A DNA stretch of 51,540 nucleotides, taken from sequence record ON711395.1; one strand, written 5' to 3'. Under the pieces are notes generated by a model. The model did not search any database. It was not told where the DNA came from and was given only the letters and a program-made list of their open reading frames with translations. Within the stretch, counting starts at the first letter, position 1; each line of letters starts with the position of its first letter. This document shows, one piece after another, positions 1 to 51,540 of the stretch. The translations under genes and the position numbers were made by a program. Origin of the DNA: Escherichia phage brachmannus.

Positions 1-25
1 GCATCTAACCAAAGGAGGATTAATA

Positions 26-553
26 ATGGCTAAAAATGTTGAGCCTGCTGTAAAGGCATTAAATTTCAAAGAGTTATACAATAAAACTTATGGCGATATT
101 GTCACGCTAAATAACCGCCACAAGTACACGCCGGAACAGGTTTTTGATATGGCGATCCGCTATTTCACTTGGGCCGAAGAGAATCACATCCAGGCGGCTG
201 AAACTGCTTCCTTTCAGGGTGACGTGTACGAGAGCAGAGTTTACAAGCCTCGCGTTTTCACGGTTAACGGATTCAGCTTGTATCTCGGCGTTACTGAGGC
301 TGCCGTAAGCAAATGGCGTAAAGAGCCTGGATTCTGCGATGTGATGGAGTTTGTTGATAAAGTAATTTACGAGCAAAAATTCCAGCTTGCGGCAAATAAC
401 ATGATTAATGCTGGATTCATCGGTAAAGAGATCGGAGTAGATAAGCCAGCAACAGTGAGCGTTGAAGCGAGCGCGGCAGCTAATGCAAGCATTGACGCAG
501 TAACTGCCGATGAGGTGAAAGAGGCTGTGGTTGATATTCTGGAGCAACTTTAA
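26..553 (+). CDS. terS: terminase small subunit (putative)
   Basis: 175-aa ORF, RBS AGGAGG upstream of ATG 26, stop overlaps start of large terminase (ATGA); size and position typical of TerS. Confidence 0.6.
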   Translation: MAKNVEPAVKALNFKELYNKTYGDIVTLNNRHKYTPEQVFDMAIRYFTWAEENHIQAAETASFQGDVYESRVYKPRVFTVNGFSLYLGVTEAAVSKWRKEPGFCDVMEFVDKVIYEQKFQLAANNMINAGFIGKEIGVDKPATVSVEASAAANASIDAVTADEVKEAVVDILEQL

Positions 554-2121
554 TGATCATATGGGAAGATTTGACGGCGGCGCAAAAGCGAGCCATTAAA
601 GAAATCAGTGAGCATTCATTCGAAAAGATGATCAGAATCTGGTTCCAGTTATTGCAGGGGCAAAAATTCCAGAGTAACTGGCATTTTAGCTTATTGTGCA
701 GTGAGGTAGAGAAGATCATCAATGGAGAGTCGCAGAATGTGATTTTCAATATTACGCCAGGTAGCGGTAAGACTGAGATTTTCTCGATCCACATGTCACC
801 CTACGCGTCATTGAAAAGCCGGAAGGTGAGAAATCTTAACCTTTCGTTTAGTGATGGCCTTGTCCAGCAAAACAGCAACCGGATAAAGGAGATTATTGGT
901 TCTCCTGAGTGGCAAGAGCTATGGCCAGGAAAACTGGCAAAGGCGAGCGCTAAAGATCTGATAGTCACCGAAGGCGGCAAGGTTAAATTGCAAGTTAACT
1001 CACGTTCTATTGGCGGCCAGGTAACAGGTTTGCGTGGCGGCTATATGGACGATGGTTTTACTGGTATGCTGGTTCTTGACGATCCAGACAAGCCGGATGA
1101 TATGCTTTCTAAGGTAAAGCGTGAGGCTATCCACATGCGGTTAAAAAACACAGTGCGATCGCGTCGAATGAAAGACACAACTCCGATTGTTATGGTGCAA
1201 CAGCGACTACACGTTAATGATTCCACCTGGTTTATGCTTAATGGCGGGATGGGTGGTATTGAGTTTAAAGTCGTGAGCATTCCGGCTCTGGTTACGAAAG
1301 AATACCGCGAAACGCTTCCTGATTGGTTGAAGCCTGAATTTGATCGTGATGTGCTATCAAGTAAGCCAGTGATGATAGATGGCGTTGCTCATTATTCATT
1401 TTGGCCTGCAAAGGAAAGCGCGGAGGAATTGCTTGCATTGCGCAATGCAGATCCTTACACGTTCGCCAGCCAATACCAACAGCAACCAATCGCGCTGGGC
1501 GGGAACGTGTTTAAAACAGAGTGGTTCCAGTATTACGGCAGCGGCGAAAAATGCGCACTACCAAAACCTGATCGCTTTGAATACACATTTATTACTGGAG
1601 ATACCGCGCAGAAGGCCGGAGAGCTTAACGACTATTCAGTTTTTTGTTATTGGGGGATGTATAAGAATCGCGTTTACTTCATTGATGGCATTCGCGGAAA
1701 GTGGGAAGCGCCGGATCTTGAATTAAATTTTATTGCCTTCGTTAACCAGTGCTGGAAGCGCAATAAGGAGTGTGGCAGCTTGCGACGTATCCACATTGAG
1801 GATAAGGCCAGCGGCACGGGTTTGATTCAGGGGGCCAAAAAGAAGATCCCGATTGATATAAATCCCGTTCAGCGAAGCAATGACAAGGTGACGCGAGCAA
1901 TGGACGCCGCGCCAGTAATGAGGGCCGGACGTGTGGCACTGCCAGAAAATCACCCCATGCTGCCTGAGATACTAGCAGAGGTTGCAGCATTCACTTTTGA
2001 TGATTCTCATCCCCATGATGATATTGTCGATAATATAGTTGATGCTGTTAACGTCGAAATGAATTTGGCAGATGATCCGGTAGCAAGGATGAAAAAGCTG
2101 GCAGGTCTACGCAATAAATAG
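553..2121 (+). CDS. terL: terminase large subunit
   Basis: 522 aa; Walker A-like TPGSGKTE, Walker B-like LVLDDPD, C-terminal nuclease-like region; followed by hairpin+T-run. Confidence 0.9.
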   Translation: MIIWEDLTAAQKRAIKEISEHSFEKMIRIWFQLLQGQKFQSNWHFSLLCSEVEKIINGESQNVIFNITPGSGKTEIFSIHMSPYASLKSRKVRNLNLSFSDGLVQQNSNRIKEIIGSPEWQELWPGKLAKASAKDLIVTEGGKVKLQVNSRSIGGQVTGLRGGYMDDGFTGMLVLDDPDKPDDMLSKVKREAIHMRLKNTVRSRRMKDTTPIVMVQQRLHVNDSTWFMLNGGMGGIEFKVVSIPALVTKEYRETLPDWLKPEFDRDVLSSKPVMIDGVAHYSFWPAKESAEELLALRNADPYTFASQYQQQPIALGGNVFKTEWFQYYGSGEKCALPKPDRFEYTFITGDTAQKAGELNDYSVFCYWGMYKNRVYFIDGIRGKWEAPDLELNFIAFVNQCWKRNKECGSLRRIHIEDKASGTGLIQGAKKKIPIDINPVQRSNDKVTRAMDAAPVMRAGRVALPENHPMLPEILAEVAAFTFDDSHPHDDIVDNIVDAVNVEMNLADDPVARMKKLAGLRNK

Positions 2122-2137
2122 CACTAATTGCTAAAAA
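2119..2137 (+). promoter_or_regulatory. conserved motif variant TAGCACTAATTGCTAAAAA
   Basis: overlaps terL stop TAG. Confidence 0.5.
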
Positions 2138-2148
2138 GTTATATAATC

Positions 2149-2177
2149 AAGGCTGGATTTTTCCAGCCTTTTTTATT
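2149..2177 (+). terminator. intrinsic terminator after terL
   Basis: GGCTGG-loop-CCAGCC stem then T-run. Confidence 0.6.
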
Positions 2178-2191
2178 ATGGAGATTTGACT

Positions 2192-3484
2192 ATGAGCGAA
2201 AAAACAAGGCTAGTTAAGGCCGATGGATACAACGAGATTTTCAAGGGTAGCAAGGGCAATGGGCGTGTGGAGTTGCCTTTCTTTATGCAAGGGTTCAAAT
2301 ACACCACGCACGCTGATTTTTACATTCGCGACGGCCTAGCAAAACGAATTATCGACGTTGTTCCAGAAGAAATGGTGACACCTGGATTTAATATTGATGG
2401 CGTGGAAGATGAGGAGAGTTTTAGATCTTTGTGGGATGAGAAGCGACTAAACGATAAAATCATTGATGCGCTTTGCTGGTCGCGTCTTTTTGGTGGCGCG
2501 GCAATCGTGGCAATCGTTCAGGATGGCAGGTCGTTAAAGTCACCTGCAGCGCCTGGTGCAATCCTTGAAGATGTTCGCGTTTACGATCGCTTTCAGGTTC
2601 GCGTGGAAAAGCGAGAAACTAATCCACGCAAGGTGCGATATGGTGAGCCATTAATTTACACCATTTCACCTGGTGCGGACTTGCCAGAATATCAGGTTCA
2701 CTATTCGCGAGTCTGTATTATCGACGGTGAGCGGCTACCAAATCAGCGACGTCAGTCAAATGATGGTTGGGGTGAGTCAATCCTGAATAAGCGATTGGTT
2801 GAGGCTATTTGTGATTACAACTACTGCGAAAACTTAGCAACTCAATTGTTGCGACGTAAGCAACAGGCAGTATGGAAAGCTAAAGGACTTGCCGATCTTT
2901 GTGATGATGATGATGGTGTTAACGCCGCACGTTTGCGCCTTGCTCAAGTTGATGATGAGGGTGGCGTAGGTCGTGCGATCGGCATTGATGCGGAAGATGA
3001 GGAATATGATGTTTTAAATTCTGATATTTCCGGCGTCGATTCATTTCTGGAAAAGAAGATGGATCGCATTGTATCTCTTTCCGGCATCCATGAAATCATC
3101 CTCAAAAACAAGAACGTTGGCGGTGTTAGCGCGAGCCAAAACACGGCGCTTGAAACCTTCTACAAGCTGATCGACAGAAAGCGAAAGGAAGAATACAAAC
3201 CAATCCTTGAATTTCTGATCCCGTTCCTGATTCAAGAACAAGAATGGAGTATTCAGTTTGCGCCGTTAAGCGTTCCAAGCGAAAAGGACCAGGCCGAGAT
3301 CTTGAACAAGAATATTGATTCTTTGAGCAAGGCTATTGACGGTCAATTCATGGATACAGAGGAGGCGCGCGACACATTGCGAGCCATTGCGCCTAACGTT
3401 AAACTAAAAGACGGCAATAACATTAAATTACCTGAGCAGGACGTAGAGCCGGAGCCAGGAACAACCGAGGGTAGCAATCAATGA
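2192..3484 (+). CDS. portal protein
   Basis: about 430 aa directly after terL; ORF-track start 2186 is TTG, ATG at 2192 has GGAG RBS; acidic C-terminus typical of portals. Confidence 0.75.
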   Translation: MSEKTRLVKADGYNEIFKGSKGNGRVELPFFMQGFKYTTHADFYIRDGLAKRIIDVVPEEMVTPGFNIDGVEDEESFRSLWDEKRLNDKIIDALCWSRLFGGAAIVAIVQDGRSLKSPAAPGAILEDVRVYDRFQVRVEKRETNPRKVRYGEPLIYTISPGADLPEYQVHYSRVCIIDGERLPNQRRQSNDGWGESILNKRLVEAICDYNYCENLATQLLRRKQQAVWKAKGLADLCDDDDGVNAARLRLAQVDDEGGVGRAIGIDAEDEEYDVLNSDISGVDSFLEKKMDRIVSLSGIHEIILKNKNVGGVSASQNTALETFYKLIDRKRKEEYKPILEFLIPFLIQEQEWSIQFAPLSVPSEKDQAEILNKNIDSLSKAIDGQFMDTEEARDTLRAIAPNVKLKDGNNIKLPEQDVEPEPGTTEGSNQ

Positions 3485-4236
3485 TAGTGAAAGGCGTCGT
3501 TAAACAATGGCGCTTTCCTGAAGCAAGCGAGCGGCAATTGCGCCGCTCAATTCAGGAGGCGATAAGGGATCTTGTTGTGATGATGCGCAGCAAAACAAAG
3601 GAAATGAAATTTGACGCGGACACCGAAGAAATCAACGCCGCAGAAGATGAGATTAGTAGCTTCGCGTTAAAGCTAATAGCTGGCATCGCCGCATCACTTC
3701 CGGCTATCGGTCTTGCTGTTTATAAATTCAACGCAAAGCAATTTATTAACGTAGCGAAATCAACGGGAGGCAAGTCAAATTCAGCCGTTATCATCCTTAT
3801 GGCTATTGGGGCCAATGCGAATGAGAGTTGGTATAGGACGCTATACGGTCAATGGCATGACATGACGATCGCATCTCTTCAAAAACTATTTGGAAACATT
3901 GTGTCTGACTGGTCAACAAATATCAGATCGGCAAACTTTCGCGGAATGAGAGATAGTCAGGTTAATGAATTGGCTGGCAAGAGGTTCGCAGTTTATAGCT
4001 CTTGGGGTAAGACAAGGGCGGAAAACATTATAGGCGCTTGGAATAGTAGACTCATGCGCCAGCGTCTGTATGATGCAAAAGTAACTCATTATTTTTGGCA
4101 TGGCATGCTTGATGACAGAGAGCGATTGCAGCATGTACAATGGGAAGGTAAGCGCATTGCGCTAGATTCTGAACATGATTTTCCTGGTGAGCCTTTCGGT
4201 TGTCGTTGTTGGGCCATACCAGATTGGAACAGTTAA
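3481..4236 (+). CDS. head morphogenesis protein (Mu F / SPP1 gp7-like minor head protein)
   Basis: 251 aa, start overlaps portal stop, canonical position after portal. Confidence 0.5.
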   Translation: MIVKGVVKQWRFPEASERQLRRSIQEAIRDLVVMMRSKTKEMKFDADTEEINAAEDEISSFALKLIAGIAASLPAIGLAVYKFNAKQFINVAKSTGGKSNSAVIILMAIGANANESWYRTLYGQWHDMTIASLQKLFGNIVSDWSTNIRSANFRGMRDSQVNELAGKRFAVYSSWGKTRAENIIGAWNSRLMRQRLYDAKVTHYFWHGMLDDRERLQHVQWEGKRIALDSEHDFPGEPFGCRCWAIPDWNS

Positions 4237-4246
4237 GAGGTATTAA

Positions 4247-5362
4247 ATGAAAGCAAAACAAAGATTTGATAGCGCCAAAGTAAAGGCGCACTTTGATGAT
4301 AACGGGTTTTTAGTTGATCGCCCTATCGTGGCGCGAATTGGTTTACAAGTCTATCAGACTCCTTTCGGTGAGCGCAGAGAATTTCGTCCGGCGTCCGAAG
4401 TATTCAAGGCCGACTCACTAGCCACCTTCGCAGGGAAGCCAGTCACGGTTGGTCACGTTACGGTAACTCCAGAAAACGCCGAAAAGGTTGTGGTTGGTTC
4501 TTGTGCTGGCGCTGGTGTGCCGAACGGGATCGGCGTAGAGGTTCCGTTAAGCATTTACTCAAAACGAGCAATCGAAAGCGCGAAGAAGCGAGACACGGCG
4601 GAAATTTCAGTTGGTTATACATCGGTTGATATTGATAAACCAGGCTGGGGCAATAATAAAACTGGTGAGTACGTTTTCGATGAGGATGTTAGCGAAGACT
4701 GGAAACCGGATTCTCCTGATTGGGTTGAGTTTGATGCAATCCAGACTGAAATCAAGGTAAACCACATCGCGTTAGTTTTCCGAGGTCGGGCTGGTATTGC
4801 GAAATTAAACCTTGATAGTCAGCAAGATTTTCCGTATAGTGACGAAGTTATTAACAACAAAGAGGATCAAATCATGACTGTAAAAATTAAACTGGATGGC
4901 GCTGTAGAATTTGATGTTCCGAAAGCAGTTGCGGATCACATTGAATCACTGAAAGCTGATGCCAAAGCACAGAAAGAAAAGGCGGACGGCTTGGAAGCTG
5001 AGCGCGATGCGCTGCAATCCAAAGTAGATGGCATTCAGGATCAGATTGATGCCGCAGTCAAGAAGGCCAAAGAAGATGCCGAGCAATATGCTCAATTAGT
5101 GGCAGACGCTAAAGAGTTAGGCATCAAGTGCGACGGTCTGGATGCGAAAGCAATCAAGGTTGCATACATCAAAGAAGTTATGGGCAATGACGTTTCCGAT
5201 AAAACTGATGCCTATATCGAAACAGCTTTCGACATCGCCAAAAACTCTGATAAAATGGCGGCGCAGCGTAAGAGCATTAAGGGTGACTCTTTCGCGAATG
5301 AAAAACAGGATGAAGCAGGTTCTAAGCTGAATCCTAACGCTCGTTTTGAGAAACTGAAATAA
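4247..5362 (+). CDS. putative prohead protease / scaffolding protein
   Basis: 371 aa; globular N-terminal domain plus long K/E/A-rich coiled-coil C-terminus; located between head morphogenesis and capsid genes. Confidence 0.5.
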   Translation: MKAKQRFDSAKVKAHFDDNGFLVDRPIVARIGLQVYQTPFGERREFRPASEVFKADSLATFAGKPVTVGHVTVTPENAEKVVVGSCAGAGVPNGIGVEVPLSIYSKRAIESAKKRDTAEISVGYTSVDIDKPGWGNNKTGEYVFDEDVSEDWKPDSPDWVEFDAIQTEIKVNHIALVFRGRAGIAKLNLDSQQDFPYSDEVINNKEDQIMTVKIKLDGAVEFDVPKAVADHIESLKADAKAQKEKADGLEAERDALQSKVDGIQDQIDAAVKKAKEDAEQYAQLVADAKELGIKCDGLDAKAIKVAYIKEVMGNDVSDKTDAYIETAFDIAKNSDKMAAQRKSIKGDSFANEKQDEAGSKLNPNARFEKLK

Positions 5363-5374
5363 GGAGTAATTAAA

Positions 5375-5884
5375 ATGGCTAAAATTGGAGCAAGTTATTT
5401 TGACACTATGGCGCGTGCGCTTCCTGGTCAGGTATCCGACACGTCAGCATATAACATCGACGGCGCTTGCGTTCTTGACAAGGAAGACGGCATCCCAATC
5501 CTGGTTGGCGTGGCTGTTAAGCTAAAAGGCGTTGACTCAATGGGTAATAAGCTGATCGACGCTATTTCTGGTGGTGGTGATGTTCCTTATGGCGTTGGCG
5601 TTCGTTCGCACTTTCAAACTACGGCTGATAATGGTCGAATGGTTTATGAGGCTGGCGGCGGAATCAACGTTATGACTGAGGGCCGTGTCTGGATGATTGG
5701 CGATGATTCCGATAAAAGCAAAAAGCCAGAATATCGTGATCCTGTAAAAATTGATGAAAACTCTGGCAAGGTGAAAAGTGCTGGATCTATCAATACAAAT
5801 TGGGTTTACACTGGCGATAAAACCACTTTTGGAACTGGCAATAATATGTTGACTTTGTTTGAAGTTCAGGTCTTCCCAAGCTAA
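5375..5884 (+). CDS. capsid-associated structural protein (possible decoration protein)
   Basis: 169 aa, strong RBS, MAK N-terminus, paralogous to next gene (shared YNIDG and RGRVW motifs), followed by intrinsic terminator. Confidence 0.4.
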   Translation: MAKIGASYFDTMARALPGQVSDTSAYNIDGACVLDKEDGIPILVGVAVKLKGVDSMGNKLIDAISGGGDVPYGVGVRSHFQTTADNGRMVYEAGGGINVMTEGRVWMIGDDSDKSKKPEYRDPVKIDENSGKVKSAGSINTNWVYTGDKTTFGTGNNMLTLFEVQVFPS

Positions 5885-5888
5885 AATC

Positions 5889-5917
5889 AAGGCGCTCGCT
5901 TGAGCGCCTTTTTTATT
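5889..5917 (+). terminator. intrinsic terminator between capsid-associated paralogs
   Basis: GGCGCTC-GCTT-GAGCGCC stem then T6. Confidence 0.7.
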
Positions 5918-5934
5918 ATGTAAGGAGAAATGAA

Positions 5935-6723
5935 ATGGCTAAAGACTATTCATCTGTTATGGGCCTTTCTTGCCCTGGTTGTTTGGTTGATTCTACTCGC
6001 TACAATATTGATGGCACTGGTGTTTGCGGATCTGAGTCGATCATTGCTGGCAAGGTTGTTTTCTTCAAAGAGAGAGTAGAAGGTTATAACATATTTGTTG
6101 ATCAAAAAGAGGATGATGCAGTAGTTGCTGGTATTGCGCTAAGGAGCAACATAACAACAACAGTTAACGAGGAGGGCGGGTACTCTGACTACAAAGAAGG
6201 TGATCCTATTAGCGTTGTAACTCGTGGTCGCGTGTGGGTGTTAACTGAAAGTATTGATGAAGCTCCTTCACACGGTGAAAAAGTATATGTTAATAACGAT
6301 GGATTTGTTGGTAAGTCCGGCGACCAGGTTGTTGATGGGTGGATTTTTACAGGTGATTTTATGAAATTTGACAGTAGCATTAACATTGTAGGGATTCATA
6401 TCAAACCTGTAATAGTACATGTTCAAAAGTTAACAGCGGCTATTATTGAAGATGTTGATGGTAACAAGCCTGATGGAAACAGACCAAACAATGAGCCTGT
6501 TAATCTCAAGGTTACTGTAGAGCCTGAATATGCAACAGATAAAACTGGAACATGGGAGATTTCATTAGGAGGAGAATACGCATCAATTTCGCCAAGTGGT
6601 GACACGGCGCAAGTAACGCCATCAAGCAATGGTGATGTATATGTAAACTGGATGGCAAATGACGGATCTGGTGTATCTGACACATTTATCATCAACTTTG
6701 TAGATCCAGAGCCTGGCCCTTAA
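5935..6723 (+). CDS. capsid-associated structural protein with Ig-like C-terminal domain (paralog of previous)
   Basis: 262 aa; N-terminal similarity to 5375-5884 ORF; C-terminal beta-rich Ig-like region. Confidence 0.4.
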   Translation: MAKDYSSVMGLSCPGCLVDSTRYNIDGTGVCGSESIIAGKVVFFKERVEGYNIFVDQKEDDAVVAGIALRSNITTTVNEEGGYSDYKEGDPISVVTRGRVWVLTESIDEAPSHGEKVYVNNDGFVGKSGDQVVDGWIFTGDFMKFDSSINIVGIHIKPVIVHVQKLTAAIIEDVDGNKPDGNRPNNEPVNLKVTVEPEYATDKTGTWEISLGGEYASISPSGDTAQVTPSSNGDVYVNWMANDGSGVSDTFIINFVDPEPGP

Positions 6724-6735
6724 CATAAAAACATC

Positions 6736-6763
6736 TTGCACGTTTAACAAAAAGTGCTATCAT
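6736..6763 (+). promoter_or_regulatory. promoter-like TTGCAC-16-TGcTATCAT upstream of major capsid gene (overlaps inverted motif copy)
   Basis: -35-like hexamer, 16-bp spacer, extended -10-like TGnTATCAT. Confidence 0.4.
6742..6759 (-). promoter_or_regulatory. conserved motif copy in inverted orientation upstream of major capsid gene
   Basis: plus strand reads GTTTAACAAAAAGTGCTA. Confidence 0.5.
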
Positions 6764-6804
6764 CTAGGCCGTTACATTTAACGGCCTTTTATGGAGGAAA
6801 CAAA

Positions 6805-7776
6805 ATGGCTAAAAAATATGATGAACTAGATGCTACGATTGTAGCGAATCATTTGCAGATTCAGGGCGTTAAGAGCGACGCTTCTGATATGGGTATTTGG
6901 ACCGCTCAAGAGCTACACAAGATCCGCTCTACCGCATACGAGAAAGAGTATCCGGCAGGTTCCGCGCTTCGCGTATTCCCTGTAACAAACGAGCTTTCTG
7001 ATACTGACAAGACTTTCGAATATCAGACTTTTGATAAGGTTGGCTACGCGAAAATTATCGCCGACTACACCGATGATCTGCCGACTGTTGACGCGTTGAT
7101 GACTTCTGAGTTTGGCAAAGTGTTCCGCCTGGGTAACGCTTATCTGATCTCCATTGATGAGATTAAAGCAGGTCAGCGAACTGGCAAGAGCCTGTCAACT
7201 CGCAAGGCTAACGCTGCGCAAAATGCGCATGATCAGTTGATTAACTTCCTGGTGTTCAAAGGTTCTAAGCCTCATAAGATCGTTTCCGTTTTCGATCATC
7301 CTAACCTTACGAAAATTGCATCCAAAGGCTGGATGAGCAATGACGGCAATACCAAGTTCCCGCAGGTAGCAAGCGATGAACTGGAGGCCGCAATCGAAAC
7401 GATCGAGGAAGTAACAAAAGGCCAGCACCGCGCGACTAACATCCTGATCCCGCCGTCCATGCGCAAAGTCCTGACGGTTCGAATGGAAAATACCACTGAA
7501 AGTTATCTGGAATACTTCCAGAAGCAAAACGGCGGTATCACTATCGACTCTATCGCAGAGCTTGAGGATATTGACGGCAAAGGTACGAAAGGTTGCTTGG
7601 TTTACGAAAAAGATCCAATGAACATGAGCATTGAGATTCCAGAAGCGTTTAACATGCTTCCGGCGCAGCCAAAAGACCTACATTTCAAGGTTCCTTGCAC
7701 TTCCAAGTGTACTGGCCTTACGATTTATCGTCCGTTTACGATGGTGCTAATTACTGGCTTGAAAAAAGCTGAGTAA
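6805..7776 (+). CDS. major capsid protein
   Basis: 323 aa; ATG 6805 with GGAGG RBS (ORF-track start 6754 is upstream alternative); own promoter-like element and terminator hairpin downstream; position before head-tail genes. Confidence 0.75.
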   Translation: MAKKYDELDATIVANHLQIQGVKSDASDMGIWTAQELHKIRSTAYEKEYPAGSALRVFPVTNELSDTDKTFEYQTFDKVGYAKIIADYTDDLPTVDALMTSEFGKVFRLGNAYLISIDEIKAGQRTGKSLSTRKANAAQNAHDQLINFLVFKGSKPHKIVSVFDHPNLTKIASKGWMSNDGNTKFPQVASDELEAAIETIEEVTKGQHRATNILIPPSMRKVLTVRMENTTESYLEYFQKQNGGITIDSIAELEDIDGKGTKGCLVYEKDPMNMSIEIPEAFNMLPAQPKDLHFKVPCTSKCTGLTIYRPFTMVLITGLKKAE

Positions 7777-7788
7777 TTAGATAACATG

Positions 7789-7817
7789 GGGGAGCCTTAA
7801 GGGTTCCCCTTTTTTAT
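7789..7817 (+). terminator. intrinsic terminator after major capsid gene
   Basis: GC-rich stem then T6. Confidence 0.65.
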
Positions 7818-7833
7818 TTATGGAGTACGCAAA

Positions 7834-8100
7834 ATGAGCAAAAATTTAAAACTTAAAGTAACTGGCGTTTGCATGATCATTATGAACGGTAAGCGTTATC
7901 ATCCTGGTGATGAAATTGAAATTGAATCCGATCGCATTAATGATTCCGCAATTGAATACCTGATCGCTCGCGGTGATGTGGAAGTTAAAGACAATTCCGA
8001 AATTAACGAGCAAATCAAGGCGAAAGCGGAGAAGAAGCGCAAAAAAGATCCTACCGAGGGTAAGAGCCGCAAAGAACTAGAGGATGGCGGCGAATATTAA
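7834..8100 (+). CDS. hypothetical protein (K/E-rich C-terminus)
   Basis: 88-aa ORF with RBS. Confidence 0.4.
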
Positions 8101-8146
8101 TAATTGGGGCGCTTATGCGCCCCTTGTCACATCTGGAGAAAACAAA

Positions 8147-8566
8147 ATGGTAGATGAATTTTACACAGACGCTGAAATCGTTCAGCAAATCGTAAAGTTA
8201 GCGCCGCCAATGCAACAAGTTGATCCCGATTTAATTGTGGCATGGATTGAGCTTGCTAAAGAGTTTGTTTGCAAAAAGCGGTTTAAAAACTCATACCCGA
8301 AAGCGGTTGCGCTTTACACTCTTCATCTTATGACCTTAGACGGGGCAATGAAACAGGAAGGTGAAAGCGTAGAAAGCTATTCCCGCCGCGTCGCCTCGTT
8401 CACTCTGACTGGTGAGTTTAGTCAGACGTTTGATCGAATCTCTTCCGATACAAGCGGAAAGCAGATCCGACAAACGCCGTGGGGCAAAATGTACGAAGTG
8501 TTAAACCGTAAGCACGGTGGCGGTTTTGGCCTTGTAACTGGATTACGCCGGAGATGTTGCCTATGA
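8147..8566 (+). CDS. putative head-tail connector protein
   Basis: ATG 8147 with GGAG RBS (track start 8084 alternative); position between capsid and tail genes. Confidence 0.4.
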
Positions 8567-8934
8567 ACTACAATGAGATTGCAAGAATGGCTACGGCTGG
8601 GATTAACTTTTTCAGCGATGCTAACGGTATGTTTAAGTGCATCACGCAGCAGGGAGGGGTTGAGATTATCGGCGGAGAGGAAGTTACCAAGCCGGAGATT
8701 TCAGTGATGATAAAGGGGCTTGTTAGATCTCCGAGGACTAGAGAGGTTGACGGTGAAACAATCCGAGTAACCGACAAATTGGGGATATTCACCAATGAAA
8801 CTGAGATCAAAAATGGTTATCAGATTGAAATTGATGGCGAACGTTATGTTGTCGTTGAAGCAAGGCCAGTCAGGCAGACTAACATCACGGCGGCTTATCG
8901 TCCGATATTAAGGAGGATTGCTGTGCATGGCTGA
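8554..8934 (+). CDS. putative head-tail joining protein
   Basis: 126 aa, overlapping starts and stops with neighbours (translational coupling). Confidence 0.4.
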
Positions 8935-9370
8935 TAACTATAAGATCAGGGAATTTCACGGTGATATAAGCAGGTGGATTGATTCAGTAAGCAGCGGCCT
9001 TGTTGATTGCGTTGAAATGTTCGCGACAAACGTCCACGAGGATCTTGTAAATCGCTCGCCAGTTGATACGGGCCGATATAAAGCCAACTGGCAGATAACA
9101 GCAAACAAGCCGCCGCTGTATGCGCTCAACCAATACGATCGCGATGGTAGTAAAACCATTGCAGAAGGCAAGCGAGCAATATATGCAATCATGCGTGGTG
9201 GTGGCGCGGTGCGGTCAATCTATTTTTCAAACATGCTCATTTACGCCAATGCGCTTGAATACGGTCATTCAAAACAAGCGCCGTCCGGCGTACTTGGAAT
9301 CGTGGCGGTAAAGCTGCGATCTTATATGGCTAAGGCAATAAAGGATTCGAGGGCAAAAAATGCACTATGA
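8927..9370 (+). CDS. HK97 gp10-like neck / tail-completion protein
   Basis: ATG 8927 after AGGAGG (track start 8918 is TTG); SPVDTGRYKANW motif reminiscent of HK97 gp10 family. Confidence 0.45.
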   Translation: MADNYKIREFHGDISRWIDSVSSGLVDCVEMFATNVHEDLVNRSPVDTGRYKANWQITANKPPLYALNQYDRDGSKTIAEGKRAIYAIMRGGGAVRSIYFSNMLIYANALEYGHSKQAPSGVLGIVAVKLRSYMAKAIKDSRAKNAL

Positions 9371-9761
9371 TTTAATGTTGGCGGCAAGAAAGGCGCTGGC
9401 GGCTGAATATGAATCACGATTTAAGATAGCCTATGAAAACGTTGATTTTGTGCCGCCTGGAGATGGTTCTATGTGGTTAAAATTTAACTACATGGAAGCA
9501 GACACGGATCGCATATCTCTTGATAGAAAATGTGTTTCTTATATCGGTTTGGTTCAGGTTGGAATTGTCATTCCTCCTGGCGGTGGCACTGATAACGCTC
9601 GTTTACTGGCTAAAGAGATTGCGAGATTTTTCTATGATGGTAGAATGTTTGAAACTGGCTATATTAGCGAGGGAGCAAACGTCCACGCATTACTAAAAAG
9701 TGAAACAGGTTGGTTCTTGCCGATCCGTTTCAGTGTTAGGCTTGACACAAAGGAGGAATAA
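9360..9761 (+). CDS. putative tail terminator protein
   Basis: 133 aa immediately upstream of major tail protein. Confidence 0.35.
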   Translation: MHYDLMLAARKALAAEYESRFKIAYENVDFVPPGDGSMWLKFNYMEADTDRISLDRKCVSYIGLVQVGIVIPPGGGTDNARLLAKEIARFFYDGRMFETGYISEGANVHALLKSETGWFLPIRFSVRLDTKEE

Positions 9762-9763
9762 TC

Positions 9764-10426
9764 ATGCACTTGCCTAATGGTTCTCAAATTTTCATCGGCG
9801 TTAATATGGGTGAGCCAATTAGCGCTACTCAAATCACCAATGCTGATAATCCTGTTTTTACAGCTGCAAACACTCAAAGCATCAAAAAAGGCGCTTATGT
9901 TCTTATTGAAACATCTTCTTGGGGCAAACTTGTTAGTCGAGTGCTTCGAGTTAAGGAAGTATCAGATAATGTAAGTGTTACTCTTGAAGGTGTTAGCACT
10001 AAAGATACAAACGTATTTCCAGAAGGACAGAACACAGCAACGTTCCGAGAAGTGAAATCTTGGGTGGAGGTTCCTTGCGTACAGGATCTTGCGCAGGACG
10101 GCGGCGAGCAACAGTATTACACTTATCAGTGTTTGGCTGATGACCAGGAACAGCAGTTGCCGACATACAAGAGCGCCGTTTCTCTTACCTATACTTTCGC
10201 GCATGAATATGATAATCCGATTTATCCGATCTTGCGCAAGGCTGAGGAATCCGGCGACGTAACCGCTTTGCGTATGTACGTGCCGAAAGCTAAAGAGATG
10301 CGTTGCTGGGCTGGCGTATTGTCTTTTAATGACATTCCGCAAACCACTATGAACGAAATGGAAACTGTTTCCCTTTCCGTATCTCTGAAAGGTCGATTCA
10401 CGTTCTTACCTTCTGACGTTAAGTAA
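9764..10426 (+). CDS. major tail protein
   Basis: 220 aa, RBS AAGGAGG, followed by strong intrinsic terminator, directly upstream of chaperone and tape measure genes. Confidence 0.6.
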   Translation: MHLPNGSQIFIGVNMGEPISATQITNADNPVFTAANTQSIKKGAYVLIETSSWGKLVSRVLRVKEVSDNVSVTLEGVSTKDTNVFPEGQNTATFREVKSWVEVPCVQDLAQDGGEQQYYTYQCLADDQEQQLPTYKSAVSLTYTFAHEYDNPIYPILRKAEESGDVTALRMYVPKAKEMRCWAGVLSFNDIPQTTMNEMETVSLSVSLKGRFTFLPSDVK

Positions 10427-10428
10427 AA

Positions 10429-10453
10429 CAAGGGGCGTTGCGCCCCTTTTTTC
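10429..10453 (+). terminator. intrinsic terminator after major tail gene
   Basis: GGGGCG-TTG-CGCCCC stem then T6. Confidence 0.75.
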
Positions 10454-10493
10454 ATTCCTGTAAAATCAATCTATCAAATAAATTAATTCCACT

Positions 10494-10510
10494 TTTAACA
10501 AAAAGTGCTA
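10494..10510 (-). promoter_or_regulatory. conserved motif copy in inverted orientation abutting RBS of tail chaperone gene
   Basis: plus strand reads TTTTAACAAAAAGTGCTATAAGGAG. Confidence 0.5.
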
Positions 10511-10525
10511 TAAGGAGATCTTGAG

Positions 10526-10843
10526 ATGGCAAAGATGAAACTAACGTTAGGCCCACTGCCTGATTTTAAACTGCCTGTTTCTTTCGTGCTTCCAAATGGT
10601 GATGAGCAAGTTATTGTTTTCACTGTGCGCCACAAGAAGGCAAGCGAGATTCACGAACGATACACGGCAGAAAAGCCGATGAGCGACGTAGAAATGATCA
10701 CCTTCCTTGCTTCCGGTTGGGATCTGGAAGATGAATTTAACGAGGAAAACGTTGCTAAATTGCTGGATTATTACCCTTCTGCGTCATTATCGCTGACTGG
10801 TCATTATATGAAAGCACTTGCGGGGCAGCGGGTAAAAAACTAA
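10526..10843 (+). CDS. tail assembly chaperone (lambda G-like)
   Basis: 105 aa, between major tail protein and tape measure, ends 3 nt after slippery A_AAA_AAC. Confidence 0.7.
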   Translation: MAKMKLTLGPLPDFKLPVSFVLPNGDEQVIVFTVRHKKASEIHERYTAEKPMSDVEMITFLASGWDLEDEFNEENVAKLLDYYPSASLSLTGHYMKALAGQRVKN

Positions 10844-11160
10844 AGCGGGCGGTTTACCTGTTTTACCTCAAGCCGCCAACTGACGCACAATTAGAGGCCG
10901 TCGGCCTATCCCGTTCAGACTACGAAGGGGAGGAGCCGCCGGAGGTAATTTTTGATGAATCAATGTTTCAATCTTGGGATCTGTTTTGCGCAATGCAGAC
11001 GCAATGGAGATCTACTAGCGGCAGCGTGTATGGGTTCGACTATAACGTTTTGCCCATGCTTTTTGACATTTACAAGATTGATGATCGTGAGATGGCGCTA
11101 AATGATTTGCGCATCATGGAACAAAAGGCGCTAGAAATGATTCATTCAAACAAAACATAA
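10526..11160 (+). CDS. tail assembly chaperone frameshift product (lambda GT-like), -1 shift at about 10834-10840
   Basis: -1 frame is open from before 10801 through 11160 with no stop; heptamer A_AAA_AAC in zero frame; downstream ORF 10963-11160 lies in that -1 frame. Confidence 0.6.
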
Positions 11161-11181
11161 GCGCCGCGAGGCGCTTTTTTA
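11158..11181 (+). terminator. hairpin + T-run between chaperone and tape measure genes
   Basis: GCGCC-GCGA-GGCGC stem then T6. Confidence 0.5.
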
Positions 11182-11199
11182 ATATCTGGAGGTTTTAAA

Positions 11200-13881
11200 A
11201 TGGCTGAAAAATACGCTGGCCTAACGCTAGGCGTTGACGTGTCGCAGGTCAACAATGCTGTTAAATCATTGCAGCAATTCAAGAAGGCAAACGACGACGC
11301 AAAAAAAAGCGTTAATGAATTTGTTGATTCTGAGGTTGTGGCCCGACAGCAAGCAAAACAGCTTGCCGAAGAACTGGCGCGCCAGAAAGCAGAATTTAAG
11401 AAAATCCAGGAGTCAATTGATCCCACCGCATCAAAGATGGATAAGCTGAGAAAGGCAGCGACACAGCTTGATGCGCTATGGAAAAAGGGCGTTGTTCCTG
11501 ATCAGACTTTTTTTGAGCTTGGGGCAATTCTTGAGACGCAGCAAAACAAGCTGATCGCAACAAAAAAAGCGATGACAGAGGAAGGCCGCGCGGCGCTTGA
11601 GGAATCAAAGAACAAGGCGCGTGCAGCGGAAGAGGCTAAAAAATTCGTCCAGGCTTTGCGTGAGCAGGAAGAAGCAGCAGGAAAAAGCAAGTCTGAATTG
11701 CTGGAAATGAAAGCGGCACAGCTTGGAGTTAGCCAGGAGGCAGCACCTTACATCGCAAGGCTGAAAGAGCAGGAAAAGCAGATCCAGAAACTTGGGATTT
11801 CTACAGGCCAATACAAACAAGCAATGGCGCAATTGCCAATGCAGATCACAGACGTGGTGACTTCACTTGCTTCTGGTATGCCCGTTTGGTTGGTCGCAGT
11901 CCAGCAGGGTGGACAGATCAAGGATTCTTTTGGTGGTGCATCCAATGCTTTAAAGGCGTTGCTATCTTTCCTGAATCCAGTAAACGTGGCGTTTGGCTTG
12001 CTTTCCGGCACGATGGCAATTGCTGCATATAATTCCTACAAAGCACAGACAGAGCTTGAGGCAATTAAAAAAACCGTTCAGGAAACAACTGGCTTGAGTG
12101 GTGAGTTTGCCGAAAAGATTGCTATAGGAATCCAGGAGCTTTCCGACAAGACAGGCGAAAGCGCCGAAGATCTGGCAAAGGCTTACATAACAACGAAAGA
12201 CGGCGCGAGCGAGGCGATTAAAAAACTGGTTGACGTTGGAATGACTTATGATGACGCAAAAAAGAAAGTCAACGAGTACAAGGGCGCGTCTAGCTTTGTC
12301 AGCTTGAATAACGAAATTGCAAACCACAAAAACAAAGTCCTTGAGTTGGGTGAGTCGTGGTATGAAGTTTTGAAAGCTAAGCGTGATTACGCTTCCCCGT
12401 CCGGCGGCCTGTTAGGTAAAGAGCTTGGCTATGTTAATCCTATGCTTAAGTTTGCACTTAACACTTATGAAGACATTGGAAAGGTCGTAAAAGATGCGAA
12501 TAAGGACATGGCGGAACGAGCGGAGCGAATCGACAAAGAAAACCTGTCATTAAACAGAGTGCGAGCGGCGCAAGAGGCTTTAAACAAAGCCATTGAGGAT
12601 CAGAAGGGCGTGGCGCGTTCTGCTGATGAAGAACTGAAAAAGCGCGCGGCTGAAAACGTGGAGTTCAGACGCAAAGAGCTTGAGGAGATCAAGAAGCAGG
12701 AGCAGAAAAAGAAAGAGGCTAAAGGGGGAATAGTTCGCGGCCCTACTGAGCAGCTTGATAAAGAGTTGTACGTTTTAAAAGCGCAACTGGAAACTCTTAA
12801 AGAGCATCGCACTGTTAACGATGTTATTTCTCGCCAGCGTAAATCTTTATGGAGCATCGAAAAGCAGATCGAGATCCTGGAGAATGCGCAGAGCAAGCGG
12901 AAATTGACGGGAGCGGAACAGGCGCTACTAAACGAGCAAAAAGCCGTTCTTGAAATGGCAAGGCAAAAAGCTGAGCTAGGGGATCAGATTGTTTTGCAGG
13001 AGCGCAAAAACAAGCTGGAGCAAGATAGTCTTAAGTTTATCCGTGAAACGGAGGCGGCTATTGATGCGATTGGCCTTAAGCAACTTGGCTACACTGAAAA
13101 GCAGATCGAGCGTGAGCTAGAGTTACGCAAGCTGCGCACCGACTACGAGGCGCAAGGCGGAAGCGTTAGCGACGAAGTTTTTCAGCAAATGGAGACGAAA
13201 CTTAAGCTGTATTACCAGGCGCAAGACGAGGCGCAAGGAAACTGGTTAGCCGGAGCAAAGAACGCATGGGAGCTATTCGCGGAAGATGCAAACAATGCCT
13301 ATGGCAATGTTCAGCAGATTGCAAGCGAGGCGTTAAACGGCCTTACAAACCAATTAGCGAATTTTATCGCTACTGGCAAGGCAAACTTTAAAGACTTCTC
13401 GACTGCTATCATCAAAATGATTATTCAGATGATCACGAAAATGGTTGTCTTTAATGCGTTATCTGGCCTGATGGGTGGTCAAACCTGGACGATGGGGAGC
13501 TTGCTTAAGAATATTGGCGGATTTGCTGGCGGTGGATATACTGGCGACGGCGGGAAGTATGAGCCAGCCGGAATTGTTCATAAGGGTGAATTTGTCATGA
13601 CGAAGGAGGCAACGCAGCGTATCGGAGTAGGCAACTTGTACCGCATGATGCGAGGCTATGCTAACGGCGGCGTTGTTGGTGGTTCCGGCTATACTGGCGG
13701 TGGCACTGTCACTGGTGGAGCACCTCAATTTAACATCGGTGGGATTGATGTTAGCATCAATAACGGCAATGATCCGAAGGGTATCGAAACTGGTGTTAAG
13801 ATGATCTTTACTGATATGATTAGACGTTCCTGTATGCAGGGCGGGGAGGTTTACGAATTTGTTATGAGCAAGCGAGGTTGA
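11200..13881 (+). CDS. tail tape measure protein
   Basis: 893 aa, long coiled-coil, Gly-rich C-terminal region, canonical position. Confidence 0.9.
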   Translation: MAEKYAGLTLGVDVSQVNNAVKSLQQFKKANDDAKKSVNEFVDSEVVARQQAKQLAEELARQKAEFKKIQESIDPTASKMDKLRKAATQLDALWKKGVVPDQTFFELGAILETQQNKLIATKKAMTEEGRAALEESKNKARAAEEAKKFVQALREQEEAAGKSKSELLEMKAAQLGVSQEAAPYIARLKEQEKQIQKLGISTGQYKQAMAQLPMQITDVVTSLASGMPVWLVAVQQGGQIKDSFGGASNALKALLSFLNPVNVAFGLLSGTMAIAAYNSYKAQTELEAIKKTVQETTGLSGEFAEKIAIGIQELSDKTGESAEDLAKAYITTKDGASEAIKKLVDVGMTYDDAKKKVNEYKGASSFVSLNNEIANHKNKVLELGESWYEVLKAKRDYASPSGGLLGKELGYVNPMLKFALNTYEDIGKVVKDANKDMAERAERIDKENLSLNRVRAAQEALNKAIEDQKGVARSADEELKKRAAENVEFRRKELEEIKKQEQKKKEAKGGIVRGPTEQLDKELYVLKAQLETLKEHRTVNDVISRQRKSLWSIEKQIEILENAQSKRKLTGAEQALLNEQKAVLEMARQKAELGDQIVLQERKNKLEQDSLKFIRETEAAIDAIGLKQLGYTEKQIERELELRKLRTDYEAQGGSVSDEVFQQMETKLKLYYQAQDEAQGNWLAGAKNAWELFAEDANNAYGNVQQIASEALNGLTNQLANFIATGKANFKDFSTAIIKMIIQMITKMVVFNALSGLMGGQTWTMGSLLKNIGGFAGGGYTGDGGKYEPAGIVHKGEFVMTKEATQRIGVGNLYRMMRGYANGGVVGGSGYTGGGTVTGGAPQFNIGGIDVSINNGNDPKGIETGVKMIFTDMIRRSCMQGGEVYEFVMSKRG

Positions 13882-13883
13882 TA

Positions 13884-14234
13884 ATGAAGCTGGATCAGTT
13901 TAAGTGGTGTACGCAGGTTCAGAACGGCGGCGGGGCAATGACGTCATCGAATAACGATCGAGAGATTGCATTCGGTAACGGATACACACAGGTAGCATCT
14001 GGAGGTTTTAACACAATCCGGCGAGAGTTTAGCATTGTTTACGCTGGGCTTGATTACAGAGATGTTGTCAAGTTCCTGAATGAGCACAGGCTAAAGCCTT
14101 TCTTGTGGATCATGCCTGATGGAAGCCCTGGATTGTTCAGGGTGAAAAGCGGCAGCGTCGGCCTTACTCCACTGTCGCCAACCGTTCAGGAAGTAAAAGC
14201 CACTTTTACGGAGCAATTTACATCAATGCAATAA
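13884..14234 (+). CDS. minor tail protein (lambda M-like)
   Basis: about 116 aa directly after tape measure (track start 13878 is TTG); followed by terminator. Confidence 0.6.
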   Translation: MKLDQFKWCTQVQNGGGAMTSSNNDREIAFGNGYTQVASGGFNTIRREFSIVYAGLDYRDVVKFLNEHRLKPFLWIMPDGSPGLFRVKSGSVGLTPLSPTVQEVKATFTEQFTSMQ

Positions 14235-14237
14235 TTT

Positions 14238-14264
14238 AAAGCCGCCTTTGTGCGGCTTTTTTCT
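14238..14264 (+). terminator. intrinsic terminator after M-like gene
   Basis: AAGCCGC-loop-GCGGCTT then T-run. Confidence 0.65.
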
Positions 14265-14296
14265 TGATGTTACAATGAGCAAAAAGGAGGTAGAAA

Positions 14297-15058
14297 ATGG
14301 CTAATAAAGAATCAGGTAGAGTTGAATTTGAGAACTGCCTACAAAGTTTGTACCCAGGAGAAATTATAACGCTTGTAGAGATTGACGGGACGAAGTTCGG
14401 AGCAAATATTTACCGATTTCACAATGAGAACATCTCTTATACTGCCGAGGAATTAATGCAAGCGCAGCAAACCGGAATCTTGCCGCCGAAAGATATTATT
14501 TTCCAGGGTGAGGTTTACGGAGCGCGGCCTTTCGGTGTGAGCGGGATTAACTTCACAAGTAACGGCAGGGCAGATAAGCCTCAGCTTATAGTGTCAAACC
14601 TTGACAGCAGGGTTAGCGCCATGATCAGAAATTACAATGGCATGATGCAAGCAAAGGTGACTTTCTGGATCACGGCAAAGGAATTTATCGGAGAAGGCGG
14701 GGCAATCAAAGATGGCGCTTACAGAAAATTGGTTTATTACATTGAGCGCCCAAGCCAGTATAATAGAGAGGTGGCGAAATTTGATCTGACGTCGCCTTAC
14801 GATATGGATGGACTGATGATCCCGCCGCGCATCACTCAAAGCGTTTGCTATTGGGCGCAAAGGGGGTGGTACAGGAGCGGAAAGGGTTGCTCTTATAACG
14901 GATCGGCAATGTTCGATAAAGACAATAAGCCAGTAACAGATCCATCGCAAGACTATTGCGCAGGAACTGTAACGGCTTGCAAATTGAGATTCGGTCAGCA
15001 AAACGAGTTGGATTTCGGCGGTTGCGCGGTGGCGTCACTGCTACGGAGGAATCAATAA
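14297..15058 (+). CDS. minor tail protein (lambda L-like)
   Basis: 253 aa with C-terminal cysteine cluster as in lambda gpL Fe-S site; synteny M-L-K-I-J. Confidence 0.7.
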   Translation: MANKESGRVEFENCLQSLYPGEIITLVEIDGTKFGANIYRFHNENISYTAEELMQAQQTGILPPKDIIFQGEVYGARPFGVSGINFTSNGRADKPQLIVSNLDSRVSAMIRNYNGMMQAKVTFWITAKEFIGEGGAIKDGAYRKLVYYIERPSQYNREVAKFDLTSPYDMDGLMIPPRITQSVCYWAQRGWYRSGKGCSYNGSAMFDKDNKPVTDPSQDYCAGTVTACKLRFGQQNELDFGGCAVASLLRRNQ

Positions 15059-15789
15059 TGATTAGTGCAAAAATTAAACTTGAAATAATGCAGCACGTTA
15101 AAGAGGAATACCCTAAAGAGGCTTGCGGCGTCATAACTCAAAAGTCACGGGTACAGAAATATCACCGCATAACCAACGTGCATGACGATCCAGAAAATCA
15201 TTTTGAAATGGACGCCGTAGAATACGCTGAATCGCTCGACAAAGGCGAATTAATCGCGGTGGTGCATTCCCATTGCGGTGATGGTGCTAGTACGATACCG
15301 AGCGCGCACGACTCATGTATGTGCGATGAAATGGGTGTGTCGTGGATTATAGTGTCATGGCCCGAAGGTGATATGAGAATTGTCGAGCCGCAGGAGAGGC
15401 AGCTTATCGGTCGACCGTGGTCGCTTGGGTCGTTCGATTGCTGGGGTCTTATCATGGCGTGGCATAAACAGCACGGAGTAGTATTGAATGACTTCCGAAA
15501 GCCTTACGAGTGGTGGAAGTCAGAATATGGTGAAAATCTTTACCAGGATAATTATTTGAAAGAGGGATTTGTTGAAACTAACGAACCTCCAAAACCTGGT
15601 GATATGGTGATTATGCAGCTATCATCGCCAGTCTGGAATCATGCGGGGATTTATTTGGGTAACAATCAGCTATTACATCATGCGTTTGGAAAGCTATCTC
15701 GCATTGACTTGTATTCTGGATGGTATCAGGAGCACACTGTGAAAATTTGCCGACATAAGGATCTGAAATATGACATTGAAAGTAATTAA
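15058..15789 (+). CDS. tail tip protein (lambda K-like; JAB/MPN + NlpC/P60 domains)
   Basis: ATG 15058 overlaps stop of L gene; HSH...D JAMM-like motif and Cys/His NlpC/P60-like motifs (DCWGL, HAGIY). Confidence 0.75.
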   Translation: MISAKIKLEIMQHVKEEYPKEACGVITQKSRVQKYHRITNVHDDPENHFEMDAVEYAESLDKGELIAVVHSHCGDGASTIPSAHDSCMCDEMGVSWIIVSWPEGDMRIVEPQERQLIGRPWSLGSFDCWGLIMAWHKQHGVVLNDFRKPYEWWKSEYGENLYQDNYLKEGFVETNEPPKPGDMVIMQLSSPVWNHAGIYLGNNQLLHHAFGKLSRIDLYSGWYQEHTVKICRHKDLKYDIESN

Positions 15790-16366
15790 ACTATCTGGTT
15801 CCCTGGGGCGTAGATTTGGCGTCTTTCACAAAATGGCGGTTGACTCATACCCCGAAGCAATACGCGCGTTATCTTCCCAGGTTGACGGGTTCAAAGACTA
15901 CATGCAAAGCGAAGTTGGATCGCGCATGAAGTATGCTATATTCGTTGACGGTAAAAACATTGGTCAGCATGATGAAAAATCATGGAAGTGCGCGCGAGAG
16001 GTTAGAATAGTTCCTGTTCCAACTGGTTCTAAGTCCGGCGGCCTGTTCAATGTTGTTTTTGGTGCTGTAATTATGGCTACTGCGTTCATTACTGGCGGTG
16101 CAAGCCTGGCGGCTATGGGCGCTTTTGCATCTTCCGCATTTATGATGGGTGGTGCTATCGCGCTTGGCGGTGTCATGCAAATGATCTCACCGCAGCAGGG
16201 CGGAATAAAACTGCAAAGCCAATCAGCAGAAAACAAGCCTTCTTACGCTTTCGGCGGCGCAGTAAATACCACGGCGGCAGGCTATCCGGTTCCTTTGCCA
16301 TATGGATATAGGACAGTAGGCGGCGCGATCTGGTCGGCTGGCAGCTACGCAGAGGACAAAGCATAA
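15770..16366 (+). CDS. tail assembly protein (lambda I-like)
   Basis: 198 aa with glycine/alanine-rich hydrophobic C-terminal half; synteny. Confidence 0.7.
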   Translation: MTLKVIKLSGSLGRRFGVFHKMAVDSYPEAIRALSSQVDGFKDYMQSEVGSRMKYAIFVDGKNIGQHDEKSWKCAREVRIVPVPTGSKSGGLFNVVFGAVIMATAFITGGASLAAMGAFASSAFMMGGAIALGGVMQMISPQQGGIKLQSQSAENKPSYAFGGAVNTTAAGYPVPLPYGYRTVGGAIWSAGSYAEDKA

Positions 16367-16367
16367 A

Positions 16368-16386
16368 TAGCACAATATGTTAAAGC
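16368..16386 (+). promoter_or_regulatory. conserved motif variant TAGCACAATATGTTAAAGC + 8-bp hairpin + TACAAT upstream of HNH gene
   Basis: same cassette architecture as early-gene copies. Confidence 0.5.
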
Positions 16387-16427
16387 GAAAACGGATTTTC
16401 GCTTTACAATTAATTAAGGAGATGATC

Positions 16428-16904
16428 ATGTGGCGTGATATTTTTTATTATAATGACGGTAAGTTATTTTGGGCTGTAGACGTAGGAAGAAGGATAAAGA
16501 AAGGAAGTGAGGCAGGAAGCGTAAGCAAAAGCAAGAAGAGTGGAGAAAGGGTTAGAATATCAATTGATGGAGAAAGATACTACAGGAGCAGGATAGTTTG
16601 GGAAATTCATAATGGAGAAATACCGCATGGAATGCAAGTTGATCACATAGATCACAACACAATGAACGACAATATTTCAAACTTAAGACTTGTTAGAATG
16701 AGTGTTAACAACAAGAATAAGTCGCTTTACAGGAACAGCAAGACGGGAATTACTGGGGTAAACTTTAGTCGCGGAAAATGGATTGCAAGAGCAAAGATTG
16801 ATGGTGTTAGGCATGAATTTTACTTTGATTCATTTCAGGATGCGGCAGAAAAGAGGATAGAGATTGAAGTTTTAAACAAATTCCACATAAACCACGGAAA
16901 GTAG
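16428..16904 (+). CDS. HNH homing endonuclease with AP2-like DNA-binding domain
   Basis: HNH motif VDHIDHN...NLRL; AT-rich with AGA/AGG arginine codons unlike surrounding genes; inserted between tail genes I and J; paralog at 35773-36246. Confidence 0.8.
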   Translation: MWRDIFYYNDGKLFWAVDVGRRIKKGSEAGSVSKSKKSGERVRISIDGERYYRSRIVWEIHNGEIPHGMQVDHIDHNTMNDNISNLRLVRMSVNNKNKSLYRNSKTGITGVNFSRGKWIARAKIDGVRHEFYFDSFQDAAEKRIEIEVLNKFHINHGK

Positions 16905-16907
16905 ATT

Positions 16908-16933
16908 TAACCAGCATTGCGCTGGTTTTTTTG
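16908..16933 (+). terminator. intrinsic terminator after HNH gene
   Basis: AACCAGC-ATTGC-GCTGGTT then T7. Confidence 0.65.
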
Positions 16934-16981
16934 TGCATTTATAATGAGCAAACCAATAAACAGCACAAAAGGTTAAAAGTC

Positions 16982-19900
16982 ATGGATAAATGTATGATAA
17001 GTGGCAGTAAGGGCGGAAGCAAAAAGCCATACGTGCCAAAAGAGATGGAAGATAACCTGATCTCGATAAACAAGATTAAAGTTTTGCTGGCTGTATCTGA
17101 TGGCGAGTGCGATCCAGACTTCACGTTGCGTGATCTTTATCTTGATGATGTTCCGGTTATTGCCAGCGATGGCACTGTTAACTATGAGGGGGTAACGGCT
17201 GAATATAGACCAGGTACACAGACGCAAGATTACATCCAGGGGTTTACTGACACATCAAGCGAGGTGACAGTTTCGCGAGATATTACAGCAGACAATCCCT
17301 ATATTATCTCTGTAACAAATAAAAATCTTTCTGCAATCAGAATCAAGATTCTGATGCCAGTTGGCATAAAACAGGAGGATAACGGCGATCTTGTTGGTGT
17401 AAGGGTTCAATATGCCGTAGATATGGCTGTTGATGGCGGTTCTTATAGCGAGGTTATGAGAGATGTAATTGACGGCAAGACAAGATCAGGATATGACCGC
17501 AGCAGAAGGATTGATCTTCCTAAGTTTGATGAGCGCGTTTTAATCAGGGTCAAGCGGCTGACTCCAGACAGCACATCTTCAAAGGTGACTGATAAAATCA
17601 AACTGCAAAGTTACGCTGAGGTTGTGGATGCAAAATTCCGTTATCCTCTGACTGGCCTTGTATTCGTAGAGTTTGACAGCGAATTGTTTCCTACGCAAAT
17701 CCCTAACATTTCTATAAAAAAGAAATGGAAGATTATTAATGTGCCAAGCAACTATGATCCAATATCTAGAGAATATCACGGGTCATGGGATGGGACTTTT
17801 AAAAAAGCGTGGTCAAATAATCCTGCTTGGGTTCTTTATGATCTGGTAACGAATCAGCGTTATGGACTTGACCAGCGAGAGTTAGGAATACAGATCGACA
17901 AGTGGAGCTTATACGAGGCTGGTGTTTACTGTGATCAGAAAGTTCCAGACGGTAAGGGCGGTACAGAGCCTCGCTACCTATGCGATGTGGTGATCCAGAA
18001 TCAGGTTGAGGCTTATCAGCTAATCCGTGACATTTGCTCAATCTTTCGCGGAATGAGCTTTTGGAATGGAGAGAGCTTATCAATCGTAATTGATAAACCG
18101 CGCGATCCATCATACGTGTTTACTAATGAAAACGTCATCAACGGTGATTTTCAGTACACAGCAGCAAGCGAAAAAAGCATGTACACGCAATGTAATGTGA
18201 CGTTTGACGACGAACAAAACATGTATCAGCAGGACGTAGAGGGGGTTTTTGATACTGAGGCGGCATTACGATTTGGATACAATCCAACAAGCATTACAGC
18301 GATCGGGTGTACACGCAGGAGCGAAGCGAATCGTCGCGGTCGGTGGGTTTTGAAAACAAACCTTAGAAGCACTACTGTAAACTTTGCTACCGGACTAGAG
18401 GGGATGATTCCATCCATAGGTGATGTGATTGCTATCGCTGATAATTTTCAGAGCAGCAATCTAACGTTAAATCTTTCGGGCCGAGTAATGGAAGTTTCAG
18501 GCTTGCAAGTTTTCGTTCCGTTTAAGGTTGATGCGCGTCCTGGTGATTTTATTATCATCAACAAGCCGGACGGAAAGCCAGTTAAGCGAACGATCTCAAA
18601 GGTGAGCGCAGACGGAAAAACCATTGAGTTAAATATTGGCTTTGGTTTTGATGTTAAGCCTGATACTGTTTTTGCGATTGACCGTACTGACCTTGCGTTG
18701 CAGCAATACGTTGTGACAACTATCAGCAAGGGTGATGACGAAAACGAGTTTACCTATTCAATCACGGCTGTGGAGTACGATCCGAACAAATACGACGAGA
18801 TTGATTATGGAGTAAACATTGATGACAGACCGACTTCAATTGTTCAGCCTGACGTGATGGCAGCGCCTGAGAACGTTAAGATCTCATCTTATTCTCGCGT
18901 CGTGCAGGGTGTTAGCGTTGAGACTATGGTTGTTTCATGGGATAAGGTTCCTTACGCATCGCTTTATGAAATGCAGTGGCGAAAAGGTGATGGTAACTGG
19001 CTGAATACGCCGCAGACAGCTAACAAAGAGATAGAGGTAGAAGGGATTTACTCTGGCAACTACCAAGTAAGGGTGAGATCCGTTTCTGCAAGCGGTAACG
19101 CTTCCCCGTGGTCAAAGATTGCAACCGCCACTCTGACAGGTAAAGTTGGCGAGCCAGGAGCGCCGATTAATCTTACGGCTTCTGATAATGAAGTTTTTGG
19201 CATTCGTGTCAAATGGGGTATGCCGGAAGGATCGGGCGATACGGCTTACATTGAGCTTCACCAATCGCCAGATGGGACGGTGGAAAACTCAAGTTTGCTT
19301 ACGCTGATCCCGTATCCTCAATATGAGTATTGGCATAGCACGTTACCAGCGGGTCAAGTTGTATGGTATAGAATCCGTAGCGTTGACAGGATCGGCAACG
19401 TTTCCGGCTGGACTGACTTTGTTCGCGGCATGGCGTCAGATGATGTTGAATCTGTTTTAGGCGACATTCTGGACAAGATTTTTGATACCGAAGCGGGTCA
19501 AGAAATCAAAGAGAACGCCATAGACAGTGCAAACAAAATCAAAGACCAGGCGCAATCAATCATCCAGAACGCATTGGCAAACGATGCCGATGTGAAGTGG
19601 ACGCGAGTACAAAACGGAAAGCGTAAGGCTGAATATGGTCATGCACTGGAGCTTATTGCTACCGAAACGGAGGCGCGAGTAACTCAAATCGAAGAGTTAA
19701 AGGCGTCAATTGATGAAGATATAGTTTCAAGTATCAAAACCGTTCAGGAAGCGATTGCCAATGAATCAGAGACGCGAGCTACTCAAGTGCAGCAGCTTGA
19801 TTCTAAATTTACGAAGGAAATAGACGGCGTAAAACGAGATACGGCTGCAAGCATTGGCGAGGTAAGGCAAACCATTACCAATGAATCAGAAGCGCGTGCG

Positions 19901-20560
19901 CAAGCCGTTCAGCAGCTTGACGCTAAGTTTTCGAAAGAGATTAATGACCTTAACGATGCAATCAAGGTTGATGTTGAGGCGAACATATCAGAAGTAAGAC
20001 AGGCTATCGCTAATGAGACAGAGGCAAGGGTTCAGGCTGACCAGGCTTTAACAGCCAAATTCGGAGACGTTGAATCAGCACTAGCCGAAAAACTTGATTC
20101 GTGGGCTAACGTTGATTCTGTTGGCGCTAAGTACGCTATGAAATTGGGCCTTACTTACAAGGGGCAGAAGTACAGCGCAGGAATGATCATGCAGTTGTCG
20201 CAATCTTCTCAAGGCCTGATCTCGCAAATCTTGTTCGATGCTAACAGGTTCGCGATCATGACTAGCTCTACTGGCGGTACGTTTACATTGCCGTTTGTAG
20301 TAGAAAATAACCAGGTGTTTATCAACAGTTTGTTGGTGAAAAACGGGTCCATTACTAACGCAATGATTGGTAACGTGATTCAGTCAAATAACTTTGTTCA
20401 GAATCAGCAAGGATGGAGGCTTGATAAAAATGGTAACTTTGAGAACTACGGAACGAGAGCGGGGGAAGGAGCTACAAAATTCACTAACGAAGGCTTAAAG
20501 GTGAAAGATGCAAATGGACGATTGAGGGTTGAGATAGGGAGAATAACCGGAAGTTGGTAA
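16982..20560 (+). CDS. central tail fibre / host specificity protein (lambda J-like)
   Basis: about 1190 aa; N-terminus GSKGGSKKPYVPKEMEDNL resembles lambda J N-terminus; alternative start ATG 16994; C-terminal coiled-coil repeats. Confidence 0.85.
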   Translation: MDKCMISGSKGGSKKPYVPKEMEDNLISINKIKVLLAVSDGECDPDFTLRDLYLDDVPVIASDGTVNYEGVTAEYRPGTQTQDYIQGFTDTSSEVTVSRDITADNPYIISVTNKNLSAIRIKILMPVGIKQEDNGDLVGVRVQYAVDMAVDGGSYSEVMRDVIDGKTRSGYDRSRRIDLPKFDERVLIRVKRLTPDSTSSKVTDKIKLQSYAEVVDAKFRYPLTGLVFVEFDSELFPTQIPNISIKKKWKIINVPSNYDPISREYHGSWDGTFKKAWSNNPAWVLYDLVTNQRYGLDQRELGIQIDKWSLYEAGVYCDQKVPDGKGGTEPRYLCDVVIQNQVEAYQLIRDICSIFRGMSFWNGESLSIVIDKPRDPSYVFTNENVINGDFQYTAASEKSMYTQCNVTFDDEQNMYQQDVEGVFDTEAALRFGYNPTSITAIGCTRRSEANRRGRWVLKTNLRSTTVNFATGLEGMIPSIGDVIAIADNFQSSNLTLNLSGRVMEVSGLQVFVPFKVDARPGDFIIINKPDGKPVKRTISKVSADGKTIELNIGFGFDVKPDTVFAIDRTDLALQQYVVTTISKGDDENEFTYSITAVEYDPNKYDEIDYGVNIDDRPTSIVQPDVMAAPENVKISSYSRVVQGVSVETMVVSWDKVPYASLYEMQWRKGDGNWLNTPQTANKEIEVEGIYSGNYQVRVRSVSASGNASPWSKIATATLTGKVGEPGAPINLTASDNEVFGIRVKWGMPEGSGDTAYIELHQSPDGTVENSSLLTLIPYPQYEYWHSTLPAGQVVWYRIRSVDRIGNVSGWTDFVRGMASDDVESVLGDILDKIFDTEAGQEIKENAIDSANKIKDQAQSIIQNALANDADVKWTRVQNGKRKAEYGHALELIATETEARVTQIEELKASIDEDIVSSIKTVQEAIANESETRATQVQQLDSKFTKEIDGVKRDTAASIGEVRQTITNESEARAQAVQQLDAKFSKEINDLNDAIKVDVEANISEVRQAIANETEARVQADQALTAKFGDVESALAEKLDSWANVDSVGAKYAMKLGLTYKGQKYSAGMIMQLSQSSQGLISQILFDANRFAIMTSSTGGTFTLPFVVENNQVFINSLLVKNGSITNAMIGNVIQSNNFVQNQQGWRLDKNGNFENYGTRAGEGATKFTNEGLKVKDANGRLRVEIGRITGSW
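19640..20060 (+). repeat. intragenic tandem repeats (three units of about 35 codons) in J-like gene
   Basis: protein repeats I(A/T)NE(S/T)E(A/T)R...VQQLD(S/A)KF(T/S)KEI. Confidence 0.6.
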
Positions 20561-20586
20561 AAAAGGGGGCATGGCCCCCTTTAATT
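20560..20586. terminator. bidirectional terminator between J and convergent minus-strand genes
   Basis: GGGGGC...GCCCCC stem flanked by A-run and T-rich tract. Confidence 0.65.
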
Positions 20587-21201
20587 TTAATCATAGTGCG
20601 ATGAATTTATAACCAAAACAGATGATGCCGTGTAAATACCAACAGGACCAGGAGTTTGCGCAACCTGCCTAGATAAAGAATATACCCCGTTGCCATACGC
20701 GGCAGCTTGAGACTCAAATATCATGAATCCACCTAAAGACGGATTGGGCACAGAGTTTAAAGCTGTTAGTGATGGCATGATGGCGCAAGGGTATCCCAAG
20801 TTAACGTCAAAAGCGATCCCGCTTACAGATACAAGTTTTGCATCCAAAGGCTTCATCTTTCCATGATAAACCATCTCACCATTAGCATTATAAAAAGCTA
20901 TTCCGTGACTACCAGGAGGAGTAACCATGTTGCTAAAAGCATAAACAAATACCTCGCCTTGATTGTCGGACTTTTCTATCTTTATTGCGTGCTTCCCACC
21001 ATTATTAAACTGAGTAAATGCTATGTATGATTTTGATGTTAACCTTACAAAAAAGAAGCACGGTCTATTTATTGGTATAGAAGTATTAAAAACGGTTCCT
21101 GTTCTTGCTGATATTTTCCCTTTATCTATAAGGTTAACAGGAGTGAAATCTGGACTTAACCACAATGAACCGTCCGGTTTTTTTATGCTCATCCCGTACA
21201 T
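20587..21201 (-). CDS. hypothetical protein (possible tail fibre-associated)
   Basis: ORF on minus strand; ATG at 21199-21201 with GGGGG RBS-like run (track start 21213 is TTG). Confidence 0.4.
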   Translation of the reverse strand: MYGMSIKKPDGSLWLSPDFTPVNLIDKGKISARTGTVFNTSIPINRPCFFFVRLTSKSYIAFTQFNNGGKHAIKIEKSDNQGEVFVYAFSNMVTPPGSHGIAFYNANGEMVYHGKMKPLDAKLVSVSGIAFDVNLGYPCAIMPSLTALNSVPNPSLGGFMIFESQAAAYGNGVYSLSRQVAQTPGPVGIYTASSVLVINSSHYD

Positions 21202-21203
21202 TA

Positions 21204-21482
21204 TTACCCCCAAAAAGTATATATATATCTTGAGTCAGATCCAGAAAGGCCACTCCATGTAACGGTATCACCACTTACACCCAACTTTGGAGCGCCTGGA
21301 TCGCCTCCTCGCCACGAATTAATTCCAACATATATTGCTTTCAAAGACTTACCTGGCGGCCTGTTTGAGTAGGTCTTACTGCCGGATGATTGGGTAAATT
21401 TATCCAAGAAAAAAACTGGAGTTAAAAGACCAGTAACATTTCTACCTTGCTCATCATATATTGCATACCCATATTCAGCCAT
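21204..21482 (-). CDS. hypothetical protein
   Basis: 92-aa ORF with GAGGTG RBS; ends in T5G5 homopolymer region abutting downstream ORF. Confidence 0.4.
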   Translation of the reverse strand: MAEYGYAIYDEQGRNVTGLLTPVFFLDKFTQSSGSKTYSNRPPGKSLKAIYVGINSWRGGDPGAPKLGVSGDTVTWSGLSGSDSRYIYTFWG

Positions 21483-21750
21483 TTTTGCACCTCAAATCAA
21501 TGAATTTTCTTTCATCTTGCCAACGGTTGATAAATTTAACTTCTTTATTGTCAACGCTCAACCTGTATTGCTTTTGGCTGAATCTGTTTTCGCGGACAGC
21601 ATTAATTTTAACTTCATGGAATCCGTTAACAGGGAATGTTTTAACGTTAAATTTTGCCGTGCAATCGATCTCCTTGAAGTTGCCAGTAGGCGAAGAAGAA
21701 CATCCGGTCAGAGCGGCTACGGTGGCGATAACTGCGATTAATTTTTTCAT
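21475..21750 (-). CDS. lipoprotein, candidate Cor/Llp-like superinfection exclusion protein
   Basis: signal peptide with lipobox LTGC; AAGGAG RBS; small size; located next to tail fibre genes with own promoter region. Confidence 0.45.
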   Translation of the reverse strand: MKKLIAVIATVAALTGCSSSPTGNFKEIDCTAKFNVKTFPVNGFHEVKINAVRENRFSQKQYRLSVDNKEVKFINRWQDERKFIDLRCKNG

Positions 21751-21806
21751 CTTCAATACTCCTTAGTTGTTGTTGGCTGTAACTATACACGATCCGACAA
21801 GCTGAG

Positions 21807-21823
21807 TTTAGCAAAAAGTGCTA
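21807..21823 (-). promoter_or_regulatory. conserved motif variant + TATAGT upstream of lipoprotein gene (minus strand)
   Basis: minus strand reads TAGCACTTTTTGCTAAAC, TATAGT 21 bp after TTGCTA. Confidence 0.55.
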
Positions 21824-22193
21824 CTTGTTATTTTTTGTTTTCCAGTGTTATCGAATTTAAGACGGCGCAAATTTGGCGCAAATTTTAACCAACACAAGAG
21901 CAATAAACAACCAATAAAATAGATATATGCATATAAAATCAATAGTTTATTTATTTATGTATGTATATTTGTTTTTTCTTGTTATCTGTGTTTCTTGTGG
22001 TTTTGGTTGTTTGTGGTGATTTTTCTTTCTGAGTATCTGCATGTGCCATCATTCATGTGTATGTATATAATCCGGCGTATCTGAGAGAACAAGGGAACAA
22101 GAAAAATAACACATGTTAATCATTAACTTACGTGTCAGATTTGTTTTCTTGCCATCTGAGAACGTTTAGAAAACAGAAAAAACAAAACAACTA

Positions 22194-22221
22194 TTGACTA
22201 AATCAACCAAATGGCTACAAT
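22194..22221 (+). promoter_or_regulatory. sigma70-like promoter TTGACT-16-TACAAT upstream of recombination module
   Basis: near-consensus hexamers about 30 nt upstream of GAGGAG RBS of 22252 gene. Confidence 0.6.
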
Positions 22222-22251
22222 GCACACACAAAGCAACGAGGAGCATTAAAG

Positions 22252-23307
22252 ATGAGTGATTTTAACGCCTATACTAGCGAAGAAATGAGCAATGAGCTTT
22301 ATCATGATCCTAGCGCGTGGACGGCTGAATACGTCAGCGGTTCCAGCCTGGCGGAGATTTACAGCACTTGCCCGGCGTACTGGAAGTACAAACCTCGCCA
22401 GGAAACCAAAGCACTTGTTTTCGGTACGCAGTCGCATACCAATTTTGAAAGCAAGGAGTTATTCGAAAAAACATATCGCCGCGCACCGTCGCAGGATGAC
22501 TTTAAAGATCTGATCACAAGCCAAACGGCGTTAGCTGCAAAGCTGAAATCTTTTGGCCTGAAAGGTACGACGGGTAAGCAGTATCCAGAATTGCTGGAAA
22601 TGCTGTACAAGTGCGGTGAGGATCTCAATGTATGGTGGCTTATCGAAATGATGGCAGAATGCCAGGCCGCAGCGGACGGCGTGCAGTTAATCGACGCGAA
22701 AGATTATGATGCCTGTGTAGCGATGCGGCGCGTACTTGAGGCAATACCTGAGCATAATGCTTGCATGAATAGCCCAACCGCGCAGCGTGAAATGTCAATA
22801 TTCGGGATCATCAATGGCGTAAAAGTTAAAGTGCGCCTTGATCACGTTGACGTAAACAAGGATGTAAAGGCCACAATCATTAACGGTTACGACGAAAAAG
22901 GCCGACCGATTTATGAAGAAGTCATATATCCAGAAGCTGTGATTATAACTGACTATAAAACAACGGTTAGCGCAAATCCGGTTGACTTCCAGCGCCTGGC
23001 TTACAATCACGGCTATTATCTCAAAATGGCTTTGCAACATGATTTATTCAAAAAGGCGTATCCAGACGAGGAAAGACCAGTAATTGTGAGATTGCTTGCT
23101 CAAGAGAAGAAAGATCCTTACTTGCCGCTCGCATTCCGCATGAACATTGAGCAATTGAAGATTGGGCGTATCCAGTACATGAGCGTGATCAATAAGTTCA
23201 ATGTTTGCCAGAAGTTAGATGAATGGCCTTCGTATGCAAACGGGCAGCCAGAAATTGATCTTGATACTCCTGATTGGGTGCGCGCTCAATTCAGGCAGTA
23301 TCTATAA
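22252..23307 (+). CDS. PD-(D/E)XK recombination exonuclease (RecE/RecB-nuclease-like)
   Basis: 351 aa; motifs VRLDHVD and IITDYKTT and QRLAYNHGYY match RecB-family nuclease motifs; first gene after strong promoter; upstream of erf and ssb. Confidence 0.6.
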   Translation: MSDFNAYTSEEMSNELYHDPSAWTAEYVSGSSLAEIYSTCPAYWKYKPRQETKALVFGTQSHTNFESKELFEKTYRRAPSQDDFKDLITSQTALAAKLKSFGLKGTTGKQYPELLEMLYKCGEDLNVWWLIEMMAECQAAADGVQLIDAKDYDACVAMRRVLEAIPEHNACMNSPTAQREMSIFGIINGVKVKVRLDHVDVNKDVKATIINGYDEKGRPIYEEVIYPEAVIITDYKTTVSANPVDFQRLAYNHGYYLKMALQHDLFKKAYPDEERPVIVRLLAQEKKDPYLPLAFRMNIEQLKIGRIQYMSVINKFNVCQKLDEWPSYANGQPEIDLDTPDWVRAQFRQYL

Positions 23308-23368
23308 CAAACTAAACAAATAGCTAAACTTTTATAATGGTTGGTGATATAATTCGCCAACCAGATAA

Positions 23369-24037
<669 letters not shown>

Positions 24038-24080
24038 TAAACGGGGCGCTTGCGCCCCTTTTGTCATAGGAGAAAACAAA

Positions 24081-24533
24081 ATGCACGTTATTACAGGTGA
24101 GATTCGAAAAGAGCCAAAAGTAAAGCAAATGCCTAACGGCAGCACGCTATATGTTATTGAGCTTTCCGAACGATATAAAGATCGTGAAGGAAATTGGCAG
24201 TATACAAACTATGTGTTTTTCTTTAACGCGAAAACAGACGTCCTGAATGGTTGGTATGCTGAGGCGTTCCAGGTAGGCAAGGTTATTTCTGTTTCCTGCG
24301 ATACCTTGCGAGTTGAAACGCGAGAATACAACGGAAAGATTTACAGCACCGTGCAGCCTGGCGGATTTGCAAACTTGCTATTTAGCCAGAGAGGTGAAAG
24401 CCAGCAACAATATCAGCAGCGAACGCAAGGAGGATGGGGGCAACCACAACAGCAACAGCAACAAAATACTCAACAGCAGCCGCAGCAAAGCAATCAGCCT
24501 CCGATTGACTTTGACGACGATATACCATTCTGA
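24081..24533 (+). CDS. ssb: single-stranded DNA-binding protein
   Basis: OB-fold-like N-terminus, Gln/Gly-rich linker, acidic C-terminal tail DFDDDIPF; ATG 24081 with GGAG RBS (track start 24030 alternative). Confidence 0.9.
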   Translation: MHVITGEIRKEPKVKQMPNGSTLYVIELSERYKDREGNWQYTNYVFFFNAKTDVLNGWYAEAFQVGKVISVSCDTLRVETREYNGKIYSTVQPGGFANLLFSQRGESQQQYQQRTQGGWGQPQQQQQQNTQQQPQQSNQPPIDFDDDIPF

Positions 24534-24545
24534 TAACAAAAAGCC

Positions 24546-24577
24546 CCGCATATGCGGGGCTTTTTTAGTCTAACGTG
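24546..24577. terminator. bidirectional terminator after ssb
   Basis: AAAAAGCCCCGCA-TAT-GCGGGGCTTTTTT. Confidence 0.75.
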
Positions 24578-25089
24578 GTTGGTTTGTTTACCAGTGCCTC
24601 TACAACCGCTTTTAGCTCGTCAATTTCTTTTCTCATCTCATCGTTTTCCGCTTTCAGTTTCTTAACGTGGTGAATCAGTGGAACAGTGAGGCGGTCATAC
24701 ATAACGCCTTCCGCCACCATGCCATTACTTGAAGCAATGGCAGGATCTTCTCCTTCTTGCAGCGGTCGCCAGTGAACGTACTCCGGCGCAATTTCTCCAA
24801 CCTCTTCCGCGATTAGCCCGTACCATCCCCAATCTTTACGGTCGCTTTCACAAGTTGACCGATACCAAACAGGACGCATTTCAAGCATCAGATCCGCATA
24901 TTCATCAATAACCGATTCTACGCTGCGCTTATAACGAGAAGAGGAAGTGGAGCGTAAAACTTGCGAAACTCCAGCATTTGGATCAAGCCATAAGTTTGCT
25001 GATTGAGCGGTTGTGTTAAGATTAAATAAATAAAATGCATCGTTACCAGTTAGGGGGTAAAAACTCCCACTATACCTTCCGCTATCCAA
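24565..25089 (-). CDS. tail fibre C-terminal intramolecular chaperone-like domain protein (peptidase S74-like)
   Basis: SSSRYKRSVESVIDEY and YGLIAEEVGEIAPE resemble S74 chaperone domain motifs; C-terminal coiled coil; only TTG start available, likely fused with upstream ORF. Confidence 0.45.
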   Translation of the reverse strand: MDSGRYSGSFYPLTGNDAFYLFNLNTTAQSANLWLDPNAGVSQVLRSTSSSRYKRSVESVIDEYADLMLEMRPVWYRSTCESDRKDWGWYGLIAEEVGEIAPEYVHWRPLQEGEDPAIASSNGMVAEGVMYDRLTVPLIHHVKKLKAENDEMRKEIDELKAVVEALVNKPTTLD

Positions 25090-25238
25090 CTCGGACGATA
25101 GATCATTTTGTTTAGATACAACTTCAACTTATTGTCAACATCAGTAGTTGATGCTTTTCCTGCAACATCCTGTTTTAGTGTTGAAACGTCATTTTTCAGC
25201 TTCGTTATATCACTAGGTATAACAGTGACTGTAGCCAT
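25050..25238 (-). CDS. small coiled-coil protein, probable N-terminal part of split fibre/chaperone gene
   Basis: 62-aa ORF ending in T5C5 run; downstream ORF continues in -1 frame. Confidence 0.35.
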   Translation of the reverse strand: MATVTVIPSDITKLKNDVSTLKQDVAGKASTTDVDNKLKLYLNKMIYRPSWIAEGIVGVFTP

Positions 25239-25250
25239 TTTCCTAACTCC

Positions 25251-25529
25251 TTAAGCCCATTCTCTAATAGGCCGATCTAACTCAACCACGTATCCATTAA
25301 AAATTACGGCATCAAACTTATCATCAATGATTCGCACATTAACGAAATAGCCGTCGTTCTTTCGCGCAATCTCCTCGCCATCGTCATATCGTGCAATTAC
25401 TGTATAAGTATTGCCGATTACATCGAGCAGGGTTGCATCCTGAATGGATTCGTTTTCGTTCCATTCAATTTCTTCCAGAAAGGCGGAAAACTCCGCCTTG
25501 TCTACAAATTTCAGTGTTAAATCACGCAT
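25251..25529 (-). CDS. hypothetical protein (tail fibre-associated)
   Basis: ATG overlapping stop of tail fibre gene. Confidence 0.4.
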   Translation of the reverse strand: MRDLTLKFVDKAEFSAFLEEIEWNENESIQDATLLDVIGNTYTVIARYDDGEEIARKNDGYFVNVRIIDDKFDAVIFNGYVVELDRPIREWA

Positions 25530-27508
25530 TATACAATTTCCCCCAATTGATGATCTGTTAGTGCCTTGTGCCATATACGGAAGTTTCTAACGTGACCGAA
25601 AAGATGGCGTTCGCCTGTACTTGTTTGTCCGCCAATCCTTATAGTAGCCGTTGATACTATATATCTCCATTCCGTTTTTGTTTCGCTTGATATTCTGGCA
25701 TTACTTACACAACAAGTATTGTAATCACTCTTTACTCTCATTCCTATGATCATCTTTTTTAGTTTTGCATTCTCGTAAACCCTTCTTTTTGATCCACCTA
25801 TATCGCAATAAGGGAATCCATCATTATCGCCATCGGCAGGCCCGAAAGCAAGAATAATTGCCGCACCAGATTGATGACCTCCAGTATCGAAAACACGAGG
25901 CGCAGCATTTGGCGTTATATACCAGTTCTTATGTACCTCACAAAGAACAGTAAAAGGAAGATTATAAAGGTTATTCTTGATTGGGATTGTCACCATATCG
26001 CTTGCCCGTGTTACTGGAGTCTCTTCTGTAATAATAAACGATGAAGCGCACACACCTCCTTCAACTTGAGGGGTAGCAATATAAATATAATCACCTGCAC
26101 CAGTTCCCCCTCCATCTTTTGCTGGTGCATACTGCACCATTGCACCGATCATATTTTCTGTATCAAGCGCTTTAATTGTTGCCTCAAAGAAAATCCATTT
26201 GCTTGCTTCATCTTTAACAGCCCTTGCAGTAATACGATTTGCAGCGCCGCCAGTTTTTTCAATTGATAAATCTGTCAGATTTACGTAAGCATCACCCAAA
26301 AATGCATAAGAAGATCCATCGTAGTTTTCAAATCGTAATCGGCATCTTAAATTTGGAGTCCCACTTTGCGCCCTGCATGATATGGTTACATACTTTTCAT
26401 TTCCTGTTACATCAAAACCTCTACTGCCGGAAACGGTTACTATGTTAATCGCTGAAGTTTGTCCTACCATTTCTGGTTTTAATGTAAATTTTGCGTACTG
26501 GAATCCGAAATCATCTACACCTGATCTATCTAAGATCATATTTGATGACTTGTTCCATTTTGAAGGATTGGTACTATTTATAAGAAGGTTTGTTCTTTGC
26601 CCCTCAATGAGCAGACCATCCTTTTCAAATCTAGGTTCATCAATAGCAGCATTAGTAAGCACCCCAGACTTATTAATGTAAGTAGCGGTTGATGCTCGTT
26701 TAAACTTAACTATCTTGTCACCTGGCATCGTGATCTCATCGTCACCTATAACAATCTTTTTGTATGACGGCGAGAATCCGGTAATCATATCCAGGGAGTC
26801 ATTAAATGGTATCCACACGTCCGGCAACGGTTGCAATAAGTCCTTGTAAGGTTCTGCCGCCTGCTTTGCGTATTCCTCCGCTTGATCTCGCGCACTTTCA
26901 GCTCCTGCCTTTGCAGTGTTCGCAGCGTCACGCGCGGATTCAGCGCCAGACTTTGCTGCTTCAGCGCCAGTCTTTGCAGTGTTTGCAGCGTCGCGCGCGG
27001 ATTCAGCGGCAGCCTTTGCAGTATCAGCACCTTTCTTGCTATTCGCTGCATTTGTTGCGCTTGTCTTCGCGTTATTCTCGCTGGTTTTAGCTGCCTGCTG
27101 GCTTGCTGCTGCTGCGTCAGCATTTGTCTTTACGTCTTCCTGGATCTTCTGTAGCTTATCCCAATCAAAATCCTTGATGATCTCAATAAATCCAGCAAAC
27201 TCCGATTCCTTCCCCTGGTAATAACGCAGCGTTTCCGCTACGTCTTGCGCAAGACCGTCAACCGTTAACGAGTCATGAAGCAAGATCAGGTAATTTGTCT
27301 TCTGGACTACCGCGCCGCCAGTAGTAATTGCGCGAATGCTTGTATCGCTAATCACTTCTGTAATCACAGCAGCTTGCAAAGGTTGAGCAAGAAAGAAAAT
27401 AGTTGCGCCTGGGCGAATCAATGTTAATTGCTCACGCCATTTTGTACCGTAACCAGTTACATAACCTTGCTCGTCCATAGACGCTTGGCCTTGTCTGTAA
27501 ATCGCCAT
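25529..27508 (-). CDS. tail fibre protein
   Basis: about 660 aa; Ala/Ser/Thr-rich tandem repeats typical of fibre shafts; C-terminal lectin-like region (NFRIWHKALTDHQLGEI); ATG 27506-27508 with AGGAGG RBS. Confidence 0.7.
   Translation of the reverse strand: MAIYRQGQASMDEQGYVTGYGTKWREQLTLIRPGATIFFLAQPLQAAVITEVISDTSIRAITTGGAVVQKTNYLILLHDSLTVDGLAQDVAETLRYYQGKESEFAGFIEIIKDFDWDKLQKIQEDVKTNADAAAASQQAAKTSENNAKTSATNAANSKKGADTAKAAAESARDAANTAKTGAEAAKSGAESARDAANTAKAGAESARDQAEEYAKQAAEPYKDLLQPLPDVWIPFNDSLDMITGFSPSYKKIVIGDDEITMPGDKIVKFKRASTATYINKSGVLTNAAIDEPRFEKDGLLIEGQRTNLLINSTNPSKWNKSSNMILDRSGVDDFGFQYAKFTLKPEMVGQTSAINIVTVSGSRGFDVTGNEKYVTISCRAQSGTPNLRCRLRFENYDGSSYAFLGDAYVNLTDLSIEKTGGAANRITARAVKDEASKWIFFEATIKALDTENMIGAMVQYAPAKDGGGTGAGDYIYIATPQVEGGVCASSFIITEETPVTRASDMVTIPIKNNLYNLPFTVLCEVHKNWYITPNAAPRVFDTGGHQSGAAIILAFGPADGDNDGFPYCDIGGSKRRVYENAKLKKMIIGMRVKSDYNTCCVSNARISSETKTEWRYIVSTATIRIGGQTSTGERHLFGHVRNFRIWHKALTDHQLGEIV
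26880..27120 (-). repeat. intragenic tandem repeats in tail fibre gene (Ala-rich shaft repeats)
   Basis: repeated DNA blocks CTTTGCAGTGTT(C/T)GCAGCGTC(A/G)CGCGCGGATTCAGCG; protein AESARDAANTAK repeats. Confidence 0.6.
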
Positions 27509-27526
27509 TTGTAAAATCCTCCTAAA

Positions 27527-27546
27527 TAGCACTTTTTGCTAATGAC
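27527..27546 (+). promoter_or_regulatory. conserved motif copy TAGCACTTTTTGCTAATGAC (antisense to adjacent tail fibre gene start)
   Basis: abuts RBS of tail fibre gene on opposite strand. Confidence 0.5.
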
Positions 27547-27572
27547 AATGCAGATAATAGCATTTTCAAGTG

Positions 27573-27599
27573 CAAAAAAAAACCCCGCATAAGCGGGGC
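27573..27599 (-). terminator. intrinsic terminator after primase (minus strand)
   Basis: CCCCGC-ATAA-GCGGGG with A9 upstream on plus strand (T-run on minus strand). Confidence 0.7.
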
Positions 27600-27614
27600 A
27601 ATACTAGCGGAGTT

Positions 27615-28544
27615 TTATAGCAGTGATTCGGGCTTGTAGAGTTTTCTTTCTACTCCCTGTTTAAAATTATCGTTAACAGGCATCATTATGTCAAGCCCTC
27701 TTTCCTCTGCCGCGATTATCACATCACGATCATCTTTCCGGCAGACTACGCGCATTCTTCTTTCTCCTTTATATCTATGCGCAACCATTTCAAGATTTGA
27801 AGGAGTAAAACAGGCCCACACCTCTTGACCAGTTGATAAATGAACATGCTGAGAATCAACCCAATCAAGGCACAAATAGATCGTCTTATCTGTACTACCT
27901 GTTTTAACAACAGATCCTCGCGTGTAGTCGCGAGCTAAAAACCAATCCTTTCCATCCTCATCAATGAAAAGCACGTTACACATTTCATCATCCAGCCCGT
28001 CATCATGCACCAGGTGACAAGGTAGCGCGTGAATGTATCGACCATCCTTGACGCCGCAATCATAATGACAATCTTCCGGCGGATATATCCCCTCATAAAC
28101 GCTTAAAGGTGTGCGATCGAATTTTAATGTTTTTGCCATCACTTTTTCGCAACATTCATGACTTGCCTGTTTCCCGAACGAGTAACCAGAAGAACGCGAA
28201 GCGCATTTGTTTGCTCTGATCCTGTAATCTTGTGGCACTTTTCCGAGGAAGCGGCCCAAAATGTTGATGGCCTCGCTGTAAGGTTCGCCAGTTAATTTCA
28301 TTAACCAACCGATCCCCGTGTCGTTGCCGCACACGTTGCAGATCGCGCCGCCGTCGCCCTCTTCATTTAGCTTATCAGTCCATCTAAAACGATCCTTACC
28401 GCCGCAGTGTGGGCAAGGTTGATGCTTTTTGTTGAAAACATCGCTATGCAGTCCGCAAATGCTTTGTAGTGCTTCACGCCATAACCCCTTCATATATGGC
28501 AAAACATCTTCTTTCTGATAGGTCATAAAGTTTTCAGTATTCAT
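27615..28544 (-). CDS. DNA primase (zinc-binding)
   Basis: CPHCGG...CNVCG zinc ribbon; acidic toprim-like region; ATG at 28542-28544 with GAGGT RBS. Confidence 0.6.
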   Translation of the reverse strand: MNTENFMTYQKEDVLPYMKGLWREALQSICGLHSDVFNKKHQPCPHCGGKDRFRWTDKLNEEGDGGAICNVCGNDTGIGWLMKLTGEPYSEAINILGRFLGKVPQDYRIRANKCASRSSGYSFGKQASHECCEKVMAKTLKFDRTPLSVYEGIYPPEDCHYDCGVKDGRYIHALPCHLVHDDGLDDEMCNVLFIDEDGKDWFLARDYTRGSVVKTGSTDKTIYLCLDWVDSQHVHLSTGQEVWACFTPSNLEMVAHRYKGERRMRVVCRKDDRDVIIAAEERGLDIMMPVNDNFKQGVERKLYKPESLL

Positions 28545-28599
28545 GGCAAACCTCAATAAAAAAGCCCAGCAAATATTATCATTTCGCTGGGCCTTATCA

Positions 28600-29076
28600 T
28601 TAGCTATTCGTGCTGTTATCACCTTTGTAGAATCGTCCGCCTGGTTCGTAGTCTGAATTTTTGACTACGCGCAACATATCGTATTTGTCGCAACGGGTAG
28701 TAAGAGGCTTACCGTTAGAATCAAACCGCAGATCTGGACGACAAAATGATGCGCGGTATCCTTTGCATCCATTATATTTGTAGTCGTTATGCACCTTTTG
28801 TGCTCCAGCGGCTGAAATCATACCACGCTTTCGCCACTGGTTAACGACTTGCTGAGATACGCGCAGACGTCGAGCCATAGCAGGAACGCCGCCGTAATAC
28901 TCGATCAGAATGTCAAGGCGAGATTTCAGGCTTGCTTTTACCTCATCTCGCAGGATAAGAAATCCGGTTCGGTGTTTTCGTGGTTTTTTGTCTTTACCTC
29001 GTCGCGTTCCGTTGTTACCGTTAATAGTGCGCTTGTCGATCTCACCAGTAGATACTGCAATTCGTGCATCTTTCAT
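28600..29076 (-). CDS. HTH DNA-binding protein (putative transcriptional regulator)
   Basis: helix-turn-helix-like segment GVPAMARRLRVSQQVVNQWRKRG; basic N-terminus. Confidence 0.45.
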   Translation of the reverse strand: MKDARIAVSTGEIDKRTINGNNGTRRGKDKKPRKHRTGFLILRDEVKASLKSRLDILIEYYGGVPAMARRLRVSQQVVNQWRKRGMISAAGAQKVHNDYKYNGCKGYRASFCRPDLRFDSNGKPLTTRCDKYDMLRVVKNSDYEPGGRFYKGDNSTNS

Positions 29077-29088
29077 CTAGTCACCTCA

Positions 29089-29107
29089 TAGCATTTTTTG
29101 TTAAAAC
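29089..29107 (+). promoter_or_regulatory. conserved motif copy TAGCATTTTTTGTTAAAAC upstream of helicase
   Basis: TATTAT 22 bp downstream of TTGTTA. Confidence 0.55.
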
Positions 29108-29163
29108 AGTTTATTGTAATGAGTCTATTATATACTCCAAATGGCATTTTTTAAAGGTTTAAG

Positions 29164-31161
29164 ATGATTCCAAATATCGAAAAACAAATATCAGCATTAG
29201 GCGAGGCAGTAATAAAAAGCATCCAAGAGCGATTCACGGTTGGCAATATAGTGCCTTATCCTTATCAGTGCGTTGCGTATGCAGAGATCGCAAAGCGCAT
29301 GAAAAACTATGATCATCCTTTCTTTGTTAAGGCTTCTGTATCGGCTGGCAAAACATTGATGTTTGCGATGGTTGCGGCGCAATGCCGCAAAATGGGATTG
29401 AAAATGATGGTCCTTGCTCGCCAGGCTGAAATTGTTGATCAGGATTCGGAAGAGATCAGCAATCTTGGCGTGCCAAACTCAATCTATTGCGCCGGACTGA
29501 AAACAAAAAGCGCATACTTTCCGATCGTAGTAGGTTCTGAGGGCACTGTAGTAAACGGATTGTTTAAGTCGTTAGGTGATTATGTTCCGCACGTTATCGG
29601 TATTGATGAATGTCACCAGGTGGATTGGGAGGATCTCGCGGACGCGATAGAAAATAATGAATCTTACCAGCAGATGACCACTAAGAAGGATTTGCCTGTA
29701 CTGATTGGAGAAGAACAGCAATTTGATTCCAATGGCGATCCAATGTTCGGAACAGGGCGCACACAGTACACCGTAATAATCATGGAAATGATGCGTAGGT
29801 GTCGCGAGGCATACGGGCACGAATTGCGAATATTCGGCATGACTGGATCTGAGTTTCGCGGCGTGGTTACAATACTGGTTGAAGATAAGAACAAAAAGGG
29901 ATTCTGGCGTGAGCAGGTGACTAACATAGACACAAACTACTTAATCAAATTCGGTTCGGTAGTGCCAACAAACTTCGGCGACGTAGGCGACCTGGGTTAT
30001 GACCTTTCAGAGTTCGAAGCCAGTAGCGAGGATGGCGTTTCAGACTTTGACGCTAAAACATTGCGCAAGATGGAAGAAAAGATCCATCAAGACGCAACAA
30101 TGACACAGAAAATCATGGCTAAAGTCCATGAGATATGCAAAGACAGGAACGGAGTTTTAGTTACATGCGCAGGGGAAAGGCACTGCAAGGAGGCCGCCGC
30201 CGCACTGCCGCCAGGCGTTGAATACAGGATCATAACTGGCAAGACTGGAGATAATCAGCGTAAAGAGTGGCTGAGGGAGGCATACGAGGGAAAAGTAAAA
30301 TACATCTTCCAGGTACAGGCGCTTACCACTGGCGTTAACGTTCCGTTTTGGGATACTTCGGTAATACTGAGAAAAATAGGATCTCTAACATTGCTTATCC
30401 AGCTTTTGGGGCGCGGCATGCGACTGCTTAAGCAATGGCACATTGAGCAGGGATTCAAGAAAAAAGATCATCTTGTATTGGATTTTGCAGGTACTATGGA
30501 TGAGTTAGGTGATTTGTATTTCGATCCAATCCTTGAGCAAGCGCAATTCCAAAAGAGATTTACAAACGGGAAAGAGCCTAAGACTTGTCCGATATGTGGA
30601 ACGCTAAACAGCTTTTACGCTCGCCGATGTATGCACGTAGACGATAACGGGAAGCGATGTGAGCATTTTTGGACTTACAGAATTTGCGAGGATCAGGTAG
30701 ATCAGAGAACGAAAAAGATAATCAAGCGCGGTTGCGGAACAAAAAACGACGTAGTGGCGAGAGTATGCCGTTGTTGCGATATTTCTCTTGTCGATCCTAA
30801 CGAGAAGTTAAGCGGTAAGCACTACACCAAAAACGATTGGTGCAACGTTAAATCTTTCCGCGTTGATATGACGAAAAACCAGAAAGGAATTATTTTTTGC
30901 TATGAGCTTGAGGCCAACGGCGATACGTTCAAGGCATACGAAAGATTTTTCCCTGAGTCAGAAAGCAACATTTGCCGGACGATATGGAGAAAAATAGCAT
31001 TGCAGCACATACCGGATCGCAAGATTGCTGGTATGGTGGCGAGCTATAGAAATGCTCGTAAAATAATGTCATACGCTCATCACATCATGCCGCCTGTACG
31101 CGTAACGCATCGCAAAAACGGCAAAGGTGAGGATAACATTGCAAAACGGGAGTTTGTTTAA
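29164..31161 (+). CDS. SF2 DNA helicase (DExH-box) with C-terminal Cys-rich domain
   Basis: Walker A SVSAGKT, DECH box, multiple CxxC pairs in C-terminal third. Confidence 0.75.
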   Translation: MIPNIEKQISALGEAVIKSIQERFTVGNIVPYPYQCVAYAEIAKRMKNYDHPFFVKASVSAGKTLMFAMVAAQCRKMGLKMMVLARQAEIVDQDSEEISNLGVPNSIYCAGLKTKSAYFPIVVGSEGTVVNGLFKSLGDYVPHVIGIDECHQVDWEDLADAIENNESYQQMTTKKDLPVLIGEEQQFDSNGDPMFGTGRTQYTVIIMEMMRRCREAYGHELRIFGMTGSEFRGVVTILVEDKNKKGFWREQVTNIDTNYLIKFGSVVPTNFGDVGDLGYDLSEFEASSEDGVSDFDAKTLRKMEEKIHQDATMTQKIMAKVHEICKDRNGVLVTCAGERHCKEAAAALPPGVEYRIITGKTGDNQRKEWLREAYEGKVKYIFQVQALTTGVNVPFWDTSVILRKIGSLTLLIQLLGRGMRLLKQWHIEQGFKKKDHLVLDFAGTMDELGDLYFDPILEQAQFQKRFTNGKEPKTCPICGTLNSFYARRCMHVDDNGKRCEHFWTYRICEDQVDQRTKKIIKRGCGTKNDVVARVCRCCDISLVDPNEKLSGKHYTKNDWCNVKSFRVDMTKNQKGIIFCYELEANGDTFKAYERFFPESESNICRTIWRKIALQHIPDRKIAGMVASYRNARKIMSYAHHIMPPVRVTHRKNGKGEDNIAKREFV

Positions 31162-31580
31162 TGGCTATAACTGATAAAGGAGATTATCTTGAGTTTTACG
31201 AAAGAGATCCAACCGACACGAGAAAGGAAGTTAATCACCAGATAGATAGCTTTCAGTGGTTGACTTATGCTCATCCTTATTTGCTAGCGTGGCATACGGT
31301 AAACGAGAATGAGAAGTCGAAAGTAACGGCGATGATTGATCAGCAGTCCGGCTTGGTTAAGGGGGTAAGCGATTTCATCATCCTGATTGGTTCAAACGGA
31401 AAATACCCCTTTGCAGCGATTGAGATCAAACGAGTGAATAAATCAGGCAAGGGGAAAGCATCACCAGTCAGCGATGAACAAAAGGCTTTTTTGCGTCGCG
31501 TTCGCAGCTTAGGAGGATTCGCTGCGGTCGCCTACGGATTTAATCAGTTTAAGTTAGCTATTGAATACATGCTTAAATAG
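31161..31580 (+). CDS. VRR-NUC-like PD-(D/E)XK nuclease
   Basis: motif GVSDFIIL...AIEIK; start overlaps helicase stop. Confidence 0.5.
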   Translation: MAITDKGDYLEFYERDPTDTRKEVNHQIDSFQWLTYAHPYLLAWHTVNENEKSKVTAMIDQQSGLVKGVSDFIILIGSNGKYPFAAIEIKRVNKSGKGKASPVSDEQKAFLRRVRSLGGFAAVAYGFNQFKLAIEYMLK

Positions 31581-31596
31581 CACTTTTTGTTAAAAC
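31578..31596 (+). promoter_or_regulatory. conserved motif TAGCACTTTTTGTTAAAAC + hairpin + ATAAT
   Basis: overlaps stop TAG of VRR-NUC gene; hairpin TGGCGC...GCGCCA. Confidence 0.6.
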
Positions 31597-31660
31597 TGGC
31601 GCGATGGATTGCGCCATAATTCAATAACACGAGATGGCTTTTGATAGCGGAGAAATGAAA

Positions 31661-32386
31661 ATGGCTAAAGATATTTTAGATAAAGACACCCATGACGCAT
31701 TTGTTAGCTTTGAGCAGTTGGAGAGAGAAACGTTTATAGGAAATGCTCTTGCAACTGGAGGCCATTACCAAGCAGTAAAGCCAAATCAATATTATAAGGT
31801 AAGCGGCAACCGATACGCTGGAAGCACTACGCCGGACGTTGTGCGCGATATGTGGAGCACACCTCAAGAGATCGTGGAGTGGATGGAATCAGAATTTGGC
31901 GAATACGATCTCGACGCGGCAGCAAGCCAGGAAAACGCAGTTTGCGAGAAGTTCTATAGCAAGAAAACAAACTGCTTAAAGCGTTGGTGGGGTAGCAACA
32001 AGCACGTATGGCTTAACCCGCCGTACAGCAACCCAACTCCATTTATCAAGAAAGCAATTGAGCAAATGGAGCACAACAACCAAATTGATGTTTTGTTGCC
32101 ATCCGACAACTCTACAGCATGGTTTTATGAGGCGCAGAAAAACGCGGCTGAAATCATCTGGATCACTGGCGAGGTTTACGAAGAGGGGGGAGTGGAATAT
32201 TCCCGCACCGGAAGAATCGCCTTTGTGTCTGGATTGACTGGCGAGCCTGTACAGGGCAACAATAAGGGAAGCGTGATTTTTGTCATGCGCAAACTTAAAG
32301 AAGGCGAGGAGCAGAAAACGCGATACGTTAAGATCAGCGATATTTGCCCCTCTGTAACCGAACGCCGCGCGCGCAAACGGAGCTAA
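31661..32386 (+). CDS. dam: DNA N6-adenine methyltransferase (phage Dam-type)
   Basis: LNPPYSN catalytic motif; ATG 31661 with GGAG RBS (track start 31634 alternative). Confidence 0.8.
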   Translation: MAKDILDKDTHDAFVSFEQLERETFIGNALATGGHYQAVKPNQYYKVSGNRYAGSTTPDVVRDMWSTPQEIVEWMESEFGEYDLDAAASQENAVCEKFYSKKTNCLKRWWGSNKHVWLNPPYSNPTPFIKKAIEQMEHNNQIDVLLPSDNSTAWFYEAQKNAAEIIWITGEVYEEGGVEYSRTGRIAFVSGLTGEPVQGNNKGSVIFVMRKLKEGEEQKTRYVKISDICPSVTERRARKRS

Positions 32387-32390
32387 CACG

Positions 32391-32648
32391 ATGAAAAAAG
32401 AGAGAAGCGTTTATTTAAATGAAACTGGCGAGTGGTTGTTATTTCGCGCTATGGTGTGCGATGCACTTGATAAAAACCCTAACGTGAAAAAGATGATTGA
32501 TTGCGATCCGTGGGAATTTTCAAGCGCATTAGATATGAGCTTTGATGAGACAAGAAAACTCCCTCTTGAAAAATGGCACGAACAAATCAGAAATGATATG
32601 CAAGAGTTTGTAGATTCGTGGAATTTTCAGAACGGAATGATCCACTAA
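32391..32648 (+). CDS. hypothetical protein
   Basis: 85-aa ORF, ends at TAATAG preceding motif copy. Confidence 0.5.
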   Translation: MKKERSVYLNETGEWLLFRAMVCDALDKNPNVKKMIDCDPWEFSSALDMSFDETRKLPLEKWHEQIRNDMQEFVDSWNFQNGMIH

Positions 32649-32667
32649 TAGCACTTTTTGTTAAAAC
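32649..32667 (+). promoter_or_regulatory. conserved motif + hairpin + CATAAT
   Basis: after TAATAG; downstream leader TCATCGAAACGA...GAGGAAA shared with the 43503 copy. Confidence 0.6.
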
Positions 32668-32723
32668 GCCCGGCATTTTGTCGGGCATAATTATTTCATC
32701 GAAACGAACGTGAGGAAATGAAA

Positions 32724-32903
32724 ATGGTAGTATATAGCAAGAAAGCATTTGACCAGGCGCAACAAGCCGCACGCGAGGCGGTAAAAGGTGGAACGAAAAA
32801 CAATATGCAGCTTGATTGGGGCGCTGCAATGATTCTACTTCGCGTTGCATATGGTCACTACCCATTAGAATTTGCGGAGGCATATTATAAGCATGAAGGT
32901 TGA
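32724..32903 (+). CDS. hypothetical protein
   Basis: ATG after GAGGAAATGAAA leader conserved with other early genes. Confidence 0.45.
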   Translation: MVVYSKKAFDQAQQAAREAVKGGTKNNMQLDWGAAMILLRVAYGHYPLEFAEAYYKHEG

Positions 32904-33135
32904 ACAAGGTAGAGAGGCGGTATGGAATCACGCTAAAGAATGCGGAATAGCCGACGATATAAAGAAGATCGCGCAATACTTTGATATTGCAGATGTGAGC
33001 ATAATTAGCGGTGATAAGATGACTTTCCTCAAGGAAAGGCCGCGAAAAATGGTAAGAGTTCCAGCAGTTCCAACAAAAATTGATTTCAAAGAGGCAATGG
33101 CTAAAATCCGAGAGCCTCGCAAATATTATAAATGA
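32893..33135 (+). CDS. hypothetical protein
   Basis: ATG 32893 overlapping previous stop (track start 32872 is TTG). Confidence 0.4.
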   Translation: MKVEQGREAVWNHAKECGIADDIKKIAQYFDIADVSIISGDKMTFLKERPRKMVRVPAVPTKIDFKEAMAKIREPRKYYK

Positions 33136-33229
33136 GGATAGTTATCATGTGGCGCTTGTTTGTTCTACCGTTACCCGTTATCATCGCTGTTACAGTTATG
33201 TACCATATAGTGATGAGATAGGTAGCAGA

Positions 33230-34345
33230 ATGAAAAATGTAAAAATTACAGATGAGCAATTCAAGATCGAACGGGCGGCTGGTAAGACATATAAACAGAT
33301 CGCTCAAGAGTACGGAATGAATGTGAGAAGCGTCGAGCGTCGCGCGGCGCGACTTGCAAAGCAAGGCCAAGTATCCACAATTGGAGCGCCTGGTTTTGGC
33401 GTTCATGGTGAGTCAGTAATGACTGACAAAGAAGGCAACATAATCCTAAAGTGGACTAAAACCAGCAAGGATAAAGAGCAATTAGAAGCATTAATGCGCG
33501 CAGCAATGGAGGCATTTAGCGAGGAAGTGCCGCGATTAGATCCGGTTCCATTACAGGAGCGCGACTATAACGAAACGCTTTCCTTGTATCCGATCTTTGA
33601 CATGCACTTAGGCGCTATGGCCCATAAGCACGAATGCGGCGAAAATTGGGATACTGCCACGGCAGAGCGCGTTATGAATAACTTTATCGACTATGCTTTA
33701 ATGTGCGCACCGGATAGCGAAAAGGCTGTCATCCTGATTGGCGGCGATATGCTGCATAGCGACGGCCTGGAGGCGGTTACACCTGCAAGCGGTCACGTAC
33801 TGGATCAAGATAGTCGATATGCAAAATTGGTTTACGTTGCCATCCGTGCAATGCGACGCGCAATCAATAAAATGTTGTTAAAGCATAAACATGTTGAAGT
33901 CCAGATCGTAGAGGGCAATCATGACCAATCAGGAATGATTTGGCTACGCGCAGCAATGGCGGCAGCATATGAAAACGAGCCGCGCGTTTACGTTGATGTT
34001 TCCCCTCGCGTTGTGCACCACACGCAATACGGAAAAACTTTCCTTGCGTACCATCACGGGCACACAGTGCGTAAACCGGAGGCTTTGCTAATGATGTGCG
34101 CGTCAGATTGGCGGGAGGACTTCGGAAACTCAAAAACGATGTATGCGCACGTAGGGCACTGGCATCACCAGACCGTGACAGAAACGTCTCTTGGCATCGT
34201 TGAGGTGCATAGCACCCTGGCGGCAAAAGACGCATACGCAGCGCGCGGTGGCTGGCGATCTCGACGCCGTGCGGCGGTTATCATTTACGACAAAGAGCAT
34301 GGAGAGGTTGGGCGATTTGTTCACTATCCAGAAATGATGAATTGA
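33230..34345 (+). CDS. calcineurin-like metallophosphoesterase with N-terminal HTH-like region
   Basis: motifs GDMLHSDG, EGNHD, HHGH, GHWHH; N-terminal KQIAQEYGMNVRSVERRAARL HTH-like. Confidence 0.5.
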   Translation: MKNVKITDEQFKIERAAGKTYKQIAQEYGMNVRSVERRAARLAKQGQVSTIGAPGFGVHGESVMTDKEGNIILKWTKTSKDKEQLEALMRAAMEAFSEEVPRLDPVPLQERDYNETLSLYPIFDMHLGAMAHKHECGENWDTATAERVMNNFIDYALMCAPDSEKAVILIGGDMLHSDGLEAVTPASGHVLDQDSRYAKLVYVAIRAMRRAINKMLLKHKHVEVQIVEGNHDQSGMIWLRAAMAAAYENEPRVYVDVSPRVVHHTQYGKTFLAYHHGHTVRKPEALLMMCASDWREDFGNSKTMYAHVGHWHHQTVTETSLGIVEVHSTLAAKDAYAARGGWRSRRRAAVIIYDKEHGEVGRFVHYPEMMN

Positions 34346-34389
34346 TGAATTTTTATTTAAATCAATGACAAATTAAATCAAAAACTTGC

Positions 34390-34421
34390 AAAGGGGCGGC
34401 GTTTGTCGCCTCTTTTTTTTG
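34390..34421 (+). terminator. terminator after phosphoesterase gene, before lysis cassette
   Basis: GC-rich hairpin then T8. Confidence 0.6.
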
Positions 34422-34490
34422 TTTAATTTTTTACCATGTACGTTTATCATGCGGTCAATATATTGACTTTAATTAATATGGAGAATAAAA

Positions 34491-34706
34491 ATGAAAGATT
34501 TTATTAACGCAGCTACCGCTGGATCTGGCGGTTCATCTATCGCAAGCGCCGCTACAGGGCAGTTAACCATTGCTATTGCCAGCTTTGTTTTAATGGCTGC
34601 ATTCGGTGCATGGGGCGCTTACCTTCGCTGGCGTGATAGTAAAAAATTCCACGAGGCGATCGAAAAAGGTGATATTCAAAAAGCTATTGAGATCAGGGGC
34701 AAGTAA
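34491..34706 (+). CDS. holin
   Basis: 71 aa, single hydrophobic TMD, charged C-terminus, immediately upstream of endolysin. Confidence 0.6.
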
Positions 34707-35197
34707 TGAGCATAAAGAACAGGGTAGCGGCTGCGGCCTTTGGCGTTGCGGTTGCCTTGACTTCTCCACTTCTTGAAGAGATCGAAGGTGTAAGATACAA
34801 GCCATACAAAGATATTGCTGGAGTATGGACGGTTTGCGCAGGAATCACCGGACCAGATGTTATCCTGGGGAAAACGTACACTAAAAAAGAGTGTGATGCT
34901 TTGTTGGCTAAGCATATCCAGGTTGCTAAAAAGGAAGTTGATAAGCAAGTTAAGGTTGACATTCCTGATAGTATGCGTGCAGCAATGTACTCATTCACCT
35001 ACAATGCAGGTGTGGGAGCTTTCAGAAATTCAACAATGCTGAAACTCATCAACCAGGGGAAATTAAGCGAGGCTTGCGATCAGCTTTATCGTTGGACGTA
35101 TTACCATAACCCAAAAACAGGAAAGCGCGAGAAGTCTAAAGGCTTACTTAACAGGCGCAAGGTCGAATACAAATATTGCACAATGGATCTGAAATGA
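34706..35197 (+). CDS. SAR endolysin (GH24 lysozyme)
   Basis: N-terminal signal-anchor-release-like hydrophobic segment; catalytic E-x8-D-x5-T motif ([16 protein letters not shown]). Confidence 0.8.
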
Positions 35198-35589
35198 TGA
35201 AGAAATTTTTAATCGCACCAATCGCAATGGCGGTGATCTTGTCTGGATGTTCAAGCGTTACGCCACTGACCGGATTAATCGGCAGTAAGCCGGAAATCAC
35301 AGCACAGGCTGGCGCGGAGAACGTGAAGCAGACAGTCGGCATTACAGCAAAGCAGGACACTAGCACAAAACAGGAAACCACAATAAAGGAATCTGCGGTT
35401 GATAAGGTGGACACGTCCAGCAAGAAGGATTTCACAACATCAACCATTCAGGCCAATACCATCAAGGCAGACAAAATTCAGGTCGTGCAGGGTAATAACG
35501 GCAGATGGTACGATCCAATAATCATATGCGTGGTTGTGTTCATTGTGCTGATTTGTCTTTACTGGAGGGAAAAGAAAAAGGAGGCTTAA
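35194..35589 (+). CDS. unimolecular spanin (u-spanin, T1 gp11-like)
   Basis: N-terminal lipoprotein signal with lipobox LSGC plus C-terminal transmembrane helix; start overlaps endolysin stop. Confidence 0.7.
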
Positions 35590-35603
35590 TGCCTCCTTTG
35601 TTA
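35574..35603. terminator. bidirectional terminator after lysis cassette
   Basis: AGGAGGC-TTAAT-GCCTCCT with flanking A and T tracts. Confidence 0.6.
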
Positions 35604-35783
35604 TTCGATACGCTTTACAGTAACCAACAAAACGCCGTCTTCATCACACAAATTATGCTCTGATATATCAAACGCTCGCATGTCAGAATGAATGAGCGTT
35701 AACATTGCGTGCATGAAGTCGTCATGTGAGATTTGAGAAGTGGCGCAAAATTTAAGAATTTCATCTATCAGTTTACTTTCCAT
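35601..35783 (-). CDS. hypothetical protein
   Basis: about 60 aa from internal ATG (MESKLIDE...). Confidence 0.35.
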   Translation of the reverse strand: MESKLIDEILKFCATSQISHDDFMHAMLTLIHSDMRAFDISEHNLCDEDGVLLVTVKRIE

Positions 35784-36246
35784 GATTTTTGTGGTAGCCA
35801 AATTTAACCTCCGCCTGTTCCCTTGCCTTAATTGCATCATCAAGACTTAAAAAATATCCTAAATGCACGCTCTTACCGTTATCATATATAGTTGCGTGCC
35901 ATCTTTTGTTTTTCTTATTCCAGCAAACACCAACTCGACCAGAGTTATTTCTTTTTAGTAGAGATACGTTTTTGCTGTTATCTAATCTTGATGCAAGCCT
36001 TAGATTTTCAATTCTGTTATCGCTCCTATTGTGCCATATATGGTCTATTTCCATTCCTTCTGGTATTTTTCCATTGTGCATTTCCCATATTATCCTATGC
36101 GCCAAAAACAATACACCATTATACCTTATTCTCACATATCCATTTTCACATACACATCCCGCAACGCTTCCAGGCTTTGCTTTCCCTCTTCTGTTTCTCC
36201 ATCTCAATATTCCATTGTCATATATAAATACTTCATTCCAATCCAT
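35773..36246 (-). CDS. HNH homing endonuclease with AP2-like domain (paralog of 16428-16904)
   Basis: EIDHIWHN...NLRL HNH motif; AT-rich, AGA/AGG codons; similar to first HNH gene. Confidence 0.8.
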   Translation of the reverse strand: MDWNEVFIYDNGILRWRNRRGKAKPGSVAGCVCENGYVRIRYNGVLFLAHRIIWEMHNGKIPEGMEIDHIWHNRSDNRIENLRLASRLDNSKNVSLLKRNNSGRVGVCWNKKNKRWHATIYDNGKSVHLGYFLSLDDAIKAREQAEVKFGYHKNHGK

Positions 36247-36628
36247 ATCTTTTCCTTAGAGCTTTTATTTGTTGTCTATTAGCTTTTGCCTGGAACAATT
36301 CATCATCGCCCATCTCCCCTATTCTCGCCATATCCCTGATCCAGTCGTTGCGCATACCATCCAGGCTATACAATTCGAATCCGAAAGGCCGCTTTGACGA
36401 TCCTTTGGACCAGTATTTACCGCAGACCCCATCTATATAGCCAGCCGTCATCATTCTTGCGCAAAATTCCTTAGATGTAAGGCTGGCGAACATTCGCGGC
36501 GTAAGTCCGGCGGCCCGTGCGAGCCGCTCGCATTCTCTATGCTGATAGATAAATTTGGCTATGTGCTGCCTGTTAAACCAGTCGTATGACTCACACCATT
36601 TATACAGATCAAGCAAAAACATAATCAT
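36233..36628 (-). CDS. hypothetical protein
   Basis: 131-aa ORF, overlapping neighbours. Confidence 0.45.
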   Translation of the reverse strand: MIMFLLDLYKWCESYDWFNRQHIAKFIYQHRECERLARAAGLTPRMFASLTSKEFCARMMTAGYIDGVCGKYWSKGSSKRPFGFELYSLDGMRNDWIRDMARIGEMGDDELFQAKANRQQIKALRKRYGLE

Positions 36629-38205
36629 CCCAGCAGTATTGGATTGACAAAAATAACACCATTAATCACGCAAACATAATTTCTTTCTTCCAGCATTGGC
36701 AGCAAGTGCCCCTCTATCCTCTTCATTACGCCAGCCTGACCAACGAAAGGTTTTACCTTTCTCGCTGATTCGTACAGGGCGCGAATATTCAGAATCCCTT
36801 TATTAGCCTTGCCGTGTCTAGTGATCAATTCAATCAATTTGCCCATTTCAGCATCATCACCAGCATAACCAGAAGCATTGGCGGCGCTAATGTATGTTTT
36901 GCTCAATTCCTGAAACATGATCAACGCCTCTTGCATTGTTTCCACGTCGATCTCTTTCGACTTCTGCGGGTATCCAGCAGGATTAAACCAGTTGCGGATA
37001 ACATGCAGGACGGAAGCAAGCCTGATCACCTGTTTATCCATTTTACCCAGCGCGCCGCGTAACATTGTATGAGAATACTTTCCGCCGTCTGCAAGATGCG
37101 GTTCCATATCCTGGCGAGCAATGTTGAGCACTCGCATAGCTGAACGGCTTATTTTCAGCGATATATTTGATTCGCTCATGATGTTATGCACCAATTGATA
37201 ATATTGGGCCTTCAATTCAGGATCCACCGCCTCATAGGTAGAATCACCATTTTCATCAATGAATGAGCGACGGCCTAAGAATGATCCCTCTCGGACCAAC
37301 AAAAAACGCTCACTAACACCGATGCCTCGCGATCCAGCGTCCATGATTCCGCTTATCGTTTCATCCTGGGCTATGACGCTCATACATCCAAGCGCGCGAA
37401 AACTCATATTATTGTCAGCATTAGCACGGGCAATTGATACGTGACCATTATCCCACGCCTTAAGCACTAACTCACTGTTAGTCTTCCTTTCGCTATTTGC
37501 ATAGGTCAAGCCTAACAGACTGTTAATACTTGTTGCTTCATCAGATATTACGGCAAAGTTACCTTGCTTGTTGTTGATTTTCGCCAAGCCTTCTGGAGTT
37601 GTATCTGAAACAGGAAAAGTTATATCACACATTTTTTCCAGCTTTTCCTCCAGATCCTCTTTTTCCTGGTATAGAGATTCCATATCAGCGCCGGATCTTT
37701 CGCTTTTCATCTCCTTTGCAAGACCTGCCAACTTTGCCTGTATTTTCTTTCTTTCCTTGCGGCGTTGCTCGTTGATCTTCTCAACTTCCGCAATCATCGG
37801 AGCAATAGCCATACTGTTGATTGCAGATTTACCAGTTGACGGCGGTTGGCTTGTAACGACGTAAAGCGCAGTCGGCTGATCGGTTCCGTGATAGTCAACC
37901 GTAAAGCGTCCAAGCATAGCGGCAGAAATGCAGCCGATAAAGTGCATGTAAGCCGATGATTCAGGGAATTGAACGGATCGCGCAATGCTGCGTGATAGCT
38001 TGCCGACAACATCAATATCATTACCAAGAGAAATAACGGGGTAGCGATCGTGGCCGCTATTTACATCCTTCACGTCGCCCCAAAAGCTGGACGACTGGCG
38101 ATAGCCGTTAGCCTGAATTGATACGCGAACTGGTGAAAGGTTCTGGCTTTCAGCCATAGCGATTATTTGCTGTGGAGTTAATTTGTTCGTTTCTAATGAA
38201 AACAT
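36625..38205 (-). CDS. P-loop ATPase, possible replication-associated helicase-like protein
   Basis: 526 aa; Walker A-like QPPSTGKSA and Walker B-like AVISDEATS. Confidence 0.4.
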   Translation of the reverse strand: MFSLETNKLTPQQIIAMAESQNLSPVRVSIQANGYRQSSSFWGDVKDVNSGHDRYPVISLGNDIDVVGKLSRSIARSVQFPESSAYMHFIGCISAAMLGRFTVDYHGTDQPTALYVVTSQPPSTGKSAINSMAIAPMIAEVEKINEQRRKERKKIQAKLAGLAKEMKSERSGADMESLYQEKEDLEEKLEKMCDITFPVSDTTPEGLAKINNKQGNFAVISDEATSINSLLGLTYANSERKTNSELVLKAWDNGHVSIARANADNNMSFRALGCMSVIAQDETISGIMDAGSRGIGVSERFLLVREGSFLGRRSFIDENGDSTYEAVDPELKAQYYQLVHNIMSESNISLKISRSAMRVLNIARQDMEPHLADGGKYSHTMLRGALGKMDKQVIRLASVLHVIRNWFNPAGYPQKSKEIDVETMQEALIMFQELSKTYISAANASGYAGDDAEMGKLIELITRHGKANKGILNIRALYESARKVKPFVGQAGVMKRIEGHLLPMLEERNYVCVINGVIFVNPILLG

Positions 38206-38257
38206 TCGTTAGCTTCTCCTTTGTGGGCCGTAAATTTTAACGGCCCAATACTACCCC

Positions 38258-38276
38258 GTTTTGTCAAAAAGTGCTA
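38258..38276 (-). promoter_or_regulatory. conserved motif variant (TTGACA form) + hairpin, minus strand
   Basis: minus strand TAGCACTTTTTGACAAAAC; overlaps stop of 38274 gene. Confidence 0.55.
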
Positions 38277-38495
38277 TTTGATCCGCTCTATTGCAACCAG
38301 AAGTCGATCAGGCTGGCGGTCGCTGTAGCATTCTCCTGCAATCCCATCCTTAAACGTAAAGTAAAGCGCCTTATGATATGAAAAACCAATCAGCCAACCT
38401 ACCGCCGTTTTTTTGATGGGCCTGACTATATCGCCAGGCTTGAAAGTCTTTGTGGTAGAATGCGTTACTTTGTAACGGTTTTCACTGTTTATCAC
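38274..38495 (-). CDS. hypothetical protein
   Basis: 73 aa, stop codon embedded in motif copy. Confidence 0.45.
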   Translation of the reverse strand: MINSENRYKVTHSTTKTFKPGDIVRPIKKTAVGWLIGFSYHKALYFTFKDGIAGECYSDRQPDRLLVAIERIK

Positions 38496-38878
38496 AGATA
38501 TTTGCCCTCAAACAGATAACAGCCGCCAGCAGAGAATCCGACCTCTTCACGGTACAGGTTCCAGCGGTCGCCGCACTCATCAAAAACATAACCCGCAACG
38601 CTTCCAAGCGGTCGCCCTTTCTCGATCTGGTATCGCTTGCCCTGCTTAAAGTGCTTTTTGCACGGCATGTTATGATCTACAAACGTGCAAAGAACGGTCT
38701 TTGTGTTAATTGCGCGGTAATCATCTCGGTTTGCTGGAAGCCAACGGCTACCCTTAACAAGCGTCTTAACCTGGAACTCTTCCACCTCGATCACATCATT
38801 ACTTCCTGCAATCTTCTGATAAACAGTTTTAAAACGGCCTTTCATCAATACGTTGGTTTCATTACAGATAACATTCAT
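38492..38878 (-). CDS. hypothetical protein
   Basis: 128 aa downstream of motif-hairpin cassette. Confidence 0.45.
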   Translation of the reverse strand: MNVICNETNVLMKGRFKTVYQKIAGSNDVIEVEEFQVKTLVKGSRWLPANRDDYRAINTKTVLCTFVDHNMPCKKHFKQGKRYQIEKGRPLGSVAGYVFDECGDRWNLYREEVGFSAGGCYLFEGKYL

Positions 38879-38932
38879 GATTAGATCTCCTTTGTTTGTT
38901 CGATGTGATTATGCCAGGTTTTTACACCTGGC

Positions 38933-38950
38933 TTTTAACAAAAAGTGCTA
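38933..38950 (-). promoter_or_regulatory. conserved motif + hairpin GCCAGGTG...CCTGGC + CATAAT, minus strand
   Basis: overlaps stop of methyltransferase-like gene; upstream of 38878 start. Confidence 0.6.
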
Positions 38951-39658
38951 TTTTGAGTTTGACTCAAAGACGGCGCGAGCAAAGCCGCGCGGAGTGAGGG
39001 AGCGGATCATCTTTGTGCGCGATGACTTGCCGCCAGTTTTGGCCCAGCCTGGATTATCTTTGTCTTCCTCTTTCGGCAGGATTAAAGCGCGCGGAGGAAT
39101 AACAAAGCCGTTGCCAGTCCAGAGGCACGTTCTCTTAAAGTAGCGATCCCGCGCCGGAATAATATCAGGGAAGTCGGGATGTTTATCATCTTCCGGCAGA
39201 TAGCCAGCGTAATCGCACGGATGGAACGTATAATCAGGCTTACGCCATAACGTTGACAACTTGCCAACCGGATTTTCGATCATGTAAGGAACACCGAAAT
39301 AATCAGCTATATCAGCCGCGATTCTGCAAGTGTCTGCGGCCTCATCCTGGAACGATGGATTCTCAAGGCGTTTTTTGGCCCAATGGCGAGATCCGCTATT
39401 TGCAAGGTCGGTGCAAGGAGGGAACGCCATAATAAAATCAGGATTGCCCCACTCATTATTGATTGCCTTAACATAAAAAGCATCATCAATCCAGACGTTA
39501 ACGTATTCGATATTCTCATGCTGTATGCGCACTGACTGGTAATCACCGTGATCGCCGCCGTCAGCATTAAAGCAAATGCACTTATATCCATTATCAGCCC
39601 AATCTTTAACGGCTTTACCAGATCCATCAAATAGGGAGAATATTAAACCTTTATACAT
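38948..39658 (-). CDS. C5-cytosine DNA methyltransferase-like protein (short, no obvious target-recognition domain)
   Basis: motifs LFDGSG (I), FPPC (IV), ENPVG (VI), GNGFV (X-like), SLTPRGFARAV C-terminal; ATG 39656-39658 with GAGGT RBS. Confidence 0.5.
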   Translation of the reverse strand: MYKGLIFSLFDGSGKAVKDWADNGYKCICFNADGGDHGDYQSVRIQHENIEYVNVWIDDAFYVKAINNEWGNPDFIMAFPPCTDLANSGSRHWAKKRLENPSFQDEAADTCRIAADIADYFGVPYMIENPVGKLSTLWRKPDYTFHPCDYAGYLPEDDKHPDFPDIIPARDRYFKRTCLWTGNGFVIPPRALILPKEEDKDNPGWAKTGGKSSRTKMIRSLTPRGFARAVFESNSK

Positions 39659-39668
39659 CGTCATTACC

Positions 39669-39893
39669 TCAAAACGGAAAACAGCGCGGACAACCAGGAT
39701 CGAAAACGCATCCACAATCATTAACAATCATAGTGGGATCTGCAAATATTGCGCTTGATTCAAGATCCATATCCATATCACCTAAAGCCTCATCAAGACT
39801 CTTAATTTTATATGCCACTTCAAGCGCCGCCTCTTTATTTAGTCCGGCATCTTCTGCCATTTGAAGGCGCTCAAAAAATCCGTCTTGACTCAT
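39669..39893 (-). CDS. hypothetical protein (Cys-rich C-terminus)
   Basis: 74 aa; CGC...CPRC pattern. Confidence 0.4.
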   Translation of the reverse strand: MSQDGFFERLQMAEDAGLNKEAALEVAYKIKSLDEALGDMDMDLESSAIFADPTMIVNDCGCVFDPGCPRCFPF

Positions 39894-40018
39894 CGCATAA
39901 TCCCCTTAATAACAGCCAAGATAATAGCCATGCCAGCAGCAGTAACCAAAAAACAAACCGCGCCAATAATCGAATAAAAAAAGAAATCAATAGCTTTATC
40001 TATCACTTTCCACCTCAT
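39890..40018 (-). CDS. small hydrophobic membrane protein (42 aa, not in ORF track)
   Basis: manual translation MRWKVIDKAIDFFFYSIIGAVCFLVTAAGMAIILAVIKGIMR; stop overlaps next gene start (ATGA); no clear RBS. Confidence 0.3.
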   Translation of the reverse strand: MRWKVIDKAIDFFFYSIIGAVCFLVTAAGMAIILAVIKGIMR

Positions 40019-40048
40019 TTAAAAGGCGGCAACACGCCGCCAGATTAA

Positions 40049-40276
40049 TTAAAGAGCGCGCCAGCTTTGAATATAGAAAGCGTTTTCTTCCAGTAATTCT
40101 TTTAACTGATCTTTATTGTATTTGCGCACCTTACCGCCTGGATGGATACCAATAAGATAGCCGCCTTTGCCCTCGGTGATAGTGATTTGGCTAATTCCAC
40201 AAGACTTATCAAGTTTTACAGCCACGCGGTGATGAGCGTCAATAGTTGACATAATGTTTAAAACTTTTGCTTTCAT
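40049..40276 (-). CDS. hypothetical protein
   Basis: 75-aa ORF followed by hairpin+T-run. Confidence 0.45.
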   Translation of the reverse strand: MKAKVLNIMSTIDAHHRVAVKLDKSCGISQITITEGKGGYLIGIHPGGKVRKYNKDQLKELLEENAFYIQSWRAL

Positions 40277-40384
40277 TTAAATATCCTCAATTGAAATATG
40301 AATGGCGTCGTGCTCTTTTTCCGTCGCCGACGTAATGGTAATTTGCAACCGCTACCATCCAGGCATTTTTGAAAATAAATAGCC

Positions 40385-40597
40385 TCATTTATTATTTTTC
40401 ATCTTAAATTTATGGCCTGGAACACCAGCACCAATATAGCCATCGTTGTATCCCATTAAATAAAGGCGAAGGCCATTATCTGAAATTACATGAGGATATT
40501 CTTTGAGATTTCCCATTAGCGGGTATTCTTTTCCGCGCGTAAATCTCCAAGTTGAGTCATAAGTTTCTACGCATTTAAGTTTTAATTGCTTTGCCAT
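40385..40597 (-). CDS. hypothetical protein
   Basis: 70 aa; TAATG overlap with upstream gene. Confidence 0.45.
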   Translation of the reverse strand: MAKQLKLKCVETYDSTWRFTRGKEYPLMGNLKEYPHVISDNGLRLYLMGYNDGYIGAGVPGHKFKMKNNK

Positions 40598-40794
40598 TAG
40601 ATGATCTCCATGTATGTTTCAAAGCCATTTAACTTGAACAGGTCGTTTTCACATTTGCGAACGTTCCAAGTTAGCCCTGAGTGGTACGCCTCCATATCAT
40701 CAAGGTCAATGGTGATTTCAGCACCTTTCTTAAACAAACCTTTTTCGTGAGACTTGTCGCGCTTAACAACTTTAACATCAACCTGATTTTCCAT
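40597..40794 (-). CDS. hypothetical protein
   Basis: 65 aa. Confidence 0.45.
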   Translation of the reverse strand: MENQVDVKVVKRDKSHEKGLFKKGAEITIDLDDMEAYHSGLTWNVRKCENDLFKLNGFETYMEII

Positions 40795-40848
40795 CTTTAA
40801 ATCCTCGTTTGTTGTCGATGCGCTTACTATACCAATCAGCAGCGCATC

Positions 40849-40868
40849 GTTTTTAACAAAAAGTGCTA
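40849..40868 (-). promoter_or_regulatory. conserved motif + 8-bp hairpin + TATAGT, minus strand
   Basis: minus strand TAGCACTTTTTGTTAAAAAC then CGATGCGC...GCGCATCG. Confidence 0.6.
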
Positions 40869-40869
40869 T

Positions 40870-41133
40870 TTAGTCCAGAAATTCGATTTCACGCTCTCCA
40901 GTTAACGGATCTACAAGCCAGAATCCGAGCGGTTCGCCGTGCATACCGCCATAGAATCCAAGCGCCGCCAGATCTTCACCTTTAACAAATACCAGGTTTC
41001 CGCTACGGCTTACGTGAGACACGTTAACGATAACCGGAAATGTGCGATCCTTAAATTCGGGCCGCAGGGCGTAACACCCGTTATTGAGCAAGCGTGCTTT
41101 GCGCTTAACTGGAATAGGTGCATTAATTTTCAT
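40870..41133 (-). CDS. hypothetical protein
   Basis: 87 aa; stop embedded in motif copy. Confidence 0.45.
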   Translation of the reverse strand: MKINAPIPVKRKARLLNNGCYALRPEFKDRTFPVIVNVSHVSRSGNLVFVKGEDLAALGFYGGMHGEPLGFWLVDPLTGEREIEFLD

Positions 41134-41359
41134 GGTTATTACTCCTTATCGTAAAGATTTAAAGACGTATAGTTTATTTCGGTAACTATATATCCGCATT
41201 GTTATTTCTCGCAGCGCAATATATTCCTTCCTGTTTTCCGGAAGACTGGCGAGCAACAACAGGCAGTATTTATAAGCGCGGTCAAGATTCCTTTCCGTGC
41301 CCCTGCAATATCCCTTGTTGCGCCTGGAGCGGTACAGCCATAACAATTTCTTGAACATT

Positions 41360-41569
41360 TCAGATACGCCCATACAGATCGCAAACTTCGTTGATAAAAC
41401 AGCGTTGAGACTCTTTATCCTGCTTCTCAAAAATTGCGCGGCATTCAAACTTAAGATTATGCACGATGACTACAACCATATTTTCAGGCATTGAGCGGTT
41501 ATAGCGTCGCGCGTCAGTGATTAAAACATCCATACCCATCTCATGTGCTTTCTTGATCACATCCAACAT
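41360..41569 (-). CDS. hypothetical protein
   Basis: ATG with GGAGAAG RBS; alternative overlapping ORF 41146-41448 judged less likely. Confidence 0.35.
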   Translation of the reverse strand: MLDVIKKAHEMGMDVLITDARRYNRSMPENMVVVIVHNLKFECRAIFEKQDKESQRCFINEVCDLYGRI

Positions 41570-41823
41570 TTTTTCTTCTCCTGCAATAAGCAAACATCAT
41601 TGATAAAATCAGCACGGCCCTTAATGTTGCTGATGTGGAACGTCTTTTCAGCGTACAGGCCATCACCTTCAATCACGATCATTACGCGAGTCGGTTTATT
41701 CACTGGCGCACACGAAAAGAGTGGTCGCGCCGGAAGAAATTTAGTGGTCACATCCAGGTTAGCCCTGGCGGCCCTGCAAAACGCCTCCGCCAGATCCAAA
41801 TCATTTTCGGTAATCACCGCCAT
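41557..41823 (-). CDS. hypothetical protein
   Basis: 88 aa. Confidence 0.45.
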   Translation of the reverse strand: MAVITENDLDLAEAFCRAARANLDVTTKFLPARPLFSCAPVNKPTRVMIVIEGDGLYAEKTFHISNIKGRADFINDVCLLQEKKKCWM

Positions 41824-42095
41824 TACTTTTTGATCTCCTTACTGATAAATTTCAGCACCTGGCGCAAGAAAACTTCGTTGTTGATAGTCGCTGGCAATTC
41901 TTCTTTCACTTCTTGCGGCAGATAGATATTGCCGTGCCAGGTCAAGCAATCGTAGTTGATACGATAAGAGCAAAGCCACTCGCAATCGTTATCTGCTTCC
42001 CAAATGCAGAGTTGCAGAACATCGCCAAAATCTTCAACAGTCAGATCCAGACCGTGACGCTTAGCGAAATTGAAAGTGGTTTTGCTGATGTTCAT
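41823..42095 (-). CDS. hypothetical protein (first gene of minus-strand early block)
   Basis: 90 aa downstream of motif-hairpin cassette. Confidence 0.45.
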   Translation of the reverse strand: MNISKTTFNFAKRHGLDLTVEDFGDVLQLCIWEADNDCEWLCSYRINYDCLTWHGNIYLPQEVKEELPATINNEVFLRQVLKFISKEIKK

Positions 42096-42154
42096 TTACT
42101 ATCTCCTGAGCGGTTCGTTTCGATGTGTGTAATGTACCCGATCAGGCGGCCTGA

Positions 42155-42173
42155 TTTTTAACAAAAAGTGCTA
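42155..42173 (-). promoter_or_regulatory. conserved motif + hairpin, minus strand, upstream of first minus-strand early gene
   Basis: minus strand TAGCACTTTTTGTTAAAAATCAGGCCGCCTGAT. Confidence 0.55.
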
Positions 42174-42713
42174 TTTGACGGTTAGCACCAGGATTGTGAT
42201 CGAAATAATCAAAAGTAATCATTCGTAATCAAATCACGTCAAAATGATGATTGCCTTTGCAAATTTGATGAGAAAAGTAATCACGTTTAATCATTGGTTG
42301 CAGGGGAGATAGTGAAACCTTCCCCTCTTGCCTCACTTTTCCGCCCGGCTGTCAGTGGTTGTTATGTTCCGTTCCCGCCTGTTCTTTTGTTGACCTTCCG
42401 CAAAATACGATAACAAAAAATAACAAACAGTACCTATATAATACATTGAAAAATAAGTATTATTTATTTATATGTATCTATATATTCTCTTTTGTTATCT
42501 TGGTTATTGTGGTATTTGGTGGGGTATATAGTTTTTGTGTATCTGTATGTGTGTATGGGTATGTAGGGGGCATATATATCTATATGGCACTTTCCGCGAG
42601 AAAACTTCGATAACAGGCAATGATAACATTGATTTATAAGGAAAAATAACGCCCATATTGTTATTGTGCCACCATATAAAATTGATAAAACACGCGGGAA
42701 CAAGAAAAAACAG

Positions 42714-42742
42714 TTGACACATTAAATAGCATTATTGATAAT
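42714..42742 (+). promoter_or_regulatory. sigma70-like promoter TTGACA-17-GATAAT upstream of plus-strand early array
   Basis: consensus -35 and good -10 about 30 nt upstream of AGGAGG RBS of 42772 gene. Confidence 0.6.
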
Positions 42743-42771
42743 GCCGACACCTAACAACCAGGAGGTAGAAA

Positions 42772-43236
42772 ATGAGCGAGCAATCATTCACTGACACGCT
42801 GCGCCGTGCAGCTATTATGCTGGCTAATGGCGAGGAAGAGACGATCAAGATTCCTGACGCGTATTTGCAGGTCCACATGTTCGGTAAGAAGTCGGCAAGC
42901 AATCCGGCGGCCTACATTCGCCAGATCATGAGTCGAGTGCCAGAAGTCGCCGAGCGGGGGCGCGTATCCGTTACCCGTGGCGTTTACGGGCCGGAAGATG
43001 AAAACTTCGGTAGCACTTTCTACGAGGTGCGGATTGTTGAAGGCCGTCGCAAGGTTTACAACAAAGAGGCACTGGAAAAGGCAGTGCGCCAGGCTAAGCG
43101 CAAGGTTGCAGAGGCGATCATTGATATGTCACCAAACCTGGCAAACTATGCGCCGGAAGAGTACGAAACATTATCAAAGGCCGTCGCTGACTTTCACGCG
43201 ATGATCAAAAAAACTTTCCTGGAGGATGAGCAATGA
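42772..43236 (+). CDS. hypothetical protein (first plus-strand early gene)
   Basis: 154 aa, AGGAGG RBS, downstream of TTGACA-17-GATAAT promoter. Confidence 0.55.
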   Translation: MSEQSFTDTLRRAAIMLANGEEETIKIPDAYLQVHMFGKKSASNPAAYIRQIMSRVPEVAERGRVSVTRGVYGPEDENFGSTFYEVRIVEGRRKVYNKEALEKAVRQAKRKVAEAIIDMSPNLANYAPEEYETLSKAVADFHAMIKKTFLEDEQ

Positions 43237-43505
43237 AAAAGGCATTAATCAGCGTTTTGGCGGCAATGGCATTCCTGACCGGATGCAAAGAAGATGGCGC
43301 GCATGTTGGCAATGTGCAGATGGCTAACCCTGGCGATGACTACAGCGTAAGGGAGCTATTCACCGCTGACGGTTGCACCGTTTACCGATTCTATGACGAT
43401 CGCACTGTTTACTTCACCAACTGTAAGGGCACGACTATCTGGGAAGTGTCGAAAAGCAATGGCAAAGGCACGAAGACAGAACATATGACCGTCGAGACAA
43501 AATAG
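43233..43505 (+). CDS. small lipoprotein
   Basis: signal peptide with lipobox LTGC. Confidence 0.5.
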   Translation: MKKALISVLAAMAFLTGCKEDGAHVGNVQMANPGDDYSVRELFTADGCTVYRFYDDRTVYFTNCKGTTIWEVSKSNGKGTKTEHMTVETK

Positions 43506-43521
43506 CACTTTTTGTTAAAAC
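43503..43521 (+). promoter_or_regulatory. conserved motif + hairpin GCCAGGC-GCAAA-GCCTGGC + ATAAT
   Basis: overlaps stop TAG of lipoprotein gene. Confidence 0.6.
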
Positions 43522-43577
43522 GCCAGGCGCAAAGCCTGGCATAATAGCCTCATCGAAACGAGATTGAGGAAACAAAA

Positions 43578-43763
43578 ATGGCACGTCGCATCACCAAAGA
43601 CCTTAAAGTCCTGAACAAAGAAAACGTAGTTAAAATCCTGGTTATCTGGGGCTACAACGAAGAAACAGCAAAGCAGAAGGTAGAGGCAGGTTATGACCTG
43701 GCTGTAAAAGCAATGCCAAACGATGACGCCAAAGGCATTGCAAACTATGTAGCGTTCTTTTAA
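43578..43763 (+). CDS. hypothetical protein
   Basis: 61 aa with RBS, after motif-hairpin cassette. Confidence 0.45.
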   Translation: MARRITKDLKVLNKENVVKILVIWGYNEETAKQKVEAGYDLAVKAMPNDDAKGIANYVAFF

Positions 43764-43778
43764 TTAGCAGGTGAATAG

Positions 43779-43964
43779 ATGAAAACGAAATTAGTCCATA
43801 AATCAGAAATCAAGATCGGCGATACTGTGATTCACAACGGCGAGCTTAGAACGGTTGGCAAGGAGTCAATAAGCCACGATGAATTTATGGGGATCTTGTT
43901 GTTCGGTGACTCTTATCGTCTTGGTTACAAGATGGTTGAGCTTGTGGAAGATGTCAAATTCTAA
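43779..43964 (+). CDS. hypothetical protein
   Basis: 61 aa. Confidence 0.45.
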   Translation: MKTKLVHKSEIKIGDTVIHNGELRTVGKESISHDEFMGILLFGDSYRLGYKMVELVEDVKF

Positions 43965-43965
43965 A

Positions 43966-43984
43966 TAGCACTTTTTGTTAAAAC
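43966..43984 (+). promoter_or_regulatory. conserved motif + CATAAT
   Basis: follows stop TAA; CATAAT 22 bp after TTGTTA. Confidence 0.55.
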
Positions 43985-44062
43985 TCTAAAACGATAACCA
44001 GGCATAATAAATCACATAGGGCGGCACGGCGTCGCCCACAAAACCAATCAGGAGAAAGCACC

Positions 44063-44323
44063 ATGTTAAAACTTGCTGACATTAAATTCCAGATCACCTT
44101 CGAATCTCGCGGCATTGGTCATTACATTTTTACCGATGAAAAAACATGCCATAAGGTTGATATGAATAGCGACAAACTAAGCCCATCAGACATGGAGATT
44201 GAACACTTCATTGATGCGCACAATACGCAGTACAACGCACTTAAAGACTATGGCTATGCAATGCCAGGATATACCAGCTTCCACTACAAGCCATATAAAG
44301 GCCAGGTGTTGCCAGTGCGCTAA
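44063..44323 (+). CDS. hypothetical protein
   Basis: 86 aa. Confidence 0.45.
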   Translation: MLKLADIKFQITFESRGIGHYIFTDEKTCHKVDMNSDKLSPSDMEIEHFIDAHNTQYNALKDYGYAMPGYTSFHYKPYKGQVLPVR

Positions 44324-44344
44324 CCGGAACGCGCAGAGATTCCG

Positions 44345-44956
44345 ATGGTCGAGATGAAAACATGCGACTACAAAAAGCTGTGGTGCTTAAGTGTGGACAA
44401 TATCAAGTATCCGATCACGTTCTACACGGTTGGTAATTCAACGATTCGATTCACATCGCGCGACAATGGCGTTTATAGCGATGGTACGAAATCAGAGTTG
44501 AAAGTTGATTTCTTTGTCAACGGTCACAATAGATACAATCCGCACAACGAAAAAGATAAAGTGTATTACGTGGAAGACATTACAAAACACTTGTTTGGAG
44601 AAACTCCATTCGGCGGCGGTAAGACGTCAATTCAAAAAATCATTGGCGATGAGATCCACAAAGCGGCTGCCGAAATGAAAGCGCCTGGAGGCTGGCGCAT
44701 TGACAAGAGCGCATTTGCAAATCAAGAAATCGTAACGCAGGGCGCAATTGAAGATATGCCAGTTGCAGCCACTCTAAAAGGAGTCCGGCTTGATGACGGC
44801 ACCTGGTATGAAGTAACGGCTACACCAAAGACGATCGAGATTCATGATGACGTTGTTATCCTTCTGCTTCACTACGGCGGCTATAAAAACCGGACGATTG
44901 CAGGTGAGACCAGCATTAAGCGCGGAACGATGGTTAAGTGGAAGGTGAAGATTTGA
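44345..44956 (+). CDS. hypothetical protein
   Basis: 203 aa. Confidence 0.5.
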   Translation: MVEMKTCDYKKLWCLSVDNIKYPITFYTVGNSTIRFTSRDNGVYSDGTKSELKVDFFVNGHNRYNPHNEKDKVYYVEDITKHLFGETPFGGGKTSIQKIIGDEIHKAAAEMKAPGGWRIDKSAFANQEIVTQGAIEDMPVAATLKGVRLDDGTWYEVTATPKTIEIHDDVVILLLHYGGYKNRTIAGETSIKRGTMVKWKVKI

Positions 44957-45032
44957 GTTTGCTCACTGCGGCGCACGTCGCCGCATGGATCGGATTGTTT
45001 TCCTACCTGTTTAGCTTTTATTTAGGTGAGAG

Positions 45033-45176
45033 ATGGCTACCTGGATTTTGCTGATTCTTATGATTGATGGCGGCGTTGACCATATCGAAATGAATAGCCA
45101 GCAATCTTGCATTGAGGCACGAGAGCAGATCAAGAACAACAACAGGTTTTATGCGTACACTCACACGCTATGTATT
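45033..45176 (+). CDS. small hydrophobic protein (47 aa, not in ORF track)
   Basis: manual translation MATWILLILMIDGGVDHIEM...; GGTGAGAG RBS-like upstream. Confidence 0.3.
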
Positions 45177-45180
45177 AAGA

Positions 45181-45199
45181 AATAGCACTTTTTGTTAAA
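45181..45199 (+). promoter_or_regulatory. conserved motif + hairpin with TATAAT in loop
   Basis: GGCCAGGTATAATGGCC. Confidence 0.6.
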
Positions 45200-45254
45200 A
45201 CTCAAATGTGGGGCCAGGTATAATGGCCTCACTTTCAACGAAGGAGATAAAACG

Positions 45255-45473
45255 ATGTACATTAAAAAGAAGATGAAATGCGTTTCCGTTAACTACGCTT
45301 GCTCTGGCATGTTCAAGCCTGGCGAAATCTATACGGCGCAAAAACTGAAATCATCAACCGGATCTTTTTACGTGAGCAATAGTAAGGGGCATCGCATGTT
45401 CCTGAACGGCGGCGAAGGCACTAAGGTTATGGCACACGCTATGGTAATGGCTGAATTTGAGGAGGTGAAATAA
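45255..45473 (+). CDS. hypothetical protein (paralog of next gene)
   Basis: ATG 45255 with AAGGAG RBS; shares LNGGEGT...AEFEEV pattern with 45473-45706. Confidence 0.5.
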   Translation: MYIKKKMKCVSVNYACSGMFKPGEIYTAQKLKSSTGSFYVSNSKGHRMFLNGGEGTKVMAHAMVMAEFEEVK

Positions 45474-45706
45474 TGATCATTGAAAACAACTTTCTTTGCG
45501 TTAAGAGCAATAGACCATTCTTCACGCCTGGCAAGGTGTACCAGGGCAAGAAGGACACAAGAGATGGTCACTCTTATCATGTTCACTGCAACAACGGATA
45601 CAAGTTTTACCTTAACGGCGAGAATGGAACTGAGATCGTTGCGTTTGAAAACGTAGTTGCAGAGTTCGAGCAGGTTACAGACGCGGAATTTGAGGAAGTG
45701 CAATAA
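45473..45706 (+). CDS. hypothetical protein (paralog of previous gene)
   Basis: 77 aa; tandem duplicate. Confidence 0.5.
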   Translation: MIIENNFLCVKSNRPFFTPGKVYQGKKDTRDGHSYHVHCNNGYKFYLNGENGTEIVAFENVVAEFEQVTDAEFEEVQ

Positions 45707-45888
45707 TGGATGATTTTACTCGGCTTGTTCTCGGCTGGATTGTGTTTCTTTTTGCGTGGCTTATCCACTGTGCGAGGCATAAATTCAGACTGAGCTATGA
45801 TAATTCATTCGTTATGACCTGCTTCAGTATTCCAGGATGGATCATTTTGCTTGTGGCTACTGCTGAATACATCCATAAAACATTTTAA
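45706..45888 (+). CDS. small membrane protein
   Basis: 60 aa with two hydrophobic segments. Confidence 0.4.
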   Translation: MDDFTRLVLGWIVFLFAWLIHCARHKFRLSYDNSFVMTCFSIPGWIILLVATAEYIHKTF

Positions 45889-45898
45889 GGATTAATAT

Positions 45899-46441
45899 AT
45901 GAAAAAATACACTTTCGAACTATGGGGCAAGAAATACGAATTAATGACCAGCAAGCCTATTGTTATCGTTGATCTGGATGGCACGCTATCTGACGGATCG
46001 CATCGTTTGCACTTGCTGCCAACCGAAAACTTGCACCTTACGGAATCGTGGAGCGAATTTAACAGGGCAGCCGCCGGAGATTCACCGATTAAGAGCACGA
46101 TTGCTGTTATCAATGGTTTGTGGGTATCTGGCTTTGCCGTCGTTATTCTTACCGGACGCAGTGACGAGGTTCGCTATGAAACCTGCAAATGGTTGAATGA
46201 GAACGGCGTGAAGTTTGACGAAATCATCATGCGCCGCCAGGAGGACAACCGAAAGGATACGGTTATTAAAGAAGAAGCCTTGCGCGCTATTGGCCTGGAC
46301 AACATTGTTTGCGCCTTTGACGATTCTCCGAACGTGGTTAAGCACTTCCGCAGCTTGGGGATAACAACCTATCAGGTCACGGAATACGACAAGCCTCACG
46401 CTCACCTGCAATCTCACGGCGTGGAGGAGTTGCAGAAATGA
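45899..46441 (+). CDS. HAD-superfamily phosphatase (PNK 3-prime-phosphatase-like)
   Basis: motif I VIVDLDGTLSD; small HAD fold size. Confidence 0.55.
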   Translation: MKKYTFELWGKKYELMTSKPIVIVDLDGTLSDGSHRLHLLPTENLHLTESWSEFNRAAAGDSPIKSTIAVINGLWVSGFAVVILTGRSDEVRYETCKWLNENGVKFDEIIMRRQEDNRKDTVIKEEALRAIGLDNIVCAFDDSPNVVKHFRSLGITTYQVTEYDKPHAHLQSHGVEELQK

Positions 46442-46647
46442 TCCTGAATGTAGCATATGCTAACCCTCGCGGCTGCAATATATACGGCTTTAAGGTTGGC
46501 GCGACGGTCAACGCCAGGATAAACGAAAAAGGCGTATTAGTTGTCAAGTCACCTAAAACTGGCATTGATATGCGCATCAAGGAGAACGGCGGAAGATTGT
46601 TTATCAGGTCAATGTCTGGTCAAACGCTCGCAACTTTCACCAAATAG
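46438..46647 (+). CDS. hypothetical protein
   Basis: 69 aa, stop TAG within motif variant. Confidence 0.45.
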   Translation: MILNVAYANPRGCNIYGFKVGATVNARINEKGVLVVKSPKTGIDMRIKENGGRLFIRSMSGQTLATFTK

Positions 46648-46663
46648 CACGAATTGCAAAAAC
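46645..46663 (+). promoter_or_regulatory. conserved motif variant TAGCACGAATTGCAAAAAC
   Basis: overlaps stop TAG of 46438 gene. Confidence 0.5.
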
Positions 46664-46718
46664 AGATCATCGGGCTTGCTGTATGGTAAGCACATCAACA
46701 ACAAACGAGGATTAAATC

Positions 46719-46982
46719 ATGGCTAACAAGATCGAATTTTTTAAAGCGGTAGACATTATTGATGGTGCGCCTAGCTTCTTTGCGATCCATTCTATTGACG
46801 GCAAGGATATTGGGTACAACGTTATCAGTCGAGATGGAATATCAAAACTTAGTGACCTGGTAGGCCATATTGTGTCAATCGGGAAATGCGCATGGCCCGA
46901 TTCGCCACGAGAGCCGCTCCGCAGCGACATGATTAATCCTGAATTGCTTTACACGCTGGTAGTAGAGGGAGAAAATAAATGA
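46719..46982 (+). CDS. hypothetical protein
   Basis: 87 aa. Confidence 0.45.
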   Translation: MANKIEFFKAVDIIDGAPSFFAIHSIDGKDIGYNVISRDGISKLSDLVGHIVSIGKCAWPDSPREPLRSDMINPELLYTLVVEGENK

Positions 46983-47164
46983 TTTGGTTACTTGCTTTTT
47001 TGGTTGTTTTTCTTTACATTTCAGGCTTGTTTACGTTCCGCGCGTTGGTGAAATATTCTGACGCGACAGACAAAGACGATAAAATCGTTCTCGCTTTCTG
47101 GTTTGTTTGGGTGTGGTTAGCAATTTACGAGAACATCAGAGACAAACAGAAATTTGAGTGGTGA
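46979..47164 (+). CDS. small membrane protein
   Basis: 61 aa hydrophobic. Confidence 0.4.
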   Translation: MIWLLAFLVVFLYISGLFTFRALVKYSDATDKDDKIVLAFWFVWVWLAIYENIRDKQKFEW

Positions 47165-47220
47165 TTCTTGCTATGGCGCATTCATGCAGTGCGCCATGTT
47201 GAGAAAACATAAAGGGGGAA

Positions 47221-47364
47221 ATGATGCGTAACTTTGAAAAAATCATTACCAAAAAGAAGCGTCGCGGGTACGATGAGCATGTGGAGTTTGTGAACAAGCA
47301 GCGCAAGAAGCGCCATAGACGCGAAATGCTGCATAATATCAACTCACGCTATGGAGGAAACTAA
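47221..47364 (+). CDS. small highly basic protein (47 aa, not in ORF track)
   Basis: AAGGGGGAA RBS then ATGATG; translation MMRNFEKIITKKKRRGYDEH...; stop abuts next start. Confidence 0.4.
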   Translation: MMRNFEKIITKKKRRGYDEHVEFVNKQRKKRHRREMLHNINSRYGGN

Positions 47365-47556
47365 ATGCAATTGCCACCATTTAACGAAAAAAGCGAAGAG
47401 ATTGCCAAAACTGCATGTCACCTTCGAGAGCTTGCCGACATGATAGATCGCGGTCAGGTTATGATTGTCAATATGGCGATTAAAAGCGAGAATAGAAATT
47501 TCAAGGTTTTAAGCGAGACAACAGAAATTACTGTGTTGAAAGCAAGGGGAGAATAA
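47365..47556 (+). CDS. hypothetical protein
   Basis: 63 aa. Confidence 0.45.
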   Translation: MQLPPFNEKSEEIAKTACHLRELADMIDRGQVMIVNMAIKSENRNFKVLSETTEITVLKARGE

Positions 47557-47558
47557 TC

Positions 47559-48149
47559 ATGAAACGAGACATTATTATCCTTAATGGGCCGCCTGGCTGT
47601 GGAAAGGACACTATTGCAGCTTACCTAACGGGCCATCGTTACCCAGCGGTTAAGGCGTCATTCAAACAGCCGATGTTCGATATTGCGTTTTCCATGCTGG
47701 GCGTGTACCTATACGATGAATTTATGGACCTGTACAACGACCGAGAACAAAAAGAAAAGCCTCAAGTTATTTTGGGCGGCAAGTCACCTCGACAATTCAT
47801 GATCTGGATTAGCGAGGATGTAATGAAGCCAGTTTTTGGAGATCACTATTTCGGGCGTCGAATGGTTGAAGAGATTCACGAGATGTACCGAGATTTGGCG
47901 GTTGTGATCAGTGATGGCGGATTCCCCGAAGAAATCAAGCCGCTGGTTAAGGCAGGGCATGAAGTGCATATTTGCCGATTGCATCGCGACGGCTTCACGT
48001 TTGCTGGCGATTCGAGAGACTATATTGACCTGAGCGGTTATCACTATCGAATCCATCACTATGACTTCCACTTGCAGGACGGCAAGCCGGAACTGGCTGT
48101 AAACGAGATCGTCAATGCTGTCAAATGGAAGCACACAAAGATTAAATAG
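47559..48149 (+). CDS. P-loop nucleotide kinase (dNMP kinase-like)
   Basis: Walker A NGPPGCGKDT close to dNMP kinase G-x-GKDT signature. Confidence 0.5.
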   Translation: MKRDIIILNGPPGCGKDTIAAYLTGHRYPAVKASFKQPMFDIAFSMLGVYLYDEFMDLYNDREQKEKPQVILGGKSPRQFMIWISEDVMKPVFGDHYFGRRMVEEIHEMYRDLAVVISDGGFPEEIKPLVKAGHEVHICRLHRDGFTFAGDSRDYIDLSGYHYRIHHYDFHLQDGKPELAVNEIVNAVKWKHTKIK

Positions 48150-48165
48150 CACGAATTGCTAAACG
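48147..48165 (+). promoter_or_regulatory. conserved motif variant TAGCACGAATTGCTAAACG + TATAAT at 22 bp
   Basis: overlaps stop TAG of kinase gene. Confidence 0.55.
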
Positions 48166-48219
48166 CGGGGCGCAATGCCTCGCTATAATGCAAACACCAA
48201 TCAACGAGAGGAAATCACA

Positions 48220-48600
48220 ATGGTTAACATCAGAAAAATCCGCGTCGGCACTAAATTCTTAGTTACTTACGCAATTCCAGATAGCGGAATGAAGAAGGGC
48301 CAGATTGTTAAGGTTGATAGCAAAAGATTTGGAATCCCTGGTATCAATGGCTATCTAATCAATAAAGATCTTGGATTCGGCGGATTCGCTATCCGTTCGC
48401 TTGAGGGTATTGTTGCCACCCTTAAACGAATCACAAATCATCGAGGCTGCCCAATCAAGACTATTAAAGCGCCAACCAATCACGGCAAACTGGATAATCG
48501 TCGAATCCGCCGCCTGGCGCGTAACGCGTTAAAATTCCGTGGCGTAGGCGATGATTTCTACTATGGATACAAGAGGATTGCGCGCAATGCTGGGAAATAA
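48220..48600 (+). CDS. hypothetical protein
   Basis: ATG 48220 with GAGAGGAAA leader (track start 48175 alternative). Confidence 0.45.
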   Translation: MVNIRKIRVGTKFLVTYAIPDSGMKKGQIVKVDSKRFGIPGINGYLINKDLGFGGFAIRSLEGIVATLKRITNHRGCPIKTIKAPTNHGKLDNRRIRRLARNALKFRGVGDDFYYGYKRIARNAGK

Positions 48601-48699
48601 CAATAACGCAACGAATCCTAAGCCACCTTTTGATTTTCATTCCGCAATGATTGCGGTATTATCAATGCTACTTTTTCTTTATAGCATGAGGGCGCTACT

Positions 48700-48948
48700 A
48701 TGGTTTTTAACGCATTGAAACGACTGTTTAAGCCGGAATACCGGATCGTATTTTGCCGCGACTGTTCTACTTATCATGTGCAGCGACGCAGCTTAGGCGG
48801 CAATTGGCACTATGTTACAGATGACTTTTTCGGCATCATTGCCACTGAATTTAAGTGTTATAGCGATGCTTATATGTACGTCAAGAAGCGCCACCGCTTA
48901 CGCAAGTGTCGTTTTTCCGCACTGATTCACTTTAATGATTGTTACTGA
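48700..48948 (+). CDS. hypothetical Cys-containing protein
   Basis: 82 aa; CRDC...C pattern. Confidence 0.4.
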   Translation: MVFNALKRLFKPEYRIVFCRDCSTYHVQRRSLGGNWHYVTDDFFGIIATEFKCYSDAYMYVKKRHRLRKCRFSALIHFNDCY

Positions 48949-48955
48949 GGTGAAA

Positions 48956-49138
48956 ATGAAAACTGGTGTTATTATTCTTTTTCTGATCCTTTTAGGCAGC
49001 CATTTAACCATTAACTATGAGGGCATTATGGCCTTTTGGGGCAACTTGATGATGTTTGCTGCTGGTTCAATTGCTGGCTACTCTGACGGGAAAAATGATG
49101 GTGTGCGCAAGATGCTGATGGGGCTTAAACAAAAATAA
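48956..49138 (+). CDS. small membrane protein
   Basis: ATG 48956 with GAGGTG RBS; two hydrophobic helices. Confidence 0.4.
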   Translation: MKTGVIILFLILLGSHLTINYEGIMAFWGNLMMFAAGSIAGYSDGKNDGVRKMLMGLKQK

Positions 49139-49149
49139 GGGGATATGAA

Positions 49150-49440
49150 ATGGCAAACAAAACTTACCGCAAACTACTGGTTAACGCTTTTGAAAACATC
49201 GCGCAGTGTAACAAGTGGAACGACTCTAAACACTCGCCAATCACAATGAAGCGCGCCGGATTCAAAAATACTCGTTCATGGGCGCGAGCTTTCGCAGCTT
49301 GCTATATGCCGGATGGCGGACTAGGGGTGATGAACGATTTTTTGATCAACATGATAGAGGAAGCTGCGCGAGAGGATCGACCGCTGACACAGCGAGATTT
49401 TGACGACTTCGCGCGCGATGAGCTTTACTATCTGAGCTAA
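49150..49440 (+). CDS. hypothetical protein
   Basis: 96 aa; stop followed by TAG of motif copy. Confidence 0.45.
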   Translation: MANKTYRKLLVNAFENIAQCNKWNDSKHSPITMKRAGFKNTRSWARAFAACYMPDGGLGVMNDFLINMIEEAAREDRPLTQRDFDDFARDELYYLS

Positions 49441-49459
49441 TAGCACTTTTTGTTAAAAC
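49441..49459 (+). promoter_or_regulatory. conserved motif + hairpin AAGGGCA...TGCCCTT
   Basis: after TAATAG. Confidence 0.55.
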
Positions 49460-49515
49460 TTCCGCAAGGGCATTTGGTAAAGTGCCCTTATTGAAGCGAA
49501 ACAGAGGAAAGCGCA

Positions 49516-49728
49516 ATGAAAATTAAAATCACCAAAATCGACACCATCAACGGAGACGGATCAATCACTCTTGAGCAATGCGGTTTGGTTGTTGGTGATG
49601 TGCTGGAAGTTGACGGTCATTTCAGCTACGGATCTTATTGTGTTATTGCGCCGCGTAACAGCGAGTTTATCAAGGCTGGCGACAATATTAGTGTTAACCA
49701 TGACGAATGCGAGGTAGTAGAAGAATGA
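49516..49728 (+). CDS. hypothetical protein
   Basis: 70 aa. Confidence 0.45.
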   Translation: MKIKITKIDTINGDGSITLEQCGLVVGDVLEVDGHFSYGSYCVIAPRNSEFIKAGDNISVNHDECEVVEE

Positions 49729-49988
49729 TCACGATTAACCTGTCAGAGCAGCAAGCGCGCATTATGTTGTCGGCCTTCGGTTGGCGAGACAATGACGGTT
49801 TACAGGCCACAGTTAAAATTTATGAGCCAGTGGCGCGTGAAGTTTTCAGCCAGCTAGAACACGCATTTGATCCTGCTGGGACTGAGCAAGCGGAAACTGC
49901 CGCATGGTTCGGAGAGAACGGATACAGAGATCAGCAAGTCGAAAACTGGAAGCGCATAAACGAGACTATGGAGGAATCAGGTTTATGA
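49725..49988 (+). CDS. hypothetical protein
   Basis: ATGA overlap with previous gene. Confidence 0.4.
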   Translation: MITINLSEQQARIMLSAFGWRDNDGLQATVKIYEPVAREVFSQLEHAFDPAGTEQAETAAWFGENGYRDQQVENWKRINETMEESGL

Positions 49989-50299
49989 TTTACATTCACT
50001 ACTACCAAATCGGAACTAACGAGAACAAAAAAGAGCATCGTTTCATCCACGATGATTTGGACAAGGCAAAGGCCCAGCAACAGGTTTTAGGCGGCGTCAT
50101 TCAGGCTTTTGAGCCTGTAGAGGATATTGAGTACCGCGAGCATTTAAAAGATGTTGTTATTGATGAGATCTCTTGCTTGATTGATGATATGACAAATCAC
50201 GGCCCTGGTTCCCCGTGGGAAGACGCAGGATCTGTAACGTGGGACAAGGCCAAAGTTAAGACGCTAAACAACTTTCGAGAGATTCTCGACGGTTTTTAA
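49985..50299 (+). CDS. hypothetical protein
   Basis: ATGA overlap with previous gene. Confidence 0.4.
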   Translation: MIYIHYYQIGTNENKKEHRFIHDDLDKAKAQQQVLGGVIQAFEPVEDIEYREHLKDVVIDEISCLIDDMTNHGPGSPWEDAGSVTWDKAKVKTLNNFREILDGF

Positions 50300-50497
50300 T
50301 TAAAAACGCATAGCCGTTAGAGCGCCTCAATCGCATTCTAACGAGCTATTTTTCTGGTAAGGTGATTTAATGGATGAGTACAAACAACCTTCGCAGTGGT
50401 GCAAAGAGAAGCAAGAAGAGGCACTGGAGCGCGGAGATGTGGAAGAAGCTATGAACTATTTCAAACTTGCGGAAGAATGGAAGGGGAGAGGATACTG

Positions 50498-50728
50498 ATG
50501 TTCGGCATGAATGAGGCGCAATTCAACGCAGCTAAACGCCAGGCTAAAAAGTGCGGCGAGGCGATGAAAGCGGATGTGGAAAAGCGCGGGAAGTATGTTG
50601 ATGAAGTAATGAAGGGCATCATTGCAGAACACTACCAGCCAATCGCGCCAATGTTGACGATCACTCAATTCATTTGGCTATGTGGTTACTTGCGTGGACG
50701 TTGGGGGAACGCTTTCGACAGGGAATGA
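50498..50728 (+). CDS. hypothetical protein
   Basis: ATG 50498 after GGGGAGAGG RBS; alternative small ORF 50370-50498 upstream. Confidence 0.35.
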   Translation: MFGMNEAQFNAAKRQAKKCGEAMKADVEKRGKYVDEVMKGIIAEHYQPIAPMLTITQFIWLCGYLRGRWGNAFDRE

Positions 50729-50890
50729 TTGACAACTCTTTCCTGATTGGTTAGCATGGCGTCGTTTACATAAGAGCGGCTTAGTCCGAACGCGTGACGC
50801 GATAGTCACACAACAACGGCGATATGCAGGAGGTTTTTGCAATGAAAAATAATCCGTAAGACGTATCGCCTTTTTTAATGGAGATCCAAA

Positions 50891-51124
50891 ATGATTAAAT
50901 ACAAATTAACCGTTTCTTTCCGTGATACCGTTATCCATCCTTTCTACAATAGCTTTGTTAACAGCTTTACAGTAGAAGCGACAGAGGATCAGCTAGACGG
51001 TGACGAAACTTGCATTTCTATTGGAAATGTTGCTTACCCGATTCACAACATTACCAGCATTAAGCGTGAGGTTGTCGCTGATGAATTACAAAGTGAAGAT
51101 GACGATCCGGCGAATGGGGCGTAA
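50891..51124 (+). CDS. hypothetical protein
   Basis: 77 aa. Confidence 0.45.
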   Translation: MIKYKLTVSFRDTVIHPFYNSFVNSFTVEATEDQLDGDETCISIGNVAYPIHNITSIKREVVADELQSEDDDPANGA

Positions 51125-51266
51125 TTGCCAATCATGCAAACAGGAATATGAATGCGTAGTTGATGCTCTTGATGAACTTGAAGCAGTAGCAAAAGCAAAA
51201 GAGCAATCGGGCGCTAATCCTGAAACACATCAATTTTCAATTAACCTTGTGAGGGCTTTACAATGA
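51099..51266 (+). CDS. small Cys-containing protein (start uncertain)
   Basis: CQSC...C pattern; overlaps previous gene end. Confidence 0.3.
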   Translation: MTIRRMGRNCQSCKQEYECVVDALDELEAVAKAKEQSGANPETHQFSINLVRALQ

Positions 51267-51487
51267 TCGCATTATCTTTCTGCATTGGTTTTATCATGGC
51301 TATCATTATCTTTTCCGTTGTCATGCGCTTTGCTTATAAGTTCGTGATCAATAAAGGCTGGTACGCTTCTGCAATCTGGAGCGAAAAACAAAAGAAATGG
51401 CTTGTACGTGGTCAATACCTGATGATCGGCAGCAAGATCCTAAATTCCATTCGAGCCAAAGATGGAAAAGTAAAATATACAGCTTAA
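51263..51487 (+). CDS. small membrane protein
   Basis: 74 aa, N-terminal TMD; followed by intrinsic terminator. Confidence 0.45.
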   Translation: MIALSFCIGFIMAIIIFSVVMRFAYKFVINKGWYASAIWSEKQKKWLVRGQYLMIGSKILNSIRAKDGKVKYTA

Positions 51488-51491
51488 AAAT

Positions 51492-51518
51492 TACCCGCCG
51501 CACGGCGGGTTTTTTATT
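51492..51518 (+). terminator. intrinsic terminator at end of plus-strand early array
   Basis: CCCGCCG-CAC-GGCGGG then T6. Confidence 0.7.
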
Positions 51519-51528
51519 GCCCGTTGTC

Positions 51529-51537
51529 TGGTATAAT
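51529..51537 (+). promoter_or_regulatory. extended -10 element TGgTATAAT at window end
   Basis: perfect TGnTATAAT after terminator; would read toward terS if genome is circular or permuted. Confidence 0.4.
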
Positions 51538-51540
51538 CAG

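Follow-up and report, generated by a model that had tools for sequence, protein, structure and literature searches.

We conclude that two consecutive genes lying just upstream of the major capsid protein (MCP) gene of Escherichia phage brachmannus, here called A and B, very probably specify both cement (decoration) proteins of its T1-like head, and that in the best explanation their supply would be set by a terminator and a low-expression slot. The genes were examined in the window, the whole stretch of 51,540 nt in sequence record ON711395.1, to which all positions refer. The feature is already explained by the published structures of T1 and FCWL1, by the Pfam families to which both proteins belong, and by the annotation of T1. 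The source genome is that of a T1-like siphophage of the Drexlerviridae. The segment from 4200 to 7800 shares 98.8% identity with Escherichia phage JLBYU26 and 96-98% identity with orkinos, tunzivis, SECphi27, and other Drexlerviridae (Tempevirinae / Warwickvirus group).

The head module is arranged in the order TerS, TerL, portal (PF06381), Mu-F-like protein, prohead protease, A, B, MCP, and a DUF7444 protein (Table 1). A and B lie within this module and near an HK97-fold capsid gene, as membership in the Phage_cement and XM1_gp53 families requires. A preliminary description, made from the sequence alone, had placed the two genes between scaffold and major capsid. The MCP gene is indeed downstream, but the upstream gene is a prohead protease (DUF2213 / phrog_530), the position of which equals that of T1 gene 50 and which is separated from A by 12 nt. 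Shine-Dalgarno sequences precede A (AAGGAG, 5361-5366), B (AAGGAG, 5922-5927), and the capsid gene (GGAGG). The open reading frames at 5540-5890, 6426-6695, and 6192-6386 on the minus strand and at 5930-6076 on the plus strand were rejected as genes; they have no PHROG matches and lie inside well-supported genes. A scan of positions 5000-8300 against Rfam returned no known RNA family, with two sub-threshold sRNA matches over the terminator (E ~0.8-0.9).

Table 1. Coordinates of the genes, domains, and candidate regulatory elements around A and B.
Feature	Position	Strand	Evidence
Prohead protease gene, T1 gp50 ortholog	4247..5362	+	DUF2213 7.6e-25; phrog_530 'head maturation protease' 1.7e-109
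Gene A, probable major cement (decoration) protein, T1 gp49 ortholog	5375..5884	+	169 aa; PF22758 4.6e-24
Sigma-70-like promoter candidate, TTGAAG-17 nt-TAAAAT	5859..5887	+	Consensus scan, 9/12
Intrinsic-terminator-like element between A and B	5889..5919	+	9-bp stem, GCTT loop, T-rich tail
Gene B (whole)	5935..6723	+	262 aa
Gene B, N-terminal cement domain, ~aa 1-160	5935..6414	+	PF22758 5.8e-23; PF23982 8.8e-22; PDB 9kzj_H 4e-22
Gene B, linker, C-terminal Ig-like (Big_2) domain, and stop codon	6427..6723	+	Big_2 25.5 bits
Sigma-70-like promoter candidate for the MCP gene, TTGCAC-16 nt-TGc-TATCAT (extended -10)	6736..6763	+	Conserved motif
Stem-loop GGCCGTTA-CATT-TAACGGCC, then TTTT	6767..6790	+	MFE -14.8 kcal/mol, z = -4.0
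Major capsid protein gene, T1 gp47 ortholog, true start ATG 6805	6805..7776	+	PF09950 1.3e-53; phrog_264 9e-100
Promoter-like TTGAAA-17-TAACAT abutting the post-MCP terminator hairpin	7759..7810 (promoter-like part 7759-7787)	+	

Both reading frames are present at the positions given in the preliminary description (5375-6723), and A and B are paralogs, as had been proposed from the letters of the sequence. They align by BLASTP with 30% identity across 161 aa (E = 3e-15), far above chance. Of the two N-terminal motifs said to be common to both proteins, YNIDG is present in each (residues 26-30 in A and 23-27 in B), but RGRVW is found only in B; the corresponding residues of A are EGRVW, leaving GRVW as the common core. 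Among A-type homologs, the motif positions Y, N, I, D, and G, followed by G, R, and W, are invariant, and among B-type homologs the invariant motif positions are Y23, G98, V100, and W101. An alignment of 35 A-type homologs contains 46 invariant columns, 20 of which fall within residues 1-33. One database match, P0010 (358 aa, on a 1.2-kb contig), was left out of the homolog alignment as a probable chimera with an unrelated C-terminus. The near-invariance of residues 1-33 in the A type is consistent with a functional N-terminal arm. In a neighbor-joining tree that also included the cement proteins of single-gene relatives, the A sequences cluster tightly, B is long-branched and not cleanly monophyletic, and a single duplication origin of B is not resolved.

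The suggestion that A and B are candidate decoration or cement proteins is borne out by their Phage_cement matches above the Pfam threshold, by T1 gp49 and gp48 as their best relatives in the PDB, and by AlphaFold models that superpose on these relatives. Against a cut-off of 27 bits, A scores 85.6 with PF22758 and 53.1 with PF23982, and B scores 82.1 and 78.0, respectively. The references for these families are Pseudomonas phage E217 gp24 and cyanophage Pam3 gp6 (PF22758) and Vibrio phage XM1 gp53 (PF23982), and the genes of Phage_cement and XM1_gp53 members, like the gene pair here, are found immediately upstream of the capsid gene. Among PDB sequences, the best match to A is the 158-aa T1/FCWL1 'cement protein II / decoration protein' (9kzj/9kmg, E = 1.8e-36), and the best match to B is T1 gp48 (255 aa, 'BIG2 domain-containing protein', E = 4e-22). 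When the pairs are crossed, the matches are far weaker (4e-13 for A with gp48 and 8e-16 for B with gp49), and A thus corresponds one-to-one with gp49 and B with gp48.

Structure prediction of both proteins, which the preliminary description had named as a check, gave the same answer: models built with AlphaFold2 from homolog alignments and compared by Foldseek superpose on capsid chains of T1 and FCWL1. The model of A (pLDDT 81.3), in which the conserved arm at the N-terminus is joined to a body of the beta-tulip type, matches T1 gp49 and the FCWL1 chains with TM scores of 0.75-0.81. For B (pLDDT 88.8), the N-domain matches T1 gp48 and FCWL1 gp29 with an rmsd of 3.1 A and a TMt of 0.76-0.77. 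The next-ranked matches of both models are Pam3 8hdt_G and XM1 7kmx_a (each with probability 1.00) and Borrelia BB1 cement proteins. Presence in the virion, also raised in the preliminary description, holds for the orthologs, since T1 gp49 and gp48 are both modelled in the virion capsid (PMC11945409).

The T1 gp49/gp48 pair (PDB 9KZJ) and the FCWL1 pair (9KMG/9KMH) share with A and B the arrangement of protease, short paralog, terminator, long paralog, and MCP. For T1 the order is 50 (protease), 49, terminator, 48, 47 (MCP), terminator, an exact match to brachmannus. The Pfam families of the T1 and FCWL1 proteins are identical to those found here, and in each case the long paralog has a C-terminal Big_2 domain. 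The equivalent cement pair of FCWL1 was reportedly described by Cai et al. in Structure in 2025. Whereas T1 belongs to the Tunavirinae, brachmannus is Tempevirinae / Warwickvirus-like, and identity to T1 is 52% for A, which is 11 aa longer in brachmannus, ~41% for the N-domain of B, and ~38% for its C-domain. On the basis of homology, synteny, and predicted fold, we infer that A does the job of gp49 and B that of gp48. Shigella phage Sf11 was considered as a closer structural relative and rejected because its single homotrimeric decoration protein represents a different system.

The T1 structure indicates how such a pair may be deployed. In the 2025 cryo-EM study, the T = 7 shell of T1 contains 415 copies of gp47 and carries on its icosahedral and quasi-threefold axes 80 trimers made of gp49 alone and 60 mixed trimers in which one gp48 subunit joins two of gp49, for totals of 360 copies of gp49 and 60 of gp48 (PMC11945409). 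Both proteins have the beta-tulip fold, gp48 having been built as its N-domain only (PMC11945409). The N-terminus of gp49 is buried in the inner face of the capsid, where it touches the A-domains of two capsid subunits; gp48 is located outside only, with a C-terminal domain that projects outward as a weak and flexible protrusion (PMC11945409). By analogy with T1, brachmannus is expected to have 60 sites occupied by B(1):A(2) heterotrimers, and hence A and B in 360:60 copies. A figure legend of the T1 study assigns to each hexon six trimers, namely four homotrimers and two heterotrimers (PMC11945409). With 60 sites and two heterotrimers among the six trimers of each hexon, the heterotrimers would fall at the penton-adjacent quasi-threefold sites. 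B would then be a vertex-proximal specialist subunit, a placement that is our own deduction and that is fitted by the five chains of the long paralog in the PDB entry for the FCWL1 portal vertex.

XM1 has only one cement protein, which assembles into homotrimers, in contrast to the two paralogs and expected mixed trimers of brachmannus. The trimeric decoration proteins lambda gpD and TW1 gp56 have the same role and capsid sites as A and B, and the T1 authors call the fold analogous to the lambda gpD / TW1 gp56 type (PMC11945409), but there is no detectable sequence similarity to either protein, and the structural match to TW1 is weak (5wk1, E = 0.28). A further difference according to the T1 authors is that the N-terminal arm of gp49 reaches into the inner surface, whereas earlier decoration proteins anchor only outside (PMC11945409).

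The terminator that had been reported between A and B is present as a sequence feature, a hairpin followed by a T-run at 5889-5914. The 9-bp stem, with 6 G-C pairs, begins 4 nt past the stop codon of A and consists of the 5' arm AAGGCGCTC (5889-5897), the loop GCTT, and the 3' arm GAGCGCCTT (5902-5910), after which comes TTTTATTAT; of the six consecutive T residues at 5909-5914, the first two close the hairpin stem. The predicted fold has an MFE of -16.2 kcal/mol (z = -3.5 vs shuffles). The T1 record annotates a rho-independent terminator at the equivalent place, between genes 49 and 48. Sixty two-paralogue loci collected from GenBank phages and IMG/VR yielded 40 distinct A/B spacers, and a G+C-rich hairpin of 7-11 bp with a T-run is present in 40/40 of them, with energies from -11.6 to -18.9 kcal/mol. 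The left arm occurs in 20 different versions (e.g., GGCGCTC, GGCCGGA, GGGGACTATCC, GACCGC, GGCTCC, and GCCACTC), all of them paired. That all 20 stay paired through compensatory changes is strong evidence of selection on the structure.

It is plausible, as the preliminary description suggested, that this terminator tunes the A:B stoichiometry, for which the target in T1 is 360 gp49 to 60 gp48. A would be the last gene of a late transcript running from portal to protease and beyond it into A, and ending at the hairpin and T-run at 5889-5914. B, between the terminator and the candidate capsid promoter, would lie in a low-expression pocket, transcribed only when polymerase reads through or starts at a weak promoter inside the hairpin. 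Since A and B have an identical AAGGAG site, a 6:1 supply would require roughly 83% termination, all else equal, a value that is arithmetic and assumes equal translation and mRNA stability. Our literature search found no transcriptome or start-site map of T1-like phages.

The candidate promoter at 5859-5887 may feed B independently of read-through. Its -10 element overlaps the stop codon of A and ends 1 nt short of the hairpin, and its predicted start, ~7 nt downstream at ~5893-5895, lies within the 5' arm of the terminator. Transcripts begun within this arm would thus be unable to form the terminator. In 23/44 distinct relatives and in 11/16 stem families, the pattern TTGnnn-17-TAnnnT directly adjoins the hairpin, whereas shuffles averaged 0.33 and never exceeded 3. 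The same layout recurs at the post-MCP terminator, which is abutted by the promoter-like element at 7759-7787.

One reading of these observations, which we lean against but consider a real possibility, is that the hairpin is a generic 'transcripton' boundary combining a terminator with a 3'-end stabilizer, that B is expressed mainly from its own weak promoter at 5859-5887, and that the 6:1 ratio is fixed by the 60 sites. In relatives without B (Webervirus, Braunvirinae, and Vilniusvirus), the terminator still follows the single cement gene, and a hairpin with a T-run is also found after TerL, MCP, the major tail protein, and other late genes. Consistent with a generic boundary, the late region of T1 has been described as a set of 'transcriptons', RpoD promoters flanked by terminators (PMC11447400). 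An own promoter for B is favored by the 11 stem families against 0.33 expected, by the layout shared with the post-MCP terminator, and by the retention of the 17-nt spacing where the stop codon shifts by 10 nt. However, the AT-rich hexamer could alternatively be an A-tract, lengthening the stem by pairing with the T-tail, and the TTG lies within conserved C-terminal Leu codons, so that its conservation may partly be coding. In addition, the element is missing from five stem families. The factor limiting the incorporation of B may also be the number of available sites, 60, instead of supply.

The relatives with a single cement protein also bear on the low-expression slot that we favor for B. 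Their order is cement gene, terminator, promoter, and MCP, and the presence of both elements in these phages suggests that the terminator and the candidate capsid promoter were there first and that B occupies the slot between them. The B/MCP spacers share a sigma-70-like pattern with an extended -10, TTG(A/C)(A/C)(C/G), a 16-nt spacer, and TGc-TAT(C/T/A)AT, and the motif with flanking TTGNNN and TAT(C/T/A)AT is present in 52/61 distinct cement/MCP spacers. In brachmannus, the -35 element of this candidate matches the consensus at only 3/6 positions, and the candidate was not listed by the consensus scan. It holds one copy of the family-wide 18-mer TTTAACAAAAAGTGCTAT, a repeat traced to the TLS paper, of which there are 12 copies in the window vs 0 expected. 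The stem-loop at 6767-6790 directly follows the candidate promoter, 5' of the capsid Shine-Dalgarno sequence; the hairpin is kept in relatives, with the T-run missing in some.

The Ig-like C-terminal domain that had been recognized in B was confirmed as a Pfam Big_2 match at residues 189-248 (E = 1.3e-5, 25.5 bits vs a threshold of 22.8). It is predicted to be a beta-sandwich, with strands at 168-256 and pLDDT > 90, and resembles the Ig-like domains of lambda gpV (2l04, TMt 0.72), T5 pb6, and the DT57C tail tube. On comparative sequence grounds, B is a hypervariable, swappable cassette, the C-terminal part of which diverges fastest. For example, amino acid identity to FritzSarasin is 99% for A, 100% for MCP, 80% for the N-domain of B, and 47% for its C-domain, and nucleotide identity falls from 100% to ~50% along B. 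Kalemo is 97% identical on both flanks, but another cassette fills the interval between ~codon 33 of A and the stop codon of B (5473-6720). By BLASTN, the left junction lies ~98 nt into A (5472) and the right junction at about the stop codon of B (6721). The family-wide 18-mer was considered as the Kalemo crossover point and rejected, as it does not coincide with these junctions. The number of Big_2 domains in B also varies, from 0 in TLS-like phages and other relatives (143-168 aa) to 1 in T1 and brachmannus and 2 in Kalemo (337 aa). Because many relatives keep a B without an Ig domain, the conserved function of B is expected to reside in the cement domain, and the Ig domain is an optional, exchangeable, fast-evolving surface module that probably mediates weak adhesion.

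T4 Hoc and T5 pb10 bind hexamer centers as monomers. Each displays on the capsid surface an Ig-like domain that is dispensable and for which weak adhesion has been proposed, as we propose for B; unlike in Hoc and pb10, however, the Ig domain of brachmannus B is fused to a subunit of a threefold cement trimer. A stronger version of this comparison is that B is chiefly a Hoc-like adhesin, its Ig-like domain binding host or environmental glycans and its cement domain serving as a mere anchor. The confident prediction of Big_2, its resemblance to the Ig-like domains of phage tail tubes, and its rapid divergence between near-identical phages are in line with this view, and the T1 authors suggest that the C-terminal domain of gp48 may help adsorption (PMC11945409). 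Nevertheless, the retention in many relatives of a B of 143-168 aa that lacks any Ig domain makes a chiefly adhesive role improbable, and we retain the cement function as the primary one.

Product names found in near-identical GenBank records, which would make these genes encode a scaffolding protein, an SbcC-like protein, or a zonula occludens toxin or HtjA, are almost certainly wrong, being without Pfam or PHROG support and contradicted by the match of A and B, in sequence and fold, to cement proteins on solved capsids. The labels 'HtjA', 'zonula occludens toxin', 'SbcC-like scaffolding protein', and 'hypothetical' can be replaced with correct names, and we propose cement protein (gp49-like) for A and vertex-associated cement protein with Ig-like domain (gp48-like) for B.

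Beyond naming, little is gained for phage biology, as the architecture, fold, stoichiometry, and terminator have already been described in T1. The Ig domain of B is a natural, tolerated display site with an expected ~60 copies, and phage engineering could draw some modest benefit from it. We speculate, while judging it on balance unlikely, that T1-like phages set late-gene dosage through overlapping promoter-terminator units. At each unit, a sigma-70 promoter would adjoin the terminator hairpin and initiate within its 5' arm, so that incoming transcripts stop and local ones, unable to fold the hairpin, read on. Within such a system, the Ig-bearing B in its low-expression slot would be a freely exchangeable surface cassette, traded among phages with 97% identical backbones and 99-100% identical capsid proteins. 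The promoter-terminator layout may guide dosage design in phage engineering, and if such units do operate, they would allow the dosages of A, B, and the capsid gene to be set independently.

The window contains 12 copies of the 18-mer TTTAACAAAAAGTGCTAT, against an expectation of 0, and the T1 genome has 10. When reverse-complemented, this 18-mer corresponds to the 21-nt repeat aaATAGCACnnnTTGnTAAAA, which was reported earlier in TLS, T1, Rtp and Rogue1. Ahead of the capsid gene, one copy supplies both the spacer and the extended -10 element of a promoter-like site, and other copies often lie immediately 3' of a hairpin. The portal gene is preceded by a divergent copy, ATAGCACTAATTGCTAAAA, in the opposite orientation.

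The terminators that follow TerL (2149-2182) and cement gene A, the T1 gp49 orthologue (5889-5921), have in common the flanks ATC AAGGC...GCCTT TTTTATTATG, and their upper stems and loops are not alike. From these sequences, the two look as if they were derived from one template. Terminator hairpins in the window are also abutted by sigma-70-like -10 hexamers. At all three such sites the gap between hexamer and hairpin is 0-1 nt, so that a start site would fall inside the stem, and at two of the three (5859-5887 and 7759-7787) a TTG lies 17 nt upstream of the hexamer. These candidate sites may represent a design in which promoter and terminator overlap. Alternatively, the hexamers may be merely A-tracts that pair with the T-tail of the terminator.

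Repeats, promoter-like sites and a small gene in the window
Feature	Position	Strand	Description
18-mer repeat	6743-6760; 10494-10511; 38934-38951; 40852-40869; 42157-42174	+	Copies of TTTAACAAAAAGTGCTAT
18-mer repeat	29088-29105; 31577-31594; 32648-32665; 43502-43519; 43965-43982; 45182-45199; 49440-49457	-	Copies of TTTAACAAAAAGTGCTAT
Divergent 18-mer	~2120-2138		Before portal gene
-10-like site	5859-5887		Abuts terminator hairpin
-10-like site	7759-7787		Abuts terminator hairpin
-10-like site	2143-2148		TATAAT, before hairpin 2149-2170
Small conserved gene	7834-8100		88 aa; DUF7444 / phrog_2716; T1 gp46 equivalent

The DUF7444 gene lies directly downstream of the capsid gene, with terminator-like hairpins on either side. 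In several single-cement relatives, which lack the T1 gp48 orthologue B, the interval from cement to capsid gene is 0.8-1.6 kb longer (L078, L079, L080, L082, L084 and L088).

Annotation of this module varies among records. In near-identical GenBank records the products of A and B are named "HtjA", "putative zonula occludens toxin", "SbcC-like scaffolding protein", "capsid fiber protein" or "hypothetical", and several matching records label the prohead protease "major capsid protein". The name "capsid decoration protein" is used for A by some BASEL and CPT records only. The T1-like head module is also present in approximately 20 records labelled as Campylobacter jejuni phages; for example, A of Campylobacter phage A120 (MG065671.1) has 57% identity to its counterpart in the window. 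The module is unexpected for this host; contamination by coliphages or an incorrect host label may account for these records.

The relative Escherichia phage Kalemo is approximately 97% identical to the window on either side of 5473-6720, and in place of this segment carries, at 3099-4550, a different cassette of A-body and B with only approximately 72% identity to T1. The first 33 codons of A in Kalemo are of the window type; in T1, the arm encoded by these codons contacts the capsid protein. In FritzSarasin, a phage of the same genus, nucleotide identity along B (5910-6692, compared to 5935-6723 in the window) falls from 100% to approximately 50%, while A and the capsid gene are 99-100% identical as proteins. 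This decay amid a near-identical cement protein and capsid protein suggests that recombination or diversifying selection has acted on the exposed Ig domain of B.

What the first reader, a model, noticed from the sequence alone, without database searches (positions are those of the whole stretch)
10826..10965. Programmed -1 frameshift in the tail assembly chaperone pair at A_AAA_AAC
The G-like ORF (10526-10843) ends right after the heptamer A AAA AAC (about 10834-10840). The -1 frame is open from before 10801 through the ORF at 10963-11160, giving a GT-like fusion that ends just before the tape measure gene. This matches the conserved chaperone frameshift of long-tailed phages, and the track shows the two ORFs as unrelated, so the second would otherwise be mis-started at 10963.
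Basis: partly seen in the sequence, partly recalled or inferred. Interest (0 to 1): 0.5.

Follow-up and report, generated by a model that had tools for sequence, protein, structure and literature searches.

The report
Tail chaperone G/GT -1 frameshift site
This T1-like coliphage makes its two tail assembly chaperones from one start codon by a programmed -1 ribosomal slip at A_AAA_AAC; the site is real and strongly conserved, but it is the ordinary frameshift of long-tailed phages, already annotated in a phage of the same subfamily.

Summary
ORF 10526-10843 (105 aa, Pfam Phage_TAC_4) ends GTA AAA AAC TAA, which puts A_AAA_AAC (10834-10840) in slip phase directly before the stop. The -1 frame is open from 10759 to 11160 and has no ATG, GTG or TTG before 10963.

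The 41 codons between the heptamer and ATG 10963 are coding in the -1 frame. They match DUF1799 and PHROG profiles, one of which spans both halves. They are 50-71% identical across Drexlerviridae subfamilies and vary mainly at third codon positions.

In 92 of 96 distinct relatives T lies at -1 to G. Sixty-six keep A_AAA_AAC followed at once by a stop, including phages of other hosts at about 30% identity. In HK578 the -1 frame opens exactly at the heptamer. Synonymous variation collapses only at codons 103-106.

Best explanation: a low-level -1 programmed frameshift gives G (11.9 kDa) and GT (24.3 kDa), as in lambda. A downstream hairpin is present but unproven. The junction may read ..VKN-LKR.. 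or ..VKK-LKR...

Citrobacter phage Stevie, in the same subfamily, already carries the joined CDS. The five Warwickvirus records I checked do not. This is a known feature and a useful annotation fix, of low novelty.

The parts
10512..10517 (+). Shine-Dalgarno sequence AAGGAG of the G/GT gene, 8 nt upstream of ATG 10526
   Evidence: Read directly from the sequence.
10526..10843 (+). Gene G: the short tail assembly (tape measure) chaperone, 105 aa, 11.9 kDa. It is the product of standard decoding.
   Evidence: ORF. Pfam PF08748 Phage_TAC_4, E 5e-31, full length. phrog_17368 positions 1-107. Mass.
10834..10840 (+). Slippery heptamer A_AAA_AAC: third base of Val GTA, Lys AAA, Asn AAC. This is the inferred -1 shift site.
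   Evidence: Phase read. Only in-phase heptamer in the overlap. Conserved in 66 of 96 distinct relatives. Synonymous obs/exp 0.00, 0.25 and 0.00 at codons 103-105.
10841..10843 (+). 0-frame stop TAA directly after the heptamer. It ends G and may slow the ribosome at the shift site (inferred).
   Evidence: A stop sits at this alignment position in all 92 relatives with the canonical arrangement. The overlapping -1-frame Leu codon is CTA or CTG, synonymous obs/exp 0.11.
10840..11160 (+). T segment in the -1 frame, 106 codons plus stop. With G it forms GT = join(10526..10840,10840..11160), 211 aa, 24.3 kDa.
   Evidence: Frame open. PF08809 DUF1799 at residues 23-101 of this segment. phrog_17368 positions 109-211 and phrog_680. 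Junction alignment with R102, K104 and L106 invariant.
10843..10962 (+). Forty conserved -1-frame codons with no possible start codon of their own. They can only be reached by frameshifting.
   Evidence: No ATG/GTG/TTG in this frame before 10963. Codon-position diversity 0.26/0.22/0.55. Residues 106-146 are 50-71% identical to distant Drexlerviridae.
10963..10965 (+). ATG used as the start of 'ORF 2' in public annotations. Here it is read as internal Met147 of GT.
   Evidence: ATG in 64 of 75 relatives and Thr (ACN) in 11. The nearest GGAGG (10941-10945) lies 17 nt upstream, too far for a normal SD.
10848..10877 (+). Candidate stimulatory hairpin: GGCGGUUU (10848-55) pairs with AAGCCGCC (10870-77). 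Eight bp, 14-nt loop, 7-nt spacer after the heptamer. Its status is inconclusive.
   Evidence: MFE -13.2 kcal/mol but z -0.10. A longer version of -15 to -19 kcal/mol, z -2 to -4.6, occurs in Tempevirinae and Tunavirinae and is absent in Braunvirinae and Rogunavirinae. 76.6% of cells paired against 43-51% in slid controls. RNAalifold finds no consensus structure.
9764..10426 (+). Major tail (tube) protein gene, the upstream neighbour. It is the presumed binding partner of the T domain, by analogy with lambda gpV.
   Evidence: PF08813 Phage_tail_3, E 2e-62.
11200..13881 (+). Tape measure protein gene, the downstream neighbour. It is the presumed binding partner of the G domain.
   Evidence: PF06791 TMP_2 and PF09718 Tape_meas_lam_C.

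Best explanation
The window is a T1-like coliphage (Drexlerviridae, Tempevirinae, Warwickvirus). Its two tail assembly chaperones are made from one initiation site at ATG 10526.

Most ribosomes read GTA AAA AAC and terminate at TAA 10841, giving G (105 aa). A small fraction slip one base back on A_AAA_AAC (10834-10840). They then read CUA at 10840-42 as Leu and continue in the -1 frame to TAA 11158-60, giving GT (211 aa).

By analogy with lambda gpG/gpGT, the shared G part coats the tape measure protein. The T part recruits the major tail protein so that the tube polymerises around the tape measure. Neither protein ends up in the virion.

**Shown here:** the sequence anatomy; coding in the -1 frame upstream of any start codon; homology of both halves to chaperone families; conservation of the shift site and of the frame arrangement.

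**Inferred:** that the shift is ribosomal; that its level is low (the heptamer is intrinsically weak in E. coli); that the adjacent stop codon and/or the hairpin at 10848-10877 raise it; and the protein functions.
For: 1. **Anatomy.**
2. **Family matches.** G is Phage_TAC_4 and the T segment is DUF1799, with the match starting 19 residues upstream of ATG 10963. One PHROG profile of 213 positions is matched by G at 1-107 and by the T segment at 109-211.
3. **No conventional route.** There is no start codon in the -1 frame between 10759 and 10963. Yet these codons show third-position-dominated variation and 50-71% amino-acid identity across subfamilies.
4. **Breadth.** tblastn found G and T as two frame-separated pieces side by side in all 59 sampled rows that cover both halves, out of 1145 matching phage records.
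5. **Frame and motif conservation.** 92 of 96 distinct relatives have T at -1 with a 100-112 aa extension. 66 have A_AAA_AAC followed at once by a stop. 25 have A_AAA_G or A_AAG at the same Lys codon.
6. **Shift window pinned.** In HK578 the -1 frame opens at the first base of the heptamer, so the shift window is exactly 7 nt.
7. **Synonymous constraint.** The synonymous-site obs/exp sliding-window minimum (0.23) falls at codon 105, against 1.1-1.4 in the flanks. AAC is never AAT, although AAT/TTA would be silent in both frames.
8. **Precedent for the heptamer.** A_AAA_AAC is under-represented in E. coli genes. It shifts at 0.16% without a stimulator and 0.74% with the IS3 pseudoknot, and it is the proven IS1 site (PMC4066793).
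9. **Prior annotation.** The homologous gene pair in Citrobacter phage Stevie is annotated as a joined CDS and described as a conserved translational frameshift (PMC4319613). The same is reported for phage Solomon (PMC8407766).
10. **Lambda paradigm.** The G:GT ratio of 30:1 and the protein functions are summarised in PMC5009743.
Against: - There is no protein-level evidence for this phage or any close relative in the data I could reach.
- The heptamer is among the weak ones in E. coli.
- No downstream structure is statistically supported in this phage (z -0.10 and -1.13), and none is conserved family-wide.
- No conserved upstream SD-like stimulator was found. Synonymous sites of codons 97-102 vary freely.
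- About a quarter of relatives lack a tandem-slippery heptamer, so the exact slip mode may differ from the classical model.
- ATG 10963 is conserved in 64 of 75 relatives, so some independent initiation cannot be excluded.
Confidence: 0.9

Rival explanations
1. The event is still -1 ribosomal frameshifting at this spot, but by a single tRNA-Lys on the tetramer A_AAA (10834-10837) or by a P-site slip, not by tandem Lys/Asn slippage. The ribosome would then read AAA (10837-39) as Lys, giving the junction ..QRVKK-LKR.. that the first reader wrote.
For: - K104 is invariant in the alignment.
- 25 of 92 relatives have only A_AAA_G or A_AAG at this codon and no tandem heptamer, yet keep the same frame arrangement.
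- A_AAG, and to a lesser extent A_AAA, are shift-prone tetramers in E. coli (PMC4066793).
- The single E. coli tRNA-Lys is the classic shifty tRNA (PMC5009743).
Against: Codon 105 is AAC in all 66 heptamer-bearing relatives and never AAT. It shows zero synonymous variation. That is hard to explain if the second codon plays no part. The alternative is that Asn is needed as the C-terminus of G and C as the first base of Leu106.
Confidence: 0.3
2. No recoding takes place. The second ORF is translated on its own from ATG 10963 as a 65-aa (7.8 kDa) protein, as most public records annotate it.
For: ATG 10963 exists and is kept in 64 of 75 Drexlerviridae. Several GenBank and RefSeq records annotate such an ORF.
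Against: - Forty conserved, coding-pattern codons lie upstream with no start codon.
- DUF1799 and PHROG homology extends upstream to the heptamer.
- The ATG is Thr in Webervirus and absent in HK578 and others.
- The nearest GGAGG is 17 nt upstream.
- Annotated starts differ from record to record.
Confidence: 0.04
3. The frame change happens at the RNA level. RNA polymerase slips on the A6 run and adds or drops an A in a fraction of transcripts, and ribosomes then read GT without slipping.
For: A homopolymer run sits at the site. Four relatives in IMG/VR carry A5 instead of A6, which shows the run is length-unstable at least in sequencing.
Against: - From general knowledge, productive transcriptional slippage in bacteria needs runs of about 8-9 or more identical bases. 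Six is too short.
- Relatives with GCA AAG GTC or CAA AAG CCT have runs of only 3-4 A and keep the same arrangement.
- The A5 contigs that carry other indels nearby look like homopolymer sequencing errors. L054 shows no second frame break, so for it this is a weaker guess.
Confidence: 0.03

Closest known systems
Bacteriophage lambda gpG/gpGT tail assembly chaperones (-1 PRF at G_GGA_AAG; Levin 1993, Xu 2004/2013/2014, as summarised in PMC5009743)
   Same: The gene pair sits between the major tail and tape measure genes. The second ORF is in the -1 frame with no start of its own. The heptamer lies near the end of G. A short and a long product share the N-terminal domain. The surrounding tail module is lambda-like, with TMP_2, Tape_meas_lam_C, M-like and L-like proteins.
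   Different: The chaperone families differ: Phage_TAC_4 plus DUF1799 here. I did not compare the proteins with lambda G/T directly. The heptamer A_AAA_AAC is much weaker in E. coli than G_GGA_AAG-type sites. Here the 0-frame stop follows the heptamer with no gap.
Citrobacter phage Stevie CPT_Stevie15/16 (KM236241; Tempevirinae, Tlsvirus) and other T1-like phages with the join annotated (for example Solomon MT701592)
   Same: These are homologous genes, about 72-75% identical. Stevie has the identical GTA AAA AAC TAA at the end of G. A joined CDS 10144..10775 is deposited. [quoted passage not shown]
   Different: They belong to a different genus. The window's own genus is annotated without the join in all five records checked. 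In Stevie the inner CUG/CAG part of the hairpin is intact. In the window it is lost through Q115L.
IS1 InsAB' transposase frameshift (A_AAA_AAC in E. coli)
   Same: The heptamer and the host translation machinery are the same. It is a proven low-level -1 frameshift with no established stimulator (PMC4066793).
   Different: The proteins and purpose are unrelated. The immediate 3' context differs. I did not check the IS1 sequence here.
E. coli dnaX and IS3/IS911 -1 PRF (A_AAA_AAG with upstream SD and downstream stem-loop or pseudoknot)
   Same: Slippage centres on tRNA-Lys on an A-rich heptamer in E. coli.
   Different: Those sites end in G and shift at 4-39% with stimulators, against 0.2-0.7% for the C-ending heptamer. 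They rely on well-defined stimulators, which are not demonstrable here.

Membership tests
Long-tailed phage tail assembly chaperone G/GT programmed -1 frameshift (lambda paradigm) | Gene pair located between the major tail (tube) protein gene and the tape measure protein gene | tested here: met
   Tube 9764-10426 (PF08813), G 10526-10843, T to 11160, TMP 11200-13881 (PF06791, PF09718).
Long-tailed phage tail assembly chaperone G/GT programmed -1 frameshift (lambda paradigm) | The upstream ORF belongs to a tail assembly chaperone family | tested here: met
   PF08748 Phage_TAC_4, E 5.2e-31, profile positions 1-124 of 124.
Long-tailed phage tail assembly chaperone G/GT programmed -1 frameshift (lambda paradigm) | The downstream reading frame is at -1, overlaps the end of G, and its conserved N-terminal part has no start codon | tested here: met
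   -1 frame open from 10759. First ATG/GTG/TTG at 10963. Forty conserved codons lie upstream of it.
Long-tailed phage tail assembly chaperone G/GT programmed -1 frameshift (lambda paradigm) | A slippery sequence in the correct phase inside the overlap | tested here: met
   A_AAA_AAC at 10834-10840 is the only in-phase X_XXY_YYZ in the overlap.
Long-tailed phage tail assembly chaperone G/GT programmed -1 frameshift (lambda paradigm) | Frame arrangement and shift site conserved in relatives despite sequence divergence | tested here: met
   92 of 96 distinct relatives. The heptamer plus stop persists down to about 30% amino-acid identity. Synonymous constraint is localised to codons 103-106.
Long-tailed phage tail assembly chaperone G/GT programmed -1 frameshift (lambda paradigm) | A GT fusion protein is actually made, at a low fixed ratio to G, and is required for tail assembly | not testable with these tools
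   This needs a western blot, mass spectrometry and genetics. No proteomic evidence was found in the papers searched.
Canonical -1 PRF cassette (heptamer + 5-9 nt spacer + stimulatory stem-loop or pseudoknot) | A stable, conserved RNA structure at the right distance 3' of the heptamer | tested here: inconclusive
   An 8-bp hairpin lies 7 nt downstream at -13.2 kcal/mol, but z is -0.10. It is stronger in many relatives (z to -4.6) and absent in Braunvirinae and Rogunavirinae. There are no independent compensatory changes, because each pair has one partner fixed by the protein. RNAalifold finds no consensus and there is no Rfam hit.
dnaX/IS911-type -1 PRF with upstream Shine-Dalgarno-like stimulator | A conserved SD-like element about 10-14 nt 5' of the shift site | tested here: not met
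   Only a weak GGGG at 10822-25. Synonymous sites of codons 97-102 vary at 1.0-1.5 of expectation, and relatives differ there.

The most novel reading that the evidence does not exclude
In this chaperone family the main stimulator of the weak A_AAA_AAC heptamer may be the 0-frame stop codon placed directly after it, rather than an RNA structure. The stop is conserved in all 92 relatives with the canonical arrangement. On this reading the slip happens while the stop waits in the A site. The G:GT ratio would then be set by competition with release factor, and it could vary with host physiology. The strict C at heptamer position 7, never U although U would be silent in both frames, would be part of this signal.
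Probability: 0.25. Interest if true: 0.35.

Novelty: already known. Interest (0 to 1): 0.17.

Why it matters
The value is mainly in annotation. In this genus (Warwickvirus) and many other Drexlerviridae records, the long chaperone is split, mis-started or missing. The correct feature is join(10526..10840,10840..11160).

Two small points may interest the recoding field. First, this E. coli phage lineage keeps a heptamer that is intrinsically weak in E. coli, always abutted by the stop codon. Second, the two slip models predict different junction residues (Asn or Lys), so a single mass-spectrometry experiment could tell them apart.

Tail assembly chaperones of these phages were also recently reported as triggers of bacterial Avs17 sensors, which bind the N-terminal core shared by both isoforms (bioRxiv 10.64898/2026.01.04.697583). 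Correct isoform models therefore have some practical use.

Tried and rejected
- **Downstream structure.** I folded 10834-10900 and 10841-10960; neither is more stable than shuffled sequence. I ran RNAalifold on 55 aligned relatives and got no consensus. I counted pairs for the hairpin: it beats the slid controls, but the structure was derived from this sequence and the only two-sided change affecting more than a few sequences comes from one clade. A proven stimulator is therefore not claimed.
- **Rfam.** The scan of 10400-11300 gave only two sub-threshold hits, both on the upstream terminator.
- **Upstream SD-like stimulator.** Rejected because synonymous sites there vary freely.
- **Large protein database search.** Searching with the fused GT returned only three T-like ORFs and no fused or G proteins, so it was uninformative.
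- **Other protein resources.** The PDB sequence search gave no relative and NCBIfam gave no family.
- **Xu et al. 2004 and 2014.** These papers are not held in the library. What I say about lambda rests on the 2016 review.
- **Outlier loci.** Five loci first looked like exceptions. One (L076) has a normal junction plus an indel inside G. Four have A5 instead of A6. Three of these (L021, L053, L057) carry further frame breaks or irregularities nearby and look like homopolymer errors. L054 shows none, so I treat it the same way only provisionally.

Full report
**What the window is.** The region 9700-11400 is 99.1% identical to Escherichia phage vB_EcoD_Poky and 97-99% identical to about 50 other coliphages. 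These are classified as Drexlerviridae, Tempevirinae, Warwickvirus. The window is therefore a T1-like siphovirus.

The genes around the finding form a lambda-type tail module:
- tail tube protein, 9764-10426 (PF08813);
- a 105-aa ORF, 10526-10843 (PF08748 Phage_TAC_4, E 5e-31);
- a 65-aa ORF, 10963-11160;
- tape measure protein, 11200-13881 (PF06791, PF09718);
- an M-like minor tail protein (PF05939) and an L-like protein (PF05100).

**Checking the observation.** The end of the first ORF reads CGG GTA AAA AAC TAA. The heptamer A_AAA_AAC is therefore at 10834-10840 in the X_XXY_YYZ phase, and the stop at 10841-10843 follows directly.

The -1 frame is open from 10759 to the TAA at 11158-11160. 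The ORF listing shows that its first ATG/GTG/TTG is the ATG at 10963. No other in-phase slippery heptamer lies in the 82-nt overlap.

The heptamer as a bare word is not enriched: 24 copies in the window against 21.7 expected. A single in-phase heptamer in such an overlap would occur by chance in roughly one case in ten, by my estimate. The case therefore rests on comparative evidence.

**The -1 frame is coding upstream of any start codon.**
- Translated from the heptamer onward, the -1 frame (106 aa) matches Pfam DUF1799 from residue 23. ATG 10963 is residue 42.
- It matches phrog_680 from residue 9.
- It matches phrog_17368 at profile positions 109-211. G matches positions 1-107 of the same 213-position profile. 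Proteins spanning both halves therefore already exist in the phage protein collections that PHROGs was built from.
- Conceptual GT fusions from 13 phages of five Drexlerviridae subfamilies and four unrelated genera align without a break across the junction. R102, K104 and L106 are invariant.
- In 75 Drexlerviridae, nucleotide diversity by codon position over residues 107-146 (10843-10962) is 0.26/0.22/0.55. This is the same pattern as in the body of G (0.31/0.23/0.60) and of T (0.28/0.16/0.47).
- Amino-acid identity of residues 106-146 to distant subfamilies is 50-71%, as high as in the rest of the protein.
- The ATG at 10963 is Thr in 11 of 75 sequences and has no counterpart in HK578, ChibiTotoro or VarioGold.
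- Its nearest GGAGG lies 17 nt upstream. G and the tape measure gene each have an SD 7-8 nt from their ATG.

**Conservation of the arrangement and of the site.** A tblastn search with the fused protein found 1145 phage records. In all 59 of the 60 sampled rows that cover both halves, G and T appear as two adjacent pieces in different frames.

I collected 20 GenBank loci and 80 IMG/VR loci, which give 96 distinct G-T sequences.

| Group | Number of distinct sequences |
|---|---|
| T at -1 to G with an extension of 100-112 aa | 92 |
| of these: A_AAA_AAC directly followed by TAA or TGA | 66 |
| of these: A_AAA_G plus Y-rich codon, then TAA (Webervirus) | 17 |
| of these: A_AAG_GTC then TAA (Rogunavirinae) | 6 |
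| of these: A_AAG_CNY then TAA | 2 |
| A5 run instead of A6 (three with further indels nearby, one, L054, without) | 4 |

The 66 include T1 itself, Braunvirinae, Tlsvirus, Dhillonvirus HK578, a Serratia phage and a Variovorax phage at about 30% amino-acid identity. The remaining canonical sequence (L076) has the normal AAA AAC TAA junction plus an indel inside G.

In HK578 a -1-frame TGA immediately precedes the heptamer. The only place where a ribosome can change frame is therefore those seven bases.

A synonymous-site analysis shows that constraint is confined to the site. Observed-over-expected synonymous differences were:

| Codon | Synonymous obs/exp |
|---|---|
| Val103 (always GTA) | 0.00 |
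| Lys104 | 0.25 |
| Asn105 (always AAC) | 0.00 |
| Leu106 (CTA or CTG, overlapping the stop) | 0.11 |
| Flanking codons | 1.1-1.4 |

AAC is never AAT, although AAT with TTA would be silent in both frames.

**Mechanism.** The best-supported reading is a programmed -1 ribosomal frameshift. It yields G (105 aa, 11.9 kDa) by standard decoding and GT (211 aa, 24.3 kDa) from the ribosomes that slip.

In E. coli, A_AAA_AAC is a weak site. It shifts at 0.163% without a stimulator, 0.189% with the IS911 stimulator and 0.739% with the IS3 pseudoknot. A_AAA_AAG reaches 4-39% under the same conditions. A_AAA_AAC is nevertheless under-represented in E. coli genes in this phase (z -6.7). It is also the proven shift site of IS1, for which no stimulator is known (PMC4066793).

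A low level fits the lambda paradigm, where G:GT is about 30:1 and the ratio matters (PMC5009743).

What raises the level above background here is not settled. I considered three candidate stimulators.

- **A hairpin.** An 8-bp hairpin (10848-55 with 10870-77, 14-nt loop) starts 7 nt after the heptamer, which is the right distance.
  - It is no more stable than shuffled sequence in this phage (z -0.10; z -1.13 for 120 nt).
  - Many Tempevirinae and Tunavirinae have a longer version, GGGCGGUUU..CUG/CAG..AAACCGCCC, at -15 to -19 kcal/mol with z -2 to -4.6.
  - Braunvirinae and Rogunavirinae have none, although Braunvirinae keep the heptamer.
  - Both arms are also conserved protein motifs (R-A-V and K-P-P), so each pair has one partner fixed by the code.
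  - Pair counts beat the slid controls (76.6% against 43-51%) but give no independent compensatory change.
  - RNAalifold finds no family-wide consensus and Rfam has no match.
  - The window phage has lost the inner CUG/CAG stem through a Gln-to-Leu change at codon 115 (10867-69).
- **An upstream SD-like element.** None is conserved.
- **The adjacent stop codon.** The stop is the one feature besides the Lys codon that is invariant in position. It may act as a slow-to-decode A-site codon. This is inference. The review notes such effects of slow A-site codons, and of a nearby stop in pea enation mosaic virus.

**Junction peptide.** Tandem P/A-site slippage would incorporate Asn at AAC and then Leu, giving ..GQRVKN-LKRAV...

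The 25 relatives with only A_AAA_G or A_AAG argue that tRNA-Lys is the essential slipping tRNA. The absolute conservation of AAC in the other 66 argues that the second codon also matters. Mass spectrometry can decide between the two.

**Rivals.** Independent initiation at ATG 10963 as the only route is contradicted by the coding signal and homology upstream of it. Transcriptional slippage is unlikely on a run of six A and impossible in the relatives with AAAG. The remaining live alternative is the single-tRNA variant of the same frameshift.

**Comparison with what is known.** This is the conserved G/GT chaperone frameshift of long-tailed phages.
- For T1-like phages it is already on record. 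Citrobacter phage Stevie (Tlsvirus, same subfamily) has the identical GTA AAA AAC TAA.
- Stevie carries a deposited joined CDS 10144..10775 beside the short form. [quoted passage not shown]
- The Solomon announcement says the same.
- The five Warwickvirus records I opened (Poky, SECphi27 RefSeq, JLBYU26, tunzivis, PeterMerian) annotate either two unrelated ORFs or G alone.
- Across the family the second ORF is given at least six different starts.

**Verdict.** Confidence that a programmed -1 frameshift at 10834-10840 produces GT is about 0.9. The feature is already known and of low general interest. There is one modest open question about the role of the abutting stop codon and the strict C at position 7.

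Noticed in passing
window 10430-10455 and 11159-11181 (+): The G-T unit is bracketed by two intrinsic-terminator-like hairpins with T tracts. One lies between the major tail gene and G, the other between T and the tape measure gene. Five terminator-like sites were found in the region against 1.8 expected in shuffles. They may grade expression from tube protein to chaperones to tape measure. Relatives annotate terminators at the same places (Stevie, G29-2).
   Followed up: partly
L021, L053, L054, L057 (IMG/VR), positions about 1000-1012 of each locus: Four relatives read GTAAAAACTAA (A5 instead of A6) at the slip site, which puts T at +1 to G. L021, L053 and L057 also carry other indels or irregularities nearby, so homopolymer sequencing error is the likely cause for them. 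L054 shows no second frame break, so this is less certain there. A real length polymorphism of the run is not excluded.
   Followed up: partly
window 10867-10869: Codon 115 of GT is CTC (Leu) here, where most Tempevirinae and Tunavirinae have CAG (Gln). The change removes the inner CUG/CAG stem of the hairpin seen downstream of the slip site in relatives. What remains is an 8-bp stem with a 14-nt loop.
   Followed up: partly
window 10838-10842: Heptamer position 7 is always C (AAC, never AAT) in 66 diverse relatives. AAT followed by TAA would keep Asn in frame 0 and Leu (TTA) in frame -1. In E. coli reporters the C and U forms differ little (0.163% against 0.106% without a stimulator). The reason for the constraint is unexplained.
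   Followed up: partly
window 10941-10957: The GGAGG inside T (10941-10945, encoding part of P-P-E-V) lies 9 nt upstream of an out-of-frame ATG at 10955. That ATG belongs to the frame-0 ORF 10952-11101, 49 aa and Cys-rich, which I presume is spurious. The same GGAGG is 17 nt from ATG 10963.
   Followed up: no
window 10419-10503 (-): There is a sub-threshold Rfam match to the Salmonella sRNA family STnc50 (33.8 bits against a gathering score of 55, E 9e-4). It overlaps the terminator downstream of the major tail gene and probably reflects the terminator hairpin only.
   Followed up: no
L004 and other Webervirus loci; L013 and other Rogunavirinae loci: These Klebsiella and E. coli phage lineages replaced A_AAA_AAC by GCA AAA GTY TAA or GCA AAG GTC TAA. 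The Lys codon and the stop position are kept but tandem slippage is no longer possible. This suggests a switch to single-tRNA A_AAR slippage within one homologous family.
   Followed up: partly

What the first reader, a model, noticed from the sequence alone, without database searches (positions are those of the whole stretch)
16367..16933. HNH-AP2 homing endonuclease inserted between tail genes I and J
An HNH-AP2 gene with its own motif-hairpin leader and terminator interrupts the otherwise contiguous lambda-like M-L-K-I-J tail module. Its codon usage is AT-rich with AGA/AGG arginine codons, unlike neighbouring genes, which points to a recently acquired mobile gene.
Basis: partly seen in the sequence, partly recalled or inferred. 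Interest (0 to 1): 0.5.

Follow-up and report, generated by a model that had tools for sequence, protein, structure and literature searches.

The report
Mobile HNH-AP2 endonuclease gene between tail genes
A small selfish nuclease gene of a well-known kind (a free-standing HNH-AP2 homing endonuclease) sits between tail genes I and J of this T1-like E. coli phage; close relatives lack it or carry broken copies, so it is real and recently acquired, but ordinary.

Summary

Of 105 related phage records, 11 (7 phages) carry the cassette. Two phages (3 records) carry a 323-bp frameshifting deletion remnant. Every other listed record spanning the junction lacks it; the eleven empty junctions read (7 GenBank, 4 IMG/VR) have a short spacer (7 nt in ten) before the terminator.

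Among carriers the cassette is almost invariant (5/542 segregating sites, against 43/597 in I and 68/600 in J). Their flanks often match HNH-less phages best. Three terminator substitutions travel with the cassette in 20/20 occupied alleles.

GC is 0.375 against 0.445 for the genome, and 13/15 arginine codons are AGA/AGG. This is a recently spread homing-endonuclease cassette showing invasion and decay. Cleavage and the target site remain untested. Interest is low.

The parts
15770..16366 (+). Tail assembly gene I, the left flank. Its stop codon TAA at 16364-16366 abuts the cassette.
   Evidence: Pfam Lambda_tail_I E=1.8e-21. Annotated as tail assembly protein in relatives.
16354..16357 (+). 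Two synonymous substitutions in the last codons of I (GAGGAC here, GAAGAT in empty alleles) that usually travel with the cassette.
   Evidence: Fixed between 10 occupied and 7 empty GenBank alleles. One metagenomic carrier of ten (L035) has the empty-type GAAGAT.
16367..16427 (+). Cassette leader. It holds a perfect 11-bp hairpin (16381-16406) and a Shine-Dalgarno AAGGAG (16416-16421). No promoter was detected.
   Evidence: No variation among the 10 metagenomic carriers; 2 variable sites (16421, 16422) among the GenBank carriers.
16428..16904 (+). HNH-AP2 endonuclease ORF of 158 aa. The HNH_3 domain covers aa 51-95 (nt 16578-16712). The AP2-like three-strand-plus-helix domain covers aa ~105-150 (nt ~16740-16877).
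16513..16844 (+). Segment bounded by the 9-nt imperfect repeats CAGGAAGCG (16513-16521) and CAGGATGCG (16836-16844). Recombination between them removed 323 bp in phages tonn and ityhuna, leaving a frameshifted 38-aa stub.
   Evidence: Alignment A1; stub annotation in tonn and ityhuna; sequence.
16909..16934 (+). Intrinsic terminator (AACCAGC-ATTGC-GCTGGTT plus a T-run), a cassette-linked variant of the resident gene-I terminator. Positions 16913, 16916 and 16923 differ from all empty alleles, and 16913/16923 form a compensatory stem pair.
   Evidence: Terminator scan; fold -9.8 against -10.0 kcal/mol for the empty allele; linkage in 20/20 occupied and 0/11 empty alleles.
16363..16384 (+). Left copy of an imperfect 22-nt direct repeat (19/22). 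Its partner at 16956-16977 lies in the J leader.
   Evidence: the repeat finder D1. First-order Markov simulations reach 19/22 in 0.3% of runs and 18/22, the value inferred for most other carriers, in 3.3%.
16956..16977 (+). Right copy of the 22-nt repeat, in the J leader and present also in empty alleles.
16982..20560 (+). Tail tip / host-specificity gene J, the right flank.
   Evidence: Pfam FNIII-A_GpJ, Phage-tail_3 and Phage_Tail_Tip. The start was mapped from annotated relatives.

Best explanation
This is a free-standing homing-endonuclease gene cassette. A ~545-bp unit (leader hairpin, ribosome-binding site, 158-aa HNH-AP2 nuclease, variant terminator) occupies the 7-nt spacer between the stop codon of tail gene I and its terminator.

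Proposed mechanism, with the status of each step:
- Expression (inferred). No promoter is seen in the cassette, and the gene points the same way as the tail genes. It is therefore most likely transcribed late by read-through from the tail operon and translated from its own Shine-Dalgarno sequence.
- Protein architecture (shown at the level of sequence and predicted structure). An I-HmuI-like His-Me (HNN-type) nuclease core is joined to a C-terminal AP2 DNA-binding domain.
- Homing (inferred). In a co-infection with an HNH-less Warwickvirus the enzyme nicks or cuts the empty I-J junction, or DNA close to it. Recombinational repair from the HNH+ genome then copies the cassette in, with very short co-converted flanks (at most ~36 bp on the left and ~28 bp on the right).
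- Self-immunity (inferred). The three terminator substitutions that always accompany the cassette are the best candidates for the changes that protect the carrier from its own enzyme. The paired 16913/16923 change keeps the terminator stem intact.
- Decay (shown). Internally deleted and split copies exist in relatives.
For: Presence/absence at one fixed site: 11 records (7 phages) have the intact cassette and 2 phages have a remnant. All other listed records spanning the junction lack it, and the eleven empty junctions read base by base are compact. The exact protein occurs on at least 116 contigs, and all 10 shown lie in the I-J site.

The cassette is younger than its flanks. Segregating sites are 5/542 against 43/597 in I (Fisher 3e-8) and 68/600 in J (9e-15). 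Pi is 0.002 against 0.029 and 0.053. The metagenomic carriers show pi of 0 in the leader against 0.028 and 0.069 in the flanks.

Backgrounds are discordant. For 6 of 8 carriers the closest K+I flank belongs to an HNH-less phage. atuna differs from HNH-less B1.2 by 0.2% just right of the cassette. Divergence shifts near the junction in atuna/B1.2 and JLBYU10/Poky.

Substitutions that track the cassette lie only at its edges.

Decay: a 323-bp microhomology deletion and 90-aa plus 63-aa members sharing a 47,042-bp longest contig, suggestive of a split gene.

Composition is foreign.

Precedent: HNH-AP2 is a recognised HEG family in phages, including T1 and Rtp, with a gain-and-decay pattern (PMC2248197; PMC10448857).
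Against: No cleavage, target-site or co-infection data exist; homing is inferred from population patterns only.

Low cassette diversity is partly expected even without homing. The flanks can import variation from the many HNH-less phages, and the cassette cannot.

Mosaic breakpoints occur all along these genomes, so the shifts near the junction are not statistically distinguished.

One carrier (L035) has the empty-type I end, so the two left-hand substitutions cannot be essential for immunity.

I-HmuI-type enzymes nick one strand (established knowledge), so a classical double-strand-break pathway is not assured.

Pfam AP2 does not score this sequence alone.
Confidence: 0.8

Rival explanations
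1. Passive passenger. The gene was inserted once by illegitimate recombination and has since been shuffled among Warwickviruses by ordinary homologous recombination. Its nuclease plays no part in the spread. It may be inactive, or it may serve another role such as degrading competitor or host DNA.
For: These phages are highly mosaic everywhere. The flanks of carriers vary to within ~30 bp of the cassette. An imperfect 22-nt repeat brackets the cassette, terminator and promoter segment, which could mark a non-homing origin.
Against: The ORF is kept intact and identical on more than 100 contigs. The catalytic residues are conserved. A neutral passenger at a site where deletion is easy (tonn, ityhuna) would not be expected on so many different backgrounds with almost no divergence.
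Confidence: 0.12
2. Ancestral resident. The gene was present in the Warwickvirus ancestor and has been lost repeatedly, so the HNH-less state is derived.
For: Decay intermediates exist. Precise loss by recombination with empty alleles is possible.
Against: Cassette diversity is 13- to 50-fold below that of its flanks. The empty junctions read base by base are uniform and scar-free. A more diverged IMG/VR relative (L022) also has the CCCGCC-type terminator and no cassette. No phage outside these few carries a protein more than 60% identical. GC and codon use are foreign.
Confidence: 0.05
3. Domesticated functional HNH. The nuclease is a working part of the phage, for example a packaging cofactor like HK97 gp74 or a tail-module accessory.
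For: Some phage HNH proteins are terminase cofactors (discussed in PMC10448857).
Against: The gene is absent from most close relatives that are viable isolates. It is not next to the terminase. It belongs to the HNH_3 plus AP2 homing type rather than the small gp74-type HNH. Frameshifted copies persist in plaque-forming phages tonn and ityhuna.
Confidence: 0.02

Closest known systems
HNH(HNN)-AP2 free-standing endonucleases of phages (Magnani et al. 2004 family; Xanthomonas phages Xp10/OP1/Xop411; copies reported in T1, Rtp, T5, RB43; ICP1 'IPA-HNH')
   Same: N-terminal HNH_3/HNN nuclease plus C-terminal AP2 domain, about 160 aa. Intergenic and free-standing. Patchy distribution among close relatives. 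Truncated or degenerate copies exist (PMC2248197, PMC10448857).
   Different: At most ~43% identity to any phage protein outside the few Warwickvirus carriers. This copy occupies a single defined site, the I-terminator spacer. The Xoo phage copies were described as dispersed without conserved flanks. ICP1 IPA-HNH domains are too divergent for Pfam HNH_3, whereas this one scores well.
I-HmuI (Bacillus phage SPO1 intron-encoded HNH endonuclease, PDB 1U3E)
   Different: I-HmuI lies inside a group I intron and has a different C-terminal DNA-binding module, not AP2. Identity is 18-22%. It is a strand-specific nickase (established knowledge); whether this protein nicks or cuts both strands is unknown.
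T4 free-standing homing endonucleases (Mob and Seg families)
   Same: An intergenic selfish gene between conserved genes, with spread by co-infection and gene conversion. Immunity of the carrier comes from sequence differences near the insertion point (established knowledge; general pattern also in PMC10448857).
   Different: Mob proteins pair HNH_3 with a zinc finger, and Seg proteins are GIY-YIG. None has AP2. No experimental evidence exists here.
Plant and apicomplexan AP2/ERF DNA-binding domains (AtERF1 2GCC, TEM1 7ET4, WRI1 7WQ5)
   Different: Those proteins are transcription factors without a nuclease. This sequence alone is below the Pfam AP2 threshold.

Membership tests
HNH_3 / His-Me finger endonucleases (PF13392) | Score above the Pfam gathering threshold | tested here: met
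   57.5 bits against a cutoff of 24.8, E=1e-15, aa 51-95.
HNH_3 / His-Me finger endonucleases (PF13392) | Catalytic and metal-binding residues of the beta-beta-alpha-metal motif (the D-H...N...N of I-HmuI) present | tested here: met
   D72, H73, N85, N94 and N97 are invariant in the 21-sequence family alignment. The same profile columns align to VDHKDGNKDNNLSTNLRWVTQKINVEN of I-HmuI. The roles of these residues come from knowledge of I-HmuI, not from a test here.
HNH_3 / His-Me finger endonucleases (PF13392) | Fold similar to a solved HNH homing endonuclease | tested here: met
AP2 DNA-binding domain (PF00847) | Pfam AP2 hit on the protein itself | tested here: not met
   No AP2 hit even at E<=10. 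The in-window paralog scores 22.3 bits against a cutoff of 33.3.
AP2 DNA-binding domain (PF00847) | Homology at family-profile level, and the three-strand-plus-helix fold | tested here: met
Homing endonuclease gene (free-standing) | Presence/absence polymorphism at one homologous site among close relatives | tested here: met
Homing endonuclease gene (free-standing) | Element younger than, and phylogenetically discordant with, its flanks | tested here: met
Homing endonuclease gene (free-standing) | Degenerate copies, as expected from the invasion-decay cycle | tested here: met
   323-bp deletion in tonn and ityhuna. Truncated cluster members.
Homing endonuclease gene (free-standing) | Site-specific cleavage of the empty allele and resistance of the occupied allele | not testable with these tools
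   Needs purified protein and junction DNA.
Homing endonuclease gene (free-standing) | Nuclease-dependent super-Mendelian inheritance in mixed infection | not testable with these tools
   Needs phage crosses, for example atuna x PeterMerian.

The most novel reading that the evidence does not exclude
The homing site is the intrinsic terminator of tail gene I itself. The AP2 domain would read the G+C-rich stem, CCCGCC/GCGCGGG in empty alleles, which resembles the GCC-type sites that AP2 domains prefer. Carriers would escape by a compensatory stem change (C-G to A-T at 16913/16923) plus a loop change (16916). These changes would remove recognition while keeping termination. That would be an example of a selfish nuclease and a transcription signal co-evolving in about 15 bp.
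Probability: 0.2. Interest if true: 0.4.

Novelty: new member of a known kind. Interest (0 to 1): 0.2.

Why it matters
Its main value is as a clean, well-sampled natural example of the homing-endonuclease life cycle in small T1-like coliphages. Intact, decayed and empty alleles are all present in culturable phages: atuna, orkinos and mar001J1 (intact), tonn and ityhuna (decayed), and BASEL Bas05 PeterMerian (empty).

It also gives a narrow, testable guess at the target, namely three terminator positions. The cassette lies directly upstream of the host-range gene J. If it promotes recombination there, it could influence how J alleles are exchanged.

In practical terms, such cassettes should be masked in Drexlerviridae phylogenies. 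None of this changes current understanding of HNH-AP2 homing endonucleases.

Tried and rejected
- Leader as a repeated genomic motif: rejected. The hairpin and its 5' sequence occur once in the window. The short AYAGCACAAWA core is not over-represented (10 matches against 5.1 expected, and 8 of 100 shuffles reach 10).
- Own promoter: none was found in 16367-16427.
- Single-sequence search of solved structures: nothing. The family profile was needed.
- Pfam AP2 on the single sequence: no hit.
- Nucleotide-level donor search: outside Warwickvirus, only ~70-82% matches over ~65-130 nt of the HNH motif region in other siphophage HNH genes. No donor was identified.
- Literature: no paper combines 'Warwickvirus' and 'HNH'. 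Drexlerviridae papers mention homing endonucleases only generically.
- Whole-gene codon adaptation (self-CAI): not an outlier, so only GC and Arg-codon choice support a foreign origin.
- The 323-nt spacing of a 10-nt repeat (D4) equals the length of the tonn deletion. It lies elsewhere and is coincidental; the true deletion endpoints are the CAGGA(A/T)GCG repeats.

Full report
**What the window is.** Megablast of 15700-17600 finds 105 phage records. The best are Escherichia phages of the genus Warwickvirus (Drexlerviridae, Tempevirinae; T1-like siphophages) at 95-98.5% identity. The window's length of 51,540 bp matches a whole genome of this genus. Pfam confirms the lambda-like tail-tip module:
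- M: 13878-14234, Phage_min_tail.
- L: 14297-15058, Phage_tail_L.
- K: 15058-15789, JAB plus NlpC/P60.
- I: 15770-16366, Lambda_tail_I.
- J: 16982-20560, FNIII-A_GpJ, Phage-tail_3 and Phage_Tail_Tip.

**The observation.** An ORF lies between I and J (16377-16904 by the mechanical list). The likely start is ATG 16428, six nt after AAGGAG at 16416-16421. Most annotated relatives use this start, giving 158 aa.

Upstream is a perfect 11-bp hairpin at 16381-16406 (-10.8 kcal/mol). Downstream is an intrinsic terminator at 16909-16927 followed by a T-run. No sigma-70-like promoter was found in the leader.

The composition deviates from the genome:
- GC is 0.375 against a genome value of 0.445. That is z about -2.5 among 62 ORFs and in the lowest 3.3% of 477-nt windows.
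- 13 of 15 arginine codons are AGA/AGG against 30% genome-wide (binomial P=8e-6).
- Overall self-CAI (0.774 against a mean of 0.793) is not unusual.
- Gene L also uses many AGR codons (10 of 15), so 'unlike neighbouring genes' is only partly right.

**The protein.** Pfam HNH_3 scores 57.5 bits against a cutoff of 24.8. PHROG 99, 'HNH endonuclease', gives E=4e-49. Pfam AP2 does not hit this sequence, even at E<=10.

The AP2 call therefore rests on other evidence:
- In an alignment with 19 database homologs and an in-window paralog, 9 of 21 members hit PF00847.
- The family profile hits I-HmuI (1U3E) at 3.5e-9 and the AP2 domains of WRI1 (1.2e-4) and TEM1 (0.028).
- An AlphaFold2 model (pLDDT 86) ends in three strands plus a helix, residues 111-150.

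D72, H73, N85, N94 and N97 are invariant in the family. They align with the DH...N...N motif of I-HmuI. HNH-AP2 is therefore supported, with the caveat that the single-sequence Pfam test for AP2 fails.

**The insertion site.** I aligned the junction with relatives. I then aligned about 9.9 kb from 16 GenBank Warwickviruses.

Empty alleles read: ...GCAGAAGATAAAGCATAA | AAAAATA | CCCGCCTTGCGCGGG-T7-GTGCATTTATAATG... . The gene I stop codon is followed by a 7-nt spacer and then the terminator.

Carriers read: ...GCAGAGGACAAAGCATAA | ATAGCAC...(leader, HNH)...GTAGATTTAA | CCAGCATTGCGCTGG-T7-GTGC... .

The cassette therefore spans about 16367-16910, roughly 544 bp. It replaces 7 nt, for a net gain of 537 bp, which matches the 1901 against 1364 nt spans.

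Across the whole 9.9 kb only five positions separate the 10 occupied alleles from the 7 empty ones, and all five hug the cassette:
- 16354 and 16357, which are synonymous changes in the last codons of I.
- 16913, 16916 and 16923 in the terminator. 16913 and 16923 form a compensatory stem pair, and the predicted stability is unchanged (-9.8 against -10.0 kcal/mol).

Ten metagenomic carriers all have the terminator variant. One of them (L035) has the empty-type I end. Four IMG/VR contigs are all empty and all of CCCGCC type, including a more diverged relative (L022). The terminator variant is thus linked in 20/20 occupied alleles and 0/11 empty alleles.

**Distribution and age.** The intact cassette is in 11 records, which represent 7 phages: atuna, orkinos, JLBYU01, JLBYU10, mar001J1, Phunderstruck and Kalemo. 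Every other listed record that spans the junction lacks it.

tonn and ityhuna carry a 323-bp internal deletion between CAGGAAGCG (16513-16521) and CAGGATGCG (16836-16844). It removes the catalytic core and shifts the frame, leaving a 38-aa stub.

The 90% protein cluster also holds 90-aa and 63-aa members that share a 47,042-bp longest contig. This suggests a split gene, but I did not inspect that contig.

tblastn shows nothing between 60% and 80% identity in 50,697 phage records, and one record I did not identify at 80-90%. The next relatives are about 43% identical. The exact protein is on at least 116 contigs, and all ten shown lie in the I-J site of ~50-kb contigs.

Among the 8 carriers (7 GenBank phages plus the window), the cassette has far less variation than its flanks:

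| Region | Segregating sites | Fisher P vs cassette | Pi |
|---|---|---|---|
| Cassette | 5/542 | - | 0.002 |
| Gene I | 43/597 | 3e-8 | 0.029 |
| First 600 nt right of the cassette (terminator, leader and J 5' end) | 68/600 | 9e-15 | 0.053 |

The metagenomic carriers were selected for an identical protein, so only the leader is an unbiased measure there. They show pi of 0 in the 61-nt leader, against 0.028 in I and 0.069 in J.

The flanks of carriers are frequently closest to HNH-less phages. For example, atuna and B1.2 differ by 0.2% in 16930-18200, and JLBYU10 and Poky by 0.6% in K+I. In these two pairs the divergence level shifts near the junction.

The cassette is therefore younger than the diversity of its flanks, and it sits on several backgrounds.

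One caveat applies. Flanks can import diversity from the large HNH-less pool and the cassette cannot. The contrast therefore overstates the age difference somewhat.

**Mechanism.** The best-supported reading is a free-standing HNH-AP2 homing endonuclease:
- The gene is co-transcribed late with the tail genes and translated from its own Shine-Dalgarno sequence.
- The protein nicks or cuts the empty I-J region of a co-infecting relative.
- Recombinational repair then copies the cassette in, with very short conversion tracts.
- The carrier is protected by cassette-linked substitutions. The three terminator positions are the best candidates, because the two I positions are dispensable in L035.

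The shown parts are the architecture, the polymorphism, the youth of the cassette, the discordant backgrounds and the decay. The inferred parts are expression by read-through, cleavage, the target and immunity.

Literature precedent supports this kind of element:
- HNH/HNN-AP2 genes are a recognised phage HEG family. Multiple copies occur in T1, Rtp, T5 and RB43, and a gain-then-degenerate pattern has been described (PMC2248197).
- HNH-AP2 HEGs and nuclease genes mark boundaries of genetic exchange in other phages (PMC10448857).

I found no paper on this particular element.

**Rivals.**
- A passive passenger shuffled by ordinary recombination (0.12) cannot be excluded without crosses.
- An ancestral resident undergoing repeated loss (0.05) is disfavoured by the low cassette diversity, the uniform scar-free empty sites, the empty outgroup and the foreign composition.
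- A domesticated functional HNH (0.02) is disfavoured by its absence or frameshift in viable isolates.

**Unexplained detail.** A 22-nt imperfect direct repeat links 16363-16384 with 16956-16977 (19/22). It brackets the cassette, terminator and promoter-like segment. The right copy is the J leader and is present in empty alleles. First-order Markov simulations reach 19/22 in 0.3% of runs. They reach 18/22, which I infer for most other carriers from the 16957 polymorphism, in 3.3% of runs. It may be a trace of how the cassette first arose, or it may be chance.

**Verdict.** The element is a new, uncharacterised member of a well-known kind. The identical protein is already annotated 'HNH endonuclease' in RefSeq for atuna and mar001J1. 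Interest is low (0.2). The most novel reading still open is that the terminator itself is the homing site, with a compensatory escape change in its stem.

Noticed in passing
window 35773-36246 (- strand): A second HNH-AP2 paralog of 157 aa, 42% identical to the first. GC is 0.363 and 14 of 15 Arg codons are AGR. Pfam HNH_3 gives E=8e-22 and AP2 gives 22.3 bits, below threshold. It is also patchy: 99% identical only in phage tonnikala, ~84% in the BEK7 group, and most relatives carry other sequence at that site. None of the listed records carries both cassettes.
   Followed up: partly
L004 (Escherichia phage BEK12A) 2168-2352; window equivalent 16360-16980: BEK12A and BEK26 have a different, non-coding I-J spacer about 107 nt longer than the empty allele. 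It has its own terminator-like hairpin and TATAAT box. The I-J spacer therefore seems to be a variable hot spot.
   Followed up: no
L005 (phage vB_EcoS_XY3) 1571-2294: Gene I is annotated as two overlapping ORFs, and the matched span is ~127 nt longer than in empty-site relatives. This suggests an insertion, duplication or frameshift inside I.
   Followed up: no
L035 (ENA ERZ28587751 contig) ~2415-2439: One metagenomic carrier combines the cassette and the variant terminator with the empty-type GAAGAT end of gene I. A recombination junction therefore lies within about 10 nt of the cassette's left edge.
   Followed up: partly
window 16422: The window alone has A instead of G in the spacer after the Shine-Dalgarno sequence (AAGGAGATGATCATG, against AAGGAGGTGATCATG in most other carriers). 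This creates an extra in-frame ATG two codons upstream of the start. mar001J1, tonn and ityhuna instead have AAGGAT at 16421.
   Followed up: no
window 20587-22300 (- strand genes) and L014/L015/L020 ~8368-9300: The region downstream of J is the lowest-GC part of the window (down to 0.32 near 21720-22300). It encodes small reverse-strand proteins annotated in relatives as outer-membrane or Cor superinfection-exclusion proteins. PeterMerian, B1.2 and SLUR29 carry different forward-strand genes there, which indicates a module swap.
   Followed up: no
window 19600-20560: The 3' end of J (Phage_Tail_Tip, the receptor-binding end) is hypervariable among relatives: pi is 0.12-0.18, against 0.02-0.05 in the rest of the tail module.
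   Followed up: no
GenBank MG0656xx 'Campylobacter phage' records: About 18-20 records labelled as Campylobacter jejuni phages match this E. coli Warwickvirus-like tail region at 60-80% nucleotide identity. The host assignment looks doubtful.
   Followed up: no

What the first reader, a model, noticed from the sequence alone, without database searches (positions are those of the whole stretch)
19640..20060. Tandem coiled-coil repeats within the J-like tail fibre gene
Three consecutive units of about 35 codons repeat in the C-terminal part of the J-like protein. Such repeats can expand or contract by recombination and may change fibre length or receptor reach.
Basis: seen in the sequence. Interest (0 to 1): 0.35.

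Follow-up and report, generated by a model that had tools for sequence, protein, structure and literature searches.

The report
Repeated helical shaft units in phage tail fibre
The central tail fibre protein of this T1-like coliphage has a long helical shaft built from four diverged copies of a 33-44 residue unit; this is a real but ordinary feature whose copy number differs between phage lineages and so sets fibre length.

Summary
The repeat is real. It lies in the lambda-J-type central fibre gene (16982-20560, +) of a T1-like (Drexlerviridae) coliphage. Four copies of the motif I-x-N/T-E-x-E-A/T-R...L-x-x-K-F start at 19655, 19754, 19874 and 20006. They delimit three full units of 33, 40 and 44 codons plus a truncated fourth.

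The repeat is a diverged protein-level one. Pairwise z-scores are 4.6-17, and a unit HMM hit 0 of 300 shuffled proteins. TRF finds nothing in the DNA, and no two units share an exact word longer than 13 nt.

The units form the alpha-helical shaft between the last FNIII domain and the PF09327 beta-prism. Hydrophobic periodicity is 3.65 residues, which is hendecad-type, not heptad. AF2 predicts one continuous helix of about 186 residues.

Across relatives the shaft has 0 units (lambda), then 2, 3, 4, 6 or 7, giving 144-362 aa in Drexlerviridae. T1 and mEp043 carry near-perfect 99-nt and perfect 96-nt unit duplications. Every full-length match listed, down to 81% identity, keeps exactly 684 nt.

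So expansion and contraction is an evolutionary process in this family. It is not an active process in this phage. The feature is ordinary and of low interest.

The parts
16982..20560 (+). Gene for the lambda-J-type tip attachment / central tail fibre protein (1192 aa from ATG 16982; T1 gp33 orthologue).
   Evidence: ORF 16931-20560. ATG 16982 matches the annotated start in phage tonijn and the T1 N-terminus. Pfam PF24801, PF13550 and PF09327. PHROG 31 'central tail fiber J'. 96-97.5% nt identity to the J genes of JLBYU10, Poky and tonijn.
18905..19438 (+). FNIII region that precedes the shaft. The last FNIII domain ends ...RSVDRIGNVSGWTDFVRGMAS.
   Evidence: Weak Pfam fn3 hit at residues 638-712. 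Collinear alignment to the modelled FNIII part of T1 gp33. Used as anchor A.
19439..20122 (+). Whole alpha-helical shaft (AHS) of 228 aa, between the last FNIII domain and the beta-rich PF09327 domain.
   Evidence: Anchor-delimited segment. AF2 helices cover residues 6-18 and 21-206 of the query that starts at nt 19430, i.e. about nt 19445-20047. Hydrophobic period 3.65, reached by 0 of 500 shuffles.
19607..19639 (+). Conserved V-Q-N-G-K-R-K-A-E-Y-G segment just upstream of unit 1. The hydrophobic seam breaks here, so it is a candidate kink or hinge.
   Evidence: The seam path degenerates here to V893-G896-K899-Y902 in steps of 3. AF2 pLDDT dips to 50-57. 'ENGKRKAE' is conserved in all Drexlerviridae shafts listed.
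19643..19741 (+). Unit 1, 33 codons (3 hendecads). Motif IATETEAR at 19655, followed by RVTQIE.
   Evidence: It is a positional orthologue of unit 1 in all relatives.
19742..19861 (+). Unit 2, 40 codons (3 hendecads + 1 heptad). Motif IANESETR at 19754.
   Evidence: An interior, variable unit: it is 33 aa in T1 and 52 aa in L005.
19862..19993 (+). Unit 3, 44 codons (4 hendecads). Motif ITNESEAR at 19874.
   Evidence: It is 65% identical to unit 2 over the 26-aa core.
19994..20110 (+). Unit 4, terminal and truncated. Motif IANETEAR at 20006. Its first ~18 residues are helical. The rest leads into the beta-prism and aligns with the lambda gpJ AHS segment that switches from helix to beta on receptor binding.
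   Evidence: Alignment of query residues 215-307 to lambda gpJ 842-934. Lambda residues 841-861 switch helix to beta (PMC11101478). It is a positional orthologue of the last unit in all relatives.
20081..20470 (+). PF09327 'bacteriophage tail tip fiber' domain (the central straight fibre, a beta-prism).
   Evidence: Pfam E = 4.8e-40, residues 1030-1159 counted from ATG 16994. AF2 predicts beta strands.
20587..21756 (-). Downstream receptor-binding module on the opposite strand: T1 gp31-like (20587-21213), T1 gp32-like (21204-21482) and Cor-like (21475-21756). It probably supplies the RBP and adaptor carried at the tip of the shaft.
   Evidence: PHROG 425, 557 and 1119. Literature: Drexlerviridae RBPs are encoded next to gpJ (PMC8594841). 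The DEV gp56-gp55-gp54 fibre is the structural analogue (PMC12892993).

Best explanation
The repeat is the modular alpha-helical shaft (AHS) of the trimeric central tail fibre of a T1-like phage.

In lambda gpJ the AHS is a short (~33 aa) three-helix bundle between the second FNIII domain and the beta-prism. Here it has grown to 228 aa. It consists of a conserved pre-repeat helix plus four copies of an ancestral unit of about 33 residues. Each unit opens with a conserved polar motif (I-x-N-E-S/T-E-A-R-h-x-x-h-E/Q-x-L) and then has a strong I/V/L/F seam.

The unit lengths are 33, 40 and 44 residues. They correspond to 9, 11 and 12 seam steps of 3 or 4 residues, which is about 3.66 residues per step. 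Every unit therefore keeps the hydrophobic seam in register, and the bundle should be a nearly straight, hendecad-type coiled coil. Each unit adds about 5-6.5 nm, and the whole shaft is about 34 nm.

The shaft holds the beta-prism, and the separately encoded adaptor/RBP pair, away from the tail-tip hub. By analogy with lambda it must also carry the receptor-binding signal back to the FNIII latch.

Interior units arose by unit-sized tandem duplication. That process is still visible in T1 and mEp043. In this phage the copies have diverged, and the 33/40/44 architecture is fixed throughout its clade.

Shown here: the repeat and its significance, the periodicity, the predicted helix, the position of the shaft in the domain order, the copy-number differences among relatives, and the recent duplications elsewhere.

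Inferred: the trimeric bundle, the spacer function and the signal-transmission function.
For: - Repeat and statistics.
- Periodicity: peak at 3.645-3.65 residues, power 4.58 against a shuffle mean of 0.61 +/- 0.24, reached by 0 of 500 shuffles, with power 0.19 at 3.50.
- Explicit seam: 9, 11 and 12 steps for the 33, 40 and 44 aa units, 3.656 overall, with I/V/L/F at nearly every seam position.
- AF2: continuous helix over residues 21-206, with pLDDT 80-90 across the units.
- Domain order: FNIII, then shaft, then PF09327.
- T1 gp33 aligns across the region with gaps of exactly 7 and 11 residues.
- Shaft length and unit number in relatives: lambda-like 33 aa / 0 units; JeanPiccard 144 / 2; PGN590-like, TLS-like and Webervirus 177-184 / 3; T1, this phage, L010 and L005 210-240 / 4; P-K7R 314 / 6; RCIP0096 and K50PH164C1 358-362 / 7.
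- The first and last units are positional orthologues, and the interior units are paralogous.
- Recent duplications: T1, 99 nt, 98/99 identical, TRF score 421; mEp043, 96 nt, 100%.
- Literature: the lambda AHS is a three-helix bundle that clamps FNIII-2 and flips on LamB binding (PMC11101478). The F2 pyocin J homologue has a long three-stranded coiled-coil AHS resolved by cryo-EM (PMC13455828). T1 gp33 residues 821-1172 are unresolved, and AF3 predicts a fibre of about 370 A (PMC11945409). That length agrees with about 31 nm of helix plus the prism.
Against: - No experimental structure covers this segment in any T1-like phage.
- The AF2 model is a monomer with pTM 0.26, so it says nothing about oligomeric state or supercoiling.
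- A period of 3.65 cannot be told from 3.60 over 156 residues. 'Hendecad' therefore rests on the unit-length bookkeeping, not on the spectrum alone.
- The unit HMM recognises the solved pyocin shaft only weakly (best i-E 4.5e-4 on a 12-residue stretch). Residue-level homology to a resolved coiled coil is therefore not established.
- No data link shaft length to adsorption or host range. Klebsiella phages have both 3-unit and 7-unit shafts.
Confidence: 0.75

Rival explanations
1. The repeated conserved motifs are docking sites for other virion proteins, that is lateral fibres or accessory proteins. The F2 pyocin works this way: three side-fibre trimers attach to a Gly kink in the helical shaft and form a six-helix bundle with it. 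On this reading unit number or position would set where, or how many, appendages bind.
For: F2 pyocin side fibres PyoF13 dock on the AHS (PMC13455828). The attachment site of lateral fibres in T1-like phages is unknown, because the T1 structure came from a fibreless laboratory strain. This phage's lateral-fibre N-terminus is conserved with T1 gp26 (49%) and with the Klebsiella phage depolymerases 7vyv and 7lzj. It shows no similarity to lambda Stf, whose N-terminal domain is the one known to dock on gpV/gpM (PMC12617516). The pre-repeat segment and the unit 1 motif are the most conserved parts of the shaft.
Against: A PDB search with the lateral fibre found no pyocin chain. Unit number runs from 2 to 7 in phages that share the same lateral-fibre anchor domain. 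That argues against a fixed one-unit-one-fibre stoichiometry. The motif's Ser/Thr and Ala residues lie on the hydrophobic seam, which suggests a structural role rather than a surface one. The better-conserved candidate site is the single NGKRKAEYG break, not the repeats.
Confidence: 0.1
2. The array is an active contingency locus in this phage. Recombination between units frequently creates length variants within populations, which changes receptor reach.
For: T1 and mEp043 carry (near-)perfect unit duplications. The phage encodes an exonuclease VIII-type nuclease and a single-strand annealing recombinase just downstream.
Against: The units in this window share no exact word longer than 13 nt, their cores are 65-81% identical, and they differ in length. 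TRF finds nothing. All 44 listed full-length GenBank matches, at 81-99% identity, have a span of exactly 684 nt in a single piece.
Confidence: 0.04
3. The apparent repeat is a by-product of biased A/E/Q/K-rich helical composition. It would then not reflect duplication of a unit.
For: Coiled-coil sequences often give spurious self-similarity. Weak Pfam hits to unrelated coiled-coil families (CCDC90-like, SF-assemblin) illustrate this.
Against: Composition-preserving shuffles never reach the observed U2/U3 or U3/U4 scores (z = 17.4 and 11.5). None of 300 shuffled proteins hits the unit HMM. The same ordered motif recurs at register-preserving spacings. T1 shows the duplication process directly.
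Confidence: 0.02

Closest known systems
Alpha-helical shaft (AHS) of phage lambda gpJ (PDB 8XCK, 8XCI; PMC11101478)
   Same: It holds the same position in the same protein family, between FNIII-2 and the beta-prism (central straight fibre). The end of unit 4 and the start of PF09327 align with lambda residues 842-934. The lambda AHS is a three-helix bundle.
   Different: The lambda shaft is about 33-36 aa and has no copy of the unit. Here it is 228 aa with four units. Lambda carries its receptor-binding domain on gpJ itself, whereas this phage encodes separate small proteins next to J.
Extended AHS of the F2-type pyocin central fibre (PDB 25vf; PMC13455828)
   Same: It is a J homologue (E = 8.5e-226 over the N-terminal part) with a long three-stranded coiled-coil shaft before the PF09327-type region. 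It shows that long shafts of this kind do form trimeric coiled coils.
   Different: The pyocin shaft has an insertion domain and a Gly kink that anchors side fibres. The unit HMM matches it only weakly. Whether side fibres dock on the shaft in T1-like phages is unknown.
Phage T1 gp33 (PDB 9l9p chain S; PMC11945409)
   Same: It is the orthologue (1820 bits, collinear over the full length). It has the same four-unit shaft and the same motif.
   Different: The T1 units are 33/33/33, and units 2 and 3 are a 98/99-nt identical recent duplication. Here the units are 33/40/44 and diverged. The segment is unresolved in the T1 map.
Hendecad (11/3) coiled coils, e.g. in trimeric autotransporter adhesin stalks and tetrabrachion (own knowledge; general background in PMC4786415)
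   Same: The hydrophobic seam has 3-4-4 spacing and about 3.67 residues per core position. Unit lengths are multiples of 11, or 33 + 7.
   Different: No structural data exist here. The shaft is related to those proteins by geometry only, not by descent.
DEV gp56-gp55-gp54 receptor-binding fibre (PDB 9ZE4; PMC12892993)
   Same: A J-like trimeric fibre (E = 4.6e-6 to the C-terminal region) whose beta-helical tip recruits an adaptor and an RBP encoded by the adjacent genes. This is the likely arrangement for the products of 20587-21482.
   Different: DEV is a podovirus. Its fibre attaches laterally to a tail plug. Its adaptor and RBP genes are co-transcribed with the fibre gene, whereas here they lie on the opposite strand.

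Membership tests
Lambda gpJ-type tip attachment / central tail fibre protein | Hub and FNIII-A domains (PF24801, PF13550) followed by the C-terminal tail tip fibre domain (PF09327) | tested here: met
   PF24801 E = 5.7e-41, PF13550 E = 7.2e-23, PF09327 E = 4.8e-40, all above the curated cut-offs. PHROG 31 'central tail fiber J'.
Lambda gpJ-type tip attachment / central tail fibre protein | Sequence homology to structurally characterised J proteins | tested here: met
   T1 gp33 9l9p E = 0; F2 pyocin 25vf E = 8.5e-226; lambda gpJ 8iyk E = 1.3e-119.
Lambda gpJ-type tip attachment / central tail fibre protein | Position at the end of the tail-tip gene block (tape measure, M, L, K, I, J) | tested here: met
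   The collinear phage tonijn is annotated with tape measure, minor tail proteins and a tail assembly protein upstream. T1 has the same order.
gpJ alpha-helical shaft (AHS) | Lies between the last FNIII domain and the beta-prism (CSF / PF09327) | tested here: met
   The shaft 19439-20122 is delimited by the FNIII end and the PF09327 start. Its C-terminal end aligns with the lambda AHS/CSF junction.
gpJ alpha-helical shaft (AHS) | Alpha-helical secondary structure | tested here: met
   AF2 predicts helix over residues 21-206 with pLDDT up to 90. This is a prediction, not an experiment.
gpJ alpha-helical shaft (AHS) | Parallel three-helix bundle in the assembled trimer | not testable with these tools
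   Only single-chain prediction is available. The bundle is inferred from lambda and the F2 pyocin (PMC11101478, PMC13455828) and from the continuous seam.
gpJ alpha-helical shaft (AHS) | Flips and partly converts to beta on receptor binding, releasing the FNIII latch | not testable with these tools
   Known only for lambda. The only hint here is low AF2 confidence with strand calls at the homologous residues 208-226.
Canonical heptad coiled coil | Hydrophobic periodicity of 3.5 residues (a/d heptads) | tested here: not met
   Power at 3.50 is 0.19, against 4.58 at 3.64.
Hendecad-type (11/3) coiled coil | Periodicity of about 3.67 with 3-4-4 seam spacing | tested here: met
   Peak at 3.645-3.65. 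Seam steps give 33/9, 40/11 and 44/12, i.e. 3.667, 3.636 and 3.667. A period of 3.60 cannot be strictly excluded from the spectrum alone.
Recombinogenic DNA tandem repeat (VNTR / contingency locus) | Head-to-tail DNA copies similar enough for slippage or homologous recombination | tested here: not met
   TRF gives no rows. The longest shared word is 13 nt. Length is invariant in all 44 listed full-length matches at 81-99% identity. T1 and mEp043 do meet this feature.
Kammerer trimerisation motif R-h-x-x-h-E (recalled from memory: Kammerer et al. 2005 PNAS) | Arg, two core hydrophobic residues and Glu with that spacing, placed g-a-b-c-d-e | tested here: inconclusive
   Read directly from the sequence. 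Unit 1 has R-V-T-Q-I-E with V and I on the seam. Units 2 and 3 have R-A-T-Q-V-Q and R-A-Q-A-V-Q, with Gln in place of Glu. Unit 4 does not fit. This is a lead only.

The most novel reading that the evidence does not exclude
The units may be more than inert spacers. Each conserved polar motif, or the conserved NGKRKAEYG seam break just upstream, could be a functional site on a long hendecad shaft. One possibility is a docking groove for the T1-type lateral-fibre anchor domain, as in the F2 pyocin. Another is a set of metastable polar core layers that let the ~34 nm bundle unzip or convert to beta and so relay receptor binding to the FNIII latch. Unit number would then tune appendage geometry or triggering, not just length.
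Probability: 0.1. Interest if true: 0.55.

Novelty: new member of a known kind. Interest (0 to 1): 0.22.

Why it matters
The result has three modest uses.

1. It gives a sequence rule for a part of T1-like virions that no structure has yet resolved. The shaft is a register-preserving string of 33-44 residue hendecad units. Central-fibre length can therefore be read from a genome as about 0.15 nm per residue, or 21-54 nm across Drexlerviridae.

2. It marks natural cut points for engineering fibre length: the unit boundaries and the conserved pre-repeat helix, after which some relatives diverge abruptly.

3. It flags the one seam break as the place to look for a hinge or docking site.

It does not reveal a new mechanism. 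The gene is 96-97% identical to many deposited phages.

Tried and rejected
- TRF on the region and on the whole gene found nothing, because the copies are below about 70% identity and unequal in length. Protein-level tests were used instead.
- The search for homologous proteins with the C-terminal 396 aa returned mostly truncated proteins. These were of little use for counting full arrays. IMG/VR loci and GenBank records were used instead.
- The AF2 monomer model cannot address trimer formation. With pTM 0.26, a Foldseek search was judged uninformative and was not run.
- The unit HMM on the pyocin and 23gd fragments visible gave only weak hits. I do not claim residue-level homology to a resolved coiled coil.
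- A BLASTP test of whether the lateral fibre uses a lambda Stf-type anchor found no similarity. A PDB search found only depolymerase N-termini. The docking question stays open.
- A literature search for a hendecad description of phage J shafts found only a general coiled-coil paper.
- I looked for a host correlation with shaft length, on the idea that Klebsiella capsule might need a long shaft. I rejected it as a simple rule, because Klebsiella phages have both 3-unit (Webervirus) and 6-7-unit shafts.
- No ORF of 60 aa or more lies on the opposite strand under the repeat.
Full report
**Source and gene.** The window is a T1-like coliphage of the Drexlerviridae. The region 16931-20560 is 96-97.5% identical at the nucleotide level to the J-like genes of phages JLBYU10, Poky and tonijn (Tempevirinae, Warwickvirus). 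The gene most likely starts at ATG 16982, as annotated in tonijn and as in T1 gp33, and encodes 1192 aa. Pfam finds FNIII-A_GpJ, Phage-tail_3, a weak fn3 hit and the C-terminal Phage_Tail_Tip domain PF09327. PHROGs calls it 'central tail fiber J'. The best solved-structure matches are T1 gp33 (9l9p), the F2 pyocin fibre (25vf), a J-like gp24 (23gd) and lambda gpJ (8iyk).

**The observation.** Tandem Repeats Finder reports nothing in the region or in the whole gene, even at score 30. A looser repeat search finds a four-copy family of a 31-nt core at 19650, 19749, 19869 and 20001, with spacings of 99, 120 and 132 nt and 65-81% identity. In the protein, the motif [IL]-x-[TN]-E-[ST]-E-[AT]-R occurs four times, at nt 19655, 19754, 19874 and 20006.

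The layout is three full units plus a truncated fourth:
- U1, 19643-19741, 33 codons.
- U2, 19742-19861, 40 codons.
- U3, 19862-19993, 44 codons.
- U4, from 19994, truncated, leading into the next domain.

Pairwise local alignment scores against 2000 composition-preserving shuffles give z = 17.4 (U2/U3), 11.5 (U3/U4), 7.9, 7.3, 5.3 and 4.6. A unit HMM finds exactly four units in the real protein and none in 300 shuffled copies. It is an old, diverged protein repeat with unequal units, not a DNA tandem array. The longest exact DNA word shared by any two units is 13 nt. No ORF of 60 aa or more lies on the opposite strand.

**What it is.** The units lie in a 228-aa segment (19439-20122) between the end of the last FNIII domain and the start of the PF09327 beta domain. 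AF2 on the single chain predicts one continuous helix of about 186 residues (residues 21-206 of a query starting at nt 19430), with pLDDT 80-90 over the units, followed by beta strands.

The hydrophobic power spectrum of the unit region peaks at 3.64-3.65 residues. The power there is 4.58, against a shuffle mean of 0.61 +/- 0.24, and none of 500 shuffles reaches it. There is essentially no power at the heptad value of 3.50.

A dynamic-programming assignment of the seam, using steps of 3 or 4 residues, gives 9, 11 and 12 steps for the 33-, 40- and 44-residue units. That is 3.667, 3.636 and 3.667 residues per step, and 3.656 overall. I, V, L or F occupies almost every seam position. The exceptions are a Ser/Thr and an Ala inside each conserved motif. 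The units are thus 3 hendecads, 3 hendecads plus a heptad, and 4 hendecads. T1 gp33 aligns across the region with gaps of exactly 7 and 11 residues.

The seam is lost only at the conserved V-Q-N-G-K-R-K-A-E-Y-G segment (19607-19639), just upstream of unit 1. AF2 confidence also dips there. This is a candidate hinge.

**Comparison with solved structures.** In lambda gpJ the segment in this position is the 'alpha-helical shaft' (AHS). It is a three-helix bundle under the FNIII-2 domains. On LamB binding it flips and partly converts to beta (residues 841-861), which releases the FNIII strings and opens the tip (PMC11101478). The end of unit 4 and the start of PF09327 align with lambda residues 842-934. 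The F2 pyocin J homologue has a much longer AHS. [quoted passage not shown] In T1 itself residues 821-1172 were not resolved, and an AF3 model of about 370 A was reported (PMC11945409). That length agrees with about 31 nm of helix for the 210-aa T1 shaft plus the prism. 'Coiled coil' is therefore well supported by inference, with a hendecad rather than heptad geometry. The trimeric state could not be tested with the tools available.

**Copy number across relatives.** I used anchors at the FNIII end and the PF09327 start, together with the unit HMM.

| Group | Shaft (aa) | Units (spacings) |
|---|---|---|
| Lambda-like J | 33-36 | 0 |
| JeanPiccard (Braunvirinae) | 144 | 2 |
| PGN590-like, 2019SD1, TLS-like, Webervirus KpKT21phi1 | 177-184 | 3 |
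| T1 | ~210 | 4 (33/33/33) |
| This phage and its clade | 228 | 4 (33/40/44) |
| L010 | 224 | 4 (33/40/40) |
| L005 | 240 | 4 (33/52/44) |
| Klebsiella phage P-K7R | 314 | 6 |
| RCIP0096, K50PH164C1 | 358-362 | 7 |

phi80 and mEp043 have long shafts made of a different unit. The first and last units are positional orthologues across phages. The interior units are the ones that duplicate or vary.

Two lineages show the process directly. T1 has a 99-nt tandem duplication of exactly one unit, 98 of 99 nt identical, with TRF score 421. mEp043 has a perfect 96-nt duplication.

The picture within this phage's own clade is different. All 44 listed GenBank records that cover the 684-nt shaft, at 81-99% identity, span exactly 684 nt in a single piece. 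The 30 best whole-gene matches are also collinear. Some relatives (tonnikala, tiwna, Kalemo and others) match only the first 155 nt of the shaft, at 94-96% identity, and not beyond. This suggests that the distal fibre is also exchanged as a cassette at the conserved pre-repeat helix.

**Interpretation.** It does not hold as an active process in this phage, because the copies are too diverged and the architecture is fixed.

The most likely function is a register-preserving, modular spacer of about 34 nm. It would present the beta-prism and the separately encoded adaptor/RBP pair to the outer-membrane receptor. That pair comprises the T1 gp32/gp31-like genes at 21204-21482 and 20587-21213 on the minus strand (BASEL paper PMC8594841; DEV analogue PMC12892993). 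By analogy with lambda, the shaft would also transmit the binding signal back to the FNIII latch.

The conserved polar motif at the start of each unit puts Ser/Thr and Ala on the seam next to an Arg. In unit 1 it reads R-V-T-Q-I-E, which resembles the R-h-x-x-h-E trimerisation motif. I recall that motif from memory and treat it only as a lead.

**Rivals.**
- *Docking platform for lateral fibres, as in the pyocin.* This cannot be excluded. The lateral-fibre N-terminus here is T1 gp26-like and is shared with Klebsiella phage depolymerases. It is not lambda Stf-like, and its docking site is unknown. However, unit number varies from 2 to 7 among phages with that same anchor, and nothing from the pyocin entry matches. 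I give this about 0.1.
- *Active contingency locus.* This is contradicted.
- *Composition artefact.* This is contradicted.

**Novelty and verdict.** The gene, its family, the AHS domain and long coiled-coil shafts in J homologues are all known. The explicit unit architecture and hendecad bookkeeping did not turn up in the one literature search made for it, but they are a descriptive refinement. I file the finding as a new member of a known kind, of low interest. Its practical value is for reading or engineering central-fibre length and for pointing structural work at the seam break.

Noticed in passing
window 16368-16909 (ORF 16377-16904, +): An HNH endonuclease gene (PHROG 99, E = 3e-50) sits between the tail assembly gene (15770-16366) and J. 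blastn against phage tonijn shows the stretch is a clean ~540-nt insertion, so it is probably a free-standing homing endonuclease.
   Followed up: partly
window 24565-27532 (- strand): The lateral-fibre locus is a swapped cassette, with no nucleotide similarity to tonijn beyond 24588. The fibre ORF 25529-27532 has a T1 gp26-like N-terminal anchor, also found in the Klebsiella phage depolymerases 7vyv and 7lzj. Small ORFs follow at 25251-25574, 25050-25238 and 24565-25089. The last carries a Peptidase_S74 chaperone domain and overlaps the previous ORF in another frame, so this may be a frameshift or two separate genes.
   Followed up: partly
window 20587-21756 (- strand): The gp31-like, gp32-like and Cor-like genes next to J are all on the minus strand, convergent with J. 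In T1, phi80 and mEp043 the gp32/gp31 homologues follow J on the same strand. The RBP module is inverted in this clade.
   Followed up: no
L041 945-1146 (phage mEp043 J gene); L033 27809-28029 (phage T1 gp33): There are independent recent tandem duplications inside the J shaft. mEp043 has a perfect 96-nt duplication of a different 32-aa unit. T1 has a 99-nt duplication (98/99 identical) of the unit studied here.
   Followed up: yes
window 19439-19593 versus GenBank phages tonnikala, tiwna, Kalemo, atuna: These relatives match the first 155 nt of the shaft at 94-96% identity and then not at all. This suggests a mosaic junction in the conserved pre-repeat helix, where distal fibre cassettes are exchanged.
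   Followed up: no
GenBank MG0656xx 'Campylobacter phage' records (e.g. A136, A14a): Between 9 and 33 records labelled as Campylobacter jejuni phages carry T1-like coliphage J genes at about 80-90% identity. The host labels look doubtful.
   Followed up: no
window ~23374-23387: Phage tonijn has an extra ~250-nt gene (tonijn_20, hypothetical protein) between the exonuclease VIII and recombinase genes. It is absent from the window.
   Followed up: no

What the first reader, a model, noticed from the sequence alone, without database searches (positions are those of the whole stretch)
20587..21482. Second ORF pair meeting at a T5G5 homopolymer
ORF 21204-21482 ends ACT TTT TGG GGG TAA and the next ORF continues in the -1 frame, so one added base would fuse them into a protein of about 297 aa. 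The downstream ORF also has its own ATG with the G-run acting as a Shine-Dalgarno sequence, so ordinary stop-start coupling is equally possible. The junction mirrors the T5C5 junction at 25050-25089.
Basis: seen in the sequence. Interest (0 to 1): 0.4.

Follow-up and report, generated by a model that had tools for sequence, protein, structure and literature searches.

The report
Two coupled receptor-binding genes, no frameshift
The T5G5 run is an ordinary stop-then-restart junction between two separate, conserved phage tail-tip genes that probably form the receptor-binding module, not a frameshift site or sequencing error, although distant phages do carry the same two genes fused into one.

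Summary
The sequence is as described: on the minus strand a 92-aa ORF (A, 21204-21482) ends ACT TTT TGG GGG TAA. A 204-aa ORF (B, ATG 21201 to 20587) follows 2 nt later in the -1 frame.

The window is a Warwickvirus (Drexlerviridae) phage, 99% identical here to phage tonijn. A and B sit with a Cor-like lipoprotein gene in the variable receptor-specificity locus next to the J-like tail-tip gene.

In 92 related loci the pair is always two genes. A always ends ...YIYT[F/Y]WG-stop and B always starts at its own ATG (M[Y/F]G). T5G5 occurs only in Warwickvirus; elsewhere the same residues are coded ACA TTC TGG GGA and similar. Spacer length (0-5 nt) and frame offset (0, 1, 2) vary. There is no canonical slippery heptamer and no stimulatory RNA fold. 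The G-run is a strong Shine-Dalgarno site. So this is translational coupling, not programmed frameshifting or a homopolymer error.

Distant homologs (Pantoea Vid5, Pectobacterium Sabo, about 12 clusters) are natural A-B fusions, so the two proteins act as one unit. The "mirror" junction at 25050 is different: a 1-nt deletion relative to relatives.

The parts
16931..20560 (+). J-like central tail fibre / tail-tip gene. The longest ORF starts at a TTG at 16931 and the true start was not checked. It is convergent with the A/B operon.
   Evidence: ORF list. Annotated 'tail protein' or 'J-like tail tip protein' in tonijn, Poky and FritzSarasin.
20562..20582 (.). GC-rich hairpin (GGGGGC-loop-GCCCCC) flanked by A/T runs. 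It is a shared bidirectional intrinsic terminator between the J gene and gene B.
   Evidence: Terminator scan. On the minus strand the sequence reads aaagggggccatgcccccttttttt.
20587..21201 (-). Gene B, 204 aa. This is the 'hand-like' protein that databases call 'membrane associated protein' (phrog_425). It is the predicted monomeric receptor-binding protein of the tail tip.
21202..21203 (-). 2-nt spacer (TA) between the stop codon of A and the ATG of B.
   Evidence: The spacer is 0-5 nt in orthologs.
21207..21216 (-). T5G5 run. It consists of the third base of ACT plus the codons TTT TGG GGG, which encode the conserved C-terminus T-F-W-G of A. The G5 part (21207-21211) serves as the Shine-Dalgarno site for B.
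   Evidence: Duplex with the 16S anti-SD is -9.7 kcal/mol, in the top 1.1% of all ATG upstream regions in the window. Orthologs code the same residues as ACA TTC TGG GGA, ACG TAT TGG GGG and so on.
21204..21482 (-). Gene A, 92 aa. This is a small beta-sandwich protein that databases call 'outer membrane protein' (phrog_557). It is the partner of B.
   Evidence: phrog_557 at E 4e-21. Homologs are all 91-93 aa. AF2 model is all-beta with pLDDT 70. Its profile matches the N-terminal ~85 residues of the natural A-B fusion proteins.
21488..21493 (-). GAGGTG Shine-Dalgarno site for gene A. It lies inside the end of the lipoprotein gene, whose stop overlaps A's start (ATGGCTGA).
   Evidence: -6.9 kcal/mol.
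21475..21756 (-). Cor-like lipoprotein gene with signal peptide and lipobox (LTGC). It is the candidate superinfection-exclusion factor and the first gene of the three-gene operon.
   Evidence: Translation MKMKKLIAVIATVAALTGCSS. phrog_1119 'Cor superinfection exclusion protein' at E 6e-8. NCBIfam Cor scores 18.5 bits, below the 31-bit cut-off.

Best explanation
A (92 aa) and B (204 aa) are two separate genes that are translationally coupled. They form an operon with a Cor-like lipoprotein gene in the receptor-specificity locus next to the J-like tail-tip gene of a Warwickvirus phage.

The T5G5 run is a by-product of codon choice for the conserved C-terminal residues T-F-W-G of A. Its G-run, together with the stop codon 2 nt before B's ATG, acts as the ribosome-binding and re-initiation signal for B, so the two proteins are made in similar amounts.

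No frameshift, read-through or missing base is needed.

Functionally (inferred), B is a monomeric receptor-binding protein that caps the trimeric J tip, and A is its partner subunit. The likely receptor is BtuB, by transfer from phage Bas04. The lipoprotein would block the same receptor from inside the infected cell.
For: Shown:
- The junction is ACT TTT TGG GGG TAA ta ATG.
- In 92 related loci from Warwickvirus, Dhillonvirus, Nonagvirus, Stx prophages (Traversvirus), a ~108-kb unclassified phage with P1 TciA/B-like genes (Cyrano), and Webervirus and Eclunavirus, the pair is always two ORFs.
- A always ends YIYT[F/Y]WG followed directly by a stop. B always begins M[Y/F]G at its own ATG.
- The same residues are coded by ACA TTC TGG GGA, ACG TAT TGG GGG and ACA TAC TGG GGA. 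T5G5 is therefore not conserved, while frame-0 coding is conserved.
- The spacer is 0, 1, 2, 3 or 5 nt and the frame offset is 2, 1 or 0. This includes two near-identical IMG/VR loci that differ by 'aa' versus 'aaa' in the spacer.
- All A homologs are 91-93 aa. All close B homologs are 194-216 aa.
- The G-run pairs with the anti-SD at -9.7 kcal/mol, in the top 1.1% of ATGs in the window. The TTG at 21213 has none, at -0.7 kcal/mol.
- There is no stable RNA structure after the junction (z = +0.77).
- GenBank and RefSeq annotate two CDS in tonijn, Poky, FritzSarasin, 933W (L0126/L0127), P27, Zar3M, BRET, Sushi, Ec_L1 and JLBYU60.

Function:
- The locus downstream of gpJ determines receptor specificity in these phages (PMC8594841; bioRxiv 10.64898/2026.04.02.716166).
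- The same pair was modelled as a tail-spike tip cap in PMC12309495.
- Bas04 FritzSarasin, whose A and B are 91% and 88% identical to the window's, uses BtuB (BASEL S5 table).

A and B act as one unit:
- About 12 of 148 representatives (50%-identity clusters) are 309-325 aa with the B match starting at residue ~94-115.
- Their N-termini match the A profile, with domain i-E down to 5e-7.
- Vid5 gp23 and Sabo CDS0036 are single ORFs directly after J.
- Sabo's relatives (Amona and others) are split with an ATGA stop/start overlap.
Against: - Most lineages (8 of about 11 distinct junction types) do place B in the -1 frame with the short -1 stretch open. A rare P-site slip of tRNA-Gly on G GGG next to the stop codon therefore cannot be excluded chemically.
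- No expression or proteomic data exist for this phage.
- Virion LC-MS/MS of Vid5 reported 11 proteins, and its fused gp23 is not among those named in the main text (PMC6266253).
- The evidence for virion presence of the homolog in Littlefixvirus is only an SDS-PAGE band of matching size (PMC12309495).
- The receptor assignment is by transfer from an 88%-identical relative, not tested.
Confidence: 0.88

Rival explanations
1. Programmed -1 ribosomal frameshifting (or transcriptional slippage) at T5G5 produces an A-B fusion protein of ~298 aa alongside A and B, in the manner of the lambda G/GT tail chaperones.
For: B is in the -1 frame and the -1 frame is open across the junction. A P-site tRNA-Gly could re-pair on G GGG while the A site holds a stop codon (inference). 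Most orthologous junctions also have offset 2. Natural fused homologs show that a fusion can be functional.
Against: - There is no X XXY YYZ heptamer: T TTT TGG fails at the YYZ positions.
- T5G5 is absent outside Warwickvirus, while the amino acids are kept.
- The offset is 1 in Zar3M, and 0 in Ec_L1 and in one of two near-identical IMG/VR loci.
- There is no downstream stimulatory structure.
- B has its own conserved ATG and a strong SD.
- The linker would be 2 residues, against about 8-12 in the natural fusions.
- 5-nt runs are too short for efficient RNA polymerase slippage (established knowledge).
Confidence: 0.04
2. Sequencing or assembly error in the homopolymer. The true gene would be a single ~298-aa ORF.
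For: Homopolymer indels are a common artefact of some sequencing platforms. Fused homologs exist elsewhere.
Against: The identical T5G5-stop-ta-ATG junction is present in independently sequenced phages from Denmark, the USA and Switzerland and in metagenomic contigs. All 92 loci have a stop straight after WG. A's C-terminus and B's N-terminus are each conserved as termini.
Confidence: 0.01
3. A and B are not virion proteins but 'moron' or cell-envelope factors (the database names are 'outer membrane protein' and 'membrane associated protein'). On this reading they would act with the lipoprotein in superinfection exclusion or host modification.
For: PHROG category 'moron' for phrog_425. They are co-transcribed with a Cor-like lipoprotein and lie opposite to the tail genes in this window. 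They sit next to lom in Stx phages. In phage Cyrano they occur away from obvious tail genes. Fused gp23 is not named among the Vid5 virion proteins.
Against: Neither protein has a signal peptide or a transmembrane segment (sequences). The B fold matches a solved RBP. In Sushi, Ec_L1, JLBYU60, Vid5 and Sabo the genes follow J directly on the same strand. There are no PADLOC hits. Membrane affinity was computed as low in PMC12309495.
Confidence: 0.08

Closest known systems
Receptor-binding protein of small siphophage Oekolampad (Bas18) bound to LptDE, PDB 9RPT (bioRxiv 10.1101/2025.07.07.663478)
   Different: Only 16% sequence identity. Oekolampad RBP is 254 aa and targets LptD. The window's type is linked to BtuB through Bas04 and comes with a separate 92-aa partner gene (A). 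Whether Oekolampad has such a partner was not checked here.
[quoted passage not shown] 2025, PMC12309495)
   Same: The same two protein families: A profile against JLBYU60 gp25 gives E 1e-16, and B profile against gp26 gives E 4e-30. The Stx-phage homologs are 45-54% identical. Same two-gene arrangement, and the same misleading database names.
   Different: That paper models three copies of A plus one B on the spike. The natural A-B fusions found here argue for 1:1 instead. The paper does not discuss the junction, the fused forms or internal repeats in the parts read.
Translationally coupled adjacent genes in bacterial and phage operons (stop codon overlapping or within a few nt of the next start, with the SD inside the upstream gene)
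   Same: The stop of A is 2 nt before B's ATG. A strong SD is formed by A's last codons. The arrangement is kept, with variable spacer, in all orthologs. Relatives use TAATG (JLBYU60) or ATGA (Amona) overlaps.
   Different: Coupling itself (dependence of B translation on A translation) was not measured.
Programmed -1 frameshift of tail assembly chaperones (lambda G/GT)
   Same: Two adjacent tail-region ORFs with the second in the -1 frame.
   Different: The defining features are absent: no conserved slippery heptamer, and the downstream ORF has its own start and is made on its own. Position and function also differ, since G/GT lies between the major tail protein and tape-measure genes.
T5 pb5 / Llp
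   Same: A separately encoded monomeric RBP attached non-covalently to the tip of the central fibre, paired with a lipoprotein that blocks the same receptor.
   Different: No sequence or detected fold similarity. pb5 is about 640 aa and a single gene.

Membership tests
Programmed -1 ribosomal frameshift site | Slippery heptamer X XXY YYZ in the upstream frame | tested here: not met
   The frame-0 codons are ACT TTT TGG GGG TAA. T TTT TGG does not fit at the YYZ positions. Only a single-tRNA slip on G GGG is conceivable.
Programmed -1 ribosomal frameshift site | Slip site and frame relation conserved among homologs | tested here: not met
   T5G5 occurs only in Warwickvirus. Spacer is 0-5 nt and offsets are 2, 1 and 0 across 92 loci.
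Programmed -1 ribosomal frameshift site | Stimulatory element (downstream hairpin or pseudoknot) | tested here: not met
   The 106 nt from the junction fold at -17 kcal/mol against -19.2 +/- 2.9 for shuffles, z = +0.77.
Programmed -1 ribosomal frameshift site | Downstream ORF depends on the shift (no independent initiation) | tested here: not met
   B has an ATG with an SD of -9.7 kcal/mol and a conserved N-terminus starting at that Met.
Translationally coupled gene pair | Upstream stop within a few nt of, or overlapping, the downstream start | tested here: met
   TAA-ta-ATG in the window. Spacing of 0-5 nt or 1-4 nt overlaps in homologs.
Translationally coupled gene pair | Ribosome-binding site embedded in the end of the upstream gene | tested here: met
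   GGGGG sits 5 nt before the ATG. The conserved W-G codons (TGGGGR) supply it in nearly all the close (>=40% identical) orthologs; one locus has TGG AGG, and the distant Sushi and Ec_L1 pairs end differently.
Translationally coupled gene pair | Translation of B depends on translation of A | not testable with these tools
   This needs reporter fusions with premature stops in A.
RBP module of the gpJ-adjacent receptor-specificity locus of small siphoviruses | Encoded directly next to the J-like tail-tip gene in the hypervariable locus | tested here: met
   B ends 27 nt from the end of the J gene across a shared terminator. The position is the same in relatives.
RBP module of the gpJ-adjacent receptor-specificity locus of small siphoviruses | Accompanied by a superinfection-exclusion lipoprotein | tested here: met
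   A lipobox protein is encoded at 21475-21756. phrog_1119 Cor at E 6e-8. It scores below the NCBIfam Cor cut-off.
RBP module of the gpJ-adjacent receptor-specificity locus of small siphoviruses | Fold related to an experimentally proven RBP of this locus | tested here: met
   [not shown]
RBP module of the gpJ-adjacent receptor-specificity locus of small siphoviruses | Present at the tail tip and binds the outer-membrane receptor | not testable with these tools
   Only indirect evidence: Bas04 uses BtuB, and there are AlphaFold-based models in the literature.

The most novel reading that the evidence does not exclude
A and B together would be one receptor-binding unit built from three tandem, anciently duplicated beta modules: A, the N-half of B and the C-half of B.

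Each module opens with the same motif, [Y/H]G-h-x-h-x4-G-x(8-10)-P-[VL]. These motifs hold most of the invariant residues, yet they are modelled with low confidence in the monomer.

The three motifs would dock one-to-one onto the three chains of the J trimer, in the way a pseudo-threefold monomer such as a PAAR protein caps a trimeric spike.

Evolution has repeatedly toggled this unit between a single polypeptide (Vid5, Sabo) and a 1+2 split (E. coli and Stx phages, Amona). That would fix the stoichiometry at 1 A : 1 B per tail, not 3:1 as previously modelled.
Probability: 0.3. Interest if true: 0.5.

Novelty: already known. Interest (0 to 1): 0.2.

Why it matters
As a frameshift candidate it does not matter. 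It is a normal coupled gene junction that public annotations already split correctly.

The locus itself is of practical interest, because it is the cassette that sets which outer-membrane protein these common coliphages (and Stx prophages) recognise.

Two points from this check could help people who engineer or predict host range:
- The "outer membrane protein" and "membrane associated protein" labels are misnomers for a receptor-binding module.
- The small and large proteins occur naturally fused, so they should be treated, swapped and modelled as one 1:1 unit.

Tried and rejected
- **Pfam, NCBIfam, PADLOC:** no family for A or B.
- **PDB sequence search:** nothing.
- **BLASTP of A against B:** not significant.
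- **hhalign of A against the halves of B:** only suggestive. E is 1.6e-4 over a 14-residue motif and 0.04 over 85 columns.
- **A-profile hits on B-only proteins:** weak, with domain i-E of 0.005-0.05. The three-repeat idea therefore stays a hypothesis.
- **FhuA as receptor:** I first assumed FhuA because of the Cor-like gene and the FhuA-dependent JLBYU60. I rejected this for two reasons. JLBYU60's pair is only ~25-28% identical to the window's. The 88-91% identical Bas04 is listed as BtuB-dependent.
- **Literature search for L0126/L0127 of 933W:** found nothing.
- **Vid5 proteomics paper:** does not name gp23 among the detected virion proteins in the main text, and supplementary Table S3 was not read.
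- **Promoter scan:** no consensus sigma-70 promoter on the minus strand upstream of the lipoprotein gene.

Full report
**1. Observation**

On the minus strand, ORF A (21204-21482, 92 aa, ATG start) ends ...AGA TAT ATA TAT ACT TTT TGG GGG TAA. After two bases (TA) comes ATG TAC GGG ATG AGC..., the start of ORF B (ATG at 21201, stop at 20587-20589, 204 aa).

- B is in the -1 frame relative to A. The ORF listing extends B back to a TTG at 21213 inside the run.
- TTTTTGGGGG occurs once in the window, at 21207-21216.
- Adjacent 5+5 homopolymers of any kind occur 3 times against 1.9 +/- 1.3 in dinucleotide-preserving shuffles. The run is not unusual by itself.
- The supposed twin at 25050-25089 reads GTTTTTACCCCCTAA, that is T5-A-C5.

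**2. Context**

The window is a Warwickvirus (Drexlerviridae, T1-like) coliphage. Region 20400-21800 is 99.2% identical to phage tonijn and 97-99% identical to Poky, vB_EcoS-95 and the JLBYU and BEK phages.

- A and B follow a 93-aa lipoprotein gene at 21475-21756. It has the signal/lipobox sequence MKMKKLIAVIATVAALTGC and matches PHROG Cor at E 6e-8, but scores below the NCBIfam Cor cut-off.
- The lipoprotein's stop overlaps A's start (ATGGCTGA).
- The three genes run convergently towards the 1209-aa J-like tail-tip gene (16931-20560, + strand) and share a GC hairpin terminator with it at 20562-20582.
- GenBank and RefSeq annotate A and B as two CDS in tonijn, Poky and FritzSarasin.

**3. Ortholog comparison**

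tblastn finds the B family in 401 phage records and the A family in 277. I compared the junction in 92 loci: 12 annotated phage records and 79 IMG/VR contigs, plus the window.

- In all loci with a recognisable A, A ends ...Y-I-Y-T-[F/Y]-W-G (one W-R) followed immediately by a stop. B starts at its own ATG with M-[Y/F/H]-G.
- The residues T-F-W-G are coded ACT TTT TGG GGG only in the Warwickvirus group. Elsewhere they are coded ACA TTC TGG GGA/GGG (Stx phages such as 933W L0126/L0127, P27 and phage 86), ACG TAT TGG GGG (Zar3M), ACA TAC TGG GGA (Cyrano and CMS-2020a types) and ACT TAT TGG GGG (BRET type).
- The homopolymer is therefore not conserved, while the frame-0 amino acids are. This is the signature of selection on A's own C-terminus.
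- The spacer is ta, tt, tc, aa, gc, c, aaa, gtgtt, gtgtc, gttgt, caata or atatt, or is absent. The frame offset is mostly 2, but 1 in Zar3M, and 0 in Ec_L1 and in one of two near-identical IMG/VR loci that differ only by aa versus aaa.
- JLBYU60 uses a TAATG overlap, and the Pectobacterium phage Amona uses an ATGA overlap.
- In the 5.8-billion-protein collection all A homologs found are 91-93 aa. All close B homologs are 194-216 aa and cover only the B part of an artificial A+B query.

**4. Mechanism at the junction**

- There is no X XXY YYZ heptamer. Tandem slippage would require tRNA-Trp to re-pair on UUG.
- The only conceivable event is a P-site slip of tRNA-Gly on G GGG next to the stop codon. 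Nothing supports it.
- There is no downstream structure (z = +0.77), no conservation, and B initiates independently.
- The G-run pairs with the 16S anti-SD at -9.7 kcal/mol, 5 nt before the ATG. This is stronger than 98.9% of all ATG contexts in the window. The TTG at 21213 has no SD.
- The conserved W-G codons (TGGGGR) supply this site in nearly all close (>=40% identical) orthologs. One locus has TGG AGG, and the distant Sushi and Ec_L1 pairs end differently.
- The best reading is termination-reinitiation or SD-driven coupling that gives similar amounts of A and B.
- A sequencing error is excluded, because the junction is identical in independent isolates and metagenomes.

**5. What the genes are**

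- There are no Pfam, NCBIfam, PADLOC or PDB-sequence hits.
- The PHROG names are 'outer membrane protein' (A, phrog_557) and 'membrane associated protein' (B, phrog_425). Neither protein has a signal peptide.
- AlphaFold2 models B as a two-domain all-beta protein (pLDDT 87.5, pTM 0.82). The very conserved first ~20 residues have low confidence.
- That RBP is a monomer encoded in the same gpJ-adjacent locus with an exclusion lipoprotein (bioRxiv 10.1101/2025.07.07.663478).
- A is a small beta-sandwich (pLDDT 70) with only generic matches.
- The BASEL papers and a 2026 preprint show that this locus tracks receptor specificity.
- Matusiak et al. 2025 describe the same pair, an 'Ig-like' small protein plus a 'hand-like' 23-kDa protein. 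They found it in JLBYU60, Stx phage 24B and a Pseudomonas podovirus, and model the hand-like monomer capping the spike trimer. The only experimental hint is an SDS-PAGE band.
- FritzSarasin (Bas04), whose A and B are 91% and 88% identical to the window's, is listed as using BtuB. BtuB is therefore the inferred receptor.
- My initial guess of FhuA was dropped, because FhuA-dependent JLBYU60 carries only a ~25-28% identical version.

**6. Unexpected result: natural fusions**

A full HMMER scan of 1.84 billion representatives with the B profile gave 148 hits.

- Most are 200-235 aa and start at residue 1-5.
- About 12 are 309-325 aa, with the B match starting at residue ~94-115.
- Their N-terminal extensions carry A's motifs: M-x-E-[W/Y]-G......GSGSK[S/T]Y......[I/V]SGNTV[S/T]W....
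- These extensions match the A profile, with domain i-E of 5e-7 to 2e-3 in six of them.
- Cultured examples are Pantoea phage Vid5 gp23 (326 aa) and Pectobacterium phage Sabo CDS0036 (318 aa). Both lie directly after J on the same strand.
- Sabo's syntenic relatives (Amona, Abuela, Koroua, Ymer, Pappous, Taid) have the split form, with a 95-aa A ORF and B joined by ATGA.
- The family therefore switches between fused and split states. This is Rosetta-stone evidence that A and B work together, probably 1:1.
- The natural linker is about 8-12 residues. A hypothetical shift here would give only 2.

**7. Repeat hypothesis (inference)**

- A, the N-half of B and the C-half of B each open with [Y/H]G-h-x-h-x4-G...P-[V/L]. 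In the window these are EYGYAIYDEQGRNV..TPV, MYGMSIKKPDGSLW..TPV and SHGIAFYNANGEMV..KPL. These positions are the invariant ones in each alignment.
- hhalign gives E 1.6e-4 for the motif between A and the C-half of B. It also gives a collinear 85-column alignment of A with the N-half of B at E 0.04.
- The six predicted strands of A fall at nearly the same positions as those of the N-half of B.
- This suggests a three-module, pseudo-threefold adaptor for the J trimer. It is not proven.

**8. Verdict**

- The frameshift or fusion interpretation is not supported for this phage.
- The genes and their arrangement are already annotated and discussed in the literature, so novelty is low.
- The fused/split polymorphism and its 1:1 implication are the only mildly new points.

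Noticed in passing
window 24565-25238 (- strand), especially 25111-25113: The ORF pair 25050-25238 (62 aa) and 24565-25089 (174 aa) corresponds to a single annotated CDS, 'chaperone of endosialidase', in the close relatives JK16 (gp82, 675 nt) and XY3 (738 nt). The window has AAA at 25111-25113 where both relatives have AAAA. The T5-A-C5 further downstream is identical in JK16. This split is a 1-nt deletion or sequencing error relative to relatives, unlike the A/B junction.
   Followed up: partly
window ~24565-27532 versus L092 (tonijn 18142-20883): The lateral tail-fibre locus is mosaic. Tonijn is 99% identical at the RBP locus but has a single 2742-nt fibre gene here. The window's version instead matches swan01, JK16 and XY3 at 97-98%.
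   Followed up: partly
L097 (Pectobacterium phage Amona) ~3980-4270; L096 (Sabo) 3980-4936: Sabo has a fused A-B gene (318 aa). Six or more syntenic relatives have it split with an ATGA overlap. In Amona the deposited annotation calls only a 126-nt ORF where a 95-aa A-like ORF (MSDYGLFTYINGTSFD...) is readable.
   Followed up: partly
phage records MG065643, MG065649, MG065657, MG065680: Records named 'Campylobacter phage' (49,946 bp, unannotated) carry this E. coli Drexlerviridae-type locus at 63-73% protein identity. The host label looks doubtful.
   Followed up: no
L004 (933W) 3001-3282: The alignment of A to 933W starts at locus position 3001. L0126 is annotated from 3055, while P27 and phage 86 annotate the longer form. 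The Stx-phage A gene appears to use a non-ATG start, and L0126 is probably annotated too short.
   Followed up: no
window 21141-21201 (B residues 1-20) and 20845-20908 (B residues ~98-119): The most conserved residues of B (G3, G11, W14, P17, P21; G100, G108, L119) lie in segments that AlphaFold models with the lowest confidence (pLDDT 43-60 and ~80). This is as expected for segments that fold only on docking to a partner, either the J trimer or A.
   Followed up: partly
L007 (phage Cyrano, 108 kb) 2998-3896; L011 (CMS-2020a): The A/B pair also occurs in ~108-kb phages among P1 Tci-like and Ead/Ea22-like genes, with no tail gene in the 6-kb view. This is the only context seen that does not fit a tail-tip role.
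   Followed up: no
[not shown]
   Followed up: partly
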